A stretch of 64,000 bases of DNA from positions 1-64,000 of the forward strand of contig BTVV01000004.1 in assembly GCA_045863855.1 (NCBI GenBank), written 5' to 3'. The position numbers and the translations under genes were made by a program. Below the pieces are notes generated by a model. It was not told where the DNA came from. It saw only the letters and a program-made list of their open reading frames with translations, and did no database searches. This document shows positions 1-64,000 of the stretch, in pieces; the first letter of the stretch is position 1, and every line of letters starts with the position of its first letter. This DNA is from Planctomycetota bacterium. Lineage in GTDB: Bacteria > Planctomycetota > SZUA-567 > H5-PLA8.

Positions 1-3000
1 CTGTTGCACGGCCCCTTGTGCGTCCACCAAAGCCACCACTGCTTCGGGCACATCGGCCACGCCCAGGTTGAAGACCTGACCGCGCAGCTTCGCGCCATCG
101 ATCTTCAGGGCCAGCGGGCTGAGCGCCAAGTCCGCGCGCGTTTCAAGCGCGCCCAGCGACTGCCCTTGTTCGGCTTGCAAGTGCAGCACATATACGCCCT
201 TCTTCGGCAACGCCACCTCGAAGGAGTGACCCTTGCCCAGCACCACAGTCTCTTTCCAATTAACCTCGTCGGGCGCATCGTCTTCGTTGGCGTCGGGTCC
301 GAACGAAAGCGAGTACCGAGCGTGCGCCAGCCGCCAGACCGTTCCGCGTCCCTTCAGCGCCCGTTCGCTTACGTTGCACAACAGAACTTTCAGTTCGTTC
401 GGCGACGCCTTCAGCACCAAGGCCGCGTAGTCGGTCCCGAAGCCGTCCCAACTCACCGCATAGCTGTGGTTGAACTTATTCCGCGTCGCGTGACCGCCGC
501 AGTACAAGATCGACGGCATCGTCAGCGCGTACAGAAACACGCGGTCGGTGAAGCATTCGCTCGACGTATAGATGTGCTGGTAGCGCTGCAACTCCGTAAC
601 GTCGTTCTTGAGCGTCTCGATCAGATGCTTCTTGTCGCCGGTGCGATAGAACAAGTAGGTACTGGCGCGGTTTTCCTCCACCAGCTTCGCTTCCGTTTCG
701 GGCGTCAGTTCCAGCAGGCCATCTTGCAACAGTTCGGGCAACATGCGCCTGACGTCGCCTTGCGAGCGACCTTGCGCGTTGAGAAACTCGTTGAAGGGTG
801 CGATGTACTTCTTGTCACCGGTGATCTGCGCCAAAAACGTATGCGCGCTGGCCTGTCCGCCGTAGCCGCCGGCAAAAGGGTACGATTCCGATGCCGTCAC
901 GCGATCGCTCACGACCTCGACGCCCGTCGCGTAAGCACCGGGCTGCTGGTGGGCGAGCCAACTGACGGCCCATTCGTCCAGCCACTTTAACACGGTGGGA
1001 TGACGGTTGTACCAGCAGACCTCCAGTGCCGGATGCCACATCAGCGGATGCGCGTGCCCGTCCGTGTCGGGCTTGCGGTCCATGCGCAGATCGGCCGAGC
1101 CGCATTCCTGCGACTTGAAGTGCCGGTGCCCGGCGGCGTTAACCACCGTCAGCTTTTCGGTGCTCCGCGCGGCGACCAGACAGCGGTTGAAGTAAACCGG
1201 ATCGCCGTAATTCCACCACAGCATCAGCGCTTCGTGGTTGATCCCCTCCTCGTATGCGTGCAGCGGGTCGGTGGTATGCCGGTTCAACCCTTCCTCCAGA
1301 TTCGCGCGCTCGGCCTGTTCGGCCAACCGCGCCCCCGCGTCGAGCACCCGTCCGCCCAGCCCGTCGCGCTCGAACATCGGGAAGCCTGCAAAATTCTGCA
1401 TCAGGTCCGTATCGTCGCCGACTTCCCCGCCAAATTCTCCGTTCGGTGTCATGCGCTCGTCGATCCACCATGCCGCGACTTCGCGCGATTGCATCCACGC
1501 CTGACGCGCCAGCACCGCCCACTCCGGCACGCCTTCGATCCGGTCGTATTTCGTTTCGAACGCGGGCGTGGAATTCTCTTTGCGCAGAATATTCCGCCAG
1601 CACCATTCGTAATACTGGCGCACAACGGCATCCTTGCCCTCGGCGTCGATGGCGCGGCACTGGTCGATCGTATCGAAGATTTCTTTGACCCACGGGCTCA
1701 TCGCCGCGTTCTTCGGATCCGCATGCCATTTGTCCATTTGCTCCCGGCTGTGGAACGAATTCCAAGGCCGCGCCTCGCTCATGTTGGCGTAGAAGCCTTT
1801 GAGCAGCGTCTTGCGGTATTCAAGCGCTTCCGCCTGCGCCACGGCGCGCTCGACAACGTAACGTTCGAGCTTTACCCGGGTCAGTTTGGCCGGCGCGTCG
1901 AAGCGCAGCGAAACCCAGAGCCTCCGCCCCGACGGAACGATCTGGTCCGGAAAGTCGAGGATCAACCGCAGCCGGCCGGACTCGGCCAGCGCGTAGTCAG
2001 CGCCATGAAGCTCCAGCCGCGGATTGAGCGGATCCTGTACGCGGACGGTGAAGGCCAGCGGCCTTAACTCGCCCCGAACCTCGGCGTCGAGCCCTAGGGC
2101 CGCAAGCGGCGTCTCCGCATCTAAAGATTCAGTAAGCAAATGGATCCAGCGCCCAGACGGCGCGTCCAGTGCGCCCGCTTCCGGCGCGTCTTGTGCGGAG
2201 CATGTGTAAACCACCCTGTCTTCCGCGCCGAAGCGCTTCTCGAGCGCCAGGCGAAGTTCGGCCGCCACTTGCTCGGTTTTCCAGTGGGCCGCACCCGTAT
2301 GCGGAGCGGGCAGCGTGCCCGCGCCTTTCGACACCCGGAAGAAAGAAAGATCCGCGATCTTTCCGTCGCCCACCTCGAAAAAGCTGACTTTTCCGGCTTG
2401 GACCGGCACATCGAACCAGGCGCGGCTATTCTCGGTCTGGCCGGGGAATTCGTGCACCAGTGTTCCGCCTTCCGGCGTGTCGTAACCGGGCGCATCGCGG
2501 AAGAGCTTGGCTTTTACGCCCCCGCGCACCACCACTGCGTTAAAACCTTCGCGGTCCGCCAGCTTCAGATGCAAACCGTCGTTACGGTTCCAGGCATAGC
2601 CCACGCCGCTGCCGGCGGAAGGCTGATTGTATTCCCAATGCCCGCCGTCCCACCGCCCGCTATGCAGAGATCCGTCGATGGGATTGACGATGAAGCCGCG
2701 CACCGATCGGCAATCGGTGGGCCGCAGCTTGGTCACCCGCAGCGGTTCGTCGCCTGGCGATACGGAAAGGGCCGGCCCCGACGCAGCCAACCCCACTTCG
2801 CGTACCACCTCCAAGTGGCGCAGGAAGCACGTACCCTGGCCGGACTCTTCGGTCACGCCGACGATCAATAACGCTTCACCGCTGGCCCCAGTGGTGAACA
2901 TCGCCTGGCGTGCCTGATATGTCTCGCTTTTCGAAAAGCGCAGATCGATGGGCTTGCCCTTCTGCGCGGGATCGTCGACGCGCACGCGCGCGTAAAACGG

Positions 3001-3885
3001 GCCTTCGCCGCGACCTTCCGCTGCTATCCGGTAAAGCCGGTGAGCCCGCAGCTTCAACGTTCGCTGGAAAGTGGTGTAGCGGCCAGGAGCCGCGATCTTG
3101 ACGGCCGGTGTTCCGCGGTCTTCCACGCTTGTAAACAACCCCTCGTCGCCCTTCGCGAAACTCCAGCCTTCGCGCGTTGCCAACGCCGGATCGGGCACCG
3201 CGTTCGGCGTGCTCACGTACACTCGTCCAAAGCCTTCGAAACCCGCATACGGCGCGCCCGGCGGCCAAACCGAGAGCTTGATCGGCTCCGCGGTGCGGTC
3301 CTCGCGTCCGATCTTCAGCTCAAGCAGGTCACCGTCTCGAAACGCATCCAGGCCCACATCGGCCGCGGGAATTTTAAACTCGGCCGTAAATCGATCGCCT
3401 CCCACGTGCACCTTCACGTCCCAGCCGGGCTCGAACTTCTCGCCTTTGCCGCCGCGCTTGCGATGCTCTTCTTGCGTCCCGATGCCGTTCACGATGAACT
3501 GATCGCAGTCCAGTGCGTTCCCGGTCGTGCGCACCCAAAGTTCGATGCAGTCGTCGGTCCAGACCTGTTCGCCGCGCAGTTTCTGCTCCGCGCGCATTTT
3601 CTGCGGCTCGGGTTCGGCGCAACGTACGCCGACATACAGATGCCGGCCGTCATGGCACAACCGCGCCTCGATGGCTTTACCGGGGGCTTCGGCCAATTTG
3701 GGCTGCGTGAAGTTCGAAAGCAGCACGGCCTGCTTCCAGCACGGTTCGTCCAGGTTTCCGTCCAAGGCCGGAGGCGCTTCGATGCGCGGTACGTTTTCGG
3801 CTCCGGATTCCGCGGCCGCTTCAACCAGACCAGCGCAGACCAGCATCGCACTCAGCCATCCAGCGCGGCAAAAAAGGGAGCGCAT
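1..3885 (-). CDS. Large secreted protein (>1295 aa, 3' end beyond window) with N-terminal CBM9-like sugar-binding domain; probable carbohydrate-active/binding protein
   Basis: Absent from the ORF track, consistent with no stop before the window edge. ATG at 3885 with GAGGA upstream gives MRSLFCRAGWLSAMLVCAGLVEA (signal peptide), then PRIEAPPALDGNLDEPCWKQA...LYVGVRC...DDCIELW (CBM9/DOMON-like). Spot translations at 781-1100 are open in the same frame. The + strand ORFs 4-990, 1000-2067, 2140-2871 and 3040-3909 are its in-register antisense shadows. Confidence 0.85.
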   Translation of the reverse strand, partial: MRSLFCRAGWLSAMLVCAGLVEAAAESGAENVPRIEAPPALDGNLDEPCWKQAVLLSNFTQPKLAEAPGKAIEARLCHDGRHLYVGVRCAEPEPQKMRAEQKLRGEQVWTDDCIELWVRTTGNALDCDQFIVNGIGTQEEHRKRGGKGEKFEPGWDVKVHVGGDRFTAEFKIPAADVGLDAFRDGDLLELKIGREDRTAEPIKLSVWPPGAPYAGFEGFGRVYVSTPNAVPDPALATREGWSFAKGDEGLFTSVEDRGTPAVKIAAPGRYTTFQRTLKLRAHRLYRIAAEGRGEGPFYARVRVDDPAQKGKPIDLRFSKSETYQARQAMFTTGASGEALLIVGVTEESGQGTCFLRHLEVVREVGLAASGPALSVSPGDEPLRVTKLRPTDCRSVRGFIVNPIDGSLHSGRWDGGHWEYNQPSAGSGVGYAWNRNDGLHLKLADREGFNAVVVRGGVKAKLFRDAPGYDTPEGGTLVHEFPGQTENSRAWFDVPVQAGKVSFFEVGDGKIADLSFFRVSKGAGTLPAPHTGAAHWKTEQVAAELRLALEKRFGAEDRVVYTCSAQDAPEAGALDAPSGRWIHLLTESLDAETPLAALGLDAEVRGELRPLAFTVRVQDPLNPRLELHGADYALAESGRLRLILDFPDQIVPSGRRLWVSLRFDAPAKLTRVKLERYVVERAVAQAEALEYRKTLLKGFYANMSEARPWNSFHSREQMDKWHADPKNAAMSPWVKEIFDTIDQCRAIDAEGKDAVVRQYYEWCWRNILRKENSTPAFETKYDRIEGVPEWAVLARQAWMQSREVAAWWIDERMTPNGEFGGEVGDDTDLMQNFAGFPMFERDGLGGRVLDAGARLAEQAERANLEEGLNRHTTDPLHAYEEGINHEALMLWWNYGDPVYFNRCLVAARSTEKLTVVNAAGHRHFKSQECGSADLRMDRKPDTDGHAHPLMWHPALEVCWYNRHPTVLKWLDEWAVSWLAHQQPGAYATGVEVVSDRVTASESYPFAGGYGGQASAHTFLAQITGDKKYIAPFNEFLNAQGRSQGDVRRMLPELLQDGLLELTPETEAKLVEENRASTYLFYRTGDKKHLIETLKNDVTELQRYQHIYTSSECFTDRVFLYALTMPSILYCGGHATRNKFNHSYAVSWDGFGTDYAALVLKASPNELKVLLCNVSERALKGRGTVWRLAHARYSLSFGPDANEDDAPDEVNWKETVVLGKGHSFEVALPKKGVYVLHLQAEQGQSLGALETRADLALSPLALKIDGAKLRGQVFNLGVADVPEAVVALVDAQGAVQQ

Positions 3886-3895
3886 CGTTTTTCCT

Positions 3896-3913
3896 CATGT
3901 AACAAGTAACATG
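3896..3913. promoter_or_regulatory. Imperfect palindrome CATGTAACAAGTAACATG, candidate operator
   Basis: 14/18 positions are self-complementary. It lies in an AT-rich divergent intergenic region and abuts the RBS of the 1-3885 gene. Confidence 0.4.
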
Positions 3914-4038
3914 GATTTAAAACTGCGTTTCCTGGTTATACACCGTCTGAGCCACCTTGAGTTCTACCGAGTCCCGGCATTCTCGAGTGAAAGCCATAAC
4001 CGAAGCTGCTTATTCGATTTGAAGAACCTTGGGATAGC

Positions 4039-4842
4039 ATGGCTCGCATGTTTCCGGAAGCTTACTCCTGGTGGCCTTGGCGCGTCTGGGCCGCGGCCAC
4101 GGCTTGCGCTTCCGGCAGCGCGGCGCTCGCCGTGCTCTGGCTCAACGACCGCAGCCAAGGCCGCGATCCAGAACTCGTCGCCGCCGTGGCGGCGCTGGCC
4201 GTGTACGGCGCAGGCAACGGGTTGTTGTTGGGATCGGCCATCGGCGACATGGGCCGTACGCTGCTGGCCGTCGTCCTCGCGGCCTTCGCGGCGACCCTTT
4301 GTATGGAATACCTGGGTATAGCGGTCTATATCCTCGGCCTGCCCATCGTGGTCGCCGCGCTGAGCGCCAGTCTTTCACGAGAGACCGGCCTGCACGAACT
4401 CGTTCGCAACGTCCTAGGGGGGTGGCTGATGCTGGCGATCTGCCTGCCGCTGGGCCTTTGCAGCATGGGCATCCTGGCCGCGCTGTCGCAAGCCGGTTCG
4501 CCAGGACCGATCCGTATAGTGCTATCCATGCTAAGTGCTTTTGCCGCGCTTGCCGCGGCCAATGTCCTGTTCATTGGGCTGCTGTTTCGCAGTATGCACC
4601 GCGTCACGCGCATGGCCTCAAGCGCCGCTCCGCGCGCTCCGGTCGAACCCGGCGCAAGCTCGGTGGAACTCTCCCGCCTCGCCCAATCCCATGTAGCGCT
4701 GCGAAAAATTCCCCTGACGCCTCCTCTTCCTCGACCGCGCGTGCCTGTTGCGCTTTCGCCGCTCCTGTCCCCGACTCGGGCCAGACGTAATTCCCTGCGC
4801 GCCTACCTGAAACGCCGTGGGCCGCGCCGCTTGGTGCGCTAA
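4039..4842 (+). CDS. Hypothetical multi-pass membrane protein
   Basis: About 5-6 hydrophobic segments followed by a Pro/Arg-rich tail; no family recognised. Confidence 0.6.
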   Translation: MARMFPEAYSWWPWRVWAAATACASGSAALAVLWLNDRSQGRDPELVAAVAALAVYGAGNGLLLGSAIGDMGRTLLAVVLAAFAATLCMEYLGIAVYILGLPIVVAALSASLSRETGLHELVRNVLGGWLMLAICLPLGLCSMGILAALSQAGSPGPIRIVLSMLSAFAALAAANVLFIGLLFRSMHRVTRMASSAAPRAPVEPGASSVELSRLAQSHVALRKIPLTPPLPRPRVPVALSPLLSPTRARRNSLRAYLKRRGPRRLVR

Positions 4843-4910
4843 TGAAACCGCGCGCCACAGGATGCTTCCCGGGCGCGCGGCGAAGATCGACAAAATGGAA
4901 CGACCTTGAG

Positions 4911-5090
4911 TTAGTGCCCGCCGTGCTTCCTGGGCTTTCCGGCGTCCGGATCGGGTGGTTCGGTGATAATGCCGTAAGCCATCCAAAGCATCCCGCCAAC
5001 AAGCAAGACCAAGCCGATCACCAACATCATGGGTGGAGGAGGCTTTTCCGGTCCTCCCGGCGGCTTCGGTTTGGCATCCTGTGCGGCCAT
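4911..5090 (-). CDS. Small single-pass membrane protein (59 aa)
   Basis: Hand translation MAAQDAKPKPPGGPEKPPPPMMLVIGLVLLVGGMLWMAYGIITEPPDPDAGKPRKHGGH*. It has one clear TM helix and AAGGGG upstream, and fills the gap between neighbouring genes. Just under the ORF-track size cutoff. Confidence 0.65.
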   Translation of the reverse strand: MAAQDAKPKPPGGPEKPPPPMMLVIGLVLLVGGMLWMAYGIITEPPDPDAGKPRKHGGH

Positions 5091-5201
5091 ACGGGAACCC
5101 CTTTGCGTGTGGCGATGAACGACGATACGCCATTACCCAATAGGGATAATCGTCCAAAAAGGTCCGCCGGTCAAACGGAATCGGATCGCCCCACCCGTAG
5201 G

Positions 5202-6509
5202 TTAGTCCCCTGCGGCGCCTATACGCAGCTCGCCGGAATCGGGTTGAGGTTCCTGCGTACGCGGCGGGACAGGCCCCGCTCCGGCAGGAGCCGGAGTTGC
5301 GGGGGCTTGGGAGAAGAAGATGCGATCGACCTCCAAGCTCCTGAACGCGGTTTCGATTTTCCCCGTCTCCAGATTGACCGACAGGACCTGATACTTTCTC
5401 TGGCCGTAGCCATGGTATCCATAGTGGGTATAGGGATCGTCCACGGTGGCGCCTAGAAGTCCCGATACCAGGTACGCTTGTGTGCCTGAGGGATCCACGC
5501 CGGCCAATCGAAAGTGGTGCCAGTAAATCGAATGATGGTCCACAGAGGCGACCTTCTTCCAGGCGCCCGTGAGCACCTCCGGCTTAATCCAAAGGGTAGA
5601 TTCCAGCCGGTCCTCGGACAGGCGTTTTCCGTAGCAAAGCGCAACCACCCCTCGCCCGGCAGGCATCGGACAAAGACTCGGCGTTGGGTCCGGAGGCAAG
5701 GCCAAGGGCTTGGAGATTTTACCCGTCGCGTCAAAACAGTACAGATGATGGCTACTCGCGATCGCAAGCGTTCCGTCCGAAAGCGTGGTCATGCCGCTCC
5801 CGAACTGAATGTCGTATTGCGGGGTGAGCGGGATGCGGCCCATGCGCCCGGTTTTTAAGTCCAGCACTTGCAGTTCCGTGGCGGTGCGCTGACCGGCCAG
5901 TTGCTGAATCGACCACCAACGTTCGTTGACCGCGTCGTGTCCCCAGGCCATATGGCCCCATCCGCCCCATCCCCAGTTCGCGTACTGATGCCAACCGGGC
6001 AGTTGCCCCACCAAACGCTCCGCCCCGGACTTCAAATCCCGTTCGTAAATCTCCCGCATCTGGAGAACTTGGGCTGGGGACTTCCCTTTAGGCAACCGCT
6101 GCCGGCTTTCCAGATATACCTTGCTCCCGTCCGCGTTCATGCTTGCGCCGAGCAGCCGCAAATTCACACGCCCCAAGGCCGGGTCGGCCACTTCGACGAA
6201 GGGCTTGGCGAGCGGACCTATCGTGCGGACCGTCTTCTTATGCAGGTCGATCAGGTACAGTTTCCAGGCACCCGTTCCGTACTCGTCGTCCAGATCTTCA
6301 TGCGCACGCAGGACGAGTCCTTCCGAAGCGTTCAGGAAATCGTACACGCCCAGCGGCAGCCAGCGCCCTGGCGGCGCGTTGCCGGAGGGGGCCTCTCCGC
6401 CCCTGGCAAGAGGCGTTAAGCACAACACCCACACCACGGCCCATCGCCTCAGTAGCACAAACGCCTCCCGGGACGCCACTCCTGCGTCGTAGTCTCCAGG
6501 ACGTACCAA
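5202..6509 (-). CDS. Hypothetical exported protein, possibly beta-propeller-like
   Basis: Signal-like N-terminus (WAVVWVLCLTPLARG) and repeated (L/V)DLK(T/S)G/NLETG strand-turn motifs; start uncertain. Confidence 0.65.
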   Translation of the reverse strand: MVRPGDYDAGVASREAFVLLRRWAVVWVLCLTPLARGGEAPSGNAPPGRWLPLGVYDFLNASEGLVLRAHEDLDDEYGTGAWKLYLIDLHKKTVRTIGPLAKPFVEVADPALGRVNLRLLGASMNADGSKVYLESRQRLPKGKSPAQVLQMREIYERDLKSGAERLVGQLPGWHQYANWGWGGWGHMAWGHDAVNERWWSIQQLAGQRTATELQVLDLKTGRMGRIPLTPQYDIQFGSGMTTLSDGTLAIASSHHLYCFDATGKISKPLALPPDPTPSLCPMPAGRGVVALCYGKRLSEDRLESTLWIKPEVLTGAWKKVASVDHHSIYWHHFRLAGVDPSGTQAYLVSGLLGATVDDPYTHYGYHGYGQRKYQVLSVNLETGKIETAFRSLEVDRIFFSQAPATPAPAGAGPVPPRTQEPQPDSGELRIGAAGD

Positions 6510-6546
6510 GCCGAATTGGTGTGACCACCTGCCCCTCGCTGCGCTC

Positions 6547-6575
6547 TTGACCGCTCCCCCATCCTTCCTTACTAT
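6547..6575 (+). promoter_or_regulatory. Sigma70-type promoter for the leader-cysE/trpC unit
   Basis: TTGACC (6547-6552) - 17 nt - TACTAT (6570-6575). Confidence 0.6.
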
Positions 6576-6611
6576 GGTGCCCGCCTTTGTTTAGGAGCGT
6601 CCCCAAGCACT

Positions 6612-6722
6612 ATGCACGCCGTGGTTCTATCTCGTCTTCCTCGCCGCGCCGCGATTCTCGCGGTTGCCGGCACACGGGCAGGCTCCTGGCGGTCGATGCC
6701 GGGCTGTTGTTGCGCGCATTGA
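6612..6722 (+). CDS. Putative attenuator leader peptide (36 aa, ...GSWRSMPGCCCAH*)
   Basis: ATG 6612 with AGGAG at 6593-6597; Trp codon at 6687; tandem Cys codons TGT TGT TGC at 6705-6713; stop at 6720-6722; alternative internal ATG at 6696. Lies directly upstream of cysE. Confidence 0.7.
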   Translation: MHAVVLSRLPRRAAILAVAGTRAGSWRSMPGCCCAH

Positions 6723-6794
6723 TGGTCCCCCCTTGCGGGCCGAACGGCGGCCCGCGCCTGACGCGCAAAACAGCTCCCTAGGAATATCGACGCC
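6688..6794 (+). promoter_or_regulatory. Long RBS-sequestering stem-loop (translational attenuator)
   Basis: GGCGGTCGAT (6688-6697) pairs with ATCGACGCC (6786-6794, just before the ATG). GGGCTGTTGTTGCGCG (6701-6716) pairs with CGCGCAAAACAGCTC (6762-6776). Perfect inner hairpin GCGGGCCG/CGGCCCGC (6735-6755). The SD-like AGGA (6780-6783) is enclosed. Confidence 0.7.
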
Positions 6795-8375
6795 ATGGAA
6801 CTCCTCGAACGCATCCTGCACGGCTTTCTGCTCTTCGTTGCCGCGATGGCCCTTCTCAAGCTGGGTTTCGCGATTCTCGTCGCCTTCATGGCCGTCCTTT
6901 TTAAGCCGTCCCTGATCGGCAGCGTGCTGGCGGACTTGCGATGCATCCGAGAACGCGACCCGGCGGTGGAAGGTTGGATCGCGGCGCTCTTCTATCCCGG
7001 TTGGTGGGCGCTGGCGCTGCATAAGCTGATCGCGCATCCGCTGTACCGCATCGGCTTGCGCACGCCCGCGCGGCTGGCCAACTTCGGCGCGCGTTTCCTG
7101 ACCGGCACGGATATTCATCCCGGCGCGCAATTGGGCCAAGCGATCTTCATCGACCATGCGCACGGCGTCGTGATCGGTGAAACGGCGATCGTGGGCGACG
7201 GCGTCACCGTCCTCCATCAGGTCACTTTGGGCGGCACCGGCAAGGAACACGGCAAGCGCCATCCCACGGTGGAGGACGGAGTTCTGCTCAGCGCCGGATC
7301 CAAGGTGCTGGGCAATATCGTCATCGGCGCCGATGCCAAAATCGGCGCCGGCAGCGTCGTCGTAAAAGCCGTACCCGCCGAATCCACGGTCGTCGGCATC
7401 CCGGGGCGCATCGTCGCCACCGGCGGCAAGCGCCTCCCCGCCAAATCGCTCGACCAGACCGACCTGCCCGATCCGATCGTCGAACGCCTCGTGGCGCTGC
7501 AAGACGAACTCCGCGAATGGGAGCGCAAAGTGGAAGAAAAGAAGTCCAGCGGCGCGCGCTGGCCGAAGGCCGGTGAAGACGTGCTCGCCGAGATCGTGAC
7601 GCATAAGCATGCCGAAGTGGCCGAAGCGCGCGCGCGCGCGCCGCTTCCCGAACTGCGCAGTCAGCCCGGAGTGCGCGGTTCGCCGCGCGGCTTCGCCGCC
7701 GCTCTGCGCGGGCCGGGACTGCGGCTCATCGCAGAAATCAAGAAAGCCAGCCCTTCGGGCGGACTGCTGCGCGAAGACTTCGATCCGCAGGTCATCGCGC
7801 GCATCTACCAGGACGCGCACGCCTCGGCCCTCTCGGTGCTCACCGACCGAAAGTACTTCCAGGGCTCGCTCGAGTACCTGGCCCAGGTCCGCGCCGCCGT
7901 GGGCCTGCCGCTCTTGCGCAAAGATTTCGTGATCGACGAATACCAGATCGTCGAAGCCGCGCGCGCCGGCGCCGACGCGGTCCTGCTCATCGCCGCCTGC
8001 CTCGACGACGCCCAACTCAAGGGCTTCCGCGAAGCCGCCTCCGCCGAAGGGCTCGACGCGCTCGTCGAAGTCCACGACGAGGCCGAACTGGTCCGCGCGC
8101 TCCAGAGCGGCGCCGAGATCCTGGGCATCAACAATCGCAACCTCAAGACCCTCGAAACGAAACTCGAGACGACTTACAGGCTCGTCCGCGAACTCCCCTC
8201 CGACCGCAACGGGCTGCTCGTCGTCAGCGAGTCGGGGATCAAGACCGCCGAGGACACGCACCGCCTCATCGAAGCGGGGGTCAACGCCGTACTCATCGGC
8301 GAAACCTTCATGCGCGCGCCAGACATCGGCTCGAAGGTTCGCGAGATCATGGGGCATGGGGAGTACGCGATCTGA
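6795..8375 (+). CDS. cysE-trpC: Serine O-acetyltransferase / indole-3-glycerol-phosphate synthase fusion (CysE-TrpC)
   Basis: CysE motifs RERDPA, DIHPGA, FIDHAHGVVIGET, GKRHPT and hexapeptide repeats. From about 7575, TrpC motifs EIKKASPS, SVLTD, LRKDF, LVEVH, GINNRNL, SESG. One uninterrupted frame. Confidence 0.92.
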   Translation: MELLERILHGFLLFVAAMALLKLGFAILVAFMAVLFKPSLIGSVLADLRCIRERDPAVEGWIAALFYPGWWALALHKLIAHPLYRIGLRTPARLANFGARFLTGTDIHPGAQLGQAIFIDHAHGVVIGETAIVGDGVTVLHQVTLGGTGKEHGKRHPTVEDGVLLSAGSKVLGNIVIGADAKIGAGSVVVKAVPAESTVVGIPGRIVATGGKRLPAKSLDQTDLPDPIVERLVALQDELREWERKVEEKKSSGARWPKAGEDVLAEIVTHKHAEVAEARARAPLPELRSQPGVRGSPRGFAAALRGPGLRLIAEIKKASPSGGLLREDFDPQVIARIYQDAHASALSVLTDRKYFQGSLEYLAQVRAAVGLPLLRKDFVIDEYQIVEAARAGADAVLLIAACLDDAQLKGFREAASAEGLDALVEVHDEAELVRALQSGAEILGINNRNLKTLETKLETTYRLVRELPSDRNGLLVVSESGIKTAEDTHRLIEAGVNAVLIGETFMRAPDIGSKVREIMGHGEYAI

Positions 8376-8461
8376 GACGCGGCAGGCAACAGTCAAACGA
8401 GCGTGGGCCAGACAGGGCGCTCCGACGAACGGGTGGAACTCCACCGCGCACAGGGTCCGGC

Positions 8462-8491
8462 TTGGCGTCCTGCGGTCTTGCCGGTTAACAT
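8462..8491 (+). promoter_or_regulatory. Possible promoter giving a leaderless larC transcript
   Basis: TTGGCG-18 nt-TAACAT ending 6 nt before the ATG at 8498; no SD visible. Confidence 0.3.
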
Positions 8492-8497
8492 CGTGGC

Positions 8498-9898
8498 ATG
8501 GCAAAGCGCATTCTGTACCTCGATCCGTTCAGCGGCATCAGCGGCGATATGTTCCTCGCCAGCCTGCTCGACTTGGGCCTCGATCTGGCCCACCTCAAGC
8601 GCGAACTCGCCAAGCTAGGCGTCGGCGGCTATGAGCTGAAATCCTCGAAGACCCTGCGCGGCGTCATGGCCGCCACTCAGTTCGAAGTAATCGTGAGCCA
8701 CGATCCCGCCGTACATTCGCACGCATCCCAGCCCGAGCCTGCGCACAGCCATGGCCATGACCACGGTCATGCGCACGATCATGGCCACAGCCATAGTCAT
8801 GCCCACAGCCACGAACCCGCGCATACTCACACGCATCACGAGAACCACGGTCACGGCCATGACGCGCATCATCACCACGACGTTCACGCGCATGTTCACC
8901 GGCCATTCAAAGAGATTCGCAAGCTGATCGATGCCGCGGCGCTCTCGCCACGCGTGAAGGCGCAAAGCCTCCGCGCGTTCGAACTGCTGGCGGAAGTCGA
9001 AGGCCGTATGCACGGGCAAACAGTGGACGAGGTTCAGTTCCACGAGGTGGGCGGGTTGGACAGCATCGTCGATTTCGTCGGCGTCTGCATCGGGCTGGAG
9101 GCGCTGGGTGTGGACGAAGTGTTCTGCGGTCCGCTGGCGTTGGGGGGCGACGGCGCGCTGGGCGGATACGTCCAGTGCGCGCACGGGAAGCTGCCCGTGC
9201 CGGCCTTCGCGACGCTGGAACTGGCCAAAGGTCTGCCGCTGCGCCACGCCGGCGTGGACAAGGAACTCACCACGCCCACCGGCGCGGCGCTGGTCCAAGC
9301 GCTAGTGAAACCAGAACACAGCGGCCCACTGCCGAATTTGCAGGTAGAGCGGATCGGCTACGGCGCAGGCGCGCGCAACGACCCGAAGATTCCGATTCCG
9401 AACGTACTTCGGGCGGTGCTGGGTACGCGGGCTTCGAGCGAGACGGCATCCGCCGCCACGCCGGCAACGATCGTCGAACTGCAAGCCAACCTCGACGACG
9501 TTTCCGGGGAAACGCTAGGCTACGCCGCCGAAAAGCTCTTCGAGGCCGGCGCATTGGATGTTTTCTTCGTGCCCGTGCAGATGAAGAAAGGCCGCCCCGG
9601 CACGCTGTTGACGATACTCGCCGCGCCGGACCGCCAAGCCGACCTGCTGAACGTGCTCTTTCGCGAGACGACCACCTTCGGCGTGCGCTACGAACTCAAA
9701 TCCCGCGCGATCCTGGAACGGGAAACGGTCACGGTGGATACCCCGTGGGGCGATGTGCGCGTCAAGCTTGGCCGGTGGCAAGGCGCCACGGTGAGCGCGC
9801 ACCCCGAGTTCGAAGACTGCCGCAAGCTCGCCGAACGGCACGGGGTGCCGCTGCGCGCCGTCCAGGATGCCGCCCGCGCCGCCGCCGCGGATCTGTAG
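8498..9898 (+). CDS. larC: Nickel pincer cofactor nickel insertase LarC
   Basis: YLDPFSGISGDMFL, FHEVGGLDSIVD, CAHG.LPVPA, ELTTPTGAA, ANLDD, MKKGRPG, ETTTFGVR, PEFEDC, plus a His-rich insert. Confidence 0.93.
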   Translation: MAKRILYLDPFSGISGDMFLASLLDLGLDLAHLKRELAKLGVGGYELKSSKTLRGVMAATQFEVIVSHDPAVHSHASQPEPAHSHGHDHGHAHDHGHSHSHAHSHEPAHTHTHHENHGHGHDAHHHHDVHAHVHRPFKEIRKLIDAAALSPRVKAQSLRAFELLAEVEGRMHGQTVDEVQFHEVGGLDSIVDFVGVCIGLEALGVDEVFCGPLALGGDGALGGYVQCAHGKLPVPAFATLELAKGLPLRHAGVDKELTTPTGAALVQALVKPEHSGPLPNLQVERIGYGAGARNDPKIPIPNVLRAVLGTRASSETASAATPATIVELQANLDDVSGETLGYAAEKLFEAGALDVFFVPVQMKKGRPGTLLTILAAPDRQADLLNVLFRETTTFGVRYELKSRAILERETVTVDTPWGDVRVKLGRWQGATVSAHPEFEDCRKLAERHGVPLRAVQDAARAAAADL

Positions 9899-9909
9899 CT
9901 GCCCGCGCC

Positions 9910-10470
9910 CTATTTCTTATCCAGTTCGGTCTCGATGGCTTTAACCACATCTTCCGCATCCGGCTTGGTTCGCGGTGCGAAGCGTTCGGCCAGCGAGCCG
10001 TCGCGAGCCACCAGGAACTTCTCGAAGTTCCAGGTGATCTTCCCCGGCTTGGGTCCGTCCACAGTCAGGTACTGGTACAGCGGGTCGATTTCGACGCCTT
10101 GCACGTGGACCTTGGACATCAGAGGGAACGTGACATTGAACTTGGTCGAGCAGAACTTTTTGATCTCTTCGTTCGTCCCAGGCTCCTGCGCGCCAAAGTC
10201 GTTGCAGGGAATCCCGACCACCACCAGCCCGCGGTCCTTGTACTTATCGTAAAGGGCCTGGAGCTGCGTGTATTGCGGCGTCAAGCCGCAGCGCGAGGCG
10301 ACATTGACGAGAAGCACCACCTTACCCTTGTACTGGCTCAGCGGGTGATCGCTGCCGTCGTTGGCCTTAAGAGTGAAGCTGAGAGGCGATGCCGCCACGG
10401 TCTTTTCCTCCGCGTAAAGCCCACACGCCAGGGCCGCCACGGCCACCAGCATCACAAGGCGTCGAGACAT
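9910..10470 (-). CDS. Cys-type glutathione peroxidase-family protein with signal peptide
   Basis: VNVASRCGLTPQY, PCNDFGAQEPG, WNFEKFLV; the peroxidatic residue is Cys, not Sec. Confidence 0.93.
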   Translation of the reverse strand: MSRRLVMLVAVAALACGLYAEEKTVAASPLSFTLKANDGSDHPLSQYKGKVVLLVNVASRCGLTPQYTQLQALYDKYKDRGLVVVGIPCNDFGAQEPGTNEEIKKFCSTKFNVTFPLMSKVHVQGVEIDPLYQYLTVDGPKPGKITWNFEKFLVARDGSLAERFAPRTKPDAEDVVKAIETELDKK

Positions 10471-10556
10471 GCGTGAAGCTCCTGAAATCGACCCGTTCTT
10501 GAAAGGTGTCCACCAGCTTGGCGGACGCTTCGTCGCGCCTTCAATTCAATCCGGCG

Positions 10557-10829
10557 CTACTGCTGCTTGGCTTTAACCACTTCGGCGATATTCGCCACAG
10601 TGCGGAATTTCTTGAGGCTGAACTCTTCGTCTTCCAGTGCGATCCCGAAAACTTCTTCCAGCCCGATCACGATTTCCATCAACTGCACCGACTCGAGCCC
10701 CCACTTCTCCATCAGGTCGTCCGTGTCGCCGATATCCGCAGGCTGCGCCTTAAGCATCAAGCGGTCTACGATCATGATTTTGAGCTGAACTTCCAGGCTG
10801 TCGTCGGCCACGAGATGCTCCTTAAGCAT
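10557..10829 (-). CDS. Acyl/peptidyl carrier protein
   Basis: Acidic 90-aa protein with GLESVQLMEIVIGLEEVFGI (phosphopantetheine Ser motif) and FRTVANI. Confidence 0.85.
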   Translation of the reverse strand: MLKEHLVADDSLEVQLKIMIVDRLMLKAQPADIGDTDDLMEKWGLESVQLMEIVIGLEEVFGIALEDEEFSLKKFRTVANIAEVVKAKQQ

Positions 10830-11008
10830 GGCGGTTCATGCGGCTTACCAGGGAACCGTTTCAGACCGGCGTTCGTCAGGGAGTCGCCTCATTCGTATAA
10901 ACCGAGATTGTAACGTGAGCTACTGCAAAGCCGCCACGGCCAAGGGAAGGGCCAAAGGGGGTGACCACAAAAAGTTCTCCGCGAGCCCGGTAATGACCAG
11001 GACAGTGC

Positions 11009-11036
11009 TTGACAGAAAACGAGCATCTTATAGTTT
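11009..11036 (+). promoter_or_regulatory. Sigma70-type promoter for mglA
   Basis: Consensus TTGACA (11009-11014), 16 nt, TAGTTT. Confidence 0.5.
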
Positions 11037-11099
11037 GCCCTATGTGCACTACTCCATTTTAAAGACCTGCGGACCGGTCGAAAGCGACTAGGATGACTC

Positions 11100-12308
11100 A
11101 TGGTCCAAATCAATTTCGCGACGCGTGAGGTCAACTGCAAGATTGTGTTCTACGGTCCCGGCCGATGCGGGAAGACCACGAACTTGCAAGTCGTCCACGC
11201 CAAAGCGCCGCCGAACAGCACCGGCGACTTGGTCTCCATCGCCACGGAGACCGACCGCACGCTGTACTTCGACTTTTTGCCGCTCGATTTGGGCCAAGTC
11301 GCGGGCATGCGGACCAAGTTCTCGCTCTATACGGTCCCCGGCCAGGTGTACTACGACGCCACGCGCAAGCTGGTGTTGCAGGGCGCCGACGGGATCGTAT
11401 TCGTGGCCGACTCCAATCCAGACATGATGGAAGAGAATATCGAATCGCTGAACAACCTGGCCGTGAACCTGCGCGAGAACGGGCTGGACATCAACGAGTT
11501 GCCGGTGGTGCTGCAGTTCAACAAGCGCGACCTTGAGAATCCCGTACCTATCGAGGAAATGAACGCGAAGCTAAACCGCGCCAACTGGCCCGCCGTACCG
11601 GCCGTGGCAGTGAACGGCGACGGGGTGTTCCAGACGCTTAAGGCGATCTCCCAGTTCGTGATCAAGAAGTTGAATCGCGAACAGGGTTATTCGGAAGACG
11701 GCAGTCGCCGCGGCGGCGGTGCAGCCCGGCCTTCGGCGAAGTCGGCCGCCGCACCGCCTCCGCCTCCGCCCCCGCCGCCGGGTGCAAAGGCTCCCCCGCC
11801 GCCCCCCAAGCCCGCTGCTGCACCGCCGCCGCCCAGCCCTAAGGCGCCGACTCCACAGCCGCAGCCGGCCGCAAAGCCCGCGACGCCCGCATCCGCCGCG
11901 TCGCTGCCCAAGCCTAAATTTCCGACTCCGGCCCCTCAGCCGGTGGTGCTGCCTAAAAAGGATCCGCCATCCGGTGCGGTGCTTCCCAAGCCTCAGGCTC
12001 CAGCCGCCGCTTCGGTGCCGGCGCCGGAAGTCGCCAACGAGCCCGAAGCGGCGGTCGAGGCACCGCCCACACCGGCACCGGCTTCCGCCCCGGCTCTTAA
12101 CCCGGTGGCCGCCGAGATCGCCAAACGCAAGCGGGCCGAAGAAGAAGCGCGCCGAAACGCACCTGCCGAAGAGCCCGTAGAGGCCGCCCCACCGGCGGCG
12201 CCGGCCGGCGGAGGGGGTTCGAAAACCGTCGTCATCGTCTTGGCCGTGCTGGCTTTGGCGGGAGTGGCCGCCGCTTTGTTCTTTGTCTTTAAAGGGAGTG
12301 GGTCCTGA
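11100..12308 (+). CDS. mglA: MglA-family small GTPase with Pro-rich extension and C-terminal TM helix
   Basis: REVNCKIVFYGPGRCGKTTNL, TETDRTLYFDFLP, YTVPGQ, NKRD closely follow Myxococcus MglA. Residues ~200-402 are a Pro/Ala linker plus TVVIVLAVLALAGVAAALFFVF. Confidence 0.92.
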   Translation: MVQINFATREVNCKIVFYGPGRCGKTTNLQVVHAKAPPNSTGDLVSIATETDRTLYFDFLPLDLGQVAGMRTKFSLYTVPGQVYYDATRKLVLQGADGIVFVADSNPDMMEENIESLNNLAVNLRENGLDINELPVVLQFNKRDLENPVPIEEMNAKLNRANWPAVPAVAVNGDGVFQTLKAISQFVIKKLNREQGYSEDGSRRGGGAARPSAKSAAAPPPPPPPPPGAKAPPPPPKPAAAPPPPSPKAPTPQPQPAAKPATPASAASLPKPKFPTPAPQPVVLPKKDPPSGAVLPKPQAPAAASVPAPEVANEPEAAVEAPPTPAPASAPALNPVAAEIAKRKRAEEEARRNAPAEEPVEAAPPAAPAGGGGSKTVVIVLAVLALAGVAAALFFVFKGSGS

Positions 12309-12312
12309 CCCA

Positions 12313-12341
12313 TGGACCGCGGCGCAAGCAAGCGCTATACT
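12313..12341 (+). promoter_or_regulatory. Internal sigma70-type promoter for mglB
   Basis: TGGACC-17 nt-TATACT. Confidence 0.5.
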
Positions 12342-12405
12342 GCGCCTGCCCGCAGCGAAATGAGTACGCGGAGTCCCGACACACGTGGGGCTTGGGAGGT
12401 TTCCG

Positions 12406-12924
12406 ATGGCGTTTAGCGAAAAAATGCGGCAGGCCCGGCTGGTCTTCTACGAAGAAGATGTAGAGGATATCAATAAGCTCCTGGGCGATTTTCTAGAGCG
12501 TTCCCAAGCCAAGTGCGCGCTCTTGATCGACAAGGAAGGCCACCTCGTCACTAAAAAGGGCTTCACGAAGTCCTTCAATACCGATTCCATTGCCGCCCTC
12601 GTGGCCGGCTCCTTCGCGTCCACGCGCGAAGTCGCTAAGTTGCTGGGCGAGACGGAGTTCTCGGTGCTCTTCCACCAAGGCAAGAACGAAAACATCCACA
12701 TTGGTTTGGTGGCCGAACGCGCGCTGGTCGTGATCATCTTCGACGACCGCACCACGTTGGGCATGGTTCGGTTGTACGCCGAAGAGCTGACGACCAAGCT
12801 TTCCGATACTTTGCTGAAGGCCATCGATAAACATAAAGACAAGAACGACGGGGTCGGCGCCGAGTACGAAAAAGCCGCAGAAAAAGCGCTCGACGACTTC
12901 TTCGGTTCTGACGAAAAGGCCTGA
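12406..12924 (+). CDS. mglB: MglB roadblock/LC7 GTPase-activating protein
   Basis: LVFYEED, LIDKEG, AALVAG, FHQG, IFDDRTTLGMVRL and C-terminal ALDDFF helix as in Myxococcus MglB; GGAGG SD before ATG 12406. Confidence 0.92.
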   Translation: MAFSEKMRQARLVFYEEDVEDINKLLGDFLERSQAKCALLIDKEGHLVTKKGFTKSFNTDSIAALVAGSFASTREVAKLLGETEFSVLFHQGKNENIHIGLVAERALVVIIFDDRTTLGMVRLYAEELTTKLSDTLLKAIDKHKDKNDGVGAEYEKAAEKALDDFFGSDEKA

Positions 12925-13095
12925 TTCGAAGGCTTCAACGGACGATCGTGGCGGGGGCCGGAAGCTCCAGCAGGGAGCCGTGCCCCCAATCTACCTCCCC
13001 TTGCGCATATGCCGACGATATCTTAGTTTGCAGGACCAACGCGGCTAGGGGGTTAGGCGTTACGTTGCCGCGGGTTGCCAGGCGGCGGGTTCAAC

Positions 13096-16000
13096 ATGGG
13101 CTTCCAAGGAAGCGTCGAAAGCTTCAGTCTGGCCGACGTCTTCCAGAACCTTGCCATGAATCAGCAGACTGGCACGCTGCGCATCGTGGCGCCGGACGGT
13201 AAAGAACGGCATATCTTCTTCGACGCCGGCCAAGTCAAAAATCTTTCCCGCGGCACGCAGATTCCCTTGGTTTTGGGCGAGATGCTGGTCGGACGCAGCA
13301 TTTCCAGCCCTGAGCAGGTGGAAGAGGCGCTGGCGGCTCAGAAAGAGCGGCGCAAGCCCCTTGGCGAGTGCATGCTCGAGTTGGGCTTCCTCGACCGCGA
13401 CCGTCTGGAAGCCGTCCTTAAACACCAGATCGGCGAAGAGTTGTACGAGCTCTTCGGGTGGGAAAAGGCGAACTTCGAGTTCACCGAAGGACCGGCCAAT
13501 CCGCAACTTTTCGTGGACCGGGGCCTCGGTAGCCCTTCCTTGCCGATATCCAGTCTGATCATGGAAGCCGCGCGGCGGGTGGACGAAGTCGAACGCCTGC
13601 GCGAGCAGATCCCGTCTTTCAAAGAGATCTACGTCGTCGATAAGGATGTTCGCGAAGCGTTGGAAAGCGGGGCGCTGGAAACGGACGCCATCGAACGCCG
13701 CGTCATCACGCTGGTGGACGGCAAGCGCGACGTGGACGACCTGATCGCCGACTCCTTCCTCTTTCGCTTCGAGGTGCTTTCGACGCTGGCCGGATTCCTG
13801 CAGTCCTCGCTGGTCCGGCCAGCGAAGCTGGAGGAGTTGCAAGCGGCCACGCCCGAACTGCGCGAGGCCGGCGACAAGGGCCGCCTGTGCAAGAACCTCG
13901 AGCGCCGTCTCGCGTTGGGCGACGACACCGGCGACGTGCGCCGCGAATTGGCCGACGTGCTGGCGGCTTCCGAACAGGCCGAAAAAGCCGCCATCCATTA
14001 CAGCGTCCTGGCCGACGGGGAACAGAAGGCCGGCAACGAAGACGGGGCCGTCGATCTGTACCGCAAAATCCTGCAGGTGCTGCCGCACCACCTTCCTTCG
14101 CGCGAACGCCTGGGCACGATCTACGCGCGCCGTGGACAGCTGCGCGAGGCTATGGTGCAGTTCCAGGAAGTGATTCAGGCGCACCAACGCGCTCAAAATT
14201 TCGCCTCGGCCCGCCGCGTGGCTCAGCAAGCTCTCGAAATCGAGCCGACCGCGCATGACATCCGACGCGAACTCGTCCAGATCCTGGTCGACGAAGGAGA
14301 TAAGGCGGCCGCGGCGCGCGAATGCGAGGTGCTGGGCGATATGCTGGCCCGGCAGGGCCAGTCGCGGGAAGCCGCCGAATGCTACCGCCGCGCGATTCAG
14401 GTCATGCCCGGCTTGGCGCACCTGAAGAAGAAACTAGCCAATGTCATGCTCACGCAGGAAGACCGGCGCGCGCGGACGAAGCGCACGCTGATCGTCACCG
14501 TCTCGGTACTGGCCGTCCTGGCGATCGGCGGCGCGCTGGGCCTGCGCGAGTTCAATTTATACACCACGTGGCAGCGCACGCGGGAACAGGTCAAGCTGCT
14601 CCAGGGCACGGCGGCCGAGTTCGAGGCCCAAGAGCGGTTTAAAGACGCCGCCGACAAATACGAAGATGCCATTCGCCGCATCGCATCCAGCGAGATGAAG
14701 GACACGTTCGCCCCCATCACACGGGTCAACGACGAGGCACGCGCGCTGCATAATAAGCTCGAGAACGCGCGCAACGCGGCGGTGCAAAAGCACGACGTCA
14801 TGGCGGCCAGCGAGCAGAAGAACAGCAAGGAAGTGCTCGATCAGGGCCGCGCGCTCTGGAAAGCCGACGATCTATTCGCCGCGATCGCGAAGTTCGACGA
14901 GGTGCTGAGCAACCAGTTCGCTCCCGAGGAAGTGCGCACGGAAGCGGCCGAGTTGAAGGAAAAGACCGAGGCCAAAGCGACCGATTACAAAGCCGGTATC
15001 GCGCGCATGAAGAAACCGCCGCGCGAGTCCTTCAATGGAGTCCAGGAAGAGTACCGCTTCAAGCTGGCCTTCTTCGAGCGCTTCGGCAAGGTGCCCGAGC
15101 TGTCCAAGGAGAAGCTTGAGTTGCCGGTTCTGGTGACCCTCAAGAACGTGGACCGTGTGCTGGTGTACAAGGACGGCACATTCCTGGGGCCGGCGAGCAA
15201 AGGCGCCGAGAATGTCTTTCGCTACGACCGCGCCGAAGCGAAGCGGTTCGAGTTCCGCAAAGAAGGGTACAAGACCGAGTTTCGGCTGGTTCGCGAAATG
15301 GACGTCGAAGCGACGGTCAGCTTGCAGCGCGAGCCGGCCTTCGTGGCGCGTCTGCCGGTGAAGCCTTCGGGCGGCGCCGTCTACGATGGCAAAGACATCT
15401 GGGTCGGCACCGTGGAAGGCGGACTCCTGCAACTCACCCCCGGCCCTAAGGGACTGACCGCCGCATGGGAATTCAAGCTTCCGGGCGGAGGCGGGCTGGA
15501 TAAGGAAGTTTTCGGCAACGTCGTCGTGCAAACCGTAGGCGGCAAGAAGTTGCTGCTCTATTCCACCAAGGCCGGCGACCGCGTCGCGGTGGAACCGGGT
15601 AACGAGAAGCCGGCGCTTTTCGGAAAATCGAAAGACCGCTCGGTGCTGGAGACGCCCGCGCGCATCCAGCATCTACCTTTGGCCGGCGATCAGCTTTTCT
15701 TCCTCATCCCGCGCGACCGGCGCCTGGAAGGCTACCGCGCGGAGCAGGATATTCCGCTCTGGTCACGCGGTAGCGAAGAGTTGCCGAAGGCCATCACCTG
15801 CGGGCCGCTGCTGATTCGCCAGGAAGAACTGCTCGTCGTCGGCTGTGCCGACGGCAATCTGTACGGGTTGTCGCTGCGCGACGGCACGCGCCAGCGCGTA
15901 TGGACCACGCGCGGTCAGGCCATCGCGGGCGGCCCCCTGCTGATTCGAAACCTGCTCGTCGCCTGCGGCCGCGAGGGCAGCGTCTTCTTCTTCGACCTCA

Positions 16001-16386
16001 AGGGCGGCGGGGAGCTGAACACCGAGTCCATCCCCGGCAGCGTATACGCAGATCCGATCGTGCAGCGCCAGATGCTCTTCGTGGGCGCCTCGCTTCCCGA
16101 CGGGTTGTTCGCGATCGATCTGGATACGCAGCGCCTGCGCTTCGCGTACACCGGCGAACAGATCGACGGAGGCATCACGACCACGCCGGCGGTGGTGGGC
16201 GATTTCGTTTACTACGGCACCGAACGCGGCCATTTTTACGCTTTGAAGTACGACGGCCAAGGTTACGAACAGAAATGGGATTACCGTGCTCCCGATGGAG
16301 CGCGCATGGTGTGCAGTCCTGTGGCGATCGGAACGCGTGCCTTTTTCTTTTGCGCCGATGGCCGGGTCTACGTCTTCGACGACTAG
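13096..16386 (+). CDS. DUF4388 (PatA-N) + MshEN-like + TPR + TM + PQQ/BamB-type beta-propeller protein
   Basis: [19 protein letters not shown]...TGTL and [11 protein letters not shown] (DUF4388), TPR helices, [21 protein letters not shown], and PQQ-like repeats ([24 protein letters not shown]). Confidence 0.85.
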
Positions 16387-16413
16387 GATCGATTGATAAA
16401 GGAGTTGGATTTC

Positions 16414-16932
16414 ATGTCCGCAGCGCCCCGTGTCATCGTGGTAATGGGTTCCGACAGCGACCTGCCCACCATGCGAACCTGCCTGGACGTGCTGACCAAG
16501 TTCGGCCTGCCTTGGGAAGTGCGGGTCTGTTCGGCCCATCGTACGCCTGAAGAAGCCGTGAAGCTCTCGCGCGAAGCCCGCGGCCGTGGCATCCAGGCGA
16601 TCATCGCCGCGGCGGGCGGCGCAGCGCATCTGGCCGGCGTGTTGGCCGCGCATACGACGCTTCCCGTGATCGGCGTGCCCATCAACAGCACACCACTCAA
16701 CGGGGTCGACGCCTTATACGCGACCGTCCAGATGCCCCCGGGCATTCCGGTCGCCACCGTGGCCATCGGCGAATTCGGCGCCTACAACGCGGCGGTCTTG
16801 GCCGCCCAGATCGTCGGCGTAGCCGACGAAGATATGCAGAGCCGCCTGTCCGAGTTCAAGCGCGACATGGAAGCCAAGGTGCGCCAAAAGGATGTGCAGC
16901 TCCAAGAGAAGGTAAAATCCAGCGCACCTTGA
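16414..16932 (+). CDS. purE: N5-carboxyaminoimidazole ribonucleotide mutase
   Basis: [40 protein letters not shown]. Confidence 0.95.
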
Positions 16933-17051
16933 GTGCTTTGACTGCCACGGAACCGGCCTCCTGGGGTAATTAGTAACGTGTTGTCCCGTCACGGGTTGTG
17001 CTCCCGTGCGGCACACGTGCGGGAGCCGGGTTCTCAGCCGGGGGCGGGTGG

Positions 17052-20222
<3,171 letters not shown>

Positions 20223-20256
20223 CCCGCGGCGACTCGGCGCGACCGGCACGCACCCC

Positions 20257-21138
20257 CTACTCCGCCAGAAGCTTCGTAAAATAGCGTCCCTGCGCGACCA
20301 CGTACTTCAGCATGGTATCGAAGAGCGGTTCGGGAACGGACTGGAACGGTTTGCCCAGTTCGAAGGTCCAGGCGCCCTCGAAGCCCGCTTCTTTCAGGCC
20401 ATCGAGCACGGCGTTCCAGTCGACGCCCTGCTTGCCGAACGAAAACGGAAACTGGTGGTCGTCGCCCAAGCCGTCGTTCTCGTGGAAGTGAGTGACTTTC
20501 AGCCGCGCGCCCAGCGCCCGAAGTGCGGCGCGCTGGTCGAGTTGCATTAAGCGCGCATGGCCGGTGTCCCAGCAGGCGCCGACGAGGGGGTGCTTGATCG
20601 TGTCGATCAGTTCGCAGAGTTCGTCCGGCACCGCGGCGAAATACCGCGGACAGCCGCGTTTCTCGGCGGCGCTGTCGAAGATGTTCTCGAGCGCCAGGCC
20701 CACTCCGTAGCGCTCGCACGCCGGTAGCAGCCCGCGGAAAAACTCGACGTTGCGCTTCAGCACTTCCTTTCGATGCGTCGCGTCGTACGCGCCGGGAAAA
20801 ACATCGGGGTGCAGGACCATCCAAGGCACGCCCAGCCGTCCGCACGCACGCAAGGCCGGTTCGCACAGCGCGCGGCGCTGCGGATGCGGGTCTTCCGCAC
20901 CGAACATCTGGAACATCGGCCCGTGGGCCTGGACCCAAGCGAGGTCCGCGTTGCCGGCGGCGCGGCCTAACTGATCGACGAACGCATCGGCCGTACGCTC
21001 GTGGTGCCAGTCGAGCTGCGTCAGCAGATCCGCGAAGTTAAAGTCGATCCCGTCGAATCCGGCGGCCGCCAGACGCCCCAGGTGCGACGCGGCGGGGAAA
21101 CGGTTGCCGAATACATTGAGCGAAGTAGCGATACGCAT
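20257..21138 (-). CDS. Sugar phosphate isomerase/epimerase (xylose-isomerase-like TIM barrel)
   Basis: AAGFDGID, LALEN, CWDTGHA, HFHENDG...DDH...P, FE motifs. Confidence 0.88.
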   Translation of the reverse strand: MRIATSLNVFGNRFPAASHLGRLAAAGFDGIDFNFADLLTQLDWHHERTADAFVDQLGRAAGNADLAWVQAHGPMFQMFGAEDPHPQRRALCEPALRACGRLGVPWMVLHPDVFPGAYDATHRKEVLKRNVEFFRGLLPACERYGVGLALENIFDSAAEKRGCPRYFAAVPDELCELIDTIKHPLVGACWDTGHARLMQLDQRAALRALGARLKVTHFHENDGLGDDHQFPFSFGKQGVDWNAVLDGLKEAGFEGAWTFELGKPFQSVPEPLFDTMLKYVVAQGRYFTKLLAE

Positions 21139-21463
21139 GCGGATCTCCGAGGCATGAGCGCTTCTGCTCCATCAAATTACACGAACGCGCTCCGATTCGG
21201 CAGACTGGATGCCTTGAGAGTCGGGCGCACTTGTGAACCTCATTCCTCTCACCAACCTAAACTCAATGGCCGCAAGGTGCCGCAGTGGAACGTCCTTTCC
21301 GACGCGGGTCGGATAGGAGTCACCGCGAGCCCGCGATGAGCGTCTAAGGATTGCGACGCTTTATCGAGAGATGGCCTGTGTTGCCTTAACCCTTTGTGCG
21401 GGATATGGTTGCAAGGCGCCTGCGCCCATCGAGGCCGATCCGGAAAGGAGGTCCGTGAACGCC

Positions 21464-25384
<3,921 letters not shown>

Positions 25385-25395
25385 AGGAAGCAGGC

Positions 25396-25821
25396 ATGAA
25401 AATCAGCGAAATCATGCGCGCGCCGGCGAAGACGATCAGTCCCGAAGCGGGCCTGGATCGCGCCTTGGTCATGATGCGGCAGCAGCGCATTCGGCATTTG
25501 CCCGTGGTGGAAAACGGGCAGCTCGTGGGGTTGATCACCGACCGCGACCTGCGGCTCTCGATGGTAGAATCCGAAGGCCCCGAGAAACATCCGCCCGGCA
25601 TGTACTTACCCGCGCTAACCAAGGTGCGGACGGTTATGATCCAAGACGTGCTGGTGACCTACCCGGAAGATCCCGTGCCGGAAAAGGCTCAATTGATGGC
25701 CGAGAAAAAGATCGGCTGCTTACCGGTGCTGGAACCCGGAAGCCGGAAGGTCATCGGCATTGTGACCGAAACCGACCTGCTGAAGTTCCTCGCCCGGTTG
25801 CTGAAGGAGAAGGCGTACTGA
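25396..25821 (+). CDS. Tandem CBS-domain protein
   Basis: IRHLPVVENGQLVGLITDRDL and IGCLPV...GIVTETDLL; alternative start at 25381 overlaps the kinase stop. Confidence 0.9.
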   Translation: MKISEIMRAPAKTISPEAGLDRALVMMRQQRIRHLPVVENGQLVGLITDRDLRLSMVESEGPEKHPPGMYLPALTKVRTVMIQDVLVTYPEDPVPEKAQLMAEKKIGCLPVLEPGSRKVIGIVTETDLLKFLARLLKEKAY

Positions 25822-25826
25822 ACCCC

Positions 25827-27449
25827 ATGGAACCCACCGCCGCCGCCGAAGAAGCCGCGGCCCCGGCCGCCGAAGTACTCGCGGCCCGATTCGACGACCT
25901 GAACCTCTCCGAACCGCTCCTGCGAAATCTGCGCGAAGCCGGGTACGAGAAGCCGACGCCGATCCAGGCCAAGGTGATCCCGCTGGCCCTGGATGGGCGG
26001 GACGTACTCGGACAAGCTCAGACGGGCACGGGCAAGACCGCTTCGTTTCTGCTCCCGATCTTCGACCGCCTGAAGCCCGGCCAAGGCAACCCCGGCGCGC
26101 TGATTCTCGCGCCGACGCGCGAACTGGCGATGCAGATTCAGGATCACGTCCAGAGCCTCGGAACCAATCTTGGCTTAAGTTCGGTGACGCTCTACGGCGG
26201 AAGCAGTTATGACCCGCAGATCGCAGCACTGCAGCGCGGCGTCGACTTGGTGGTCGGCACGCCAGGCCGCGTGATGGACCACATGCGCGCGCGCCGTCTG
26301 GATCTGGGCGGCGTGAAGTTCGCGGTGCTCGACGAGGCCGACCGGATGCTCGACTTGGGCTTCCGCAAGGATATCGAATACATCCTGCGCCATTGCCCAG
26401 TGGAACGGCAGACCCTGCTGCTCTCGGCCACCTTCCCCGACGAGATCCAGAAGCTGGGCCGGCGCTTCATGCGCGATCCGATCCACATCGGCGTGGATCC
26501 CGAACGGCTCACGGTGGACCAAATCGAACAGTTCTACGTAGCCGTGGAAGACGAACAGAAATGGGCGGCGCTGCTGAAGCTGCTGGACGTCGAACGCCCG
26601 GCGTTGGCGATCATCTTCTGCAACACCAAGCATGCCGCCAAGAAGCTCGCGGCGCGGCTGAAGGCCATCGGCATCGCGGCGCGCGAGATTCACGGCGATC
26701 TGGTGCAGAAGAAGCGCGAGAAGATCATGGCCGGCTTCCGCAGCGGCAAGGTGCTGCTGCTTGTTGCTACCGACGTGGCCAGCCGCGGCATCGACGTGAC
26801 GGACATCTCGCACATCATCAACTACAACGTGCCGTTCAAGATCGAGGATTACGTTCACCGCATCGGGCGCACGGGGCGCATCGGAAAGAGCGGCAAGGCG
26901 TTTACGCTCGTCAATCGCGAGGAAGCGCGCTTCCTGACCGAGATCGAAATTCTGATCAACCGCGAGCTGACGCCGGTGAGCTTCCCCACGCTGGAAAGCA
27001 TTTTCTGGCCCAAGCCGCCCACCGATATCCCGCCCGAGTTCAGAACCGAAGACCAGGACAGCGAAGTGGGTCAGGACGATTACATCGAAGATAACGATCG
27101 CGGCGGCGGCGGAGGGGGCGGCGGAGGCCGCTTTGGCCGGCGCGGCGGTGGAGGGGGCGGTCGAGGAGGCGGTGGGCGTGGCGGCGGGGGCGGCGGACGA
27201 GGTCGCGGCGGCCACGGCGGCGGACGACGAGACCACGGTCCGCGCGAACAAGCAGCGCCCGCACAGACTCCGGCGCCGGAAGTCTCGGCAAGTGCAACAG
27301 ACACGGGGCCCAGCGCGAGCGGTGGCACGGGAGGCGCGGACGGCGAGCAGAAGCGCCGCCGGCGCAGACGCGGACGGCGTGGCAAAGGCGGAGGTTCGAC
27401 GCCGGGCGGAGCGCCCAGCGAAGCCGCACCGCCTCAGGAAGCTCAATAG
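25827..27449 (+). CDS. DEAD-box RNA helicase with Gly/Arg-rich C-terminal tail
   Basis: Q motif PTPIQ, AQTGTGKT, PTREL, TPGR, DEAD, SAT, SRGID, HRIGRTGR. Confidence 0.95.
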   Translation: MEPTAAAEEAAAPAAEVLAARFDDLNLSEPLLRNLREAGYEKPTPIQAKVIPLALDGRDVLGQAQTGTGKTASFLLPIFDRLKPGQGNPGALILAPTRELAMQIQDHVQSLGTNLGLSSVTLYGGSSYDPQIAALQRGVDLVVGTPGRVMDHMRARRLDLGGVKFAVLDEADRMLDLGFRKDIEYILRHCPVERQTLLLSATFPDEIQKLGRRFMRDPIHIGVDPERLTVDQIEQFYVAVEDEQKWAALLKLLDVERPALAIIFCNTKHAAKKLAARLKAIGIAAREIHGDLVQKKREKIMAGFRSGKVLLLVATDVASRGIDVTDISHIINYNVPFKIEDYVHRIGRTGRIGKSGKAFTLVNREEARFLTEIEILINRELTPVSFPTLESIFWPKPPTDIPPEFRTEDQDSEVGQDDYIEDNDRGGGGGGGGGRFGRRGGGGGGRGGGGRGGGGGGRGRGGHGGGRRDHGPREQAAPAQTPAPEVSASATDTGPSASGGTGGADGEQKRRRRRRGRRGKGGGSTPGGAPSEAAPPQEAQ

Positions 27450-27612
27450 ACGAAGCGGTGCTCTAGAGGGAAAGGGCGCTCGACGCGCGAGCGGGGGCGC
27501 CAAAATATCGCAAGCAGGGGCTTGCTCCCACACGGGGGCGATCACGTATACTGTAGCCGGCATCCGCGCACCATCGGGTGCGCCCTCTATGATGGCATGA
27601 AGGCGAATACTT

Positions 27613-27966
27613 ATGGAAGCCACCCAGCCAGAACGCAACCCCGACGACAAACTCATTCACTGCACGGACTGCGGGAAAGACTTTCTCTTTACCGCGGGCG
27701 AGCAGCGCTACTACGAACAGCGCGGGTTTAATCCTCCGCGGCGTTGCAAGGATTGCCGCGATAAGCGCAAGTCGGAGAAGGATTCCGGCCGGCAATCCGG
27801 CGCGGGCGTGGATTCGAAACGCGAGATGTTCCGCGTGATCTGTGCGTCGTGCGGCGTCGAGACGAGCGTGCCGTTCAAGCCCGATCCCAGCCGCCCCGTC
27901 TTCTGCCAGCGCTGCTATCTGCAGAGCCGCGAAGACAAGGCGGGCGGGCGCACGCGCAGCGAATAG
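27613..27966 (+). CDS. Double zinc-ribbon protein (zf-trcl-like + CxxC-x17-CxxC)
   Basis: CTDC...FLFTAGEQ...PRRCKDCR and CASCG...VPFKP..SRPVFCQRC. Confidence 0.9.
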   Translation: MEATQPERNPDDKLIHCTDCGKDFLFTAGEQRYYEQRGFNPPRRCKDCRDKRKSEKDSGRQSGAGVDSKREMFRVICASCGVETSVPFKPDPSRPVFCQRCYLQSREDKAGGRTRSE

Positions 27967-28000
27967 CGCCTCGGCATGCGCGCGGCGTGCGATCCCAACC

Positions 28001-29089
28001 TCAACGTGTATTGGCGCGGACGTGGACGATATCGGCGTCCTGGACCACGTATTCCTTGCCTTCGAGCCTGAATTTTCCGGCGGCTTTGACGGCCTTCTCG
28101 TCGCCCGCGGCGATGAGATCGTCGTAGGAAAAGACCTCGGCGCGAATGAAACCCTTGGAGAGATCCGTATGGATCTTTCCGGCGGCTACGACGGCGGTAT
28201 CGCCGCGCTGGATCGTCCAGGCGCGGACTTCGTCTTCGCCGACGGTGAAGAACCCGATCGCGCCCAAGGCCGCGTAGGCCTGCCGGGCAAGCTTCGCCGA
28301 AGCCGCTTCCTTAATGCCCATGTCCGCCAGGAAGACGGCGCGCTCGGCCTCCGGCAACTGGCCGATCTCCATCTCCAGCTTCGCGCACAGCGCCACCGAA
28401 CCGGGGTGCTTCGCCTCGAGTTCTTCTCCCTTGCCGCCGGGACCTAAATCGCCTTCGCCCACGTTGAAGACGACGACCTGCTCCTTGTCGGTCAGGAACT
28501 GGAACGCGTCGACGTGTTTCTGTTCGTCCTCGTTGGCCGGCTTGAACTGGCGCACGGGCTTGCCGTCCTCGAGCAGCGCGAGCACCTTCTCCAGCGTCGC
28601 GAGTTCTTTCTTATCCTGTTCCTGGGTCTTGGTCGGCTTGGTGGCCTGCACGCGGAGCTTCTCGACACGCGTGGTGGTTTGGGCCAAGTCGGCGAAGAGC
28701 AGTTCGCTGTCGATCTCGCCGAAGTCGCGCAGCGGATCGACGCTTTCGAGCACATGCGGTACGTCGTCGCTCTCGAAGGCGCGGACGATCTGGACGATGG
28801 CGTCGACCTCGCGGAGCTTGCCGAGGAGTTCGCCCTTGATCTCCTTCCCGCCGCCGCCGGTACCGCTGATCAGGCCGGTGAAATCGAGGCAGTCGACAAC
28901 GGCCGGCTTGAAGCTCTTGGGCTTGTACATGTCGCGGAGCTTCCACAGCCGCGCGTCGGGGACGGTCATGATCCCAAGATGCTGCCCAGGCTGGTTGCTG
29001 TACTGCCCCACGGGCTGCGCGCCGCCGGTGACGGCGTTAAAGAGGCTGGTCTTACCCGAGGCCGGAAAACCGATGATGCCAAGCTTCAC
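28001..29089 (-). CDS. YchF-like (Obg family, DUF933) NTPase, probably a paralog
   Basis: GFPASGKT, VPDARL, FFTVGEDEVRAW, AAGKIHTD..KGFIRAEV, RLEGKEYVVQD. Confidence 0.88.
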   Translation of the reverse strand: MKLGIIGFPASGKTSLFNAVTGGAQPVGQYSNQPGQHLGIMTVPDARLWKLRDMYKPKSFKPAVVDCLDFTGLISGTGGGGKEIKGELLGKLREVDAIVQIVRAFESDDVPHVLESVDPLRDFGEIDSELLFADLAQTTTRVEKLRVQATKPTKTQEQDKKELATLEKVLALLEDGKPVRQFKPANEDEQKHVDAFQFLTDKEQVVVFNVGEGDLGPGGKGEELEAKHPGSVALCAKLEMEIGQLPEAERAVFLADMGIKEAASAKLARQAYAALGAIGFFTVGEDEVRAWTIQRGDTAVVAAGKIHTDLSKGFIRAEVFSYDDLIAAGDEKAVKAAGKFRLEGKEYVVQDADIVHVRANTR

Positions 29090-29245
29090 GAATCTTCTCC
29101 GATGGTTTGCCCAAGAACCTTCCTATTGTGCGACTCCGGCGCGCAGATGCAACTGAGGTGGCGAGGTGCATTTACAAACGCTTGACTGTACTGCAGCGGG
29201 GAGGTCGCGGCAGGCTGAGTAAATCCGAGAGCAAAGGCGCCCCCC

Positions 29246-29665
29246 ATGATGACCGCCTCCCTTACCTCAATGGCCTGCGGATTTTGCAACGGGTACCTGA
29301 GTTTTTTCCTGATGCCGGCTCTGCCCGCATGGGGAACCGTGTTTATCTTGTGGTGCCTGTTGTGCTGCAAGTACGCGGAGCCCGGAAGGAGTCTTGCTTG
29401 GGGCTGGTTGCTGGCAGCACCTTTCGTATTGGTCGTAGGCGCATTGGTATCGACTGAAGTGTGGAGCTTTTTCCTTATCGCCTGGACCGTGGTGGTCTTC
29501 AGACGGCTCAGGCTGTGTAAGACGCAGGTGCATACGCTTATTTGCGATAAGTCGATCCAAAGGCGCTGGTGCTTCGCGGAGCGATTTCACCGAACCATCT
29601 TGTGGTTGCTCTTGGGCGGAATCGCCGGATCGGGCATGCGGTATTACGTGTTCCCACCCTTTTGA
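29246..29665 (+). CDS. Hypothetical membrane protein
   Basis: Several hydrophobic segments; visibly lower GC than its neighbours. Confidence 0.5.
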   Translation: MMTASLTSMACGFCNGYLSFFLMPALPAWGTVFILWCLLCCKYAEPGRSLAWGWLLAAPFVLVVGALVSTEVWSFFLIAWTVVVFRRLRLCKTQVHTLICDKSIQRRWCFAERFHRTILWLLLGGIAGSGMRYYVFPPF

Positions 29666-29675
29666 CTGCAATTCC

Positions 29676-31133
29676 TTAAGGCTTCAACTGCGCGTCCAGC
29701 CAAGGTAAGCTGCGTGAGCCTTCGAAGAAATGCCCTCCGTCAAAAATGTGCAAGCGTAAGCGCTCGCGGGCGCCGGCGGCTTCGTACACGGCCTCGATCC
29801 GCCGCCAGGCTTCCAAGGCAAAGACCTCCGGCGATGTTCCGTCGTCGGCGCCCAGTTCCAGAAAAAGCGCGCGTGGCGCCGCCAGCGCGTACAAGTCCGG
29901 CAGGTCGGCTTCAGCCAGCAGCCCCGGCAGCAAGTACTTCACGCAGCCTTGCCCGAACAGCACGCGTTCGCGCAACAGGTTCAGCGCTCCGCTGACGACG
30001 ACCGCCTGGACGCGGCGGTCGAGCGCCGCGCAGAGGCCGCTAGTGCGACCGCCCAGCGAAAGGCCCAGCACGCCCAGCCGTGAGCCGTCGACTTCCGGGC
30101 GCGCGGCGAGTACGTCCAGCCACGTGCGCCATTCGAGGGCCTCAGTCTGGGCCGGCCAGCGCCCGGCGGAAAGCCCGCGCAGGAACTGAACGTCGCACGG
30201 ATCGCGCTTATAGCGTTCGGACTGCGCGAGCGGATCGCGGCGCGTGCCGAAGTTCCGAATATCGGGCGCCAGCACCACGTACCCGCGTCGTGCCAACAGC
30301 ACGCCGTAATCGCGATGCCCGTCGGACGGCAGCGCGCCGGTAACGCGCCCGCGCCCCGGCCCGTGTCCGTGCAGCGCCAGAACACCGGGCACCGAACGCG
30401 TCAGACCCAGAGGCACAAGCAACGTCGCTTCCGCCGCCACGTCACCGGGCAGACCCACAGAAAGTTCGTAGCGCTGCAGCCCGTCGGCCTCGCACGCATG
30501 GAGCACCGTGACATGAAGTGGCCGACCGGCCTCGAGTTGAAGCAACTCTTCCCAGTACGCACGCAGGCCTTCGGCCCAGCGCGCGGCGTCTTGTCCGCGC
30601 GTAAACTCGCGCGCGCCCGGCCGATTCAGCGCGCGGTACTCCGGCGTCGCGCCAGAATCGGCATCCGCAGAACTAGCCTCCGGAACGGCAACAACCACCG
30701 GCGCTTGAAGATCCGCCAGCCGCACGCACGCAAAGGCGCTGGCGGCGGCTTCGAACTCGAGGTCCAGTACGTTTGCGCCCGCAGCAAGCTGCAGCGGCCA
30801 GCGCGCGGATTCGGGAACAAGCGCCCAGTCCGGCGGGCGCGTCGCTCCCGTTTGGGTTCCGCACGCCCAGCGCACGCCGCGAAAGGTGCCCAGCTCCAAA
30901 GTTACTATCTGAACTGCACTGCTATGCAGGACACAGGCGATGCGGCAGCGGCCGTCCACCGCGTGGAGCTTGCGCGGCTGCAGAGAGAAATCGAGACCCA
31001 GGTCCACCGGCGCGGCGGCTAGTATTCCGTCCGCGTCGAGCGCCGTGCCGAAGGTTCCTGCGGGCTGCGCAAACCACGTCACGAAGCCTTCCAAGCCTGC
31101 TCTGCGTGCTAACGCGCGAACGAACATGCGCAC
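29676..31133 (-). CDS. Alpha/beta hydrolase (dienelactone-hydrolase/acetylxylan-esterase-like) with N-terminal extension
   Basis: ALHGHG, GYVVLAPD, nucleophile GLSLGG, APRALF, GGH. Confidence 0.8.
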   Translation of the reverse strand: MRMFVRALARRAGLEGFVTWFAQPAGTFGTALDADGILAAAPVDLGLDFSLQPRKLHAVDGRCRIACVLHSSAVQIVTLELGTFRGVRWACGTQTGATRPPDWALVPESARWPLQLAAGANVLDLEFEAAASAFACVRLADLQAPVVVAVPEASSADADSGATPEYRALNRPGAREFTRGQDAARWAEGLRAYWEELLQLEAGRPLHVTVLHACEADGLQRYELSVGLPGDVAAEATLLVPLGLTRSVPGVLALHGHGPGRGRVTGALPSDGHRDYGVLLARRGYVVLAPDIRNFGTRRDPLAQSERYKRDPCDVQFLRGLSAGRWPAQTEALEWRTWLDVLAARPEVDGSRLGVLGLSLGGRTSGLCAALDRRVQAVVVSGALNLLRERVLFGQGCVKYLLPGLLAEADLPDLYALAAPRALFLELGADDGTSPEVFALEAWRRIEAVYEAAGARERLRLHIFDGGHFFEGSRSLPWLDAQLKP

Positions 31134-31143
31134 AACTCCCTGC

Positions 31144-32313
31144 CTACGGTGTGGTCCGGTTAGGCGTCCAAGCCGGCAATACGATGCCGAGCTGCTCGAA
31201 CAAAGCCGCGAGATCTTCCGGCGGCGGCGCGGTAAGCGTCAGCGGATGGGCGTGAATCGGATGCGCCAGCTCCAGCGCCTCGGCGTGAAGGCAAACGCGC
31301 GGGCGCACGTCGCCGAAGGCCGGGTGGGACTCCACGCCGCCGTACGCGATGTCGCCGACGAGCGGAAACCCGAGCGTTTTGGCGTGAATGCGAATCTGGT
31401 GGCTGCGGCCGGTGCGCGGATGTGCGCGCAGAGCGGAGAATCCTCCGCACTTCGAGACGGCTACCCGCACGTAGCGCGTCTGGGACTCGCGGGCGTCGAT
31501 GCCGTCGATGGACATAACGTGCTTGTCCGCCGGATCCACGCCGATGGCCGCATCGATCTCGGTCGCGTCCCACTCCGGCACGCCTTGCACGAGGCAAAGG
31601 TATGTCTTCTTAAGTAAGCGGTTCTCGAACTGGCGCGTCAGGTCGGCGTGCGCTTTCTTATCGAGCGCGTAGATCATCACGCCGCTGGTGGGCTCGTCGA
31701 GACGGTGGACGGTCCCCAAGTGGAAGGACGGGTCGGCTTCGAGCTGTTCGCGAAAGTAATGCAGCAAGCCGTTGTAGAGCGTGCCCTTCGCGTTCCCGCG
31801 CGCCGGGTGCACGACCACGCCGGCGGGCTTGACCAACGCGATGACGAATTCGTCCTCGTACAGCACTTCGAACGGAATCTCTTCGGGATCGTGCTTGCTG
31901 GGCTGATCCAGCACGATGGTGACGCGCTCGCCATGCGCGACATGCCGGCTCGACTTCACCGGCTGCCCGTCGATCAATACCTTGCCGTCTTTGATCATTT
32001 GTTGCAGGAAGCTGCGCGAGTATCCGCGAAAGCGGAGTTGGAGGTATTTATCCAGTCGCCTCGGCGCGCCGGGACGCAGTTGCCCGATCTCGAACTCGTA
32101 GCACTCCGGCCCGCCGCGTCGCGCGCGGGGGAAATCGAACTTCGTCTTCAGGCCGTGCGGTCGAACCCAAACCGGTTCGCCGTCTTCGCCCATCTCGAGC
32201 CGCTCGGCATTGGAAGGATGCGACGCGCCCATGTCCGGTTCCACCGCGAACGCGCCGACCGCGCGCTCCGACACCCGTATGGTACCCGGGAGTCTGCGGG
32301 CGCGCTCAGCCAA
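31144..32313 (-). CDS. RluA/RluD-family pseudouridine synthase with S4 domain (start uncertain)
   Basis: RLDKYL...SRS, KPAGVVVHP, HRLD, TGRSHQIRIH, LVGDIAYG, LHA. Confidence 0.92.
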   Translation of the reverse strand: MAERARRLPGTIRVSERAVGAFAVEPDMGASHPSNAERLEMGEDGEPVWVRPHGLKTKFDFPRARRGGPECYEFEIGQLRPGAPRRLDKYLQLRFRGYSRSFLQQMIKDGKVLIDGQPVKSSRHVAHGERVTIVLDQPSKHDPEEIPFEVLYEDEFVIALVKPAGVVVHPARGNAKGTLYNGLLHYFREQLEADPSFHLGTVHRLDEPTSGVMIYALDKKAHADLTRQFENRLLKKTYLCLVQGVPEWDATEIDAAIGVDPADKHVMSIDGIDARESQTRYVRVAVSKCGGFSALRAHPRTGRSHQIRIHAKTLGFPLVGDIAYGGVESHPAFGDVRPRVCLHAEALELAHPIHAHPLTLTAPPPEDLAALFEQLGIVLPAWTPNRTTP

Positions 32314-32430
32314 GCCGTGGATGGCGCCGGACCGGGTTACTTCAATATAGCTTCCATCGCCGCGCGCTGTGGGTGCCCCGGATGCAGATCCAACGCCCGC
32401 CTGAGGAACTTACGGCGCTCCCTGCGAGAT

Positions 32431-34059
32431 TCAGGGCATTGCGTGTTTCGGTCCGCTTTCGCCCGGTTTACGCATGCCGGCTTGGATGCAGGCTTCCTTT
32501 AAGCGGCGTTTATCCGCTTCGGCAAGTTCCAGAATCTGCAAGCCCAATACCCACGCGCCGGGCGAATCGGGTTCGTTGGTTTTCACGAAGCGTAAGCTGC
32601 ACAGGCATTTCACCGGCTGCGGCTCGATCAACACCGTCATGCTCACGCATAACCCGCGGCGGCGGAGGTCTTCGGGAGAGCCCAAGCCCGGATCGGGGCC
32701 TTCGATCGAGAATCCGCCTTCGCTGATGTCCACCGTGCGGCCCTGGCATTCGGCGTCGGCGACGACCCGGCCCAAGCGGTTACAGAATTGGTAACGCACC
32801 GGGAATTCGCAGCGATAGCGCATGTGGCGGCGTTCGTTGCGCTTTTCCTTGGGTCGCAGTTGATCGATCGCGAGCAGCACCAGGTCTTCCTGAGCGAGGA
32901 ATATTTCGATATGCCTCTGCGAGATGCGTTCCATCTCTTCGAGCACGTCGGCGGGCAGCGGATTGGCCACGGCGATGCAGAGTACTCGGCGCGATTCGTC
33001 GAAGGGCACGAACTCATGCCGCTGCATCATCGGAAACGGAAAGACATGCGCCAAGGACTCTGGAATTTCTGCGCCCTGCAGGTCGGTCATCGGCAATCCG
33101 GACTGCAAAGCCAGCGCACGGCAGAGTTCGTCGGGCTGGATCAACCCTTCTCGAAGCAAGTAGCGGCCTAAGCGTTCGCCCGAAAAACGCGAACGCTCGA
33201 CGGCGGCAGCGATTTCGTCGTCGCCGAGCTTGCCCATGTGGACCAGTATTTCTCCGACGCGCTTGCCGCGAAAGGGATCGGCAGCGCGCGGTTCAACATC
33301 TTCTTCGGCCAAAGGCGGCGGAGGCGGGGGCGCGAGCGGCGAACCATCCGATTCGCTCGCGGCCTCCGTAGCTTCCGGCACTTCGGACGGAGGCGGATCC
33401 GGAGGAGTTTCCCGCGGCTGAAGAGCGTGCAATTCCGCAGCTGCTTCGGCAGGGCTCAATTCTTCCAAGGCCGGATACCCGGCCGGTGCGGCGTGGAGGC
33501 TGGCGTTGGTAGAAGGAACGGCCGGCGTGCGCGTGCCGCTGACCGGCGCGGGCGGCACATCCGGACGCGCACGGTCCCCGCGTTCGACGCGCGTCGTGGT
33601 CGTCGAGCCTTTGGTGCTGGCCCCCACCAGATAGGCCGCCGAATCGACCACCTTGCCGGTGCCGAACGCGTCGCGAACCTTGTCGGTGGCGAAAAAGAGC
33701 ATCACCTTCTGAAGCAACTCGCGCTGCTCGCGCGAGACGTTGCGGAACTGCAAGCCTAGTTCCATGCCGCCGCCGGCGGTGGGATCCAAGCGGCGGATCT
33801 CGACTTCTAACGGCACATTCCTGAGATGGGGCGGACAGGTGAGTTCGATGTTCAGCGGACGCTGCGGCCCGAGCACGCGTTTCCATGCATCGGCGACGGC
33901 GGCATCCAAGGCGTGCAGCGGCGCGAGGCAGCGGCAGCCGCCTTCGCTCATATCCAACAAGTTACAAGCTACGGAGGGAACCCCTCCGTAACGCAGCAGC
34001 ACGATGCCATCGCCCACCCGGAGGCGGACGTTGGTCCTGAGCCGCTCTTCTTTGCTCAT
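32431..34059 (-). CDS. PilZ - MshEN/T2SSE_N - PilZ protein
   Basis: RTNVR + DMSEGG; RVGEILVHMGKL...RLGRYLLREGLI..DELCRALALQ followed by a GspE-N domain (IAVANP); RRHMR + DISEGG. Confidence 0.85.
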   Translation of the reverse strand: MSKEERLRTNVRLRVGDGIVLLRYGGVPSVACNLLDMSEGGCRCLAPLHALDAAVADAWKRVLGPQRPLNIELTCPPHLRNVPLEVEIRRLDPTAGGGMELGLQFRNVSREQRELLQKVMLFFATDKVRDAFGTGKVVDSAAYLVGASTKGSTTTTRVERGDRARPDVPPAPVSGTRTPAVPSTNASLHAAPAGYPALEELSPAEAAAELHALQPRETPPDPPPSEVPEATEAASESDGSPLAPPPPPPLAEEDVEPRAADPFRGKRVGEILVHMGKLGDDEIAAAVERSRFSGERLGRYLLREGLIQPDELCRALALQSGLPMTDLQGAEIPESLAHVFPFPMMQRHEFVPFDESRRVLCIAVANPLPADVLEEMERISQRHIEIFLAQEDLVLLAIDQLRPKEKRNERRHMRYRCEFPVRYQFCNRLGRVVADAECQGRTVDISEGGFSIEGPDPGLGSPEDLRRRGLCVSMTVLIEPQPVKCLCSLRFVKTNEPDSPGAWVLGLQILELAEADKRRLKEACIQAGMRKPGESGPKHAMP

Positions 34060-34198
34060 GCGCTCGTAAGCCGCTCCCCCGGCAGGCCGCTGCGGCGCAG
34101 ACCGGTCCCATCAGGATAGCGCGCTAAGTGAAGGTGTACAACCGTCTTGCGGAAGGGTCCGGCGGCGGTTCGCGCCACCGCAGGACCGGTTCAGGGGA

Positions 34199-34942
34199 TC
34201 AACCAAGCAGCTTGGCGAGAAGAAATTCCCGATTGAGCCGCGCGATGTTGTCGAGGCTGATGGATTTCGGGCACTCGGCCTCGCAGGCGCCGGTATTGGT
34301 GCAGTTTCCGAACCCGACTTCGTCCATGGTCTGGACCATAGATTTCACGCGCTTGCGGCTTTCGGGCTGGCCCTGGGGCAGCAGCGCGAGGTGGCTGACC
34401 TTGGCGCTGACGAAGAGCATGGCGCTGGCGTTCTTGCACGCGGCTACGCAGGCCCCGCAGCCGATGCAGGCCGCCGCATCCATCGCTCGTTCGGCGTCGT
34501 CCTTCGGGACCGGCAGACCATTGGCGTCGGGCGCGTTGCCTGTGTTGATGCTGATGAAGCCGCCGGCTTGGATGATTTTGTCGAAAGCGCTGCGGTCGAC
34601 CACCAGATCGCGCACGACCGGGAAGGCCTGAGCGCGCCAAGGCTCGAGCGTCAAGGTGTCGCCGTCCCGGAAGTTGCGCATGTAGAGCTGGCAGGTGGTG
34701 ACCGCGTTGCGCGGGCCGTGCGGGCGGCCGTTGATGGCGATACCGCATGTTCCGCAGATACCTTCGCGGCAATCGTGGTCGAACGCGATGGGCTCTTCGC
34801 CCTTCGCTTCCATCTCGTTATTGACCACGTCCAGCATCTCGAGGAACGAAGCGTCCGGCGAAATGTCCTTGGCCTGATAGGTCACGAACTGCCCGGAGCT
34901 TTGCCCGTTCTTCTGGCGCCACACGTTCAAGGTGAAGTTCAT
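34199..34942 (-). CDS. sdhB: Succinate dehydrogenase/fumarate reductase iron-sulfur subunit
   Basis: [28 protein letters not shown]. Confidence 0.95.
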
Positions 34943-34984
34943 CGCGTTCTCTCCCGGACCGCGCCGCTGCGCGAACCGATGGCC

Positions 34985-36898
34985 TTACTTGTAACTGCGC
35001 ACGCTTAACGGAACGTGCTCGAACTCGAGCTTCTCGATGTTGCGCAGGGGCTTCTGCCCCTCGCCTTGGTACTCCCATGCCGCAACGTGGCAGAAATTTT
35101 CATCGTCGCGCTGGCATTCGCCTTCGGCGGTCTGGAACTCTTCGCGGAAATGCCCGCCGCACGACTCGCGCCGCTCAAGTGCGTCCCGCGCGGTCAGTTC
35201 GCCAAATTCCAGGAAATCGGCCACACGGCCGGCCCGCTCAAGCGCTTGGTTCAGATCGGCGTCGCTACCCGGCACGTTAACGTTCTGCCAGAATTCCTCC
35301 CGCAGCGCGGGTACTTTCTGGAGCAGCTCGTTCAGACCCTTTTCGTTGCGCGCCATGCCGCAATGTTCCCACATCAGCAGGCCCAGCTCTTTATGGAAGC
35401 TGTCCACGGTGCGCTTGCCTTTGATCGTGAGCAGCTTCTTGTTCATGCCGACGACCTTGTTTTCGGCATCCTTGAAGGCCGCATGTTCGGTATCGACCTT
35501 GCCGGGCTTGGCGCTCGTGAGGTAATGGCCGAGCGTGTAGGGAATGATGAAGTAACCGTCAGCGAGGCCCTGCATGAGGGCGCTGGCGCCCAGGCGGTTC
35601 GCGCCGTGATCGCTGAAGTTGGCTTCGCCCAGCACGAAGCAGCCCGGAATGGTGCTCTGCAAGTGGTAATCGACCCACAGCCCACCCATCGTGTAGTGCA
35701 CGGCGGGGTAGATGCGCATGGGCTGCTCGTAGCCGTCTTCGTTGGTGATGTTGTGGTACATCTCGAAAAGTTCTTTGTACTTCTCTTCGAGCTTCTTGCG
35801 GCCCTGGGTCTTGAGCGCATCGCGGAAATCGAGATACACGCCGCGCCCACCGGGACCGACGCCGCGGCCGGCATCGCATTGTTCTTTCGCGGCTCGGCTG
35901 GAGATGTCACGGGGCGCCAAGTTGCCGTAGGTCGGATATTTCCGTTCGAGGTAGTAATCGCGTTCGGCATCGGGAATCTGATTCGCCGGACGCTTGTCGC
36001 CAGCCTGCTTGGGCACCCAGACGCGGCCGTCGTTGCGCAGCGACTCGGACATCAGCGTCAGCTTGGACTGGTAGTCGCCGCTGACGGGGATGCAGGTCGG
36101 GTGAATCTGCGTGTAGCAGGGGTTGGCCATGCAAGCGCCGCGCTTGTACGCGCGCCAGATCGCGGAGACGTTGCAGCCCTTCGCGTTGGTCGAGAGATAG
36201 AATAGATTGCCGTAGCCGCCGGTGCAGAGCAGCACTGCATCGCCCAGCCAACGTTCGACTTTGCCGGTGACCATGTCGCGGGTGATGATGCCGCGCGCGT
36301 GCCCATCGGCGACAACCACGTCGAGCATCTCGTGGCGCGTATGGCTCTTCACCTTGCCCGCGGCGACCTGGCGCATCAACGCCTGGTACGCTCCGAGCAA
36401 CAGTTGCTGACCGGTCTGGCCACGCGCATAGAACGTGCGGCTGACGAGCGCGCCGCCGAAGGAGCGGTTGGCCAGGAGTCCGCCGTACTCGCGGGCAAAC
36501 GGCACGCCCTGCGCGACGCACTGGTCGATGATGTTCACGCTGATCTCGGCGAGGCGGTGGATATTGGCCTCGCGCCCGCGCCATTCGCCGCCTTTCACCG
36601 TGTCGTAAAAGAGGCGCCAGACGCTGTCACCGTCGTTCTGGTAGTTTTTGGCCGCATTGATGCCGCCCTGCGCGGCGATGCTGTGCGCGCGACGCGGACT
36701 GTCCTGGTAGCAGAAGGTGTGGACGTTGTAACCCAGCTCCGCGAGCGTCGCCGCGGCGCTGGCGCCGGCCAGCCCGGTGCCGACCACGAGGATCGTGTAT
36801 TTGCGCTTATTCGCCGGGTTGACCAGCTTCATGTTGAAGCGGTGCTGGTCCCACTTCTGCTGGATCGGACCCGGGGGGATTTTGGAGTCGAGTTGCAT
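34985..36898 (-). CDS. sdhA: Succinate dehydrogenase/fumarate reductase flavoprotein
   Basis: [52 protein letters not shown]. Confidence 0.96.
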
Positions 36899-36932
36899 GG
36901 CGCGCGAATTTCCTTGCTTAAAATCGAACCGG

Positions 36933-37616
36933 CTAGCGAACCGCTTCCGTCTTCTGAATCAGTTCCTTCACGCCGTCCGGAAGCGGCGTGCGCTTCTTAC
37001 CGCTCAGCAGGCCGAAGAGCGGAAGCACCAGGAAGCCTAAGGCGATACCCCAACCCAGAACCGTGCAGATCTGCTTCACCTTGCGGCGCTTCTCCGGCTT
37101 GATCAGCCCCAGCGTCTGAAAGAGACTCCAAAACCCGTGCGTCAGGTGCGTCCCGAGGATCAGCATCGAGAAGATGTAAAAGAGCGCCACTCCGGGATTG
37201 GCAAACTCGTTCATCACCAGCGCGTACAAACTGCCGCCGAACTCTTCGCGTGGACCGAACTTGAAGCCCCTCACATGCAGGATCACGAAGAGCGCCACGA
37301 GGACACCGCTGACGATCATGAATCGGCTAGGCGCTTCGGATTGATTATCGTTGACGGCGTAGCCTTGGGGACCTCGCGCGGCCTTATTCTCGGCAGTTAG
37401 CTTGATCGCCAGAACCACGTGCACGACAAAAATTGCCGCGAGCCCGATCTCCGCGACGATCAAAAGCGGACCCATCGCTTCCAAGCGCGCGGCATAGCCG
37501 TCGAACGCGGTGCTCCCGCCAAAAAGGAACAGGTTGCCTGCCAGGTGCGTGACCAGGAAGCCGATCAGCGCCAGTCCCGTAAGCGCCACTAGCGTCTTCT
37601 TTAGAATGGAATTCAT
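36933..37616 (-). CDS. sdhC: Succinate dehydrogenase cytochrome b subunit
   Basis: KKTLVALTG...HLAGN, heme-ligand His residues, [14 protein letters not shown]; first gene of sdhCAB; ATG 37616 with GGGAGAGG upstream. Confidence 0.93.
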
Positions 37617-37896
37617 GCCTCTCCCGCCCACGGAAGGTTTCGGACTCGATGTCGTCGCCAAGGCTCGCCCTTCCTTTTAGGTTTGAAGGGCACGCGCTGC
37701 AAGCTCCGAACGCTTCATCCAAGCTTTGGTCCTCAAAAGGTTAAGCTAATTTTGAACGAGCCTGAGGCCAGAAGAGCCGCAAGCGCCTAATAATGGAAGG
37801 CGGAAACGAATCCACGAAAGCGGCACGCAAGGCAGGTGCATACGAATCGTTAGCCTTTCGTCGGTTCGTTCTATTTCGAGCACTTGGAAATGCACG

Positions 37897-38175
37897 ATGA
37901 GCGAAACAGCCGAAAATCCACCGCCGGCCTCCACGCCTCGTACCGACAAGCGGACGGCTAAACCTTCAACCGCACCCCCGACCTCAGACAACCGCTTCGC
38001 GGCTTCTACGCCTCCGTTCACCCGAGCGGTAGGGATCTTCATCCTTTTCTGTGCGCTGGGAGTTTGTGGATACGCGCTCTATACGCAGCAATGGTTTCAC
38101 GGGGCGGCGGTATTAGTGGGCGGCGGCTACTTGGGTCTTCGGCTCAGTGGCCGCCTGCCCAAGCGCAAAGCCTGA
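37897..38175 (+). CDS. Small hypothetical membrane protein
   Basis: Pro/Thr-rich N-terminus followed by two TM segments. Confidence 0.65.
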   Translation: MSETAENPPPASTPRTDKRTAKPSTAPPTSDNRFAASTPPFTRAVGIFILFCALGVCGYALYTQQWFHGAAVLVGGGYLGLRLSGRLPKRKA

Positions 38176-38256
38176 AGCTTCAGGCATGTCCGGCGTTCGC
38201 CACATTTCCAAGTCTTGGGTATGCTGAACGCTCTTCCTGGCGCGGAGCGTCTGACC

Positions 38257-39870
38257 ATGGGCACTCTCACTTTCGATTGGCTGATTCGCGGCGCTCGCGT
38301 CATCGACGGGACCGGCAGTCCGTGGTTCCGTGGTGATGTTGCACTGACAGGCGATCGGATCGCCGCGGTCATGCCGATGGGCCTGTTGTCGCCATCGGAT
38401 GCGCGGGAAGTGTTCGACGCCCAGGACCGAGCCGTAGCACCGGGCTTCATCGATTTGCAGAGCCACTCGATCACGTCCCTGATGGCGGATGGGCGCTGCG
38501 TTTCGAAGCTGCTGCAGGGCGTGACCACCGAGATCATGGGCGAAACGTGGGTGCCCGCCCCGCACGGCGGCAAATGCAATGCGCTGCCGGGCGAATGGAA
38601 AGATCGCGCGAAGCATTGGACGCGCTTCCGGCACTGGTTCGACGATCTGGTCGGCCGTGGCGTGGGACCGAACGTCGGTTCGTTCATGGCCGCCGGCACG
38701 CTGCGCAGTTTGGCCTGTGGGATGCGCATGGGCCGGGCGAATGAAACGGAACTGGAACGGCAGCGGCAGTTGATGGCCGAGACGATGCGCGATGGCGCGT
38801 TCGGGATCAGCTACGCGCTCATCTATCCACCCGATACTTATGTGGAGTTGGACGAAATCGTGGAAGTCTCCGCCGTGGCCGCCCGATACGGCGGCGTTTA
38901 CATCACGCATATGCGCTCTGAAAGCGACAAGCTGCTGGAAGGCCTGGACGAAGCGTTCGTGATCGGCCGGCGCGCGAGCATTCCGGTGGAAGTGTACCAT
39001 TTGAAAGCCGCGGGCAAGAAAAACTGGCATCTGATGCCGCAGGCCATTGCGCGCATCGAGGCCGCACGCTCGACCGGCCAGGACGTGACCGCTTGCATGT
39101 ACCCGTACATCGCGAGCGGCACGGGATTGAGCGCGATGGTTCCGAGTTGGGCGCACGCCGACGACCGGCTGTACGCGAACCTGCGCGACCCGGCGGTGCG
39201 CGCGACGATCCGCGCGGAGATGCTGAAAACCTATGGCGGAGGCGCGGAACTGGGTGCACGCGCCGAGGGCATTATGCCCGTGGGATTCACGCTTCCCGAG
39301 CATAAGGGCTATCCCGGAAAACGGCTTTCCGCCATCGCGGCGCTTCGCAAACAGGACTGGATCGACGCGCTGCTGGATCTGCTTGCCGCTGAAGAGCAAA
39401 GCATCTTCACCATGTATTTCAGCATGAGCGAGAAGAACCTGCGGCTGCAGTTGCAGCAGCCCTGGATCAAGATCGCCAGCGACGCCGGTGGGCACGATCC
39501 GGCGGGATCAGAAACGCGCAATCCCACGCACCCGCGCGCGTACGGCACGTTCACGCGCGTGCTGGGGCATTACGCGCGGGATCAGGGCGTGCTGACGATC
39601 GAGGATGCGGTGCGCAAGATGACCGGAGCGGTGGCCGCGCGGCTAAGCCTCACCGACCGCGGCTACCTCCGTCCGGGCGCGTTCGCCGACGTGACGCTGT
39701 TCGATCCGGAAACCGTCGCCGACCGAGCGACGTTCGAAGAGACGCACCGAGCTTCGGTAGGCGTGCATGAAGTCTGGGTCAACGGGATCCGCGTCGTCTC
39801 GCAGGGAGCCGTGACTGGCACGCTTCCGGGGCGCTTCGTAACCGGGCCCGGCTATACGGGGCAACCCTGA
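38257..39870 (+). CDS. N-acyl-D-amino-acid deacylase (D-aminoacylase) family amidohydrolase
   Basis: VIDGTG.PW, APGFID, THMRSE, YHLK, YPY.A, SD, HPRAYGTF.RVLG, AVRKMT. Confidence 0.9.
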   Translation: MGTLTFDWLIRGARVIDGTGSPWFRGDVALTGDRIAAVMPMGLLSPSDAREVFDAQDRAVAPGFIDLQSHSITSLMADGRCVSKLLQGVTTEIMGETWVPAPHGGKCNALPGEWKDRAKHWTRFRHWFDDLVGRGVGPNVGSFMAAGTLRSLACGMRMGRANETELERQRQLMAETMRDGAFGISYALIYPPDTYVELDEIVEVSAVAARYGGVYITHMRSESDKLLEGLDEAFVIGRRASIPVEVYHLKAAGKKNWHLMPQAIARIEAARSTGQDVTACMYPYIASGTGLSAMVPSWAHADDRLYANLRDPAVRATIRAEMLKTYGGGAELGARAEGIMPVGFTLPEHKGYPGKRLSAIAALRKQDWIDALLDLLAAEEQSIFTMYFSMSEKNLRLQLQQPWIKIASDAGGHDPAGSETRNPTHPRAYGTFTRVLGHYARDQGVLTIEDAVRKMTGAVAARLSLTDRGYLRPGAFADVTLFDPETVADRATFEETHRASVGVHEVWVNGIRVVSQGAVTGTLPGRFVTGPGYTGQP

Positions 39871-40622
39871 TGCCGCTTCGACTCGATCGAATGGGCTTGG
39901 AGTTGTACGTTTTCGGTTCCGACGGCGGAAACGCGGAGGCGTTGGACCGGCGCATTTTGCCGGAGCTTCGCGCGTACGGATACGAATGCATCGAGGGCTT
40001 CGCGAAGCCGGACGGCCTGGGCGAACTGGCGCGACGGCACGGTCTGCGGTTGGCGGGCGTGCACGCCAGCACTTCGGCCCTGCAATCGCTGGCCGACCTG
40101 ACTCGGTTCGCGAAAGCCAACGGCTCGCACGATCTCTGCGTCTCGGGTCCGCTATCCTGGAACGCACGCGGATTGAGCGACTATCTCGCCACCGCAAAGG
40201 TATTGAACGAGGCCGGATCCCGGCTCAGCGCCGATGGCCTGCGCGTGCACTACCATAACCACGAATTCGAGTTCACTCCGCTGGACGGTTCGCGTACGGC
40301 CTTCGATGTGCTGATGGAGGCCACGGATTCGAATGCGGTGAGCGTCTGCGTCGACGTGGGCTGGGCTTGGGCGGCGGGCGCCGACGTACCCGCGCTGCTT
40401 GCGCGGTACGGACCGCGAATCGGCTTCGTTCATTTGCGAGACTTCGCTCGCGGACGCTCGGTCGCTCTGGGGGCCGGCGAAGTCAACCTGCGCGTACAAC
40501 TCGAAGCGATCGCAAACCTGCCGAACTTACGTGAACTTATCGTGGAGCACGATCCCACCACCGCCGATCCCTTGGGCGCGATGCGCGAAAGCCTCGAGTG
40601 GCTTCGCAATGCGTTATCTTAG
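39870..40622 (+). CDS. Sugar phosphate isomerase/epimerase (TIM barrel)
   Basis: YHNHEFEF, DVGWA, VHLRD, LGAGEV, VEHD; start overlaps the upstream stop. Confidence 0.88.
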   Translation: MPLRLDRMGLELYVFGSDGGNAEALDRRILPELRAYGYECIEGFAKPDGLGELARRHGLRLAGVHASTSALQSLADLTRFAKANGSHDLCVSGPLSWNARGLSDYLATAKVLNEAGSRLSADGLRVHYHNHEFEFTPLDGSRTAFDVLMEATDSNAVSVCVDVGWAWAAGADVPALLARYGPRIGFVHLRDFARGRSVALGAGEVNLRVQLEAIANLPNLRELIVEHDPTTADPLGAMRESLEWLRNALS

Positions 40623-40629
40623 AACGAAC

Positions 40630-43600
40630 CTAAGGCTGCGGTGAGGGTCCGGCCGTCGGCGCCCAGACGACCGGGCCGCCGTGATATTCCAGAAACACCT
40701 GCGCGCCGAAGTTCTGATCCTCGTGTACGTAAACTCTCTGCATGAAGAGCGTTCGATCGTACGCAAGGATGGCGTTGATCGGAGCGTTGAATTCCGGCGG
40801 CTTGAAACGATCGTCCGTTTTCCCGTCGGCCTGCCGCAAGACCGCGGGACCGGCCGAAGTGGGAAACAGCAGTTGAGAGCGCGTCGCGATCGGTTGCCCG
40901 AGAAGCCGGCCTGGCAAGGGGGCCATCCAGCGCACCCCTCCGTCCGTATCCAACCACGCGGCTTCGCCTTGCTCGCTGGCGAAACAGATGCCTTGCGGGG
41001 TGACGACGGGGCCGATCGAGTGGTATCCGCTTAGCTCGCGCTTCCAAAATTCGCGTCCGGTGCGGAGATCGAATGCGTGCGCGACGCCCTTCTCGTCGCC
41101 AAGATAGATGCGATCATGAAAGATTGCGGGCGTCGCCCGCGTATGCGGCGCAATGGGCGCGCGCCATGCGGCTTGGCCTTCTTCGGCGCGAACGGCGATC
41201 AACTCGCCATTCCCGCTGGCGAAGACCACCAATCCGCCAGCGACCGCCGGTCCGCCGCGAATTTTTCCGCCCGCCGAAAACTCCCAAATTACGGTTCCCG
41301 AGTGCACGTCCACTTTGTAAAGCGTTCCGTCATCGGACCCGAAGTAGAGATCGTCCCCCACCGGCGCGGGCGAACTGTACACGCGCCCTCCGGTCTTGAA
41401 GCCCCACAGGTAGGTTCCGTTGTCGGCGACCGCGTGAAGCTTCCCGTCGGCCGAACCCACAAATAGCCGCCGCGCATAGCGCGCGGGCGTGGACGTGGGC
41501 GTGATGGAAGCCAGTCCCCAAGCAGGTCCTTGGACGAAGGCATCGCTCTTGCGCTTGTTTTTCTTTTCCTCGACAGCGCTTTCCGTGCGCCGGTCGGCGA
41601 TCGAGCGAATGGCGCCTCCCGCTTCACCGAAGGTGAACACTCGGTCCACGTACGTCGCGCCGACCTGAAAGGCCGGTGTGGCGCCGATGCGGTTGGTATT
41701 CTGCTCGGTATACGCTCCCGTCACGTCCTCGGGAAACGCATCGGGCACCCTTCGTGGATTGGCCAGGAGCATGGGAAAAGCCAGCGGATCCGTGGTTCCG
41801 GCGAGCGGCGCGTCTTCGCCGTCCAGAGGGCCGTAGAGTTCCACTTCGGTAAGGCTTTCGTGGCGTCCCGGATGTTTGCCCGGAAGAATCTTGATCGCAT
41901 CGGTGAGCATCGGTTTCGGCAGGCGCACCACCACGAAGCGCCGGCTGTTGCCCTTCACCAGCGCGATCGTTTTGGGCACCGGCGGCTGCGCTTCCAAGTC
42001 ATTGGCAAGAATGCAAAGGTGCCGGTACGCGTTCTCGGGATTCGCGTTGTTCAGGTACAGGACGATATGCGAAATGAATGCAGGCTTGGCGAGGACGGCG
42101 CTGAAACCCATCGCGCGCGGCGGATAGGTCCAGATCGGGCCGACATCGTCAAGCCGTCCGTTGTGCAGGTAAGCCTGTTCTTCGACGAATTTCTGCGTGC
42201 CGGTTGTGGTCCCCGGAGCAAAGACCACCATGTGGTTGCGCGAAGCGAGACGCTTGGAAAGTTCGGGAGCGATGCGGTTGTACTGCACCCGAATGTCCTT
42301 CACGTACGTGGGCTCCACCGCGTGTAGTTCAGCATCGGCCAAGAGATTCGAAGACGGAAAGCGAACCGCGCGCAGGCTTACCGCGTCGACCAGCACCTCG
42401 CCGCCCACGGCTTCCAGACCTATCGTCAAGCCTTTGGTCTCGGCGTACGACTTGACCGCTAAGCGGCCGAACAACCATTCGCCGGTCACGCCACCGAAGC
42501 GCGAAACGGTAAATGTCTCCTTCTCCCCGGCCAGAGCGCCGCCGGCCACGAGCGCGGCTTGCGGCGAACTCAGCTTGTAACGAAACTCAAGCAGGTAAGT
42601 TGCTGACGGAATCGCTTTGCGCGGCAGCTTCTGCGTAACCGGCGTTCCGGGCAGCAGCCGCAAGGCGCGATTGCCGTCCAAACCTGGCTCTAAATAGGCC
42701 GGCGCACTCCCCTCGGCCTGCCAGCCTCCGTTCCCTTCGAAACTCGGCTGCTCGAGTTGCTCGACACCCAAGCGTAGCAGGGTGTCGTAATCGCCGGGCC
42801 GGTCGACGCTGAGCGGGAAGAATTCTTCGGTGCTGTCGCGATCGCGGCGCAGGGTTTGCCTGACGAATTGCGCATAGGGCAGATCGGGATACTCGACCAG
42901 ATCGCGCAGGCGGACGCGCCAAACTTGCTTGCCCGAAGCGTCGAACTTAACGACATCCCCGTTGATGGCTCCCGCCAGGAGCCCTTCGGTCAATGGGAGC
43001 AGCCGCGCGCTGAACGGCATGCGCGCTTCCCAAGCCGGTTTTCCAGACTCGAGATCGAGCGCCATGACCGCGCCATCTCGATCGCAACGGTACACCCGGC
43101 CGGACTTGGCGTCCATGCGATCGAGGCTCGGCATCCAGACGCGTGCATCGCGGTAGGTCCACATAGGTTTCCCGTTTGGCGCGCGGCGCGTGACTTCATA
43201 CAGGCCGAACTCCAACGCGCTGCCATCGGCAAGAGTCTGGCCAGGACTTGGAGTAAGCGTGCCGAGCTTTCCGTCTAAAGGCCAAAGCGTCCACTGGCTG
43301 CCGGTGACGATGCGCGGCCATTCCTCACCGGCGTTCCAGGCCAGCGAGAAGTGACCGGATTCGATACTCTCCGCGCGCTCGTCGGCCAACTGGGCGATGC
43401 GTTCGCCCGTGCGCGCATGGAAGATTTCAGGTTCGAATCGCCATACCGTATAAATGTAAACGCCCATCTTGGTGGTGCCGGCGTTGCGCGACTGTCCCAA
43501 GGCGATTTTCTCGCCGTCCGGCGAAATCACCACATTGCCAAGATTTAGCGTGCTGGGGAATTGCGCGGCTCCCCGTTGATCGGCTTCTTTCGGGTACGCC

Positions 43601-46600
43601 GCGATAGCGTCCGAGCGGTCTATGTACCATTGCCGTTCGCCCTCGTAAGAAACCGCCAACAATCCCGCGAGGCCCTTGATCAGAAGCTGGCGCACCTTCG
43701 GGTTGTCCAGGATCGTGAGGTGCGTGCTTACCGGTCCCTCCTCTTCGTGATAGCGCGGCCACAAGGTGCCTGAGAACTTGCGGAACACGAGGCCGTCTTC
43801 GCCGTTGAGCAGAAAGACCAGGCCCGGGTTCGAGGTAGATGCAATCACTCGCTTGCCTTCGTCGTACCAGCGCGCGTAGTAAGCGTCGTGCTCCGGAAGG
43901 AACGTTTTCCATAGCACCTCGCCCTCGCGTGACAGACAGTACAAATTGGTTGCGTAGCCCTCCGTGCCCACCAGCACGCGGCCGGTGGCGGGGTCTTCGT
44001 CCAACGTACGTACAAAATGGATTAAGCCCAGGCGTTCCCGCAAACTGGACGGTTCACGGTCCACTGAAGCCACCTTCGCGCCGAGCGTCTTGGGGTCGGG
44101 CATAGCTCCCGCGAAGGTTGGGCGCGACGGCCATGTTTCGGCCAGCGGCACCTCTTTTTTGAGCAGCGCCACCGCGCGCTCAAGGCCTTCGGCATCGTTC
44201 GCAAGCAGTGCGAGCGTGTCGTGTGCATTCGAGAATCCCCGGTGAACGCACGAGATCATGGCTCGACCGCGGCCCGGGAAATGCGTGCTGATGGGATGCG
44301 CCAACGCGCCGCGTTCCACCAAGCTTCGCACCAGGGGGCTGGCGTACGAGTTGCCCAGCACCACCACCGGCGTATCCATCATGCGGATCGGGTAGACCAG
44401 CGAACCGCGCCACATCCGCAAGGGGTCCACGAGGTCCGAAGTCGCCTGTGGAATCGTTTGCGGACCGCTGCCTAGGCCGCCTTCCGGTTCGATGCGCGCT
44501 TCTCGTCCGGAACGCTCGAACCAGGCTTTCAGGCGTTCGGCTTGCGAACGCGTCCATGTCTGATCTTCGGGCAGCGCGATCACCACCGGAGATTTGTCCG
44601 ATAAGAAACGCTGCGCCAATTCCGCGTCAGTGACCAGCACCTCGTCGCTCACGACGGCGCTGGGTGGCAAACGCCAGTCCTGAACGTCGACGGTCGACTG
44701 CGCCTGCAAGCCCCCGATCAATTCTCGAACTCGAATCGCGAGTTTACCGTTCCCCGCGTTCACGGGCGCTCCGAACGCTCCAAGGTACTCGCCGATGCCG
44801 GCACGATAGAGGCGCTCCAGTTCATGGCCTGCGCCATCGGATATCACGATCTCGAAGGGAAACGCGGCGTCAATCGGGTTGCCTTGGGCATCCAGCACGG
44901 TTAGCCGATAGGTCAGGGTAGAGCCTCCGTCGACTTGCGCCGATGCCTCCAAACGCAACTGCGCGGGTTCGGCGGGCAGAAACGCGAATATCTTCCCGGG
45001 GTATTCGCGCATGTCGGCTTGCAGAGTCATCCAATCGCCGTCGGAAGCCACCTCGATGCGCTTGTTCTCGAGAACATCGAAACAAACGGTCGAGCGCTTC
45101 GGGATGCGCAGCTTCTCGATCGCCGGCGCCTGGTAGAACGTCTTATGCAAACCGGAGAAACCGGTGAAGCGGAAATTGGCGAGAATCAGGTACTCGCCCG
45201 CGCCGCCGCGCAACCAGTCGGGGCCGAAGAGCATCTCGTGCTCGGCGGCGGGAGGAATGCGCTTCGCAAGAAACTCTTTCACCAGCTTGGTCGTCGCCTC
45301 GGACTGGTCCACTACCATCTCCGTCTCGAAATCGATGAACTTGGGAAACGCGCCTCCCATCTTGTCGTCGTATTCGTCGAGATCCGAAGCAAGACGAACG
45401 AGGCCTTCGAGCGGAAGCTTGCTGGACTGCTCCACCGCCAGCACCTTTCCCGCCGACTGGAGCCGGCGCAGGCTCTTTAGAATCGATTCGGGTACTTCAT
45501 CTTCGAGCGTGTAGCCCGGAACAAAGATCACCTCGTACGCCATCCCTTCGTCGGCCAGGATCTGATGGTCGTACAGATAGTCGGCGGGGAAGCCCGCGCG
45601 CAGGCACGCGACCCACAGGCCTTCGCATGTCGCTGCAAGCTTGGTGGACTTTTTGGGGCCGAGGTAATGCGCTTCGCGGCTGTAATACACGGCAACCTTT
45701 TTATAGCCGCGTTTTAGCTTCAGGAAAAAATCGCCGTATGGCTCCAGTAGGTGCTTGGCGATGTCGCGGTGCCCTTCGCGCGAATCGCCCTGATGCTGCG
45801 CGGAACCGCGGCCGCCTCGGGCGAAGCTTTGGTTAAAAAAGGTGATGCCTTCCACTTGTTGCGAAAGCGTCAAAAACGTGTTGCGCAGCTTGCAGGCGCC
45901 TAAATCGCCGGGAATGTAGTAGTCGGCGATCTGTGACCAAACGGGGATGTCGCCGCGAATGCGCATGACGTCCGCGCCCATCGGCCCCCAAACGGGACGG
46001 TCGCCCGCGCCGCCATCCTTGTAGCCCACGTTTACGGCGATATCGAGCGGTTCGAAAATTTTCGGCGCGCCGCCCAGCATGCCGATGTTGTCCCCGTTGC
46101 CTCCGAACATGCGGTGCTGAGTGAAGTTGAGCGCGCCGGGCATCACGGCCTTCGCGGCGCGCGTCATCTGCTCGGAAAGCATGCGCCATTCGTCGTCCTG
46201 AAACTGCGGCCAAAGCTTGTACTTCTCCAGATCCTTGGTGTTGCGCCGGCCGGGCAATCCGCGATACCAGCGCTCCAGCGCGCGCATGCTTTCGTCGCTG
46301 GCCATGCCTTCGTATTTCTCGCGAAACTCCAACTCCTCCAATTTGAGCATATACTCGGTGCTGGGCGTACCGGGGTTGGCGATGTCGTAGAGTTCGTCGT
46401 ACAGGCACAATCCTTCGAAGGCCGGCGAATGGCGCATCGAAGCGGTTTCGAGCGCCGCGAACCGGACGCATCCGTCGCGCGCTTTTTGCCCGCGCGGGAG
46501 CAGGTCGTCAACATACGCGATCGTGTTGTGATACACGCGCAGGCCGCGCTTGGTGGCCGCATCCAAAAACGTATCCCGTCCGCTGGGTTGGTAAAAAGAC

Positions 46601-48540
46601 TCCCATGGCCCCAGGCTGGGCACTTGCCGCGCCAGTTCTTCGATCAAGTTGGAATTGCGCCGATGGCGCTGGCTCATGTCGTACGTGAACGCGGTGAAGA
46701 CATTGCTTCCGGCAGAAACCAAATCGTCCGCCAACGCTTCGGCTTCTTGCACCGGGTTGGTCTGCTGGATCAGTTGCGCGTATACGCTCCCCAGATCGCA
46801 GTACTTTCCGTTTACATGCGCGGCGAAATGGCTGACGGGCTCGCCCGATACCATCCGAATCGTCTGCGGAACCGTTTGCAACGCGCCCACCTTCGCTTCG
46901 ACCCGGTAGACCCCCGGCGCCAGCGCCAGACTCTGCGTGCTCGTCACGTTCAGCAGAATCGTCTCCTGCTTCTCGACCGGCTTCGCCAGGGTCGAGGCAT
47001 GCAGCACCAAGCGACGCGCACTGGAATCCACCAGCGCCACTTCGACGGGCGTGGCCGCCGGTAGCGCCGGACCGTTTACCTTGATGCCCAGGGCCAGCCA
47101 GAACGCTTCGCCGCGGCGGAAGCCCGTGCGCCCGCGTTGAGTGAATACGCCTGCGGAATAAGGAAGCTCCCGAGCCATCGCCACATGCTGTTCCGTCATC
47201 AGCGGCGCGATGTCTTTACCCGGCGCATAACCGACTCGCAGCACGTAAATTCCATTGGGCCCATCGGGAAGCGCGAGCGCGTACGTGCCGCCTTCACGCG
47301 ATTCGACCGGCACCGATTGCCAGTCGTCTCCGTGCAGCGGACGCAATTCGGCGATGGGCTTGGGGCCCTCGCCGCCCTCGGGCACACCTTCCGGCAACAG
47401 CATTATCAAACGCGTCAGCAGCTTGGTCTCAGGCTGCGCAAGCAGGGTCTGCCATTCGGCCAGCAAACCGCGCTGCTTAGCGCGGCCGGGCGTGGAGCGA
47501 TCCACACGCACCACTTTGTGCGGCCACTCTTTCACATCGAATCCGAGGTCTGCGTTTGGGCCTTCGGGATTCACGCGCAGCGTAAAGGGCCGGATATGGG
47601 GGTATAGAAACCCGATCTGCTCCGATTCTCCGGGCCGTTCCTGAAAGCTGTTCACACCATCGATCGCGGCTTTGCAGTCGTCGTCCAGCGAGACACGCAT
47701 CGACCAAGCCGTCAGGCGTAACGAAAATGCCTTCGCGTCCAATCCTTCGGCCGGCTTGCCGCCCAACGTAAGGTCCGCTAGACCTGCAGGAGTTAGCTTG
47801 AATCGGTAGCCCAATGGGTAGACGGCATAGCCCGATCCGCTGGCATGGGCAGGCAGCCACAAGGTCAGATCGAAAAACGTACCGTGCTCCGGCAACACTT
47901 CGAATCCCGCCACTTTCATATCCGCATTGCGCTTGCGGTCGGACTCCGCTTTCGCACGCGCGGCAGGATCTTTCTGGGGCGGTACGGGTGCTTCGAGCGG
48001 ATCGACGAGGGACGCATCCGCAATCGTGAGCCGCGGAAGAGTGACTATGCGGTCCCAATCCGGAGCGTCGGGATCGCCAGGGTTGCCCCACCGTGCGTCG
48101 ATGCGTAACGGATAGGCTTTCAGCAGAATCAAGCGGTCGCGGACGATCAGCTCCGGGCTATTGGATTTGATCGACTCGTCTTTCTCGACGGTGAACGATG
48201 CGCCCCCGGGCTGGAATACATAGAGGCCAGGCTTCAGATCCTTGCGCACGCGCGGGCGGCGATCGTACAGTTTTCCGTCGATTCGTTTCTCGAATAGCGC
48301 CTCGCCATTCAACGTGACATTCTTGGCCCAGCAGACGACGGCTTTGGCGTCCACATCCCCGCGATCGTTGATGCCGCGAACGCGCTGAACCGCGGTCTGT
48401 TCGAGCGCATCGACAGTCTGCTCAACGCGATCGTGCGGAACCATTCGGATTTCCACATCGAGTGCGTGCAAGCCGCTGCACAGACACGCGAGCAGCAAGG
48501 CAGGTCCTAGTGCGCGCGTGACCGTCGTAACGTGCCGCAT
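40630..48540 (-). CDS. Giant secreted multidomain protein (2636 aa): GH42-like barrel/trimerisation region, CBM-like domain, multiple PQQ-type propellers
   Basis: Signal peptide; LCLYDELYD and KVAVYYSR...YEVIFVPG (beta-galactosidase-like); LEQPSFEG (CBM4/9-like); C-terminal PQQ repeats (LFVGSADGKLHAV, LYFGSDDGTLYKV). Confidence 0.85.
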   Translation of the reverse strand: MRHVTTVTRALGPALLLACLCSGLHALDVEIRMVPHDRVEQTVDALEQTAVQRVRGINDRGDVDAKAVVCWAKNVTLNGEALFEKRIDGKLYDRRPRVRKDLKPGLYVFQPGGASFTVEKDESIKSNSPELIVRDRLILLKAYPLRIDARWGNPGDPDAPDWDRIVTLPRLTIADASLVDPLEAPVPPQKDPAARAKAESDRKRNADMKVAGFEVLPEHGTFFDLTLWLPAHASGSGYAVYPLGYRFKLTPAGLADLTLGGKPAEGLDAKAFSLRLTAWSMRVSLDDDCKAAIDGVNSFQERPGESEQIGFLYPHIRPFTLRVNPEGPNADLGFDVKEWPHKVVRVDRSTPGRAKQRGLLAEWQTLLAQPETKLLTRLIMLLPEGVPEGGEGPKPIAELRPLHGDDWQSVPVESREGGTYALALPDGPNGIYVLRVGYAPGKDIAPLMTEQHVAMARELPYSAGVFTQRGRTGFRRGEAFWLALGIKVNGPALPAATPVEVALVDSSARRLVLHASTLAKPVEKQETILLNVTSTQSLALAPGVYRVEAKVGALQTVPQTIRMVSGEPVSHFAAHVNGKYCDLGSVYAQLIQQTNPVQEAEALADDLVSAGSNVFTAFTYDMSQRHRRNSNLIEELARQVPSLGPWESFYQPSGRDTFLDAATKRGLRVYHNTIAYVDDLLPRGQKARDGCVRFAALETASMRHSPAFEGLCLYDELYDIANPGTPSTEYMLKLEELEFREKYEGMASDESMRALERWYRGLPGRRNTKDLEKYKLWPQFQDDEWRMLSEQMTRAAKAVMPGALNFTQHRMFGGNGDNIGMLGGAPKIFEPLDIAVNVGYKDGGAGDRPVWGPMGADVMRIRGDIPVWSQIADYYIPGDLGACKLRNTFLTLSQQVEGITFFNQSFARGGRGSAQHQGDSREGHRDIAKHLLEPYGDFFLKLKRGYKKVAVYYSREAHYLGPKKSTKLAATCEGLWVACLRAGFPADYLYDHQILADEGMAYEVIFVPGYTLEDEVPESILKSLRRLQSAGKVLAVEQSSKLPLEGLVRLASDLDEYDDKMGGAFPKFIDFETEMVVDQSEATTKLVKEFLAKRIPPAAEHEMLFGPDWLRGGAGEYLILANFRFTGFSGLHKTFYQAPAIEKLRIPKRSTVCFDVLENKRIEVASDGDWMTLQADMREYPGKIFAFLPAEPAQLRLEASAQVDGGSTLTYRLTVLDAQGNPIDAAFPFEIVISDGAGHELERLYRAGIGEYLGAFGAPVNAGNGKLAIRVRELIGGLQAQSTVDVQDWRLPPSAVVSDEVLVTDAELAQRFLSDKSPVVIALPEDQTWTRSQAERLKAWFERSGREARIEPEGGLGSGPQTIPQATSDLVDPLRMWRGSLVYPIRMMDTPVVVLGNSYASPLVRSLVERGALAHPISTHFPGRGRAMISCVHRGFSNAHDTLALLANDAEGLERAVALLKKEVPLAETWPSRPTFAGAMPDPKTLGAKVASVDREPSSLRERLGLIHFVRTLDEDPATGRVLVGTEGYATNLYCLSREGEVLWKTFLPEHDAYYARWYDEGKRVIASTSNPGLVFLLNGEDGLVFRKFSGTLWPRYHEEEGPVSTHLTILDNPKVRQLLIKGLAGLLAVSYEGERQWYIDRSDAIAAYPKEADQRGAAQFPSTLNLGNVVISPDGEKIALGQSRNAGTTKMGVYIYTVWRFEPEIFHARTGERIAQLADERAESIESGHFSLAWNAGEEWPRIVTGSQWTLWPLDGKLGTLTPSPGQTLADGSALEFGLYEVTRRAPNGKPMWTYRDARVWMPSLDRMDAKSGRVYRCDRDGAVMALDLESGKPAWEARMPFSARLLPLTEGLLAGAINGDVVKFDASGKQVWRVRLRDLVEYPDLPYAQFVRQTLRRDRDSTEEFFPLSVDRPGDYDTLLRLGVEQLEQPSFEGNGGWQAEGSAPAYLEPGLDGNRALRLLPGTPVTQKLPRKAIPSATYLLEFRYKLSSPQAALVAGGALAGEKETFTVSRFGGVTGEWLFGRLAVKSYAETKGLTIGLEAVGGEVLVDAVSLRAVRFPSSNLLADAELHAVEPTYVKDIRVQYNRIAPELSKRLASRNHMVVFAPGTTTGTQKFVEEQAYLHNGRLDDVGPIWTYPPRAMGFSAVLAKPAFISHIVLYLNNANPENAYRHLCILANDLEAQPPVPKTIALVKGNSRRFVVVRLPKPMLTDAIKILPGKHPGRHESLTEVELYGPLDGEDAPLAGTTDPLAFPMLLANPRRVPDAFPEDVTGAYTEQNTNRIGATPAFQVGATYVDRVFTFGEAGGAIRSIADRRTESAVEEKKNKRKSDAFVQGPAWGLASITPTSTPARYARRLFVGSADGKLHAVADNGTYLWGFKTGGRVYSSPAPVGDDLYFGSDDGTLYKVDVHSGTVIWEFSAGGKIRGGPAVAGGLVVFASGNGELIAVRAEEGQAAWRAPIAPHTRATPAIFHDRIYLGDEKGVAHAFDLRTGREFWKRELSGYHSIGPVVTPQGICFASEQGEAAWLDTDGGVRWMAPLPGRLLGQPIATRSQLLFPTSAGPAVLRQADGKTDDRFKPPEFNAPINAILAYDRTLFMQRVYVHEDQNFGAQVFLEYHGGPVVWAPTAGPSPQP

Positions 48541-48562
48541 TCCTTGCGCTCCAACGGATCGA

Positions 48563-49378
48563 CTAATGCGTGTAAACGAAGAGCAGCCAGTTGGTGGTTA
48601 GCTGGTAGGAGTTTTCGCGCGCGCGGTTGTCGCCGCCGTGCCCGATGCCTTCGCCAATGGGATTCGAAGCCGTCGGCGGCGTCGAGACTTCCCACGCGCA
48701 GCCATCGTCGTTGGGAGAAAAGAAAACCGCCGGGCGTCCGTCCAGATCGAAGTATTGCCAATAGCTTCCGGTCAGCGGCCGGGAACCGGGCGTGATGTTC
48801 TGATACGTCATCTTGAACACATCGGCCACTTTGGGATCGCTATCGAGCACCACGGTGGCGTCCGCGCCCGGAATCAGCTTCGAGACTTCGGGGCGCACGC
48901 AGGTCGCGAAAGGACTCCCGCGGTTGTAGCAATCGTCGAGCAGTAAGGTGCCTCCGCGCTTGAGAAAGCGCGCCATGTTCTCGGCTTCCTTGTCGTTGAA
49001 GTTCCAAGCCACATGCGCGGTCAAGTACACCAACGTGTGCTTGAAAAGTTCGTCGCTGCTTACGTCGAGCCCCTTCGTTTCGACATGCACCGGCAACTGC
49101 GTGCGCTTGTTGAACTGGTACAGCAAATAAGGGATGGCGGTCGGGTCCGTATCCCAGTCCACGTTCTTGCGCGCGGGCCGTATGATGCGCATGCAAATCT
49201 TGTTGCGCCGGTCGGGCTGTTCTTCGGCGTTTTTCTGCCGAGCGTCCTGGGCAGAAATCTCGGTACTGTTGCGCTTTCCCGCTCGCTCCGCCCAACTCAG
49301 GGCGCGTACTTGGGGCGACAGCCCCCCCAAGCCCACCACCAGTGCCACCCATGCTAGGGCTAAGCCTTTACGCTGCAT
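48563..49378 (-). CDS. Secreted DUF4159-domain protein
   Basis: Signal peptide; DWDTDPTA, VYLTAH, FLKRGGTLLLDDC, PNDDGCAW. Confidence 0.85.
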   Translation of the reverse strand: MQRKGLALAWVALVVGLGGLSPQVRALSWAERAGKRNSTEISAQDARQKNAEEQPDRRNKICMRIIRPARKNVDWDTDPTAIPYLLYQFNKRTQLPVHVETKGLDVSSDELFKHTLVYLTAHVAWNFNDKEAENMARFLKRGGTLLLDDCYNRGSPFATCVRPEVSKLIPGADATVVLDSDPKVADVFKMTYQNITPGSRPLTGSYWQYFDLDGRPAVFFSPNDDGCAWEVSTPPTASNPIGEGIGHGGDNRARENSYQLTTNWLLFVYTH

Positions 49379-49416
49379 GACCTTGGCTCCTCACACCCAA
49401 CGCCAATTACTTTATT

Positions 49417-49443
49417 AAGTACACCAAACAAGTACATTGTTTG
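49417..49443. promoter_or_regulatory. Candidate operator in an AT-rich intergenic region
   Basis: Inverted repeat CAAACAA-N5-TTGTTTG (49425-49443) overlapping direct repeat AAGTACA (49417, 49430), about 40-65 nt upstream of the DUF4159 start. Confidence 0.5.
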
Positions 49444-49560
49444 TCCAAATTTACACTAACTTTCGAATATGAAACCATTTGTATAAAATACTATCAACCC
49501 AAGATTAATGTAGGGTAATGATCCATTCCTACCTTAATTGAGGTCCGTCACATGACTTGG

Positions 49561-50142
49561 CTAAGGGGCCCCGCGCACCACCACTTCAAAAGCTAGCACT
49601 ACCATACCCGGATGCCCGTCCTCACCGTCCACTTTGGGCTCTTCGAGGACACGCAGGTCCGCACCGGTTTGAGCCTGAGTAGGTTGCCAGCGGTATACGC
49701 CCGGATAGCTGCGGGAAAAATGATCCAGCAACCGGCCCTTGTGCGTACCGAAAGCCAGCGGTCGGGTCTTGGCGCGGAAGCGATAGAGTTGCCTGAAATC
49801 GGGCTTCAAGGCCACATCGCCCACCGGCGCAAACTCCAATTCCGCTCCGGCCAGTTCACCCTTAAGCTGCCCCGCCAACCGCTTGGCTTGGGCTTCGAAC
49901 CAAGCCTTCCGTTCGGCAGGCTCGATCGCACCGTTCCCACTTCGGTCCATCCCGTGAAGTTCCATCAGCGCCGCGCGCTCACTAAGTTGCATCTCGTAAG
50001 TCAGCTCAAGATTTCCATCGGCGATCCACATGCGCACCGTACGCGTCACGTGATCGACCGGAGACTCGTGCGCCTGGGGGTTTAACGGCCAAGCCAGCAC
50101 CAGGAGTACACCCAATCCAAACGCGATGCAGGCACGTGTCAT
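49561..50142 (-). CDS. Secreted hypothetical protein (DUF1007-like) with N-terminal His motif and EF-hand-like loop
   Basis: Signal peptide ending PQA then HESPVDH; DRSGNGAIEPAE loop. Confidence 0.7.
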   Translation of the reverse strand: MTRACIAFGLGVLLVLAWPLNPQAHESPVDHVTRTVRMWIADGNLELTYEMQLSERAALMELHGMDRSGNGAIEPAERKAWFEAQAKRLAGQLKGELAGAELEFAPVGDVALKPDFRQLYRFRAKTRPLAFGTHKGRLLDHFSRSYPGVYRWQPTQAQTGADLRVLEEPKVDGEDGHPGMVVLAFEVVVRGAP

Positions 50143-52895
50143 CGCCTCTCCTCCGGCCGGCCGGCGTTAGCAACTGCTCGATCCAGGAGCGGCGCAAAGT
50201 CGCGAATGTCGATACCGCTCTCGACAAGGGCTTTCACGAAGGGGGCATCGCGAAACGTTCGAATCGCTTCGGCATGAACCTGGGGCGCCCCGGCCAACGC
50301 TGCGTGCAGCGCCGCATAGACCACCGCGAACTCGCTCGACTGCAAGCCCTTCGCTACGATCGCGTGATCGCGCTTGATCGAAGCAAGCCCCATCAGCAGT
50401 GCCAGTTTGACGAACGGCGTTCCAGTATCGTAAATGGATTCCAGCTCGGCCAAAGTCGGCTCGTGGCCATGCTGCGCGAGGGCAAGCTTCAAATACAGCC
50501 ACGCCTGATGCCGCTGCTCGTAATGCGAACTCGAAAGCTCCGTCTGTCTCAGGTCGCCGAACGAGGCGGCAAAATCGCGCTCAAGTTCCACGAGCACCGG
50601 CAAGACGCGCGGATCGGGAATCCTGCCGAGCGCCCAAAGGCACTGCACGCGAACTTTCAGAGGTGCGGTCCGGTCGCGCGCCAATTCAAGCAAGGTAGGC
50701 GTCGCTTCTTTGAGAGGCATGCGCCCCGATATCCCGATCATGTATTCCGCCAGGAGCGGCTGATCGACCGCTTCAAGGAGTTCGGCAAGCGCTTTCGCGC
50801 AATCCGGTCCCCCTACCTTCTCCAGCGCGAGGACCAGTTTAATGCGCAACGCTACATTCTCTTCGGCCTTGAGCGCTCGGACCAACACAGGCGCGGCTTC
50901 GGCCGCACGATACTCGGCCAGCGCATCGATCAGCGTGGGCGGTGGGGACTCATCGGGGTAGTCGCGCAGCAGCGCCAAGACTTTGGCCCGCAGTTCCGGA
51001 ACCGGTCGGGCCGCAAGCGCCTGCAGCGCCGGGCCGGCGAGGTTCTCTCCGGAATTGCCAAGCGCTTTTTCGATCAGCGTGACGCGTTGCGCCCAGGACG
51101 TTCGCGCCGCTACGTACAGCATTGTGCGCTTCACCTGCGCCGATGCGGCGCGTTCGTACAATTTCAGCGCGGCCATCCCGGCTTCGGATGCTTCCGGCCA
51201 CCCTTGAAGCGCCAGCGCCAACTCGTCCTGTGCGGCGGGATCCGCCTCAATCCCCGCTCGCTCCGATAGGGCCGCGAGCGCTCGTTCGCCGCCCAGACGA
51301 CCCAGCGCATTCAAGGCCATCGCACGCACATACCCGTCGGCATGGGCGGCCTGAAGGACCGCAAACTCCAGCGCGCCTTGGGCTCTAACGTCCCCCACAA
51401 ACCGCAACAGCGCGGCGAGCAACTCCGAGTCGCGCACCACTCCAGCGCTGGCCGCCAGTTCGACGGCCGCCTTCTGCAGTTCGACACGGTATTGCCGCTC
51501 GTGCTTGTACTCGACCAGCCCGCCCCAAGTTTCAAGCATAGCGCGAAGCGGCTTGGTGCGCGGCTCAGGTGCTTGAGCTTGTTTGTGCAGCCATTCCAAG
51601 GTGGGCAGCGGCGCCGCCAACGCCATCGCCCGCGGCGTATCGGCGGGCCAAGTTGGTATATCCAGCAGCGCACCCAAGCGAGCTTGGGCATTGCGGCCTT
51701 CGGGCTCGTAGAACCAGCGATGGGCCACCGGATCGTACATGCGCAGCAACTCGGCATGCGACTGCCGGGCCAACCCGAGCGCCGCCGCGAGCTTAATCAG
51801 CGTCTCACCGCGCGTGGCCTTTTCCTGATCGGCGTAGGGCAACGCGCCTTCCAAGGCCGCCATACCAAAGCGTGCCAGTTCCTGAATCTCCTGCGCAACC
51901 GATTCACCGCGCTCGGCCTTGGCAAACAGTTCGCCCATGCTCGCTTTCAGTTCCGCGGCTTCCAGCACATCGGGCGCTACGGGCAACAGTGCACCTTCCT
52001 TCGGGCCAGGCGATTGCAGCTCGAACTGAGGCCAATGCGCGATGCCCTTATGCATCCATGGATGCAGCGAGCGAGGCGCGTTGTGAAAGTACCGTTCTTT
52101 CTGGTCGCTGTCCTGAACCACCGCCAACAGTTGCAGCTTATGCCCCTCCAAGTGCCATGAAGCTTCGCCGTCCTGCCCCTTGGGTGGCTTCTTGAACTTG
52201 TCCTTTGGCGCATCGATGCTGCCCCAAGGAATGCGGCATTCGCCGGTGTAGCCGCTGTCTTCGTCCCCCGGCGCATTCACCGTGGACGGTTGGCCGTCGG
52301 CCTTGGGCTTAAGCTGTATGGCCATCCGTACCGTGTGAGCACCTTGATCGCGCAGCCATTCGTCTTCGAAGAAGAGGATGCCGAACTGCGCGCGCTGAGC
52401 TTTGGTCACGACCCAGTCATCGTCGGCCAATACGCAGTACACGTCGTTAAACTGATTCAGCGCGTTGTGGTGCAGTTCCCAAAAGCAGCGCCGGTCGCCC
52501 AGAGTCAAAAAGAACTCCACCACATCCGGGTTGGGCTTCCCGCCCCAGATACTGGCGCCGTCGCGCGGGCGTTCCGCCGGGCCTTCGCGCTTTCCACTGC
52601 CAGCGGCAACGAGTTGCTTGTCGAATGTCTCGTATCCGAGGTACAGATACTGGCGGTCCCAAGCCACGCGAACGGTCATGTGCGCCGCGGTATCCAGCAC
52701 TCCCGTTGTATTCAGATGATCGCAGCGGATCGGCGCGGCAGCTTTCCAGACGGCCTCGTCGAGCTTGCCATCGATGGCCATGTCGGTATCGGCAAACGGC
52801 ACCGGCGTCACCGGCGCGGCATCTTCCGTCAAGGCGATACCACCCAGCAGTGCGGAAAGCAGCGCCCAAGCCGGGATGTTCGATCGGTATTTCAT
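50139..52895 (-). CDS. Secreted CBM9-like + HEAT-repeat protein
   Basis: ATG 52895 with AGGAG; IDGKLDEAVW...WDRQYLYLG...ECRIPW (CBM9-like); HEAT repeats (VRAMALNALGRLG, VRVQCLWALGRI). Confidence 0.85.
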   Translation of the reverse strand: MKYRSNIPAWALLSALLGGIALTEDAAPVTPVPFADTDMAIDGKLDEAVWKAAAPIRCDHLNTTGVLDTAAHMTVRVAWDRQYLYLGYETFDKQLVAAGSGKREGPAERPRDGASIWGGKPNPDVVEFFLTLGDRRCFWELHHNALNQFNDVYCVLADDDWVVTKAQRAQFGILFFEDEWLRDQGAHTVRMAIQLKPKADGQPSTVNAPGDEDSGYTGECRIPWGSIDAPKDKFKKPPKGQDGEASWHLEGHKLQLLAVVQDSDQKERYFHNAPRSLHPWMHKGIAHWPQFELQSPGPKEGALLPVAPDVLEAAELKASMGELFAKAERGESVAQEIQELARFGMAALEGALPYADQEKATRGETLIKLAAALGLARQSHAELLRMYDPVAHRWFYEPEGRNAQARLGALLDIPTWPADTPRAMALAAPLPTLEWLHKQAQAPEPRTKPLRAMLETWGGLVEYKHERQYRVELQKAAVELAASAGVVRDSELLAALLRFVGDVRAQGALEFAVLQAAHADGYVRAMALNALGRLGGERALAALSERAGIEADPAAQDELALALQGWPEASEAGMAALKLYERAASAQVKRTMLYVAARTSWAQRVTLIEKALGNSGENLAGPALQALAARPVPELRAKVLALLRDYPDESPPPTLIDALAEYRAAEAAPVLVRALKAEENVALRIKLVLALEKVGGPDCAKALAELLEAVDQPLLAEYMIGISGRMPLKEATPTLLELARDRTAPLKVRVQCLWALGRIPDPRVLPVLVELERDFAASFGDLRQTELSSSHYEQRHQAWLYLKLALAQHGHEPTLAELESIYDTGTPFVKLALLMGLASIKRDHAIVAKGLQSSEFAVVYAALHAALAGAPQVHAEAIRTFRDAPFVKALVESGIDIRDFAPLLDRAVANAGRPEERR

Positions 52896-52900
52896 GTGGC

Positions 52901-55900
52901 CTACTCCTGCCGCTGCAACATCGTCTCGCACCAGTTTGCGGCATCGAGCGCATTCCCGTCTCCTGAATCTTCCACCACTAGGCGCAATCGACGCGCTGCA
53001 TTGCAATCGACCGAGAACGCTTTGGCTTTGTCCAGGCCCGTCATCCGTCCCGAGGCCCAGACGCGCTTGCCGTCCAGGTAGATCTCGAACTGCACGCTGC
53101 CGCGCCCGCCCGTCACCGCATCGACACCGGCTCTACCGGTGAACCGAACGAAGCGACCCTCCAACGGATACTCCACCAGGCTGCGCGCCCAGACTCCCAA
53201 TCCCGTGTCGAACGCATCGGTATCGACTCTCAACGATCCGCCCGCCGCGTTTCGGCCCCAGCGAATCGGCATCGGTACGCTCTGATCGCCGTGCAACGGT
53301 CCTATCGCCGTCAGCGGAAGCACGTTTGCCGCGGTCGCGGCCACGCGCCAACCCACGCTGTTGCCAGCCTCGAGGTATTTAAAGCTCAACTTTGCCTTCG
53401 GCGAACCACTAATGGCATCGGCCGGAACCAGTAACGCAACTTCGCGCAGCCCGCTCGAAAGTTGCGTGTCCGACGCCTTCAAGTCCCATTCTCCGATCGG
53501 CTTCCCGTTCGCACGCACTTCCATCCGATGGCCGCTGCCTTCCAGAACGAAGGTCTTGCGCACCAACAGCGCTTGCCCTGCAGGAATTTCCACCGTCAGC
53601 GTCTCCGTGCCGCCGGCGTCAAACGCGAGGCCCTGTCCATCCACGGTAACCTTGCCCAGCGATTCGACACGTTTACGGTACGGCTGTCCGCCTTCCTGCG
53701 CGTAAGCTGAAGAACCGGACGCGGACCGCACTTCCAACAAGGCGCGCAGGAGCGGGGCCTTTTCGCCTGATTCCAGAATGGTGCTTCGATCCAGCGCGGC
53801 ATCGACCTCTGCAGCCGACCCCTTGAATCGGAAGTACGCAGGCGCGCTGCCGATCGCAAAGCCACCGGAACTTTTGGTGCGCCGTTCACCGAATAAGCCT
53901 TCCGCTTCAGCCGTCTCCAACCCCGCGGTGCCGAAATCGATCGTCCCGCCGCCGTCGATGCGCCAGATCGCCGCCACCGCCGAGCCTTGAGGATCCTTGA
54001 ACAGCATGCCTCGCGTCCGTCCGGGCAATGCCTCTTCAAAGGTCAGCTCGCGCACGAACTGCCATCGCTTCAAGCGTTCCCGCAAGCCGCAAACTGCCCA
54101 CCAAGATGGTTTCAGGCGATACGCGGAGGACGTCAATTTAAGCGGCGGAGCGCTGTAGCGCGTGCGCTCCATGAGGGCGGTTCCTTCACGTCCCTGAACG
54201 CCTGTCAGATCCAGCGTCGTTCGAGTGCCCAACGGATGCAGCAGCAACAACGCGCGGCTCAGACATGCGGCCTGACGAAATGCATCGGCTCCGCTCGCGC
54301 TTTCGTCCTGATCCCAATTCAAGTCTCCGATCAGGATCTGCTTGGGCCGCGGGCCGTACCGGTCCAGCAACGCTTGTAAGTGCGCGAGGGGCTGCGTGAG
54401 GTACGCGTCTTCGGCCGAGAGCCCGCCCATGTCCACGCGCAATTCGATTCCATCGAGCGCTTTCAATACGCCCGATTCCTCCAAGCTTTGAAGATACGCC
54501 AAGACCGTCGGTAAGCGCATGCCGCCGATATACAGTTTGGTTGCGGGCGCATACTCGTCGCGCCAGCGGATCGCCGAACCCACCATCTCGGCAAATCGCG
54601 GCGGAGCCACATACAGCGGCCCGGGATTATCCGGACCGTTCCAGATCAGCCAGCCGGGGAGGCCGGCGCCCATCCCACGCAATGTTTCGCAAACGTAGTG
54701 ATCCCAGTCCTCCTGGCGTTCGGGGGCCATGAAAATATTCACCGCGCCGCCGATGAAACGTTTGCGCCGCGAGAAGGCTCCCGCTTCGGCCTGCTCGAAC
54801 CCTGCCCCCGCCGCCCAATACGCGCTGAATCCCAGCAAGCCGTACGGCTCCAGTCCGCGACTCGTTGCGCGCCCAACCTTCTGCAAATAGCTCTGCAGTT
54901 GAAAATTTCCTTTATAGTGCTCGACCCAATCCCAATCTTCATCGACTCGTTCGAAGCGTTCATCCAGCGCTTTGCGTAGCGCGTTCAGATCCTTCAAGGC
55001 GGCGCCCGGATCGTCTCCAAGGGCGACTTTCAGATCGCCCACCACGAAACGCTGGGATGCTTCATCGGCTTTGGTTTCTCCGCGCAGCAACACGGCATGT
55101 GCCGCATAAGCGCCCGGCCCCAAGGTCTCGGCCAGCGTTACGCACCGGGACTCGCCCGGCGCCAGCGTCAGCCGCGCATCCTGCGATCCGACGGTCACGC
55201 CCAAACTGTCGACCCACTCAGCCTTCACCGTCGCCTCGGCCGAAGCCGATCGATCCAGGTTCTCGACGCTCAACACCAGCCGACCGTCCGGTGAAAATCC
55301 GTTTACCGCGCCGGCATCGAGTTGCAACGAGAGCCGCTCGCCGAGCGGAAGATGTGTCTGAACGCGAACATCGTCGATGAATATCCGGCCGGATGACATT
55401 TCGGAACCGCGCGGATCGAAGCCCAGGTGCAAGCCGACGGGGAACAGCGGCAGGAACGCGGCATTTTCCAGTGCCCGGTCGTCCGCTTCCCCCAAGAGAG
55501 GCAGATCGAAGGACACCTGCTTCCAGCCAGTCCAGTCGACGCGGTACGCGTTCTGCCAGTTCGAATCCACGGCGCGAGCAAGCAGGAAACTCGCTTCCAG
55601 TTGGAATCGCGTCGCTCCCGGTTCGAACCCTTGCAGCGCATAAAGCCAGCCGCCAGAACCGTCGCCATGCACCCAAAGGGAGACTCGGGTGGGCTTCCCA
55701 GGAAGCGCGCGGTCGATGTGAACTTCAAGCGGTTTCTTCTTTTCGTCAAAGCTCAAGACCAGCGCGCGCTTGCCCTGCTTGGCTTGTTCGCTCGACGAAG
55801 CCAAAGGCTCAGAGCCGAAATAGGGCCGGTCTTCTTCGAAGTCCGCGACGCACGCTTCGCTGTCGGGCTTGGCGAGGACCAGCACGCGCTTGGCTTGTAC

Positions 55901-57745
55901 CGAGGCGTCGGCCGTGTCGTGCACTTGCAACACCAACTGCAGCGGCCCAGGCACTTGCTCCCATTTGCCAGCAATCGATTTCAAATCGATCGCGCGGGAA
56001 TCGGACGCGCCAGCGGCCAAGGTAACGGCGTATCGCCCCACGCCCAGTTCTTCACCGGCTCCGTCGCGCACCGACCACACAACCTGGACATTCCGTGAGC
56101 CGGTCGTCCAACCGTTATGCACGGTCGCCCACGCATTCGCAGCGGGTGCGAACGCATGTGCGGGCGCGTCGTAGCCCAGAAAGGCGCGCAGGCAATCGGC
56201 CTGCGCGAGTTGCGTCGTCACATACGCCGGCCCGATCAACACGCGCCCTTTCACGGAGCCCTGTCCGTCCACGCGCAGCGCCGTCCATTCGAGCGGGTAA
56301 TCGACGCCGCCCGTCGACCCCTCGGGCGAATTACCGCCCAAGCCGTTGCCCGGAAGCGCCACCTCCACATACTTCCAACCTGTGAAGTCGAGCTTGGCGA
56401 GTTCCAATTCTCCGTTCACCATGCGCTGCCAGATCTGGTTGTACGGTCCGATGCTGTTGGTGTGGTCCAGGATCAGGACAGAGAGCTTCGCGCCGCTGCC
56501 GTCGCCGTGAACCCAAAGACCCAGCCGATAGGCGTTGCCCGGCAGGTAACGATCCACACCGGTGAATGCGACAGCCTCGCCGTCAAAATCGATCGCCATC
56601 GCGTAACGAGCCTGAGGCGGCGCGCCTTCGTCGCCTGCCGGAACTTCGACGCGCGATAGCTTCGTCACCGTCTGAACATCGCGGGAGACGCGCTGTCGCT
56701 CCATCAGCACTTGTTCGATCCAGCCGCGGGTATTCTTGAATGCGGGCTGGCCTACGCCCGACGTCAGCCAGCGCCCTTCCACGTCGGAGAAGTCGTCGAG
56801 CAGCCATTTCGTATTCCCGACCACCAGCGGTTCATCGAGGCGCCGCTCGATCTCCTCGAAGTCCGGCGAGAGCACGTCGCCCGTCAGTCGGAAGGGCGGC
56901 AGGTACGCGCCCGGTTGTTCCGCACGCAGCACACATACGTGTTCCGCCAGCGGACCCGCGGGAACTGGAACGCTAAACTGCTGGCTCGCGACCTGCGCCT
57001 CGTTGCGGTCCAGCACCTTCAACCTGAGCTGAACCTGCGCCGCACTCTTCGAAAAATTGCGCACGTCTACTGCCACTTTGAACTCTTTTTCAAGTCCGCG
57101 CACTCGCGGTCCCAGCAGAGCCGCGGCCAGCGTTACACGAGGCTTATTGGTGAGCGGATAAAGTCGCAGATCGTCCAAGCCCACCTCGCCCTCAAGCACC
57201 GGTGGCTCGCCGTCCTTGGCCTTCCCCGCTCCCAACCCCACTCCCGCCCACCAGCCGAGGTGCCCGTCATCGAGATCCGGAAGCGTCACAGAAAACTCAC
57301 GCCAGCCGGTAAAGTCCAGTTTCACGCCCAGCGACGGAAGATTCTTCCTCTCCTGAAAGCCACCATCCTTGGGTCGGCCGCTTTGAAATCGAAGTTCGAG
57401 GCCATGCCCGTTTCCACTACCTTTAATCCAAACTTTGAGCGTTCCGCCTTGCTTGAACGAAATGCGTCCGTCTTGAAACTGGTAGTTCACATGCGGCTGC
57501 TTCGGATCGAAGCGGTACTTGAGCCGGCCCGCAGCGAGCCCCACCTTGGGCTCCTGTTCGTCGGTATGAATGCCTCCGCCCTGCTGAAAAGCCAACGGTT
57601 CGGTAAAGTTCGCGAGCAGAAAATGCGGCGGCTCGGCGGCGGATTCCACGGCGCGCAGCACAGAGCCGGTTCCGCTCGCCAGCACGAGCGCGAAACCCAA
57701 GCGCAATAACCCGCGGTAAGCCCGCATGGCGTTCTCCGGATTCAT
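52901..57745 (-). CDS. Secreted 1614-aa protein: three CBM11/CIA30-like modules, clan GH-A-like barrel, C-terminal NPCBM/NEW2
   Basis: Three copies of W(I/V)xG(S/D)G(N/S)G...D(F/W)TGW(R/K); W..VE...GNF and WNGP region; C-terminal GLGVWA...GSVQFEIYLDG...GDGNALDAANW. Confidence 0.85.
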   Translation of the reverse strand: MNPENAMRAYRGLLRLGFALVLASGTGSVLRAVESAAEPPHFLLANFTEPLAFQQGGGIHTDEQEPKVGLAAGRLKYRFDPKQPHVNYQFQDGRISFKQGGTLKVWIKGSGNGHGLELRFQSGRPKDGGFQERKNLPSLGVKLDFTGWREFSVTLPDLDDGHLGWWAGVGLGAGKAKDGEPPVLEGEVGLDDLRLYPLTNKPRVTLAAALLGPRVRGLEKEFKVAVDVRNFSKSAAQVQLRLKVLDRNEAQVASQQFSVPVPAGPLAEHVCVLRAEQPGAYLPPFRLTGDVLSPDFEEIERRLDEPLVVGNTKWLLDDFSDVEGRWLTSGVGQPAFKNTRGWIEQVLMERQRVSRDVQTVTKLSRVEVPAGDEGAPPQARYAMAIDFDGEAVAFTGVDRYLPGNAYRLGLWVHGDGSGAKLSVLILDHTNSIGPYNQIWQRMVNGELELAKLDFTGWKYVEVALPGNGLGGNSPEGSTGGVDYPLEWTALRVDGQGSVKGRVLIGPAYVTTQLAQADCLRAFLGYDAPAHAFAPAANAWATVHNGWTTGSRNVQVVWSVRDGAGEELGVGRYAVTLAAGASDSRAIDLKSIAGKWEQVPGPLQLVLQVHDTADASVQAKRVLVLAKPDSEACVADFEEDRPYFGSEPLASSSEQAKQGKRALVLSFDEKKKPLEVHIDRALPGKPTRVSLWVHGDGSGGWLYALQGFEPGATRFQLEASFLLARAVDSNWQNAYRVDWTGWKQVSFDLPLLGEADDRALENAAFLPLFPVGLHLGFDPRGSEMSSGRIFIDDVRVQTHLPLGERLSLQLDAGAVNGFSPDGRLVLSVENLDRSASAEATVKAEWVDSLGVTVGSQDARLTLAPGESRCVTLAETLGPGAYAAHAVLLRGETKADEASQRFVVGDLKVALGDDPGAALKDLNALRKALDERFERVDEDWDWVEHYKGNFQLQSYLQKVGRATSRGLEPYGLLGFSAYWAAGAGFEQAEAGAFSRRKRFIGGAVNIFMAPERQEDWDHYVCETLRGMGAGLPGWLIWNGPDNPGPLYVAPPRFAEMVGSAIRWRDEYAPATKLYIGGMRLPTVLAYLQSLEESGVLKALDGIELRVDMGGLSAEDAYLTQPLAHLQALLDRYGPRPKQILIGDLNWDQDESASGADAFRQAACLSRALLLLHPLGTRTTLDLTGVQGREGTALMERTRYSAPPLKLTSSAYRLKPSWWAVCGLRERLKRWQFVRELTFEEALPGRTRGMLFKDPQGSAVAAIWRIDGGGTIDFGTAGLETAEAEGLFGERRTKSSGGFAIGSAPAYFRFKGSAAEVDAALDRSTILESGEKAPLLRALLEVRSASGSSAYAQEGGQPYRKRVESLGKVTVDGQGLAFDAGGTETLTVEIPAGQALLVRKTFVLEGSGHRMEVRANGKPIGEWDLKASDTQLSSGLREVALLVPADAISGSPKAKLSFKYLEAGNSVGWRVAATAANVLPLTAIGPLHGDQSVPMPIRWGRNAAGGSLRVDTDAFDTGLGVWARSLVEYPLEGRFVRFTGRAGVDAVTGGRGSVQFEIYLDGKRVWASGRMTGLDKAKAFSVDCNAARRLRLVVEDSGDGNALDAANWCETMLQRQE

Positions 57746-59571
57746 TTCTGACCGGCGCGAGAAAGCGCATCGAAGTAACGACTGGTCGCATCTTCGTGCC
57801 GCGCCGGCGCTGCCGCCGCCGCCGCGCCGCCTTCGGCTTTCAATTCGGCTCGCACCACTTTCATCTCGGGTTCGTTGCGCACATTCTTGGGTGGCGTGAC
57901 GAGCAAGTCTTTCGCGCGCTCCAGCCGCTGCAGCTTTTCCAAACCCAGCGCGCCGTCCAGCCCGCCAAGTGCAAAGCCCTTGTCCACGAAACCCGATAGA
58001 TCGGGGCGCACCACCACGAGTTCGATCTGCTCCGAGCGCCCCACGCCGGGGCCAGTTTCGGTATTGTTATCTGTTGCGAACAGTTCCAACCGCACGCGAT
58101 CGCCGGACTCCAACGGCGGTTGCAGTTCCTTGAAGACCTCCTTGAATACGCCATGCACCCGGTCGCGCACCGGATCGATCACGCGCGTAGCCGAACCTTC
58201 GCGGGGCTTTCGGTCCAGGAACTCGTCAACCGTATCGATTTTATAGCTCAATCGCACTTCGGTGACGCCGAAATCGTCCTCGGCTTTCCAGCCAAATCCG
58301 AAAGCCGCGGCTTGGTCCGCCAACAACAGGATTTTCTTCTGCTTCAGCTCGATGCGCGCGCTGGGCGGCCGGTCTGAAAGCAGTTCGATATCGAACGCGA
58401 CCGGATGGGGCATCTCGAATCCCTTGCCGTACTCGCCGGTCAGGTGGATCGCCACGCGTCCGGGCTCCTGCAGCCGGAACGTGAAATGCCCGAATCGTCC
58501 GCTGATCTGCAATGCCTGGCGCGTGCCGTCCTGCCAGGCGACCTGCGAGCGCTCGCCGTGAAGGTTTGTGTTCGCCTTGAAGCTCACCAATACCTCCGTG
58601 CCGGGAAGCCCCGCGAGTTTCGGCACAAGCCCGGTGAGCGTGTAATTCGGGGCGCCGGTGTACGGCGGAGGCGTGATCTCGAAGTGGATCGCTTCAACCA
58701 CCGGAAGATCGCCCACTTTGACTTCAAAACTCGAAGCCGTCCGTTCGCCGTACACGAAAACGTATCGGAACGCCGCCTGCGCGTTCTCGACGACGAACGT
58801 CGCTCGCCCGTCCACCAGCGTCAGCGCATGGGTTTGCCGTTCGCTGCTGGCCGCATCCTCCAGCATGATCTCGGCTTCTCGGCGCATGGCGCCTCGTACA
58901 TTCAATTCGAGCCGCACCGAAGAACCGCGCACCACCGCGATATCGCCGGGTAGCACTTCCAGCTCTACGGGAAAGAGCGTCTCCCACGCCACGGCATACG
59001 CATCATGCAGGCGAGCCATGCGTTGCTGGAGCACCTGCGGCGCGCCAAAGGCCAGTGCGGCCCAAGCGAGCACCACCGCCAGAGCCAGGCCCAGTGCGCG
59101 CCGCGCGTCACGCAGATCGAGCAGACTTTCTAGACGCAGGCTCTCCAGTCCTGCCGCAGCCTGATCGACCAGCCGCTCCACGAAGCGCCGCGTATCGGGA
59201 TGCCCGGATCCGGCCGCCAAATCCCGGCCCAATTGCAGTGAACCGATCAGTCGGTTGTCCAGCGATCCGTGAAGCCGCTCAGCCGCTCGCGCTTCGGACT
59301 CCAGATCCATGCGCATCCGGACCAGCGGCGCGAGCAGCACGACCGACTTCCACGCGCTCCAGCCCGCAGCGAGAACGAACGTGATCAGAAGCGGCCACGC
59401 CGGCAGACCGGCCGCCGCATCCAGCAGCACCCAGCCCAGCAGCATGCCTGGCACGCTGAGGATAAAGCGGCCCATCCCGTGCAACCGGCGCCAGCGCAAC
59501 CGGAAGCGCCCGAAGCGGGCGAGCGCATCTTTCAAGCGCTCGTAGGCTTGAACGGTCGTCGCCGCGCTCAT
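57742..59571 (-). CDS. DUF4175-like membrane protein with Ig-like domains
   Basis: N-terminal TM helices, PGD..V.RG, PPPYTG, D..P, AEDDFGV, ATDNN motifs typical of vWA-cluster partners. Confidence 0.75.
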   Translation of the reverse strand: MSAATTVQAYERLKDALARFGRFRLRWRRLHGMGRFILSVPGMLLGWVLLDAAAGLPAWPLLITFVLAAGWSAWKSVVLLAPLVRMRMDLESEARAAERLHGSLDNRLIGSLQLGRDLAAGSGHPDTRRFVERLVDQAAAGLESLRLESLLDLRDARRALGLALAVVLAWAALAFGAPQVLQQRMARLHDAYAVAWETLFPVELEVLPGDIAVVRGSSVRLELNVRGAMRREAEIMLEDAASSERQTHALTLVDGRATFVVENAQAAFRYVFVYGERTASSFEVKVGDLPVVEAIHFEITPPPYTGAPNYTLTGLVPKLAGLPGTEVLVSFKANTNLHGERSQVAWQDGTRQALQISGRFGHFTFRLQEPGRVAIHLTGEYGKGFEMPHPVAFDIELLSDRPPSARIELKQKKILLLADQAAAFGFGWKAEDDFGVTEVRLSYKIDTVDEFLDRKPREGSATRVIDPVRDRVHGVFKEVFKELQPPLESGDRVRLELFATDNNTETGPGVGRSEQIELVVVRPDLSGFVDKGFALGGLDGALGLEKLQRLERAKDLLVTPPKNVRNEPEMKVVRAELKAEGGAAAAAAPARHEDATSRYFDALSRAGQK

Positions 59572-61832
59572 GCCATCCCGCTCCGTTTGCGTAACCAGCA
59601 GTCCAACGTCACGATTCCAAGCAGCAGGAACAAGACCAGCGGCAGGTTCCAGACCGCCACCGCTTGCGTGCGTTCGGTGACCCGAGCTTTCTCATCCAGC
59701 TTGGCAAACAGTGACTCGACCGCCCGCGCCGGATCCAGCACCTCGCCCCCGGTCGCTAGTGCAAAGCGTTCCAGCGCCGCGCGGTCAGCCGACGTGTGGT
59801 CGAACTCCTGCCCCGTGCCGCCGGCATGCACCGTCTTCACGGCCTCCTGCCCGTCGTAGATGCTGCGGACTTCCCATGTGCCAGGCTCGTCGAGCCGCAC
59901 GTCGTACTCGTACAGGCCTGGCGCTTCGCGGCCGTCGGCGGGAAAGATGGTCCATGCGCGTCCCGAGGGGCTCTTGACCTCCACACGCAGATTGGCCTGG
60001 CGCACGGGCAGGTAGAGCTTGTCGACCAGCCGCGTGCTCAGCGCCAGTGTCTCGCCCACGGCCGCTGAATCGCGCGTGGCTTGAATCTGCGGCCGGCCAG
60101 GTCGCACGCGCGGGTCGGGCGCCAACGCACGCACCGCATTACCCCAAAAGATGCGGTAATAATCCTTCCCTTGCTCCGGGCGCTGCATTTCCCAATTCCA
60201 GGTCGTATCGACGGCCATCGAAAAAACCTGGCCTTTGCCGGCATGCTGGGCTGCCATGAGCGGAAGGGTCTCGTTCGATAGCGGCCGCGTGGCCAGAAGC
60301 ATCGCGCCGGGCTTGACGCCGCCCACTCGATTGCAGCCTTCGAGCGGCGGCAAGTCGTCCCACGCTTCGCGATTGGCTTCGGGATCCGCCTCCAGCCGCA
60401 TGAGCGGATGACTCAAGCCCAGGGGTGTGGCAACCAGTTGAAATTCCTTGGGCTCCTGAGCCTTAGGAGTTGTCTGCAACGTAAAGGGCAGGACCTGCGC
60501 CAGCGGCGAATCTTCGTAGCCACCGGCCTCGTAGACGCTGCGCCCGCCCAGCGTGATCAATCCGCCCCCGCGCCTGCGCACGAAGTCGGCCAACCAGCGC
60601 ATTTTGGTCTCGGCCAAGTCCCCGTTTTGTCGAAAATACGAACGCGGAATGTCGCCAAGAACGATCACGTCGTAGGCATACAAGTCGGCTTCTTCGGCGG
60701 GCAACCCGGCGCTAACATCCTTATGCTTCAAGGCGCCCTGCGCGTACCAACCACCGCTGGGGAGCATCGTCAGCATGGCCAGATCCACCACCGGATCGCG
60801 CGCCAGCCAATGCCCTAGAATCTTGCGTTCGTCGCGCGGGATATCGAGGTAGAGCACCTTGATCTTCTCGTCGAGCACCTGGACGCGATGTACGCTCACC
60901 AGCAACCGCTCGGCGGCCGATTCCTTCAGCCCTTCGGCCTCGATCCGGTACATCGCCAGACCCGCGCGAGTCGGTACCAGCGCGAAATTGACGTCCAACG
61001 GAGTTTCGCCCAAGCGCAGCGGCCCGCGAATCTCAAGCGGTTCTTCCTTGCCGGCTTCGAAGAGCTTGAAGCGAACTTGCTGCTCTTCCTTCCGGCCGCC
61101 TTCCAGCCGCGCCGCCAGCGTTAGCGTATCGCCCAGCCGAACGAACGGGACGGCGAGCACATCCTTCAGTCGCGGGACGGGCACCTCTTCCGTGCTCCCC
61201 AAGCAGACGGGGTAGACCGGAAGGCCGCGCGCCGCAAACTTAGGAGCCACGAAACCACCGGTGTTCCGCGTGGTATCGCGCCCGTCGGTAAGTACCACAA
61301 CACCCTGTACATCCTGTTCCCGAGCCAACGTCTCCTCGAGGGCCTCGAACAAGCGCGTCTGCTCTCGGAGGTCCGAGGCTTCGTCGTTCGCGGCAAGTTC
61401 GCGCCCGAAACAGTAAGGTGCGATCTCCACTCGGCCGGCCAGGCGCTCGGCCAACTCCGTGCGCAAGCGTTCCGCCGCGGCTCGGCGCGTGGATCCTGCC
61501 GCATCGGCGATCTGCATGGAATCGGAAACGTCCAAGAGCACCGCAAGGCGCGGCGGCGCGGAATGTACATAAGTGACGCGCGCTTCCAACTGCACCAGCA
61601 GGGCCAGAATCAATGCGCAACCCGCGAGACGCAGCAACGAAGTGTACACGCGCAACCGGGTCGGCATCGTATTCGACGGCAGCCAGCTCAAACCGGCCAG
61701 CGCCAGAAACCCCAGGCCCGCCGCCACCCACGCCCACACGGGCCACGGCGCCGCGGCGTACCAGTCCCAGTTCGCCAGCCGTTCGACGGCATGCGGTCGG
61801 TCCAGGCCGAGGAGATCGTACAGCCAGCCCAT
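59568..61832 (-). CDS. Membrane vWA + class I glutamine-amidotransferase-like protein
   Basis: MIDAS DVSDSM and LTDG; YDVIVLGDI, GGGLITLGG, DTTWNW; C-terminal TM ending WLRKRSG. Confidence 0.85.
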   Translation of the reverse strand: MGWLYDLLGLDRPHAVERLANWDWYAAAPWPVWAWVAAGLGFLALAGLSWLPSNTMPTRLRVYTSLLRLAGCALILALLVQLEARVTYVHSAPPRLAVLLDVSDSMQIADAAGSTRRAAAERLRTELAERLAGRVEIAPYCFGRELAANDEASDLREQTRLFEALEETLAREQDVQGVVVLTDGRDTTRNTGGFVAPKFAARGLPVYPVCLGSTEEVPVPRLKDVLAVPFVRLGDTLTLAARLEGGRKEEQQVRFKLFEAGKEEPLEIRGPLRLGETPLDVNFALVPTRAGLAMYRIEAEGLKESAAERLLVSVHRVQVLDEKIKVLYLDIPRDERKILGHWLARDPVVDLAMLTMLPSGGWYAQGALKHKDVSAGLPAEEADLYAYDVIVLGDIPRSYFRQNGDLAETKMRWLADFVRRRGGGLITLGGRSVYEAGGYEDSPLAQVLPFTLQTTPKAQEPKEFQLVATPLGLSHPLMRLEADPEANREAWDDLPPLEGCNRVGGVKPGAMLLATRPLSNETLPLMAAQHAGKGQVFSMAVDTTWNWEMQRPEQGKDYYRIFWGNAVRALAPDPRVRPGRPQIQATRDSAAVGETLALSTRLVDKLYLPVRQANLRVEVKSPSGRAWTIFPADGREAPGLYEYDVRLDEPGTWEVRSIYDGQEAVKTVHAGGTGQEFDHTSADRAALERFALATGGEVLDPARAVESLFAKLDEKARVTERTQAVAVWNLPLVLFLLLGIVTLDCWLRKRSGMA

Positions 61833-64000
61833 CAGGCTTCCTCCCCCGCCCGCTCACGGCTGCGGCGAATGTTCGCCACGCACGCGGAGACCGCCTCTGC
61901 CGCGTACGCCAGCAGCGCCAATGCCGCAAGCCGCGGCCAAGCTTCGGCGCCCGTATAGACCAAGCTCGCGCCTGCATTCGGCGGAAGAATCTCGATCGGA
62001 ATGCCGGCCGCCTGCGAGAACTCCTGCGGACCGGCCTTCTTCAGGCTGCTCTCGGCGGGCGGAACGAAGGCGGTCACCAGCCGGCCGTATCCGCCTCGCG
62101 TGGCGCCGCCAGACGTCGGCTTACGTAGTTCGTAGATGCCTTGGCGTTGCGGCGGGATCAGTACACGGCCCTGCGCATTCAGCGGCAGGCGTTCGGCCGG
62201 TCCGGCCGCATCTTCCGATCCCGCTGGCGCCGCCAGACCCAGTTCCAGCTCCTCAAGAAACGCGAACGCACGTTCCGAAGCATCGAGCACCGCGGGCTGC
62301 ATCGCCGGAACGACATCCGCCGGACGCGCTTCATGCCGCTGCGTCAGGTAATCCACCACGCGCCACATGAACGCCGGAAACGGGCGGATCAGCGCAAGGT
62401 TTCCGCGATCCAGTTCCAGCCCAAGCATCCACTGCAGGACGCGCCCCTCCCCCAGTTTCGATTCGAGTATCAGCGGGTGCCCTTGCGTGCTGAACAGGAT
62501 GGATTGCGTTCCTTCGGCCATGGCGCGCACTTCCCGGATGCGTCCCAGCCGAACCTTGCTCAAATCGCCGCCTTCTCCATCGACAAAGGGCCGCCAAAGC
62601 GCGTGGCGCTGGCCTTCCATCCGGAACGAAGCTGCCGGTTCGAGCGCGATCTCGTTCCCCAATTGGGCCGGCGCCAACGGCGGCGCGGAGGGCGTGCCCG
62701 AGGCCAGCGTCCGATTGAAGACCGGCGCCGAGCAGTGCTTCGAGCAAACGATCAGGAGCGCGTGCCCCTCGTTTACGTAGGTCCGCAGATCCGCGAGGTT
62801 CTCGGTCGGCAACGACGAAACATCGTACAGGACGACGATGTCGTACTTGCTCAGCACCTCCGCGCGCAGTTCGGGCGCCAGGATCCGCTTCGTATGAATG
62901 CCGGTGCCTTCGGCGAGCCCCAATTCGCGGCCGGGATTAAGCACATATTGCAGGATGCGCCCGCCATCGACTTCGGAACCGGCGACGGCCTCGCCCGAAT
63001 CGGCGGGTTGTCCCGGAAGCGCTTGGATCTGCGGTCCGGCCGCACCGCTTTCGCCCATCACAATCAGCACCCGGCGCAAGTCGGCCACCTTTAAGGGAAC
63101 TCGAAACGCGTCGTCCAGCGCGTACGCGTCCGAGTCGATCTGAAGTTCGGCGATCGTGCGCAGACTCATGTTGATCGGCTGCGTCAATTCGACGAAGGCT
63201 TCGCCCCCCGCCGCGAGGTTCAACGCTTTCGTGTGCGCGGCCTTTCGAGCGCCCAGCATCAACTGCACTTTGACTTCCGCCGCTTCCGGTCCGTGGTTCA
63301 CCACATGCGCCAGCAGATGCGCATCGTCGCCCACGTTGACCTCAGGCTTGCGCAGACGGGCGTATTCGATGGCGACATTCCCCGCACGGTCTCCGTGCGA
63401 GACATCCAGCAGCGCGACACGCAGGCTGGCGCCGTGCGCTTCCGCCGCCGCGGCGATGCGTTCCAGGTCGGCCTGCTTGCGCGGATAAAGCGCGCTGGCC
63501 CGGTAATCGGACAGCAGCACGATCTGCGTGCAGCCTTCACGCCGCCCCGCCGCCAGTTCGATCGCCTTGCTTAGTCCCGCCGTCAGTCCGCAGCCTTCCC
63601 CATCGATGGGTTCCGCCCGCGCCAGCGCCTCGCTCGCCGCGGCCGTACCTTGCGTGAGCGGCAGGATGCTTTGGGCTTCGGTGCCGGCGAGTACGATTCC
63701 GCAGCGGCTCGCGGCATGTTCGGAATCCAGCAATTCCGCGCCGAGCGCTTTTGCGCGGTCGAAGTAGCGCTCCGCCTGGATCGTTCCATTCACCGTGACA
63801 TGCCGCTGCATGCTCGCCGAAGCGTCGAGCACCAGGATCAGGTTTCGCGGAGCCGGTTCGCTGCCGGGCCACGCGAAGCGTGCCATCGCCAGCACCAGAA
63901 GCAGCATCGCCAGCAACCGCAGCAGCAGTTGAATTCGGTCGATCAGTCGCGGAGCGAAAACATTGGTTTGGCGCGTATCGGCCAGAAAGCGCAGCGACGG
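61832..64000 (-). CDS. BatA-domain + vWA + CARDB/GATase-like membrane protein (5' end beyond window)
   Basis: Frame is open to the edge: PSLRFL...LLLRLLAMLLLVLAMAR (BatA-like); MIDAS DASASM and LLSD; DAYALDD; C-terminal TM. Confidence 0.85.
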   Translation of the reverse strand, partial: PSLRFLADTRQTNVFAPRLIDRIQLLLRLLAMLLLVLAMARFAWPGSEPAPRNLILVLDASASMQRHVTVNGTIQAERYFDRAKALGAELLDSEHAASRCGIVLAGTEAQSILPLTQGTAAASEALARAEPIDGEGCGLTAGLSKAIELAAGRREGCTQIVLLSDYRASALYPRKQADLERIAAAAEAHGASLRVALLDVSHGDRAGNVAIEYARLRKPEVNVGDDAHLLAHVVNHGPEAAEVKVQLMLGARKAAHTKALNLAAGGEAFVELTQPINMSLRTIAELQIDSDAYALDDAFRVPLKVADLRRVLIVMGESGAAGPQIQALPGQPADSGEAVAGSEVDGGRILQYVLNPGRELGLAEGTGIHTKRILAPELRAEVLSKYDIVVLYDVSSLPTENLADLRTYVNEGHALLIVCSKHCSAPVFNRTLASGTPSAPPLAPAQLGNEIALEPAASFRMEGQRHALWRPFVDGEGGDLSKVRLGRIREVRAMAEGTQSILFSTQGHPLILESKLGEGRVLQWMLGLELDRGNLALIRPFPAFMWRVVDYLTQRHEARPADVVPAMQPAVLDASERAFAFLEELELGLAAPAGSEDAAGPAERLPLNAQGRVLIPPQRQGIYELRKPTSGGATRGGYGRLVTAFVPPAESSLKKAGPQEFSQAAGIPIEILPPNAGASLVYTGAEAWPRLAALALLAYAAEAVSACVANIRRSRERAGEEA

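Follow-up and report, generated by a model that had tools for sequence, protein, structure and literature searches.

Results

The locus and its fusion gene

The window is a stretch of 64,000 nucleotides from a Planctomycetota bacterium (positions 1 to 64,000 of contig BTVV01000004.1, assembly GCA_045863855.1). It carries a gene in which cysE is fused to trpC and, ahead of this gene, a promoter and a short open reading frame that ends in a run of Cys codons. The features are, in order:

6547..6575, + strand: sigma70-type promoter TTGACC-17-TACTAT (-35 at 6547-6552, -10 at 6570-6575)
6593..6597, + strand: Shine-Dalgarno (SD) sequence AGGAG of the leader ORF (anti-SD duplex -7.3 kcal/mol)
6612..6722, + strand: leader ORF P0001, 36 codons, with three Cys codons at its end
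6687..6689, + strand: single Trp codon, six codons before the Cys run, predicted to pair with CCA at the cysE start
6696..6698, + strand: internal Met codon, three codons before the Cys run, a candidate Met sensor
6705..6713, + strand: Cys run TGT TGT TGC, the proposed main sensor
6795..8375, + strand: cysE-trpC fusion, one frame, 526 amino acids (hydrophobic N-terminal segment; serine acetyltransferase at about residues 46-205; indole-3-glycerol-phosphate synthase, IGPS, at residues 264-517; tail ending Tyr-Ala-Ile)
8361..8372, + strand: CysK-docking-like tail [DE][YF]xI, the last four codons of the fusion

The promoter, the AGGAG and the 36-codon frame had all been named in the original prediction and are present as claimed. 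The promoter is the sole promoter-like site between 6000 and 9000 (0.3 expected), and transcription is predicted to start at about 6581-6583. The AGGAG stands 14 nt from the ATG at 6612, a long spacing, and falls inside a predicted stem. The frame is not leaderless: its ATG lies 36 nt past the -10 box, with an SD in front. A family-profile search with the leader ORF gave no match. Evidence from RNA consists of contigs only, from runs with small shares. In two studies, RNA-library contigs of a close relative have their 5' ends at 6593 and 6595; one contig extends to 8489, just 5' of larC. These weak hints are compatible with a single transcript comprising leader plus fusion.

The original prediction was also right that no U-tract terminator follows the leader's stop in the window, and none was seen in the corresponding spacers of relatives. 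The only terminator-like match (+ strand, 6685-6703, with the Cys codons as its tail) does not exceed chance (3 found against 2.4 expected). Rfam gave two sub-threshold chance matches in the window, both upstream of the promoter, and no T-box or other cis-regulator; it gave no match for six loci searched (L001, L003, L009, L031, L047 and L200).

The CysE half of the fusion scores 203.1 against TIGR01172 (cut-off 210.65) and 184 against NF041874 (150), and it matches 18 solved serine acetyltransferases at E<=1e-25. Its motifs DP, DIHP, DH and RHP are conserved, the mapping to E. coli residues being made by motif. The TrpC half covers positions 1-253 of the 254 in PF00218 and scores 316 against NF001377 (cut-off 260). 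This fusion is the genome's only cysE-like gene and its only IGPS. It occupies a single frame in 16 of the 17 family genomes, is in two pieces in the other, and also occurs among more distant members of the class (7 of 44 genomes). About 105 of the 120 clusters listed carry both domains, and their sources name one half only. One fusion cluster has a CysS piece in addition, and in distant relatives cysS is the neighbour of the gene; a string of genes in the order cysS-cysE-trpC is thus the probable origin of the fusion. No publication on a CysE-TrpC fusion was found in open-access PMC and bioRxiv.

The ends of the protein distinguish close from distant fusions. A C-terminus of the form [YF]xI is present in 52 of 59 close fusions and 0 of 45 distant ones, a hydrophobic N-terminal segment in 58 of 59 and 4 of 45. 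The available text of PMC9547175 describes CysE tails ending in Ile that bind the active site of CysK, with DFSI as the tail in M. tuberculosis; the same DFSI ends 8 of the 59 close homologues. CysK was found in 16 of the 17 family genomes. Only 8 of the 5399 genes in this genome (as called by a purpose-written codon-statistics caller) end in [YF]xI, and five of these encode sulfur-assimilation proteins: the fusion, CysH, an Rrf2/CymR-like regulator adjoining cysK, a SulP permease and CysA. The fusion likely docks on CysK by its tail, judging from these motifs; a complex prediction of CysK with the TrpC domain and tail scored 0.30 against a mark of 0.32 and carries no weight either way. The C-terminal Ile peptide is shared with the CysE of the cysteine synthase complex as presented in the accessible sections of PMC9547175 and PMC6829319, but here it sits after the whole TrpC barrel rather than after the acetyltransferase domain.

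Conservation of the leader

A leader ending in a Cys run lies 5' of the fusion at 24 of the 36 distinct family loci that have upstream DNA, and is absent at 12. The 36 loci (16 from genomes, 20 from metagenome contigs) come from uncultured Planctomycetota. Before counting, L035, L038, L040 and L041 were dropped as duplicates (of L013, L013, L015 and L009, respectively), as was L016, which has no upstream DNA and whose twin L054 was counted. Outside the count are 56 metagenome loci (L055-L110) and 62 genome loci (L129-L190), all of them distant, while L111-L128 appear to repeat genomes already in the fusion survey and were left out of the leader reading. At 8 distant fusion loci read by eye, no Cys-run leader was seen. 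Leader, hydrophobic start and tail together set the family apart from distant fusions.

The 24 leaders run from 13 to 57 codons, each ending in 2-6 Cys codons with its stop 36-72 nt before cysE. In every one the frame stays open from the first start through the Cys run, across insertions and deletions. The first start is SD-led in 17 of the 24 and near-leaderless in 7, lying 9 nt past the -10 box; among leadered first starts (18 were scored as such in the SD calculation), the median anti-SD duplex is -7.3 kcal/mol, against a background of -2.5. A promoter-like pair stands 5' of 23 of the 24 (automatic calling gave none for L051, and the L006 site was taken by correction). Leaders are present in both main clades of a quick tree, with several losses. 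Third-position changes occur at codons -5, -4 and -2 of clade A, counted from the run.

Such leaders are rare elsewhere. A leader with three Cys codons in a row precedes 3 of 3560 upstream regions in the genome, one of the three being that of cysE. One further candidate Cys leader stands at cysS; among 17 cysS loci, 3 have a leader ending in Cys, with no Trp or Met close to the Cys codons. These other Cys leaders are too few to serve as a matched control for Trp and Met. At 1 of 21 cysK/sbp loci, Cys-Cys occurs near a stop, within repeat-like DNA.

Predicted pairing between the leader and the cysE start

The following elements (all + strand) emerge from folding:

6701-6708/6769-6776 and 6710-6716/6762-6768: Cys-arm helices, predicted
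6762..6776: AC-rich arm, predicted partner of the Cys codons
6687-6691/6791-6795, 6684-6686/6797-6799 and 6693-6698/6785-6790: start-codon-region helices, predicted
6699-6700/6781-6782: helix on the GG of AGGA, predicted
6780..6799: cysE ribosome-binding site (AGGA 6780-6783, ATG 6795), predicted to be sequestered by 6684-6700
6735..6755 (6735-6742/6748-6755): inner GC-rich spacer hairpin, with no U-tract after it
6685..6703: local 7-bp hairpin, with the Trp codon in its 5' arm and Met-Pro-Gly codons in its 3' arm

The pairing of leader with cysE put forward in the original prediction was thereby reproduced within a base or two. Folding of 6680-6802 has a z of -3.27 (1 of 200 shuffles as good); for the whole of 6580-6830, z is -1.68 (13 of 200). 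In most leaders, the Cys codons are predicted to pair with an AC-rich arm 12-40 nt 5' of the cysE AUG, and the codons preceding the run with the cysE SD and AUG. The window's own leader/ribosome-binding-site duplex is stronger than 200 of 200 shuffles; among the 24 leaders, the duplex beats shuffles (p<=0.05) in 10 and ranks first among the 24 partners in just 2.

The main model of the switch masks the footprint of a ribosome together with all RNA 5' of it. With the ribosome at the first Cys codon, the mean cost of opening the cysE site in the 24 leaders falls from 10.3 to 5.9 kcal/mol, and the drop exceeds 2 kcal/mol in 18 of them. In the window, the cost falls from 13.3 kcal/mol to 6.3 at Cys, 6.0 at Met, 5.7 at Trp and 6.2 at the stop. 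The site is opened by a ribosome on the stop codon too (mean 5.6 kcal/mol across the leaders), so the switch would depend on dwell time rather than position. If only the footprint is masked and the 5' RNA is free to refold, the switch is weak: the window then goes from 13.1 to 11.6 kcal/mol at the first Cys codon (9.5 at the second), and the drop at the first Cys exceeds 2 kcal/mol in 3 of 10 leaders.

Covariation was considered in 11 clade-A leaders. For the long helix that would hold the site closed, 82% of cells are paired and 8 of 500 shuffles reach its covariation score, in a control where kinship between sequences can give a good score even if no structure exists. Consensus folding by RNAalifold recovered two local hairpins and not the long helix: the inner hairpin, with 92% of cells paired and 2 pairs changed on both sides, and the hairpin at 6685-6703, with 91% paired and one compensatory pair. 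Taken together, folding gives moderate, model-dependent support for a switch.

The hairpin at 6685-6703, absent from the original prediction, competes with the long helix by occupying the anti-AUG and anti-SD strands. When it is forced in the window, opening the ribosome-binding site costs 5.4 instead of 16.2 kcal/mol, while the constraint itself costs 11.3 kcal/mol. It may be a pause hairpin, like the one that comes first in the trp leader; alternatively, by folding behind a stalled ribosome it could prolong the open state.

Codons around the Cys run

The Cys codons of the 24 runs comprise 64 TGT and 24 TGC (73% UGU, 64/88), as against 2739 TGT and 19879 TGC in the genome (12% TGT). Two tRNA-Cys genes were found, both with the GCA anticodon, which makes UGU the wobble codon. 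Its use could sharpen sensing, but pairing with the AC-rich arms may explain UGU as well.

When the ten codons before the Cys run and all those from there to the stop were compared with the rest of the same ORFs, the only amino acids enriched in this zone were Cys (89 in the zone, 2 in the rest), Met (27 and 4) and Trp (18 and 3). The internal Met codon, which the original prediction had passed over, is ATG in 12 of 12 clade-A leaders, and 23 of all 24 have an internal ATG close to the run, four of them two. Near the run, Met makes up 27 of the 276 codons other than Cys, and upstream 4 of 345 (p 8e-7, the leaders being kin and not independent). Counted per lineage, with ten lineages grouped from a quick tree only and still all among kin, the figures are 12/111 and 2/152 (p 0.001); clade B alone gives p 0.0008. 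Off-frame ATG is scarce in the same region (0 and 2 in the two frames), and the Met codons take several positions relative to the run (-1, -3, -5, -7, -8, -10 and +4). This enrichment beside the Cys run suggests sensing of Met together with Cys.

The supply of methionine in this organism may give such sensing a reason. Neither MetA nor MetX has a match in the genome, which is 94% complete, so that either gene could have been missed. It does have a cluster led by a SAM riboswitch, encoding a ThrC-like enzyme, a putative sulfur carrier (recognized by eye), a MoeB-like enzyme and a cysteine desulfurase, which resembles the MetM/MetO route as tabulated in the part of PMC13759103 available. Methionine sulfur thus seems, from gene content, to be drawn from cysteine, in which case a Met input at the leader would have a purpose. 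Since a stall at Met would also uncover the same cysE site, the Met codon could well be a second input, at odds a little short of even.

It is about an even chance that the internal AUG has some other role, as a second start (of an 8-codon leader) or as a mere pairing element, either of which would be compatible with Cys sensing. The window's internal AUG does have an SD-like duplex of -6.5 kcal/mol; however, the median for the 27 internal AUGs is -2.0, no different from the background of -2.5. As for pairing, the U and G of the AUG pair in the local hairpin of clade A (11 of 11) and also in the long helix, and in clade B AUG-UGU lengthens a UG repeat that pairs with the CA arm. Yet CTG, GTG and TTG could pair equally well and are scarce there: ATG makes up 27 of 35 NTG codons near the run and 4 of 38 upstream. 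Moreover, the A of the AUG, in the hairpin loop, is invariant while its loop neighbours vary, and the four leaders with two such Met codons also speak against these other roles.

The original prediction had instead proposed Trp as the partner of Cys, with dual sensing matched to a bifunctional enzyme. There is some sense in this, because the fusion is the sole IGPS and a switch that responded only to Cys might leave the cell short of Trp. In-frame TGG is enriched near the run, with 18 instances in 16 of 24 leaders at seven different positions, compared with 3 of 345 codons upstream and 2 and 1 off frame, and the predicted effect of a stall at the window's Trp codon was given above. But no Trp lies within 10 codons of the run in 8 of the 24, and the enrichment is marginal per lineage (p 0.04 over ten lineages; p 0.14 in clade B alone). 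Trp is also no stranger to other short frames: in a small control of 16 uORFs with promoters (the window's included), the last 15 codons contain Met in 6 and Trp in 6.

In clade A, the conservation can be explained as well by base pairing. The Trp position of clade A, -6, has TGG in 9 of 12 leaders and GGG in 3; in 2 of these 3, the change to GGG is accompanied by a change of CCG to CCC in its partner, so the hairpin pair is kept although Trp is lost. Two of the 3 have another Trp further down, which might be read as a replacement, but it stands where relatives have Cys, and TGG is one step from TGY. A stall at Trp is predicted to leave the site closed in L007, L024 (at one of two Trp codons) and L053, and trpE, trpD and trpB showed no Trp-Trp leader. 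In the window, the Trp codon lies in an arm of the conserved local hairpin. Trp as a true second input is doubtful, though compatible with Cys sensing, and we would give it a modest chance of being a further input in some lineages, since base pairing explains its conservation in clade A equally well. The internal Met codon is the better-supported signal of the two.

Discussion

The leader is best read as an attenuator of translation in which the ribosome senses the supply of charged tRNA-Cys, a reading to which we give a probability of roughly 80%. At 24 of 36 loci the frame, the Cys run, the place of the stop and the pairing are conserved, which supports the Cys-responsive translational attenuator of the original prediction. 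We infer the following course of events from this anatomy and from the predicted pairing. A constitutive promoter would yield the mRNA, and the leader ORF would be translated. With ample Cys-tRNA, the ribosome would clear the UGU-rich run fast and leave, whereupon the Cys codons would zip to the AC-rich arm in the long helix and the 6-8 codons before the run would cover the SD and AUG of cysE-trpC; Rho polarity may follow. With scarce Cys-tRNA, the ribosome would dwell on the run, covering both leader segments and freeing the cysE site. A stall at the in-frame Met beside the run would uncover that same site.

Perhaps the leader acts on transcription instead, through Rho or through a pause or termination at the local hairpin and UGUUGUU. 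Rho is present in the genome, the conserved hairpin at 6685-6703 is followed by the U-rich Cys codons, and one RNA-library contig identical to the window spans only 6624-6791, the leader alone. Rho was in fact proposed for predicted Cys leader peptides of Actinobacteria, for which the available text of PMC1262725 reports no conserved hairpins. But that contig (168 nt, depth 4.9) corresponds to roughly a single read pair, the spacer, of only 36-72 nt, is structured with no open C-rich tract, the chance-level terminator-like match lies within the ORF, and the mycobacterial case was shown to be translational (10.1101/834739). Control of transcription is improbable. That the frame encodes a functional Cys-rich micropeptide, or is incidental to a conserved RNA structure, is hardly credible: in clade A the residues of the core W-R-x-M-P-G-C-C are conserved, but N-terminal parts are unrelated, lengths range from 13 to 57 codons, Cys is mostly encoded by the rare UGU, insertions and deletions leave the frame intact, every such ORF stands ahead of cysE, and the window's ORF matches no family.

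Attenuation of translation by a Cys run has precedent in the mycobacterial polycysteine sORFs (Ms5788A, and Rv2334A before cysK1-cysE), the first of which was subjected to reporter and proteomic tests according to the accessible portion of 10.1101/834739. As described there, these sORFs share with the present leader a C-terminal Cys run, a target in cysteine metabolism, a long stable duplex at the downstream SD (here predicted) and the lack of an intrinsic terminator. They are leaderless, however, whereas the window's leader, like 17 of the 24 here, is SD-led (7 are near-leaderless), and they belong to another phylum with no sequence kinship seen; the present leader is therefore not a member of the mycobacterial class, though it would work alike. 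Here, moreover, the SD and AUG are predicted to be covered by codons before the run, with the Cys codons pairing just 5', and the target is a CysE-TrpC fusion, with one further candidate leader in the genome, at cysS. The in-frame Met and Trp codons beside the run may be another difference.

Cys codons near the stop, ahead of cysteine genes, are likewise found in the actinobacterial leaders (PMC1262725) and in uORFC-8-2 before cysS of Rhodobacterales (PMC8632094), as far as the available text of each goes. According to the latter, uORFC-8-2 has a U-tract terminator; the window's leader is without one and is not an attenuator of the terminator type. Leader genes of Planctomycetes are treated in bulk in PMC4833913, with cysteine not mentioned in the available part. 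In open-access PMC and bioRxiv, we found neither Cys leaders in Planctomycetota nor a leader combining Cys with Met or Trp.

Codons of several amino acids do stand side by side in the enterobacterial thr and ilv leaders, which control transcription termination. The leaders described here resemble them in having codons of more than one amino acid in the control zone and differ in that theirs is a termination-based control. The most elaborate possibility is a terminator-less switch with three inputs (Cys, Met and Trp), governing a polypeptide that is both sole CysE and sole TrpC and that docks on CysK by a tail placed after TrpC, so that the making of sulfur amino acids and that of tryptophan would be coupled at leader, enzyme and complex; as a whole, this is unlikely.

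If the main reading is correct, ribosome-based cysteine sensing, tested so far in mycobacteria, would extend to Planctomycetota. An input from Met, if true, would be notable, as no methionine-sensing stalling leaders were found in the open-access literature (PMC and bioRxiv). The family offers 24 natural variants (some with Trp and some lacking it, with Met in varied places, SD-led or near-leaderless) and 12 losses, a panel useful for learning how one codon can bring a further input to a translational attenuator. Finally, the fusion itself poses a problem for the organisms that carry it: how Trp synthesis goes on while the Cys switch is off.

A second candidate Cys leader and losses of the first

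In G000, the genome of the window, cysS (contig C10, 87057; locus L200) is preceded at a distance of about 170 nt by a second candidate Cys leader. It is a 25-codon ORF with Cys-Ala-Cys at its end and a promoter-like site, and its Cys codons are predicted to form a 10-bp pairing with the bases immediately 5' of the cysS SD. The leader in the relative G002 is almost the same, and G005 carries a Cys-Arg-Cys leader upstream of cysS and has no cysE leader. A Cys leader precedes cysS at 3 of the 17 family loci considered (L200, L196, and L198).

Four family loci of the cysE-trpC fusion catch loss of the cysE leader midway, the leader SD and promoter still in place: the Cys run is deleted at L043 and L054, and repeat-like DNA stands in its place at L046 and L048.

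Another Cys run in G000, Met-Cys-Cys-Cys-stop (ATG TGT TGT TGT TGA), lies on contig C7, 42 nt 5' of 80677, with a TIM-barrel-like gene downstream. No complementary arm was seen, and the ORF may be a chance occurrence.

The fusion protein and its downstream gene

CysE begins with a hydrophobic segment (window 6795-6905), probably a membrane anchor, present in 58 of 59 close homologues of CysE-TrpC versus 4 of 45 distant ones. The protein P0083 (721 aa) combines CysS, hexapeptide, and IGPS domains, either as a triple CysS-CysE-TrpC fusion or as a frameshifted call. At L024 (G006:C683), the fusion is split over two frames, its leader intact, by a frameshift, an assembly error, or re-splitting.

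Downstream, a promoter-like sequence, TTGGCG-18-TAACAT (window 8466-8500), which an automatic promoter scan of the window did not pick out, ends 7 nt 5' of the larC ATG, and therefore larC may have its own promoter and a leaderless start. LarC has a long insert rich in His.

A candidate methionine route and CysK-docking-like tails

Searches of G000 for MetA and MetX gave no match. At C17:65168-69849 (L237), a SAM-I riboswitch is followed by ThrC-like, sulfur-carrier-like, MoeB-like, and cysteine desulfurase genes, a cluster that is a candidate O-phosphohomoserine route to methionine.

Eight called genes of G000 end in [YF]xI, a CysK-docking-like C-terminus, and five of these encode sulfur-assimilation proteins.

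Sulfur-assimilation genes of G000 ending in [YF]xI
C99:8688-9446, CysH
C3:128288-128746, Rrf2/CymR-like
C33:8548-10251, SulP
C209:751-1821, CysA
window 8361-8372, CysE-TrpC (last four codons)

In most family genomes, as judged by eye, the gene directly 5' of cysK (L214-L230) has a frame with a D[YF]xI-like end and is probably the Rrf2/CymR-like regulator. The five genes listed above possibly point to a docking network centred on CysK, broader than those in the literature consulted on CysK binding.

Follow-up and report, generated by a model that had tools for sequence, protein, structure and literature searches.

Why would a serine acetyltransferase (CysE) and an indole-3-glycerol phosphate (IGP) synthase (TrpC) be encoded in one reading frame, and how would such a protein be governed? 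The question is raised by a gene at 6795..8375 of a 64,000-nucleotide stretch of DNA from a Planctomycetota bacterium (GCA_045863855.1, BTVV01000004.1:1-64000; the whole stretch is referred to as the window). A preliminary description, made from the sequence alone, had noted the motifs of both enzymes and suggested that their pathways were coupled, physically and in regulation, where both draw on serine. All the coordinates given below are window positions of features on the plus strand.

The fused gene and its two domains

A single open frame of 526 codons was determined at 6795..8375, corresponding to a CysE-TrpC protein of 526 amino acids. Residues 46-205 matched the serine O-acetyltransferase model TIGR01172 with an E-value of 2.7e-60 and 203 bits, just below the cut-off of 210.65, and the short-type model NF041874 was matched by the CysE part with 184 bits (cut-off 150). 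All the 21 solved structures matched by the CysE part at E<=1e-20 were serine acetyltransferases. On the basis of profiles, structures and residues, the short-type CysE domain was assigned to residues 39-226 (6909..7472). The TrpC model NF001377 was matched by residues 262-519 with 316 bits (cut-off 260), and the match of the TrpC part to the IGP synthase family PF00218 reached E 7.8e-87 and 291 bits against 27. The corresponding barrel, assigned from profiles, structure and residues, occupies residues 263-519 (7581..8351).

The AlphaFold model of the fusion, calculated for the monomer, had a mean pLDDT of 86 and a pTM of 0.52; due to the latter value the orientation of the domains is not fixed. 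The modelled CysE domain superposed on 7RA4 and 8I09 at 1.5–1.9 Å, in agreement with the left-handed beta-helix fold, and the TrpC domain on P. aeruginosa 6Y88 at 1.5 Å. The segment ERLVALQDELREWERKVEEKK, previously described as a coiled-coil-like linker, is present and was modelled as a helix at residues 227-251. Most of the nearest stand-alone short CysE proteins (118 compared) also terminate in this LPDP helix, and a long C-terminal helix has been described for truncated CysE (PMC13040420). The segment and its helicity were therefore confirmed, whereas the separate linker was not, since the helix is CysE's own; a designed coiled coil was ruled out on the same ground. Together with a short variable joint (residues 252-262) the helix occupies 7473..7580. 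The joint was predicted to be disordered (pLDDT <50 at residues 247-259), and the spacing between the LPD motif and the first TrpC motif ranged from 78 to 129 residues among the fused proteins.

The CysE residues D120, H121, R155 and H156 were invariant in all the 103 full-length fused proteins, D55 was kept in 102 and D/E106 in 103 of the 103; the E. coli numbering of the CysE residues was assigned by motif from PMC13040420 and PMC9547175. The TrpC residues E314, K316, K376, E425 and N446 were likewise invariant (103/103), and the last four align with K63, K123, E172 and N194 of the P. aeruginosa enzyme. The essential IGP synthase residues are given as Glu51, Lys53, Lys110, Glu159 and Asn180 in S. 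solfataricus numbering (PMC7681013), and the five TrpC residues correspond to them. Purifying selection was detected in five genome pairs, with dN/dS values of 0.04–0.10 for CysE and 0.03–0.25 for TrpC. Judged from the sequence, both domains look active.

Separate copies of cysE and trpC were sought by tblastn and family searches of the genome, which is 93.9% complete. One cysE and one trpC were found, both within this frame, and none besides the fusion. A MetA-type substitute for CysE was not found with PF04204. The genes trpE, trpD, trpF, trpA and trpB were identified and are scattered, with cysK, over six other contigs.

The uninterrupted junction of the preliminary description withstood comparison with other data. 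A contig from an independent study is identical to the window over 6509-8359 (0 differences). In two further studies the CysE/TrpC junction is crossed by contigs of RNA libraries from a related strain. The RNA runs were available as contigs covering small shares of the window's sequence words and served for sequence continuity, not for level or strand. The stretch was also detected in bioreactor, aquaculture, sediment and soil metagenomes, with at least half of its words in 7 runs (a possible source run is excluded from this count). A misassembly or chimera was ruled out by the 0-difference contig, the two-domain database matches and the intact fusions of relatives, which are presented below.

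Distribution and origin of the fusion

Both domains were contained in 105 of the best 120 database matches. The named fused copies belong to Planctomycetota and are annotated solely as TrpC or solely as serine acetyltransferase. In a class sample of 62 genomes, from which the unpublished genome G019 was left out, the intact fusion was determined in 22 of the 24 genomes of four related families (f1, f2, f4 and f5), and an intact split of both genes was seen in none of these families. One of the two other cases is cut by a contig end. The second is broken by a deletion and a frameshift, and the genome that carries it also has a broken cysK. The fusion was found in none of the 37 genomes of the class families f6 and f7, and those examined have a different, long-type CysE; the long isoform is listed as prevalent in Planctomycetota in PMC13040420. 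No two-domain match was obtained in the 378 sampled genomes of other classes of the phylum, with three candidates scored per genome. A profile search of 1.84 billion representatives resulted in 3 full-length fused clusters among the best 150 matches. Among the 80 matches listed in each case, a named-genome scan with generic patterns gave at least one fused locus and a metagenome scan at least 6 full-length loci and 1 contig-cut locus. As the fusion is found in several families of one class and was not found in the other genomes sampled, the architecture is lineage-restricted and old. The preliminary description knew of no earlier report of a CysE-TrpC fusion, and none was found in the full-text literature, a body that leaves out most subscription papers; the main text of PMC13040420 contains no mention of "fusion", "fused", "TrpC" or "transmembrane".

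The tree of the fused proteins agrees with the taxonomic rank structure, the position of family f3 in it depending on G019 and two database proteins. In the single-domain trees, which contain G019 as a row, a single fused clade had a p-AU of 0.60 for CysE and 0.15 for TrpC; in the latter case the constrained tree was 61 log units worse. With domain trees of low resolution and one clade unrejected, a single origin is allowed, not shown. The fusion most likely began as a joining of neighbouring genes. In one f4 genome cysS lies immediately beside the fused gene, and in one database protein the two are joined; this suggests a cysS-cysE setting, downstream of which trpC would have arrived. An unfused cysE was found beside a stand-alone trpC at none of 84 loci, and the pre-fusion gene order is thus unobserved.

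As described earlier, no trp or cys gene is adjacent to the fusion in the window: the upstream gene is unnamed and divergent, and the next gene downstream is a larC-like nickel-insertion gene (PF01969; 8498..9898). In 10 of the 15 f1 loci examined larC directly follows the fusion. LarC serves a sulfur-containing cofactor. Apart from cysS in the one f4 genome, conserved trp or cys neighbours were not found in the loci examined, and no Rfam families were found in 6000-10600.

The two ends of the protein and the leader of the gene

The protein begins with a hydrophobic helix at about residues 10-36 (6822..6902), a probable membrane anchor. The 19-residue hydropathy maximum was 2.57, and the model contains one helix at residues 2-36. 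A hydrophobic N-terminal segment was present in 63 of the 103 fused proteins, including all the 54 with the C-terminal tail described next, and in 2 of the 128 stand-alone short CysE proteins. Both tail and helix were missing from 40 of the 103, and 9 had the helix only. The simplest reading of the segment is that of a membrane anchor; alternatively, it may be a hydrophobic oligomer helix, in a soluble bundle that takes the place of the missing hexamer helices.

Behind the TrpC barrel the protein ends in the tetrapeptide EYAI (8361..8372), which is of the CysK-docking type. In the usual complex a C-terminal peptide of CysE that ends in Ile enters CysK; in M. tuberculosis the native one is DFSI, and the binding criteria are a terminal Ile, a hydrophobic P3 and an acidic P4 residue (PMC9547175); EYAI fits all the three. 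S. aureus CysE ends in DDYII and CymR in YMFYI (bioRxiv 2024.09.19.614015). N. gonorrhoeae CysE ends in DFMI yet forms no complex in vitro (bioRxiv 2025.03.26.645513), and a terminal Ile is therefore no guarantee of binding.

An aromatic-x-Ile ending was determined in 54 of the 60 fused proteins of the f1 family, with the consensus D/E-Y/F-S/A/V-I; eight of the 60 end in DFSI. All the 54 tailed proteins have the terminal Ile; P4 is D/E in 50 of them and P3 is Y/F in 53. The ending was found in none of the 45 fused proteins outside f1 (one ends in Ile), in none of the 118 nearest stand-alone CysE proteins and in 1 of 118 stand-alone TrpC proteins, which is a fragment of an f1 fusion. In five genome pairs compared the tail changes were synonymous only. 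In 42 of 52 cases about 6 residues only stand behind the final helix of TrpC, a short stretch that counts against docking.

The CysK of the genome is of type A (TIGR01139, 449 bits against 351) and has the peptide-binding motifs TSGNT, QQF and QGIGAGF. The same ending was found on 10 of the 4983 genes called in the genome with a rough ORF filter. Five of the ten belong to the sulfur pathway, namely the fusion, CysH, CysA, SulP and a CymR-like Rrf2 protein, resulting in a hypergeometric p of about 1e-8 to 1e-11 with 15–60 pathway genes assumed. The Rrf2 protein adjoins cysK, and its best specific match, below the cut-off, is CymR. Within the order, with the G019 rows excluded, the ending was kept in 23 of 23 Rrf2 proteins, 10 of 15 CysH (14 end in Ile), 3 of 3 CysA and 4 of 5 SulP, and across the phylum it was present on 10 of 17 CysA. 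No description of this ending on CysH, CysA or SulP was found in the literature listing.

A co-occurrence of tail and CysK across genomes was not found: CysK was retained above the cut-off in 5 of 5 tail-less fused genomes tested, and the two therefore do not co-vary. A changed CysK-loop lysine in one tail-less genome was dismissed, as other tailed and untailed genomes vary there too. The fused-protein tree needs 6 tail changes, for which one gain in f1 and about five losses are the simplest reading. However, losses are easy, the tree is rooted at its midpoint, and TrpC may instead have been placed before a tail that was already ancestral. Remnant tails behind the stop codons were seen in none of the three tail-less genes examined.

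Upstream of the fusion a sigma-70-like promoter, TTGACC-17-TACTAT, was located at 6547..6575 (one found against 0.1 expected in shuffles), and a TTGACC...TA..[AC]T box, recognized by eye, recurs upstream in relatives. In two studies the RNA-library contigs have their first base at 6593 and 6595, which hints weakly at the transcription start. An SD-like AGGAG precedes a poly-cysteine leader ORF of 36 codons (6612..6722) that ends in W-R-S-M-P-G-C-C-C-A-H, with the Trp codon at 6687-6689 and the Cys codons at 6705-6713. A Cys-run leader was present in 10 and absent in 6 of the 16 f1 genomes with upstream DNA. Three of the 6 metagenome loci also have one, in one case identical to the leader of a genome. 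A comparable Cys-run ORF precedes 17 of the 4983 called genes of this genome.

The 3' half of the leader is predicted to pair with the ribosome-binding region and the AUG of the fusion in an attenuator hairpin at 6680..6802. Its energy was -60.9 kcal/mol (z -3.27; 1 of 200 shuffles was as stable), and 14 of the 17 bases around the start codon were paired in the predicted fold. In the alignment consensus, drawn from 7 leaders, only an inner hairpin (6735-6755) and a small 5' hairpin were recovered; the long-range pairing was not. In 9 of 11 leaders the pairing of the Cys codons lies 12–38 bases ahead of the AUG, and a modelled ribosome at these codons clearly lowered the cost of opening the start in 5 of 11 only. 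In this genome a ribosome at the leader stop codon lowered the cost as much as at the Cys codons, and in the whole-leader model the effect of a stall at the Cys codons was small, from 12.4 to 10.7 kcal/mol. The search for an intrinsic terminator in the leader resulted in one weak match (3 were found where 1.6 were expected). The mechanism may also be a polarity- or Rho-based one; Rho-dependent forms have been proposed for leaders of this kind.

A Trp codon was present in 8 of 12 distinct leaders, and in 7 of the 12 it stands no more than 8 codons ahead of the Cys run. As Trp codons occur in only about 3 of 7 independent leader lineages, and singly in most, a dual sensing of Cys and Trp is a lead, not a result.

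Proposed mechanism, alternatives and meaning

The reading held here, with moderate confidence, is that the fusion is a bifunctional enzyme whose gene is controlled as one for cysteine synthesis; TrpC would be a passenger, and the putative CysK-docking tail would have been relocated to TrpC. The only serine acetyltransferase and the only IGP synthase of the cell would be combined in this enzyme. It would probably be a trimer of CysE domains, with a TrpC barrel suspended from each of the three C-terminal helices, and would probably be held at the membrane through the N-terminal helix. The free C-terminus of CysE, which in other bacteria is inserted into CysK, would have been lost when TrpC was fused behind it; since a D/E-Y/F-x-Ile tail now ends TrpC, the cysteine synthase complex could form via the tryptophan enzyme. 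When Cys-tRNA is scarce, ribosomes would stall in the leader, the hairpin hiding the start would open and the fusion would be translated. When sulfide is plentiful, by analogy with known complexes, CysK would bind the TrpC tail and be inhibited, and O-acetylserine would release it. The TrpC level would track the cysteine demand, with basal expression feeding tryptophan synthesis. If the poly-cysteine leader does control it, the fusion answers to cysteine signals and TrpC goes along with it.

Of the coupling proposed in the preliminary description, the physical fusion stands and the regulatory part can be kept in a one-way form, from cysteine to TrpC: a presumably cysteine-sensing leader precedes the only trpC, and a putative CysK-docking tail, whose docking is deduced from its residues, is carried by TrpC. 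The branch point at serine was not upheld. TrpC is not the committed step and uses no serine (PMC2395257), trpA and trpB lie on other contigs, and the two enzymes share no metabolite that could be channelled.

It is doubtful that the fusion has been kept because tryptophan and cysteine synthesis are coordinated by it, with TrpC level or activity following sulfur and the leader reading both Cys and Trp. The lack of an intact split among the four families would be accounted for by such a role, as would the position of the tail directly on the TrpC barrel. The proximity of a Trp codon to the Cys run in 7 of 12 leaders compares with a genome Trp frequency of 1.5%, and in the downstream-only model for this genome, placing a ribosome at the Trp codon frees the start region, the cost falling from 16.2 to 3.9 kcal/mol. 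In addition, no WW or WxW leader was found before trpE, trpD, trpF, trpA or trpB of the genome. However, the Trp codons are confined to the few lineages given above, the TGG of this leader also has a pairing partner, CCA at the start codon, and may have been retained for that reason, and a stall at Trp has little effect in the whole-leader model. In the sister families the fused proteins have neither the tail nor the leader. Because the fusion is kept there without these controls and TrpC uses no serine, coordination, including its form at the serine branch, is a minority reading. A broader version is tentative and, on balance, unlikely: CysK would be the hub of a membrane-side sulfur-sensing network, recruited by the tail to sulfate uptake (CysA, SulP), to reduction (CysH), to the CymR-like repressor and to the membrane-anchored CysE-TrpC, and tryptophan synthesis would have been wired by selection to the sulfur status. 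The tail re-made on TrpC and the Cys(/Trp) leader before the only trpC would tie tryptophan synthesis to sulfur in that case.

A neutral accident, in which two independent domains happen to be joined and the tail, a relic or a ligand of another partner, does not bind CysK, is improbable. The 40 fused proteins devoid of tail and helix and the 9 with the helix only are consistent with it, as are the repeated loss of the tail while CysK is kept, the N. gonorrhoeae precedent and the variable length of the joint. The conservation of P1, P3 and P4 in the tailed proteins, the purely synonymous tail changes and the concentration of the ending on sulfur-pathway proteins argue against it. Far less probable still is that an assembly artefact produced the single frame, or that mainly two polypeptides are made, through cleavage in the disordered joint or an internal start at V263. 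An artefact is opposed by the identical independent contig and by the 105 two-domain clusters. In favour of an internal start, and contrary to the preliminary statement that no SD precedes the TrpC part, an SD-like GGTGA is situated 5–9 bases 5' of the in-frame GTG at 7581, in a stretch scoring -10.4 kcal/mol. However, the score was only -6.2 and -4.7 in the two closest genomes, the codon was not a start codon in 13 of the 22 genes where it could be placed, and a score of -6 or below was obtained for 17.5% of the in-frame start-like codons. A conserved internal TrpC start was thus not supported, and it would add free TrpC, not free CysE.

In comparison with the short CysE proteins of S. aureus and M. 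tuberculosis (PMC13040420), the CysE part likewise lacks the first N-terminal helices and shares the hexapeptide beta-helix, the Asp/His catalytic residues and the long C-terminal helix. The f1 tails DFSI, DYSI and DYAI are equal to or resemble the DFSI of M. tuberculosis and the DYII of S. aureus. The differences are that the fusion places a whole TrpC barrel between the C-terminal helix and the Ile tail and adds the N-terminal hydrophobic helix. The barrel is complete with helix 0 when compared with PF00218 and 6Y88. In contrast to the TrpC-TrpF (NF006945) and TrpC-TrpB (NF010375) fusions, the partner here comes from another pathway and is N-terminal. Whereas P. aeruginosa IGP synthase (PaIGPS) is a monomer, TrpC here would be trimeric, and its C-terminus bears a CysK-type tail. 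Trp fusions across pathways are known, for example TrpE-PLPDE_IV and TrpF-TruA (PMC2395257), but CysE-TrpC is not known among them.

With the known CysK partners, CysE, CymR, CdiA-CT of E. coli 536 and EGL-9, the tail shares the C-terminal Ile, the aromatic P3 and the acidic P4 residue, and the genome likewise has a type A CysK with peptide-binding motifs. The tail is displayed here by a tryptophan enzyme and also occurs on CysH, CysA and SulP. A CymR-like protein occurs here outside Gram-positives, whereas CymR is seen only in Gram-positives according to bioRxiv 2024.09.19.614015. The closest counterparts of the leader are the polycysteine attenuators Ms5788A and Rv2334A of mycobacteria, the latter situated before cysK1-cysE, which have been tested (bioRxiv 834739). 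In both systems a short ORF ends in a Cys run; its RNA pairs, by prediction in the planctomycete case, with the region directly ahead of a downstream cysteine gene. In contrast to the leaderless mycobacterial ORFs, the one described here has an SD-like site; the planctomycete leaders have only 2–6 Cys codons, and the gene that would be controlled also contains the only trpC.

Taken together, the fusion is real and lineage-defining, with known parts in a new arrangement, and it is apparently undescribed. A whole uncultured lineage is marked by this rare joining of enzymes from two pathways, which has been masked by single-enzyme annotation. The fusion shows what becomes of a regulatory C-terminal peptide buried by a fusion, the motif being found at the new C-terminus. 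According to PMC9547175, no atomic structure exists for the cysteine synthase complex. The fusion provides a natural test of how far this complex depends on the tail and how far on the surface contacts between CysE and CysK. The tails of CysH, CysA and SulP predict several CysK partners, and, if the reading held here is true, the cell's only TrpC would be under cysteine control.

Fusion loci without the Cys leader, the broken fusion and unfused CysE

Five loci of the window's own family (f1) are devoid of the poly-cysteine ORF upstream of the cysE-trpC fusion: L011, L013, L014, L015 and L255. In these loci, a promoter-like TTGACC...TATGCT box was detected, overlapping the likely start codon or lying only a few bases 5' of it, as if the Cys leader had been deleted and the fusion gene left nearly leaderless. 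The sole broken fusion seen, L024 (contig G015:C683 of a related genome), carried a deletion and a frameshift between the domains and is probably an assembly error; the cysK of the same genome was likewise split into two pieces. An N-terminal hydrophobic helix was observed also on the stand-alone short CysE of database proteins P0144 and P0186. Membrane-type CysE is not mentioned in the main text of a CysE survey (PMC13040420).

Neighbourhood of the fusion in the window

The larC-like nickel-insertion gene (8498-9898) contains a long His-rich insert; of 15 loci of the family, 10 have this gene downstream of the fusion. A stand-alone acyl-carrier-like protein (PF00550) is encoded at 10557-10829 (-), and no adjoining synthase was seen in the first 20 kb of the window. 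The three consecutive genes at 11100-16386 encode an MglA-like small GTPase (its long tail is rich in Pro, and a hydrophobic segment lies at the C-terminus), a roadblock-type MglB-like protein and a DUF4388-TPR-beta-propeller protein, and are a predicted polarity-type module in a planctomycete.

CysK-docking-type tails and the cysK-Rrf2 pair

In the window's own genome (G000), cysK is followed by an Rrf2 gene (G000:C3:127180-128746). Many relatives possess two Rrf2 types, one adjoining cysK, and their C-termini are all aromatic-x-Ile. Judged by sequence, the pair is a CymR-like system outside Gram-positive bacteria.

The C-terminus of this CymR-like Rrf2 regulator, MYYI (G000:C3:128288-128746, L042), is of the CysK-docking type, as are those of CysH (DFSI; G000:C99:8688-9446, L192), the sulfate ABC ATPase CysA (DYAI; G000:C209:751-1821, L193) and a SulP permease (NYSI; G000:C33:8365-10251, L196). 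The acetolactate synthase small subunit (G000:C30:36328-36969, L195) ended in QYRI and is one of the 10 proteins of this genome with an aromatic-x-Ile ending, which may be due to chance. The four tails of the sulfur proteins are conserved within the order, and phylum-wide that of CysA was kept in 10/17 copies. In CysH from more distant genomes, the C-terminus was GAGI, GSGI or NGNI. The tails shared by CysH, CysA, SulP and Rrf2 suggest that several undescribed CysK partners may be found among these proteins.

Follow-up and report, generated by a model that had tools for sequence, protein, structure and literature searches.

Can a bacterial polarity switch run with its GTPase fixed in the membrane? 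Models of the MglA switch assume a soluble GTPase that shuttles between the poles through the cytoplasm, which a version anchored by a transmembrane (TM) helix could not do, and the 64,000-nucleotide stretch of planctomycete DNA analysed here (the window) carries an mglA whose predicted product has just such a C-terminal tether and membrane anchor. The gene lies at 11100..12308 (+; 402 aa, ATG to TGA) and is the sole mglA found by tblastn in the genome, G000, which is 93.9% complete and in which one mglB was found as well. The anchored MglA/MglB variant, set in a five-gene block, is real, conserved and apparently undescribed. If the anchor is true, the operation of a membrane-bound Ras-like GTPase arose in bacteria without lipidation, and the anchored form would offer a direct way to test whether a polarity switch can operate in two dimensions; the block would be a concrete candidate for what makes cells asymmetric in a phylum where cell biology without FtsZ still lacks an explanation.

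The preliminary description of this gene spoke of a canonical MglA G domain, and this is what aa 1-195 (11100..11684, +) turn out to contain. The motifs are intact (G1 as GPGRCGKTT, TETDRTL with the Arg53 finger, YTVPGQ with Gln82, and NKRD), and the best matches among PDB sequences are MglA of M. xanthus (E 7.8e-75) and of T. thermophilus (E 3.4e-66), while the AlphaFold model has M. xanthus MglA structures as its top match (6h17/6izw; TMt 0.86-0.87, 58% identity). Residues D52, R53, T54 and Q82 do not vary among the 26 G domains aligned, and YTVPGQ is present in all 117 TM-form rows. The close relatives that carry names are Planctomycetota MAGs; many relatives bear the JGI label 'signal recognition particle receptor subunit beta', which the structure and sequence matches do not support. 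An intrinsic Arg by the G2 Thr, a TVPGQ G3 motif and an mglB within four genes point to a G domain of the group-1 type. The whole protein would not count as a canonical single-domain member, because its 402 aa exceed the working limit for that group (single domain, <=240 aa).

Compared with M. xanthus MglA (195-203 aa in the PDB chains), the protein has about 205 extra residues and a predicted TM end. The first part of this tail is a Pro/Ala-rich linker of 180 aa (aa 197-376, 11688..12227, +; 53 Pro, 45 Ala) that includes a run of nine prolines at aa 219-227 (11754..11780, +), both as originally noticed; by its composition and in the AlphaFold model, which was built from a 47-row alignment and has a mean pLDDT of 69.7, it is predicted to be disordered, with no regular structure except two single-residue bridges. 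A conserved charged helix, also seen at the outset, lies at aa 334-352 (12099..12155, +) and is modelled at 335-352 with pLDDT about 67-85; it opens with an NP-hydrophobic-x-x-E-hydrophobic motif that recurs in 32 of 118 database matches and in 6 of 57 genome loci, all six in the window's class, and relative to the 98% identical locus L001 its codons show 7 synonymous and 0 non-synonymous differences. The tail closes with a predicted TM helix at aa 376-397 (12225..12290, +), five residues from the C-terminus, just where the preliminary description had put it. This assignment draws on hydropathy and the model: the segment is uncharged, its best 19-residue Kyte-Doolittle mean is 2.98, and the modelled helix spans residues 375-399. 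At the N-terminus of the protein neither a hydrophobic stretch nor a signal peptide was found (maximum hydropathy 0.45).

A linker that is GC-rich and of low complexity might suggest that the tail arose from an error of assembly, a frameshift or neutral read-through, yet we find this scarcely conceivable. A contig from DNA run X3 (1562 bases) covers 10900-12449, and so the whole gene, with 0 differences and 0 gaps; a diverged strain present in RNA-library contigs shows one 6-base insertion and one 6-base deletion only, both in the linker; and the layout is kept across 35 families. In the comparison with L001, codon differences number 24 synonymous and 0 non-synonymous in the G domain, and 38 and 3, respectively, over the 205 aligned codons of the tail; the tail is under purifying selection. 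A frameshift origin, which had been named at the outset as one way in which the extension might prove spurious, is refuted by the X3 contig, the 6-base indels, the codon counts and the conservation across families. From the more distant L002 the linker differs by 38 synonymous codons, 43 non-synonymous ones and a number of indels (several), free divergence of the kind expected of what would be a spacer. The RNA-library contigs span mglA in runs X15-X17, although contigs alone say nothing about transcription, strand or level. At 10991-10997 RNA-library contigs from two studies start while DNA contigs run on, a weak hint that a transcript 5' end may lie there, about 105 bases upstream of mglA; a promoter scan of 10800-13200 gave a single site, in the gap separating mglA from mglB, where 0.5 would be expected, which is chance level.

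Absence from relatives, another way in which the extension might have proved spurious, does not apply either: it is widespread. An MglA match (E<=1e-20, any length) occurs in 221 of 401 phylum genomes and 63 of 101 families; none was found in the other 180 genomes, which include the whole of 12 families with at least five genomes sampled. Open frames of at least 300 aa hold 128 of the 150 listed matches, and there are 191 weaker ones besides, which may include short paralogues. In a length-filtered set of the 121 best database proteins (221-704 aa, query included) a hydrophobic tail is present in 107 at a mean hydropathy of >=1.8 and in 111 at >=1.6. Every one of the 17 complete orthologue loci in the class to which the window belongs, its own counted, ends in a hydrophobic tail (1.59-3.62); 8 further loci are cut by contig ends, one is a 26-aa fragment, and a short paralogue (L034, 213 aa) is without such a tail. 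A further 40 genomes, from 35 families and picked from the best-scoring list, gave 37 TM-like ends, 2 basic amphipathic helices and 1 cut locus, so that 37 of 39 complete loci have the predicted TM form, the usual one among the MglA-bearing Planctomycetota sampled. Some genomes hold many copies: G048, G109 and G077 (L037-L065) have 11, 11 and 14 MglA-like matches, many of which carry non-TM extensions and lie in frames of 300-1270 aa.

How would the tail sit in the membrane? Of 71 genome loci considered, 61 were complete, 59 could be parsed and 53 bear a TM helix; in these 53 the number of Lys plus Arg residues averages 3.6 before the helix and 0.6 after it, with more before than after in 48, equal numbers in 5 and fewer in none, the window's own protein having one Lys only on each side. 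Because basic residues lie ahead of the helix, an N-in topology is predicted, with a cytoplasmic G domain and a tail anchor in the inner membrane. The linkers are 76-350 aa long and the C-terminus lies <=15 residues past the helix in 48 of the 53; as in tail-anchored proteins generally, a lone hydrophobic helix falls in roughly the last 30 residues and, judged by hydropathy, there is no signal peptide. The predicted anchor is well supported, being favoured by hydropathy, by the positive-inside bias and by the swap of the TM helix for other membrane-type tails described below.

The GGGG run ahead of the helix, here and in some relatives, raises another reading of the same helix, namely that it is a sorting or processing signal like GlyGly-CTERM and that a released GTPase acts as an ordinary soluble MglA. 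GlyGly-CTERM and PEP-CTERM proteins combine an N-terminal signal peptide with a basic cluster after the C-terminal TM segment; neither is present here, the basic cluster standing before the helix and not after it, and we reject this assignment. The Gly run is not general across relatives, and Pfam and NCBIfam scans gave no sorting-signal family, so that a processed, soluble product seems highly improbable next to a membrane-anchored one. The earlier idea of a permanently tethered GTPase stands, as a prediction, for the TM forms; it does not extend to a few close relatives with tails of the peripheral type.

These relatives bear on what has been selected. Clustering at 50% left 150 best representatives, every one of at least 244 aa, of which 63 have TM-like ends, 33 a basic stretch followed by an amphipathic segment, 53 other ends and one was not parsed. 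The amphipathic motif, a pattern drawn up after viewing the sequences, occurs in 33 of the 86 non-TM tails as against 0.2 (maximum 2) in shuffles, and in 0.3% of the long frames of the window's genome; a profile search begun from nine amphipathic-tail proteins found 107 new proteins, 101 of them with the motif, a result that is partly circular. In trees rooted on one Deinococcus sequence, with no verified M. xanthus row, 116 of 117 TM forms fall into one clade with support 100 (FastTree of G domains, 220 rows), and the TM clade has support 100/99 in IQ-TREE (51 rows). Nested within the latter are amphipathic ends (L066, L067, P0152), Trp/basic ends (P0081, P0113) and polybasic-Phe ends (L038, L039). 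A single clade of the amphipathic rows, a group defined by tails and not by the tree, was rejected (p-AU 1.1e-5). TM, amphipathic and polybasic anchors thus appear to be interchangeable. Because some membrane-type end recurs, it may be anchoring itself that is the selected trait, and this recurrence is the best indirect evidence for it.

Several other ends deserve mention. P0404, P0421, P0437, P0245, P0454 and P0491 are long MglAs that end in the basic amphipathic motif, and all six are labelled Chitinivibrionales, Chitinispirillaceae or Fibrobacter; all but P0245 are the five named proteins among the 107 from the profile search. The named Fibrobacterota relatives found here differ from the window's protein in having an amphipathic end, not a TM helix, and fall outside the TM clade. 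In P0007, P0009-P0013, L019, L024 and others a Lys run and then Gly-Cys stand directly ahead of the hydrophobic helix, and this Cys could be acylated. A subclade of P0123, P0125, P0128, P0135 and P0176 has a mid-protein TM segment followed by 77-194 residues, and these would be bitopic MglAs with a predicted outside domain. The end of P0206, P0209, P0238, P0251, P0259 and P0262 is an alternating hydrophobic, beta-strand-like segment and not a helix. In G048 and G109 an mglB-coupled MglA with a polybasic, Phe-containing tail of 61-63 aa accompanies a full five-gene block.

The neighbourhood offers clues to what an anchored MglA might do. An adjacent mglB had been noted, and its frame (12406..12924, +; Roadblock/LC7, 172 aa), which starts 97 bases past the mglA stop, matches PF03259 above cut-off; the acidic C-terminal segment of the protein aligns with the M. 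xanthus Ct-helix (6izw_B, E 1.2e-27), and the score against the Thermus equivalog NF052242 is 99 bits, below the cut-off of 200. The pair is thus like MglA/MglB of M. xanthus and T. thermophilus (5ymx, 6izw, 6h5b, 3t12) in G-domain fold and sequence, in Arg53 and TVPGQ, and in a coupled mglB with a C-terminal acidic segment, but unlike them in its order, mglA then mglB, and in belonging to a five-gene block. The usual block comprises genes for a PATAN-TPR-TM-beta-propeller protein, a TPR-Roadblock protein and a Roadblock protein, then mglA and mglB. In 40 phylum loci, with about 4 kb of upstream sequence in 39 and 0.7-6.6 kb downstream, a TPR-Roadblock gene lies upstream of mglA in all 40 and a small Roadblock gene in 39, mglB follows mglA in 36, a PATAN-TPR-TM-PEGA-beta-propeller gene is adjacent in 33, and all partners occur together in 28. 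The PATAN gene was not found beside mglA in 7 of the 40, including both loci with amphipathic tails; longer stretches show that in most loci, G048 and G109 among them, the PATAN gene is full-length and its TM segment falls near residue 465. The block is split in the window's genome, with the PATAN gene downstream of the pair and contig C168 carrying the two extra Roadblock genes. Elsewhere, L066:292-1752, at an amphipathic-tail MglA locus, encodes a TPR-Roadblock protein with an inserted FHA domain, and the L067 counterpart is similarly long; a PATAN gene was not found next to the mglA of L066 or L067.

The window's PATAN (DUF4388)-TPR-TM-beta-propeller protein (13096..16386, +; 1096 aa, TM at about aa 465-483) has an MshE-related motif over cut-off, and its cytoplasmic part, modelled with pLDDT 91.7, gave generic TPR matches only in a fold search. 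Two paralogues are present in G000, at C40:24079-27369 and C12:45511-48885. The protein is not an SgmX: it scores 25.7 bits (E 6.8e-6) against an NF052243 cut-off of 1800, and it carries a PATAN domain, a TM segment and a beta-propeller in place of an all-TPR cytoplasmic architecture without TM. The weak match covers model positions 108-219, in the N-terminal TPRs, and MglA-GTP binds the C-terminal TPR12-14 of SgmX (PMC7668184). A complex prediction for the G domain (with GTP and Mg) and the 461-aa cytoplasmic PATAN-TPR part, made from 26-row alignments for both partners, scored 0.00 twice, with controls not folded, and is given no weight in either direction.

We favour an MglA/MglB switch that is tethered to the membrane and positions type IV pilus-type motors via the PATAN protein, a proposal to which we would give an even chance as a whole. 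That the protein is anchored and also works as an active MglA/MglB switch, taken jointly, seems highly probable; that the output is control of pili or polarity, which is argued by analogy, is evenly balanced. The C-terminal helix would hold MglA in the inner membrane with its G domain on a flexible cytoplasmic leash, and the linker would let this domain reach partners some distance off. The MglB dimer would act as a GAP and its C-terminal helix would aid nucleotide exchange, as in M. xanthus, where the dimer sets the intrinsic Arg and Gln for hydrolysis and the Ct-helix promotes exchange (PMC6785124, PMC4316618); the two extra Roadblock proteins, again by comparison with M. xanthus, may be MglC-like modulators. 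Recruitment to the pole by soluble scaffolds such as RomR, which with RomX supplies polar targeting in M. xanthus (PMC3441718, PMC9481161), would be replaced by the anchor, and a pattern might form by lateral diffusion and capture in the membrane, not by cytoplasmic shuttling. Output would pass to PilB/PilC-type motors through the neighbouring PATAN-TPR membrane protein. PATAN domains of Synechocystis bind PilB1 and PilC (10.1101/2021.06.11.447907), and the formation or localisation of T4P is under MglA control in Myxococcus, Bdellovibrio and Thermus (PMC7519303).

The genome has the parts for such an output: 7 PilT-family genes above cut-off, secretin-like matches and MreB. It also has flagellins and 11 DUF4388 matches, and therefore outputs besides pili are possible. 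PilT paralogues, counted to a maximum of 5 per genome, average 4.3 in MglA-positive and 2.6 in MglA-negative genomes (4.4 and 3.3 by family), a difference confounded by kinship and genome size. The mere presence of PilT is uninformative as a co-occurrence test, since it is found in 392 of 401 phylum genomes; these include 171 of the 180 without MglA, and so pili do not need the module.

It might instead be that the block serves signalling across the envelope, with the periplasmic PEGA/beta-propeller part sensing a surface, a neighbour or a prey cell and MglA relaying the signal to a non-pilus output such as secretion, adhesion or gene control. In most loci the neighbour is a single-pass membrane protein, with PATAN-TPR in the cytoplasm and PEGA/beta-propeller outside; TM Ser/Thr kinases built along similar lines abound in the genome, an FHA domain occurs in one variant TPR-Roadblock protein, and tails of 45-194 aa on the outer side are seen in some relatives of MglA. 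Yet the anchor ends <=15 residues from the C-terminus in 48 of 53 loci, and therefore MglA itself would sense nothing outside, and the characterised group-1 MglA and PATAN proteins described in PMC7519303 and 10.1101/2021.06.11.447907 act on pili or motility. We regard this reading as rather unlikely, the switch for pili being preferred.

The preliminary description had suggested polarity, division or membrane organisation. Polarity or pilus control best fits the neighbourhood, and the failure to find MglA in 180 of the 401 phylum genomes makes division less likely. Some points do favour a role in division: no tubulin/FtsZ match was obtained in G000, where 13 of 14 controls gave one, a membrane could be patterned by a GTPase anchored in it, which would mark the division or budding site or organise invaginations in FtsZ-less cells, and two closed f15-family genomes have 11 MglA-like matches each. 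Besides the families in which no MglA was found at all, the recurring neighbours include no recognised division gene family, and the main text of a 2026 preprint on phagocytic planctomycetes does not contain 'MglA'; we consider such a role unlikely. It is tempting to go further and to imagine that Planctomycetota evolved their own Ras/Rab-like membrane patterning, with a hypervariable tether, interchangeable anchors, a three-Roadblock, Ragulator-like platform and a trans-envelope receptor directing invagination, budding or engulfment and not just pilus placement, but this broader picture seems less likely still.

Ras and Rab, with a hypervariable region and a lipid anchor, and tail-anchored Miro share the order of G domain, flexible variable linker and C-terminal membrane anchor. 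The likeness is an analogy of layout only, since the window's G domain is of the MglA type with 15-24% identity to Ras/Rho/Arf; and unlike the eukaryotic GTPases the protein has no CAAX box and its TM anchor would not be extractable by a GDI-like factor. Closer to the peripheral tails is MinD, whose targeting helix resembles, though not by alignment, the amphipathic ends of L066, L067 and the 33 of 86 non-TM long MglAs. MinD too is a nucleotide switch brought to the membrane by a C-terminal amphipathic helix (PMC8155659), but it belongs to another NTPase class and binds reversibly, depending on dimerisation, whereas the window's protein has a full TM helix.

Long MglAs have been met before. 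One account, which describes MglA as without any lipidation motif, lists 'MglA2' proteins of 225-327 aa (313 aa in Fibrobacter succinogenes) with a C-terminal part of unknown function (PMC3000849); these share with the window's protein an MglA domain and a C-terminal extension, and the passages concerned propose no membrane anchor. The anchored form may have been overlooked because the main comparative survey, by Wuichet and Sogaard-Andersen in 2014, left out proteins >240 aa, 39 of them in the MglA subclade (PMC4316618). Its table gives the 313-aa Fibrobacter protein as group 1, and 'Planctomyc' does not occur in the parts of the text and supplement that were covered; in PMC11135422 planctomycetes are mentioned for GYF/ZnR proteins only, in the parts available. 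Double mglB coupling, and PATAN genes in the vicinity of some group-1 mglA genes, have already been published (PMC4316618, PMC4719450), as has the definition of MglC as a second Roadblock protein (PMC4719450); loci of the window type differ from these in that the PATAN protein itself crosses the membrane once and bears TPRs and a beta-propeller, that a TPR-Roadblock fusion joins the block, and that the GTPase has its predicted anchor. The titles and abstract openings returned from open-access PMC and bioRxiv gave no description of a TM-anchored MglA, and 'tail-anchored' together with 'MglA' returned zero papers there.

Two further features of the window are recorded here. Downstream of the PATAN gene, two genes (17052-20222 and 21371-25384, +) encode Ser/Thr kinases in which the kinase domain is followed by a Pro-rich linker and a hydrophobic segment; the layout is that of the MglA tail, and it is possible that these kinases were its source. 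Upstream, a 526-aa frame (6795-8375, +) joins a hexapeptide-repeat transferase, which we take to resemble serine acetyltransferase, to an indole-3-glycerol phosphate synthase, an unusual fusion.
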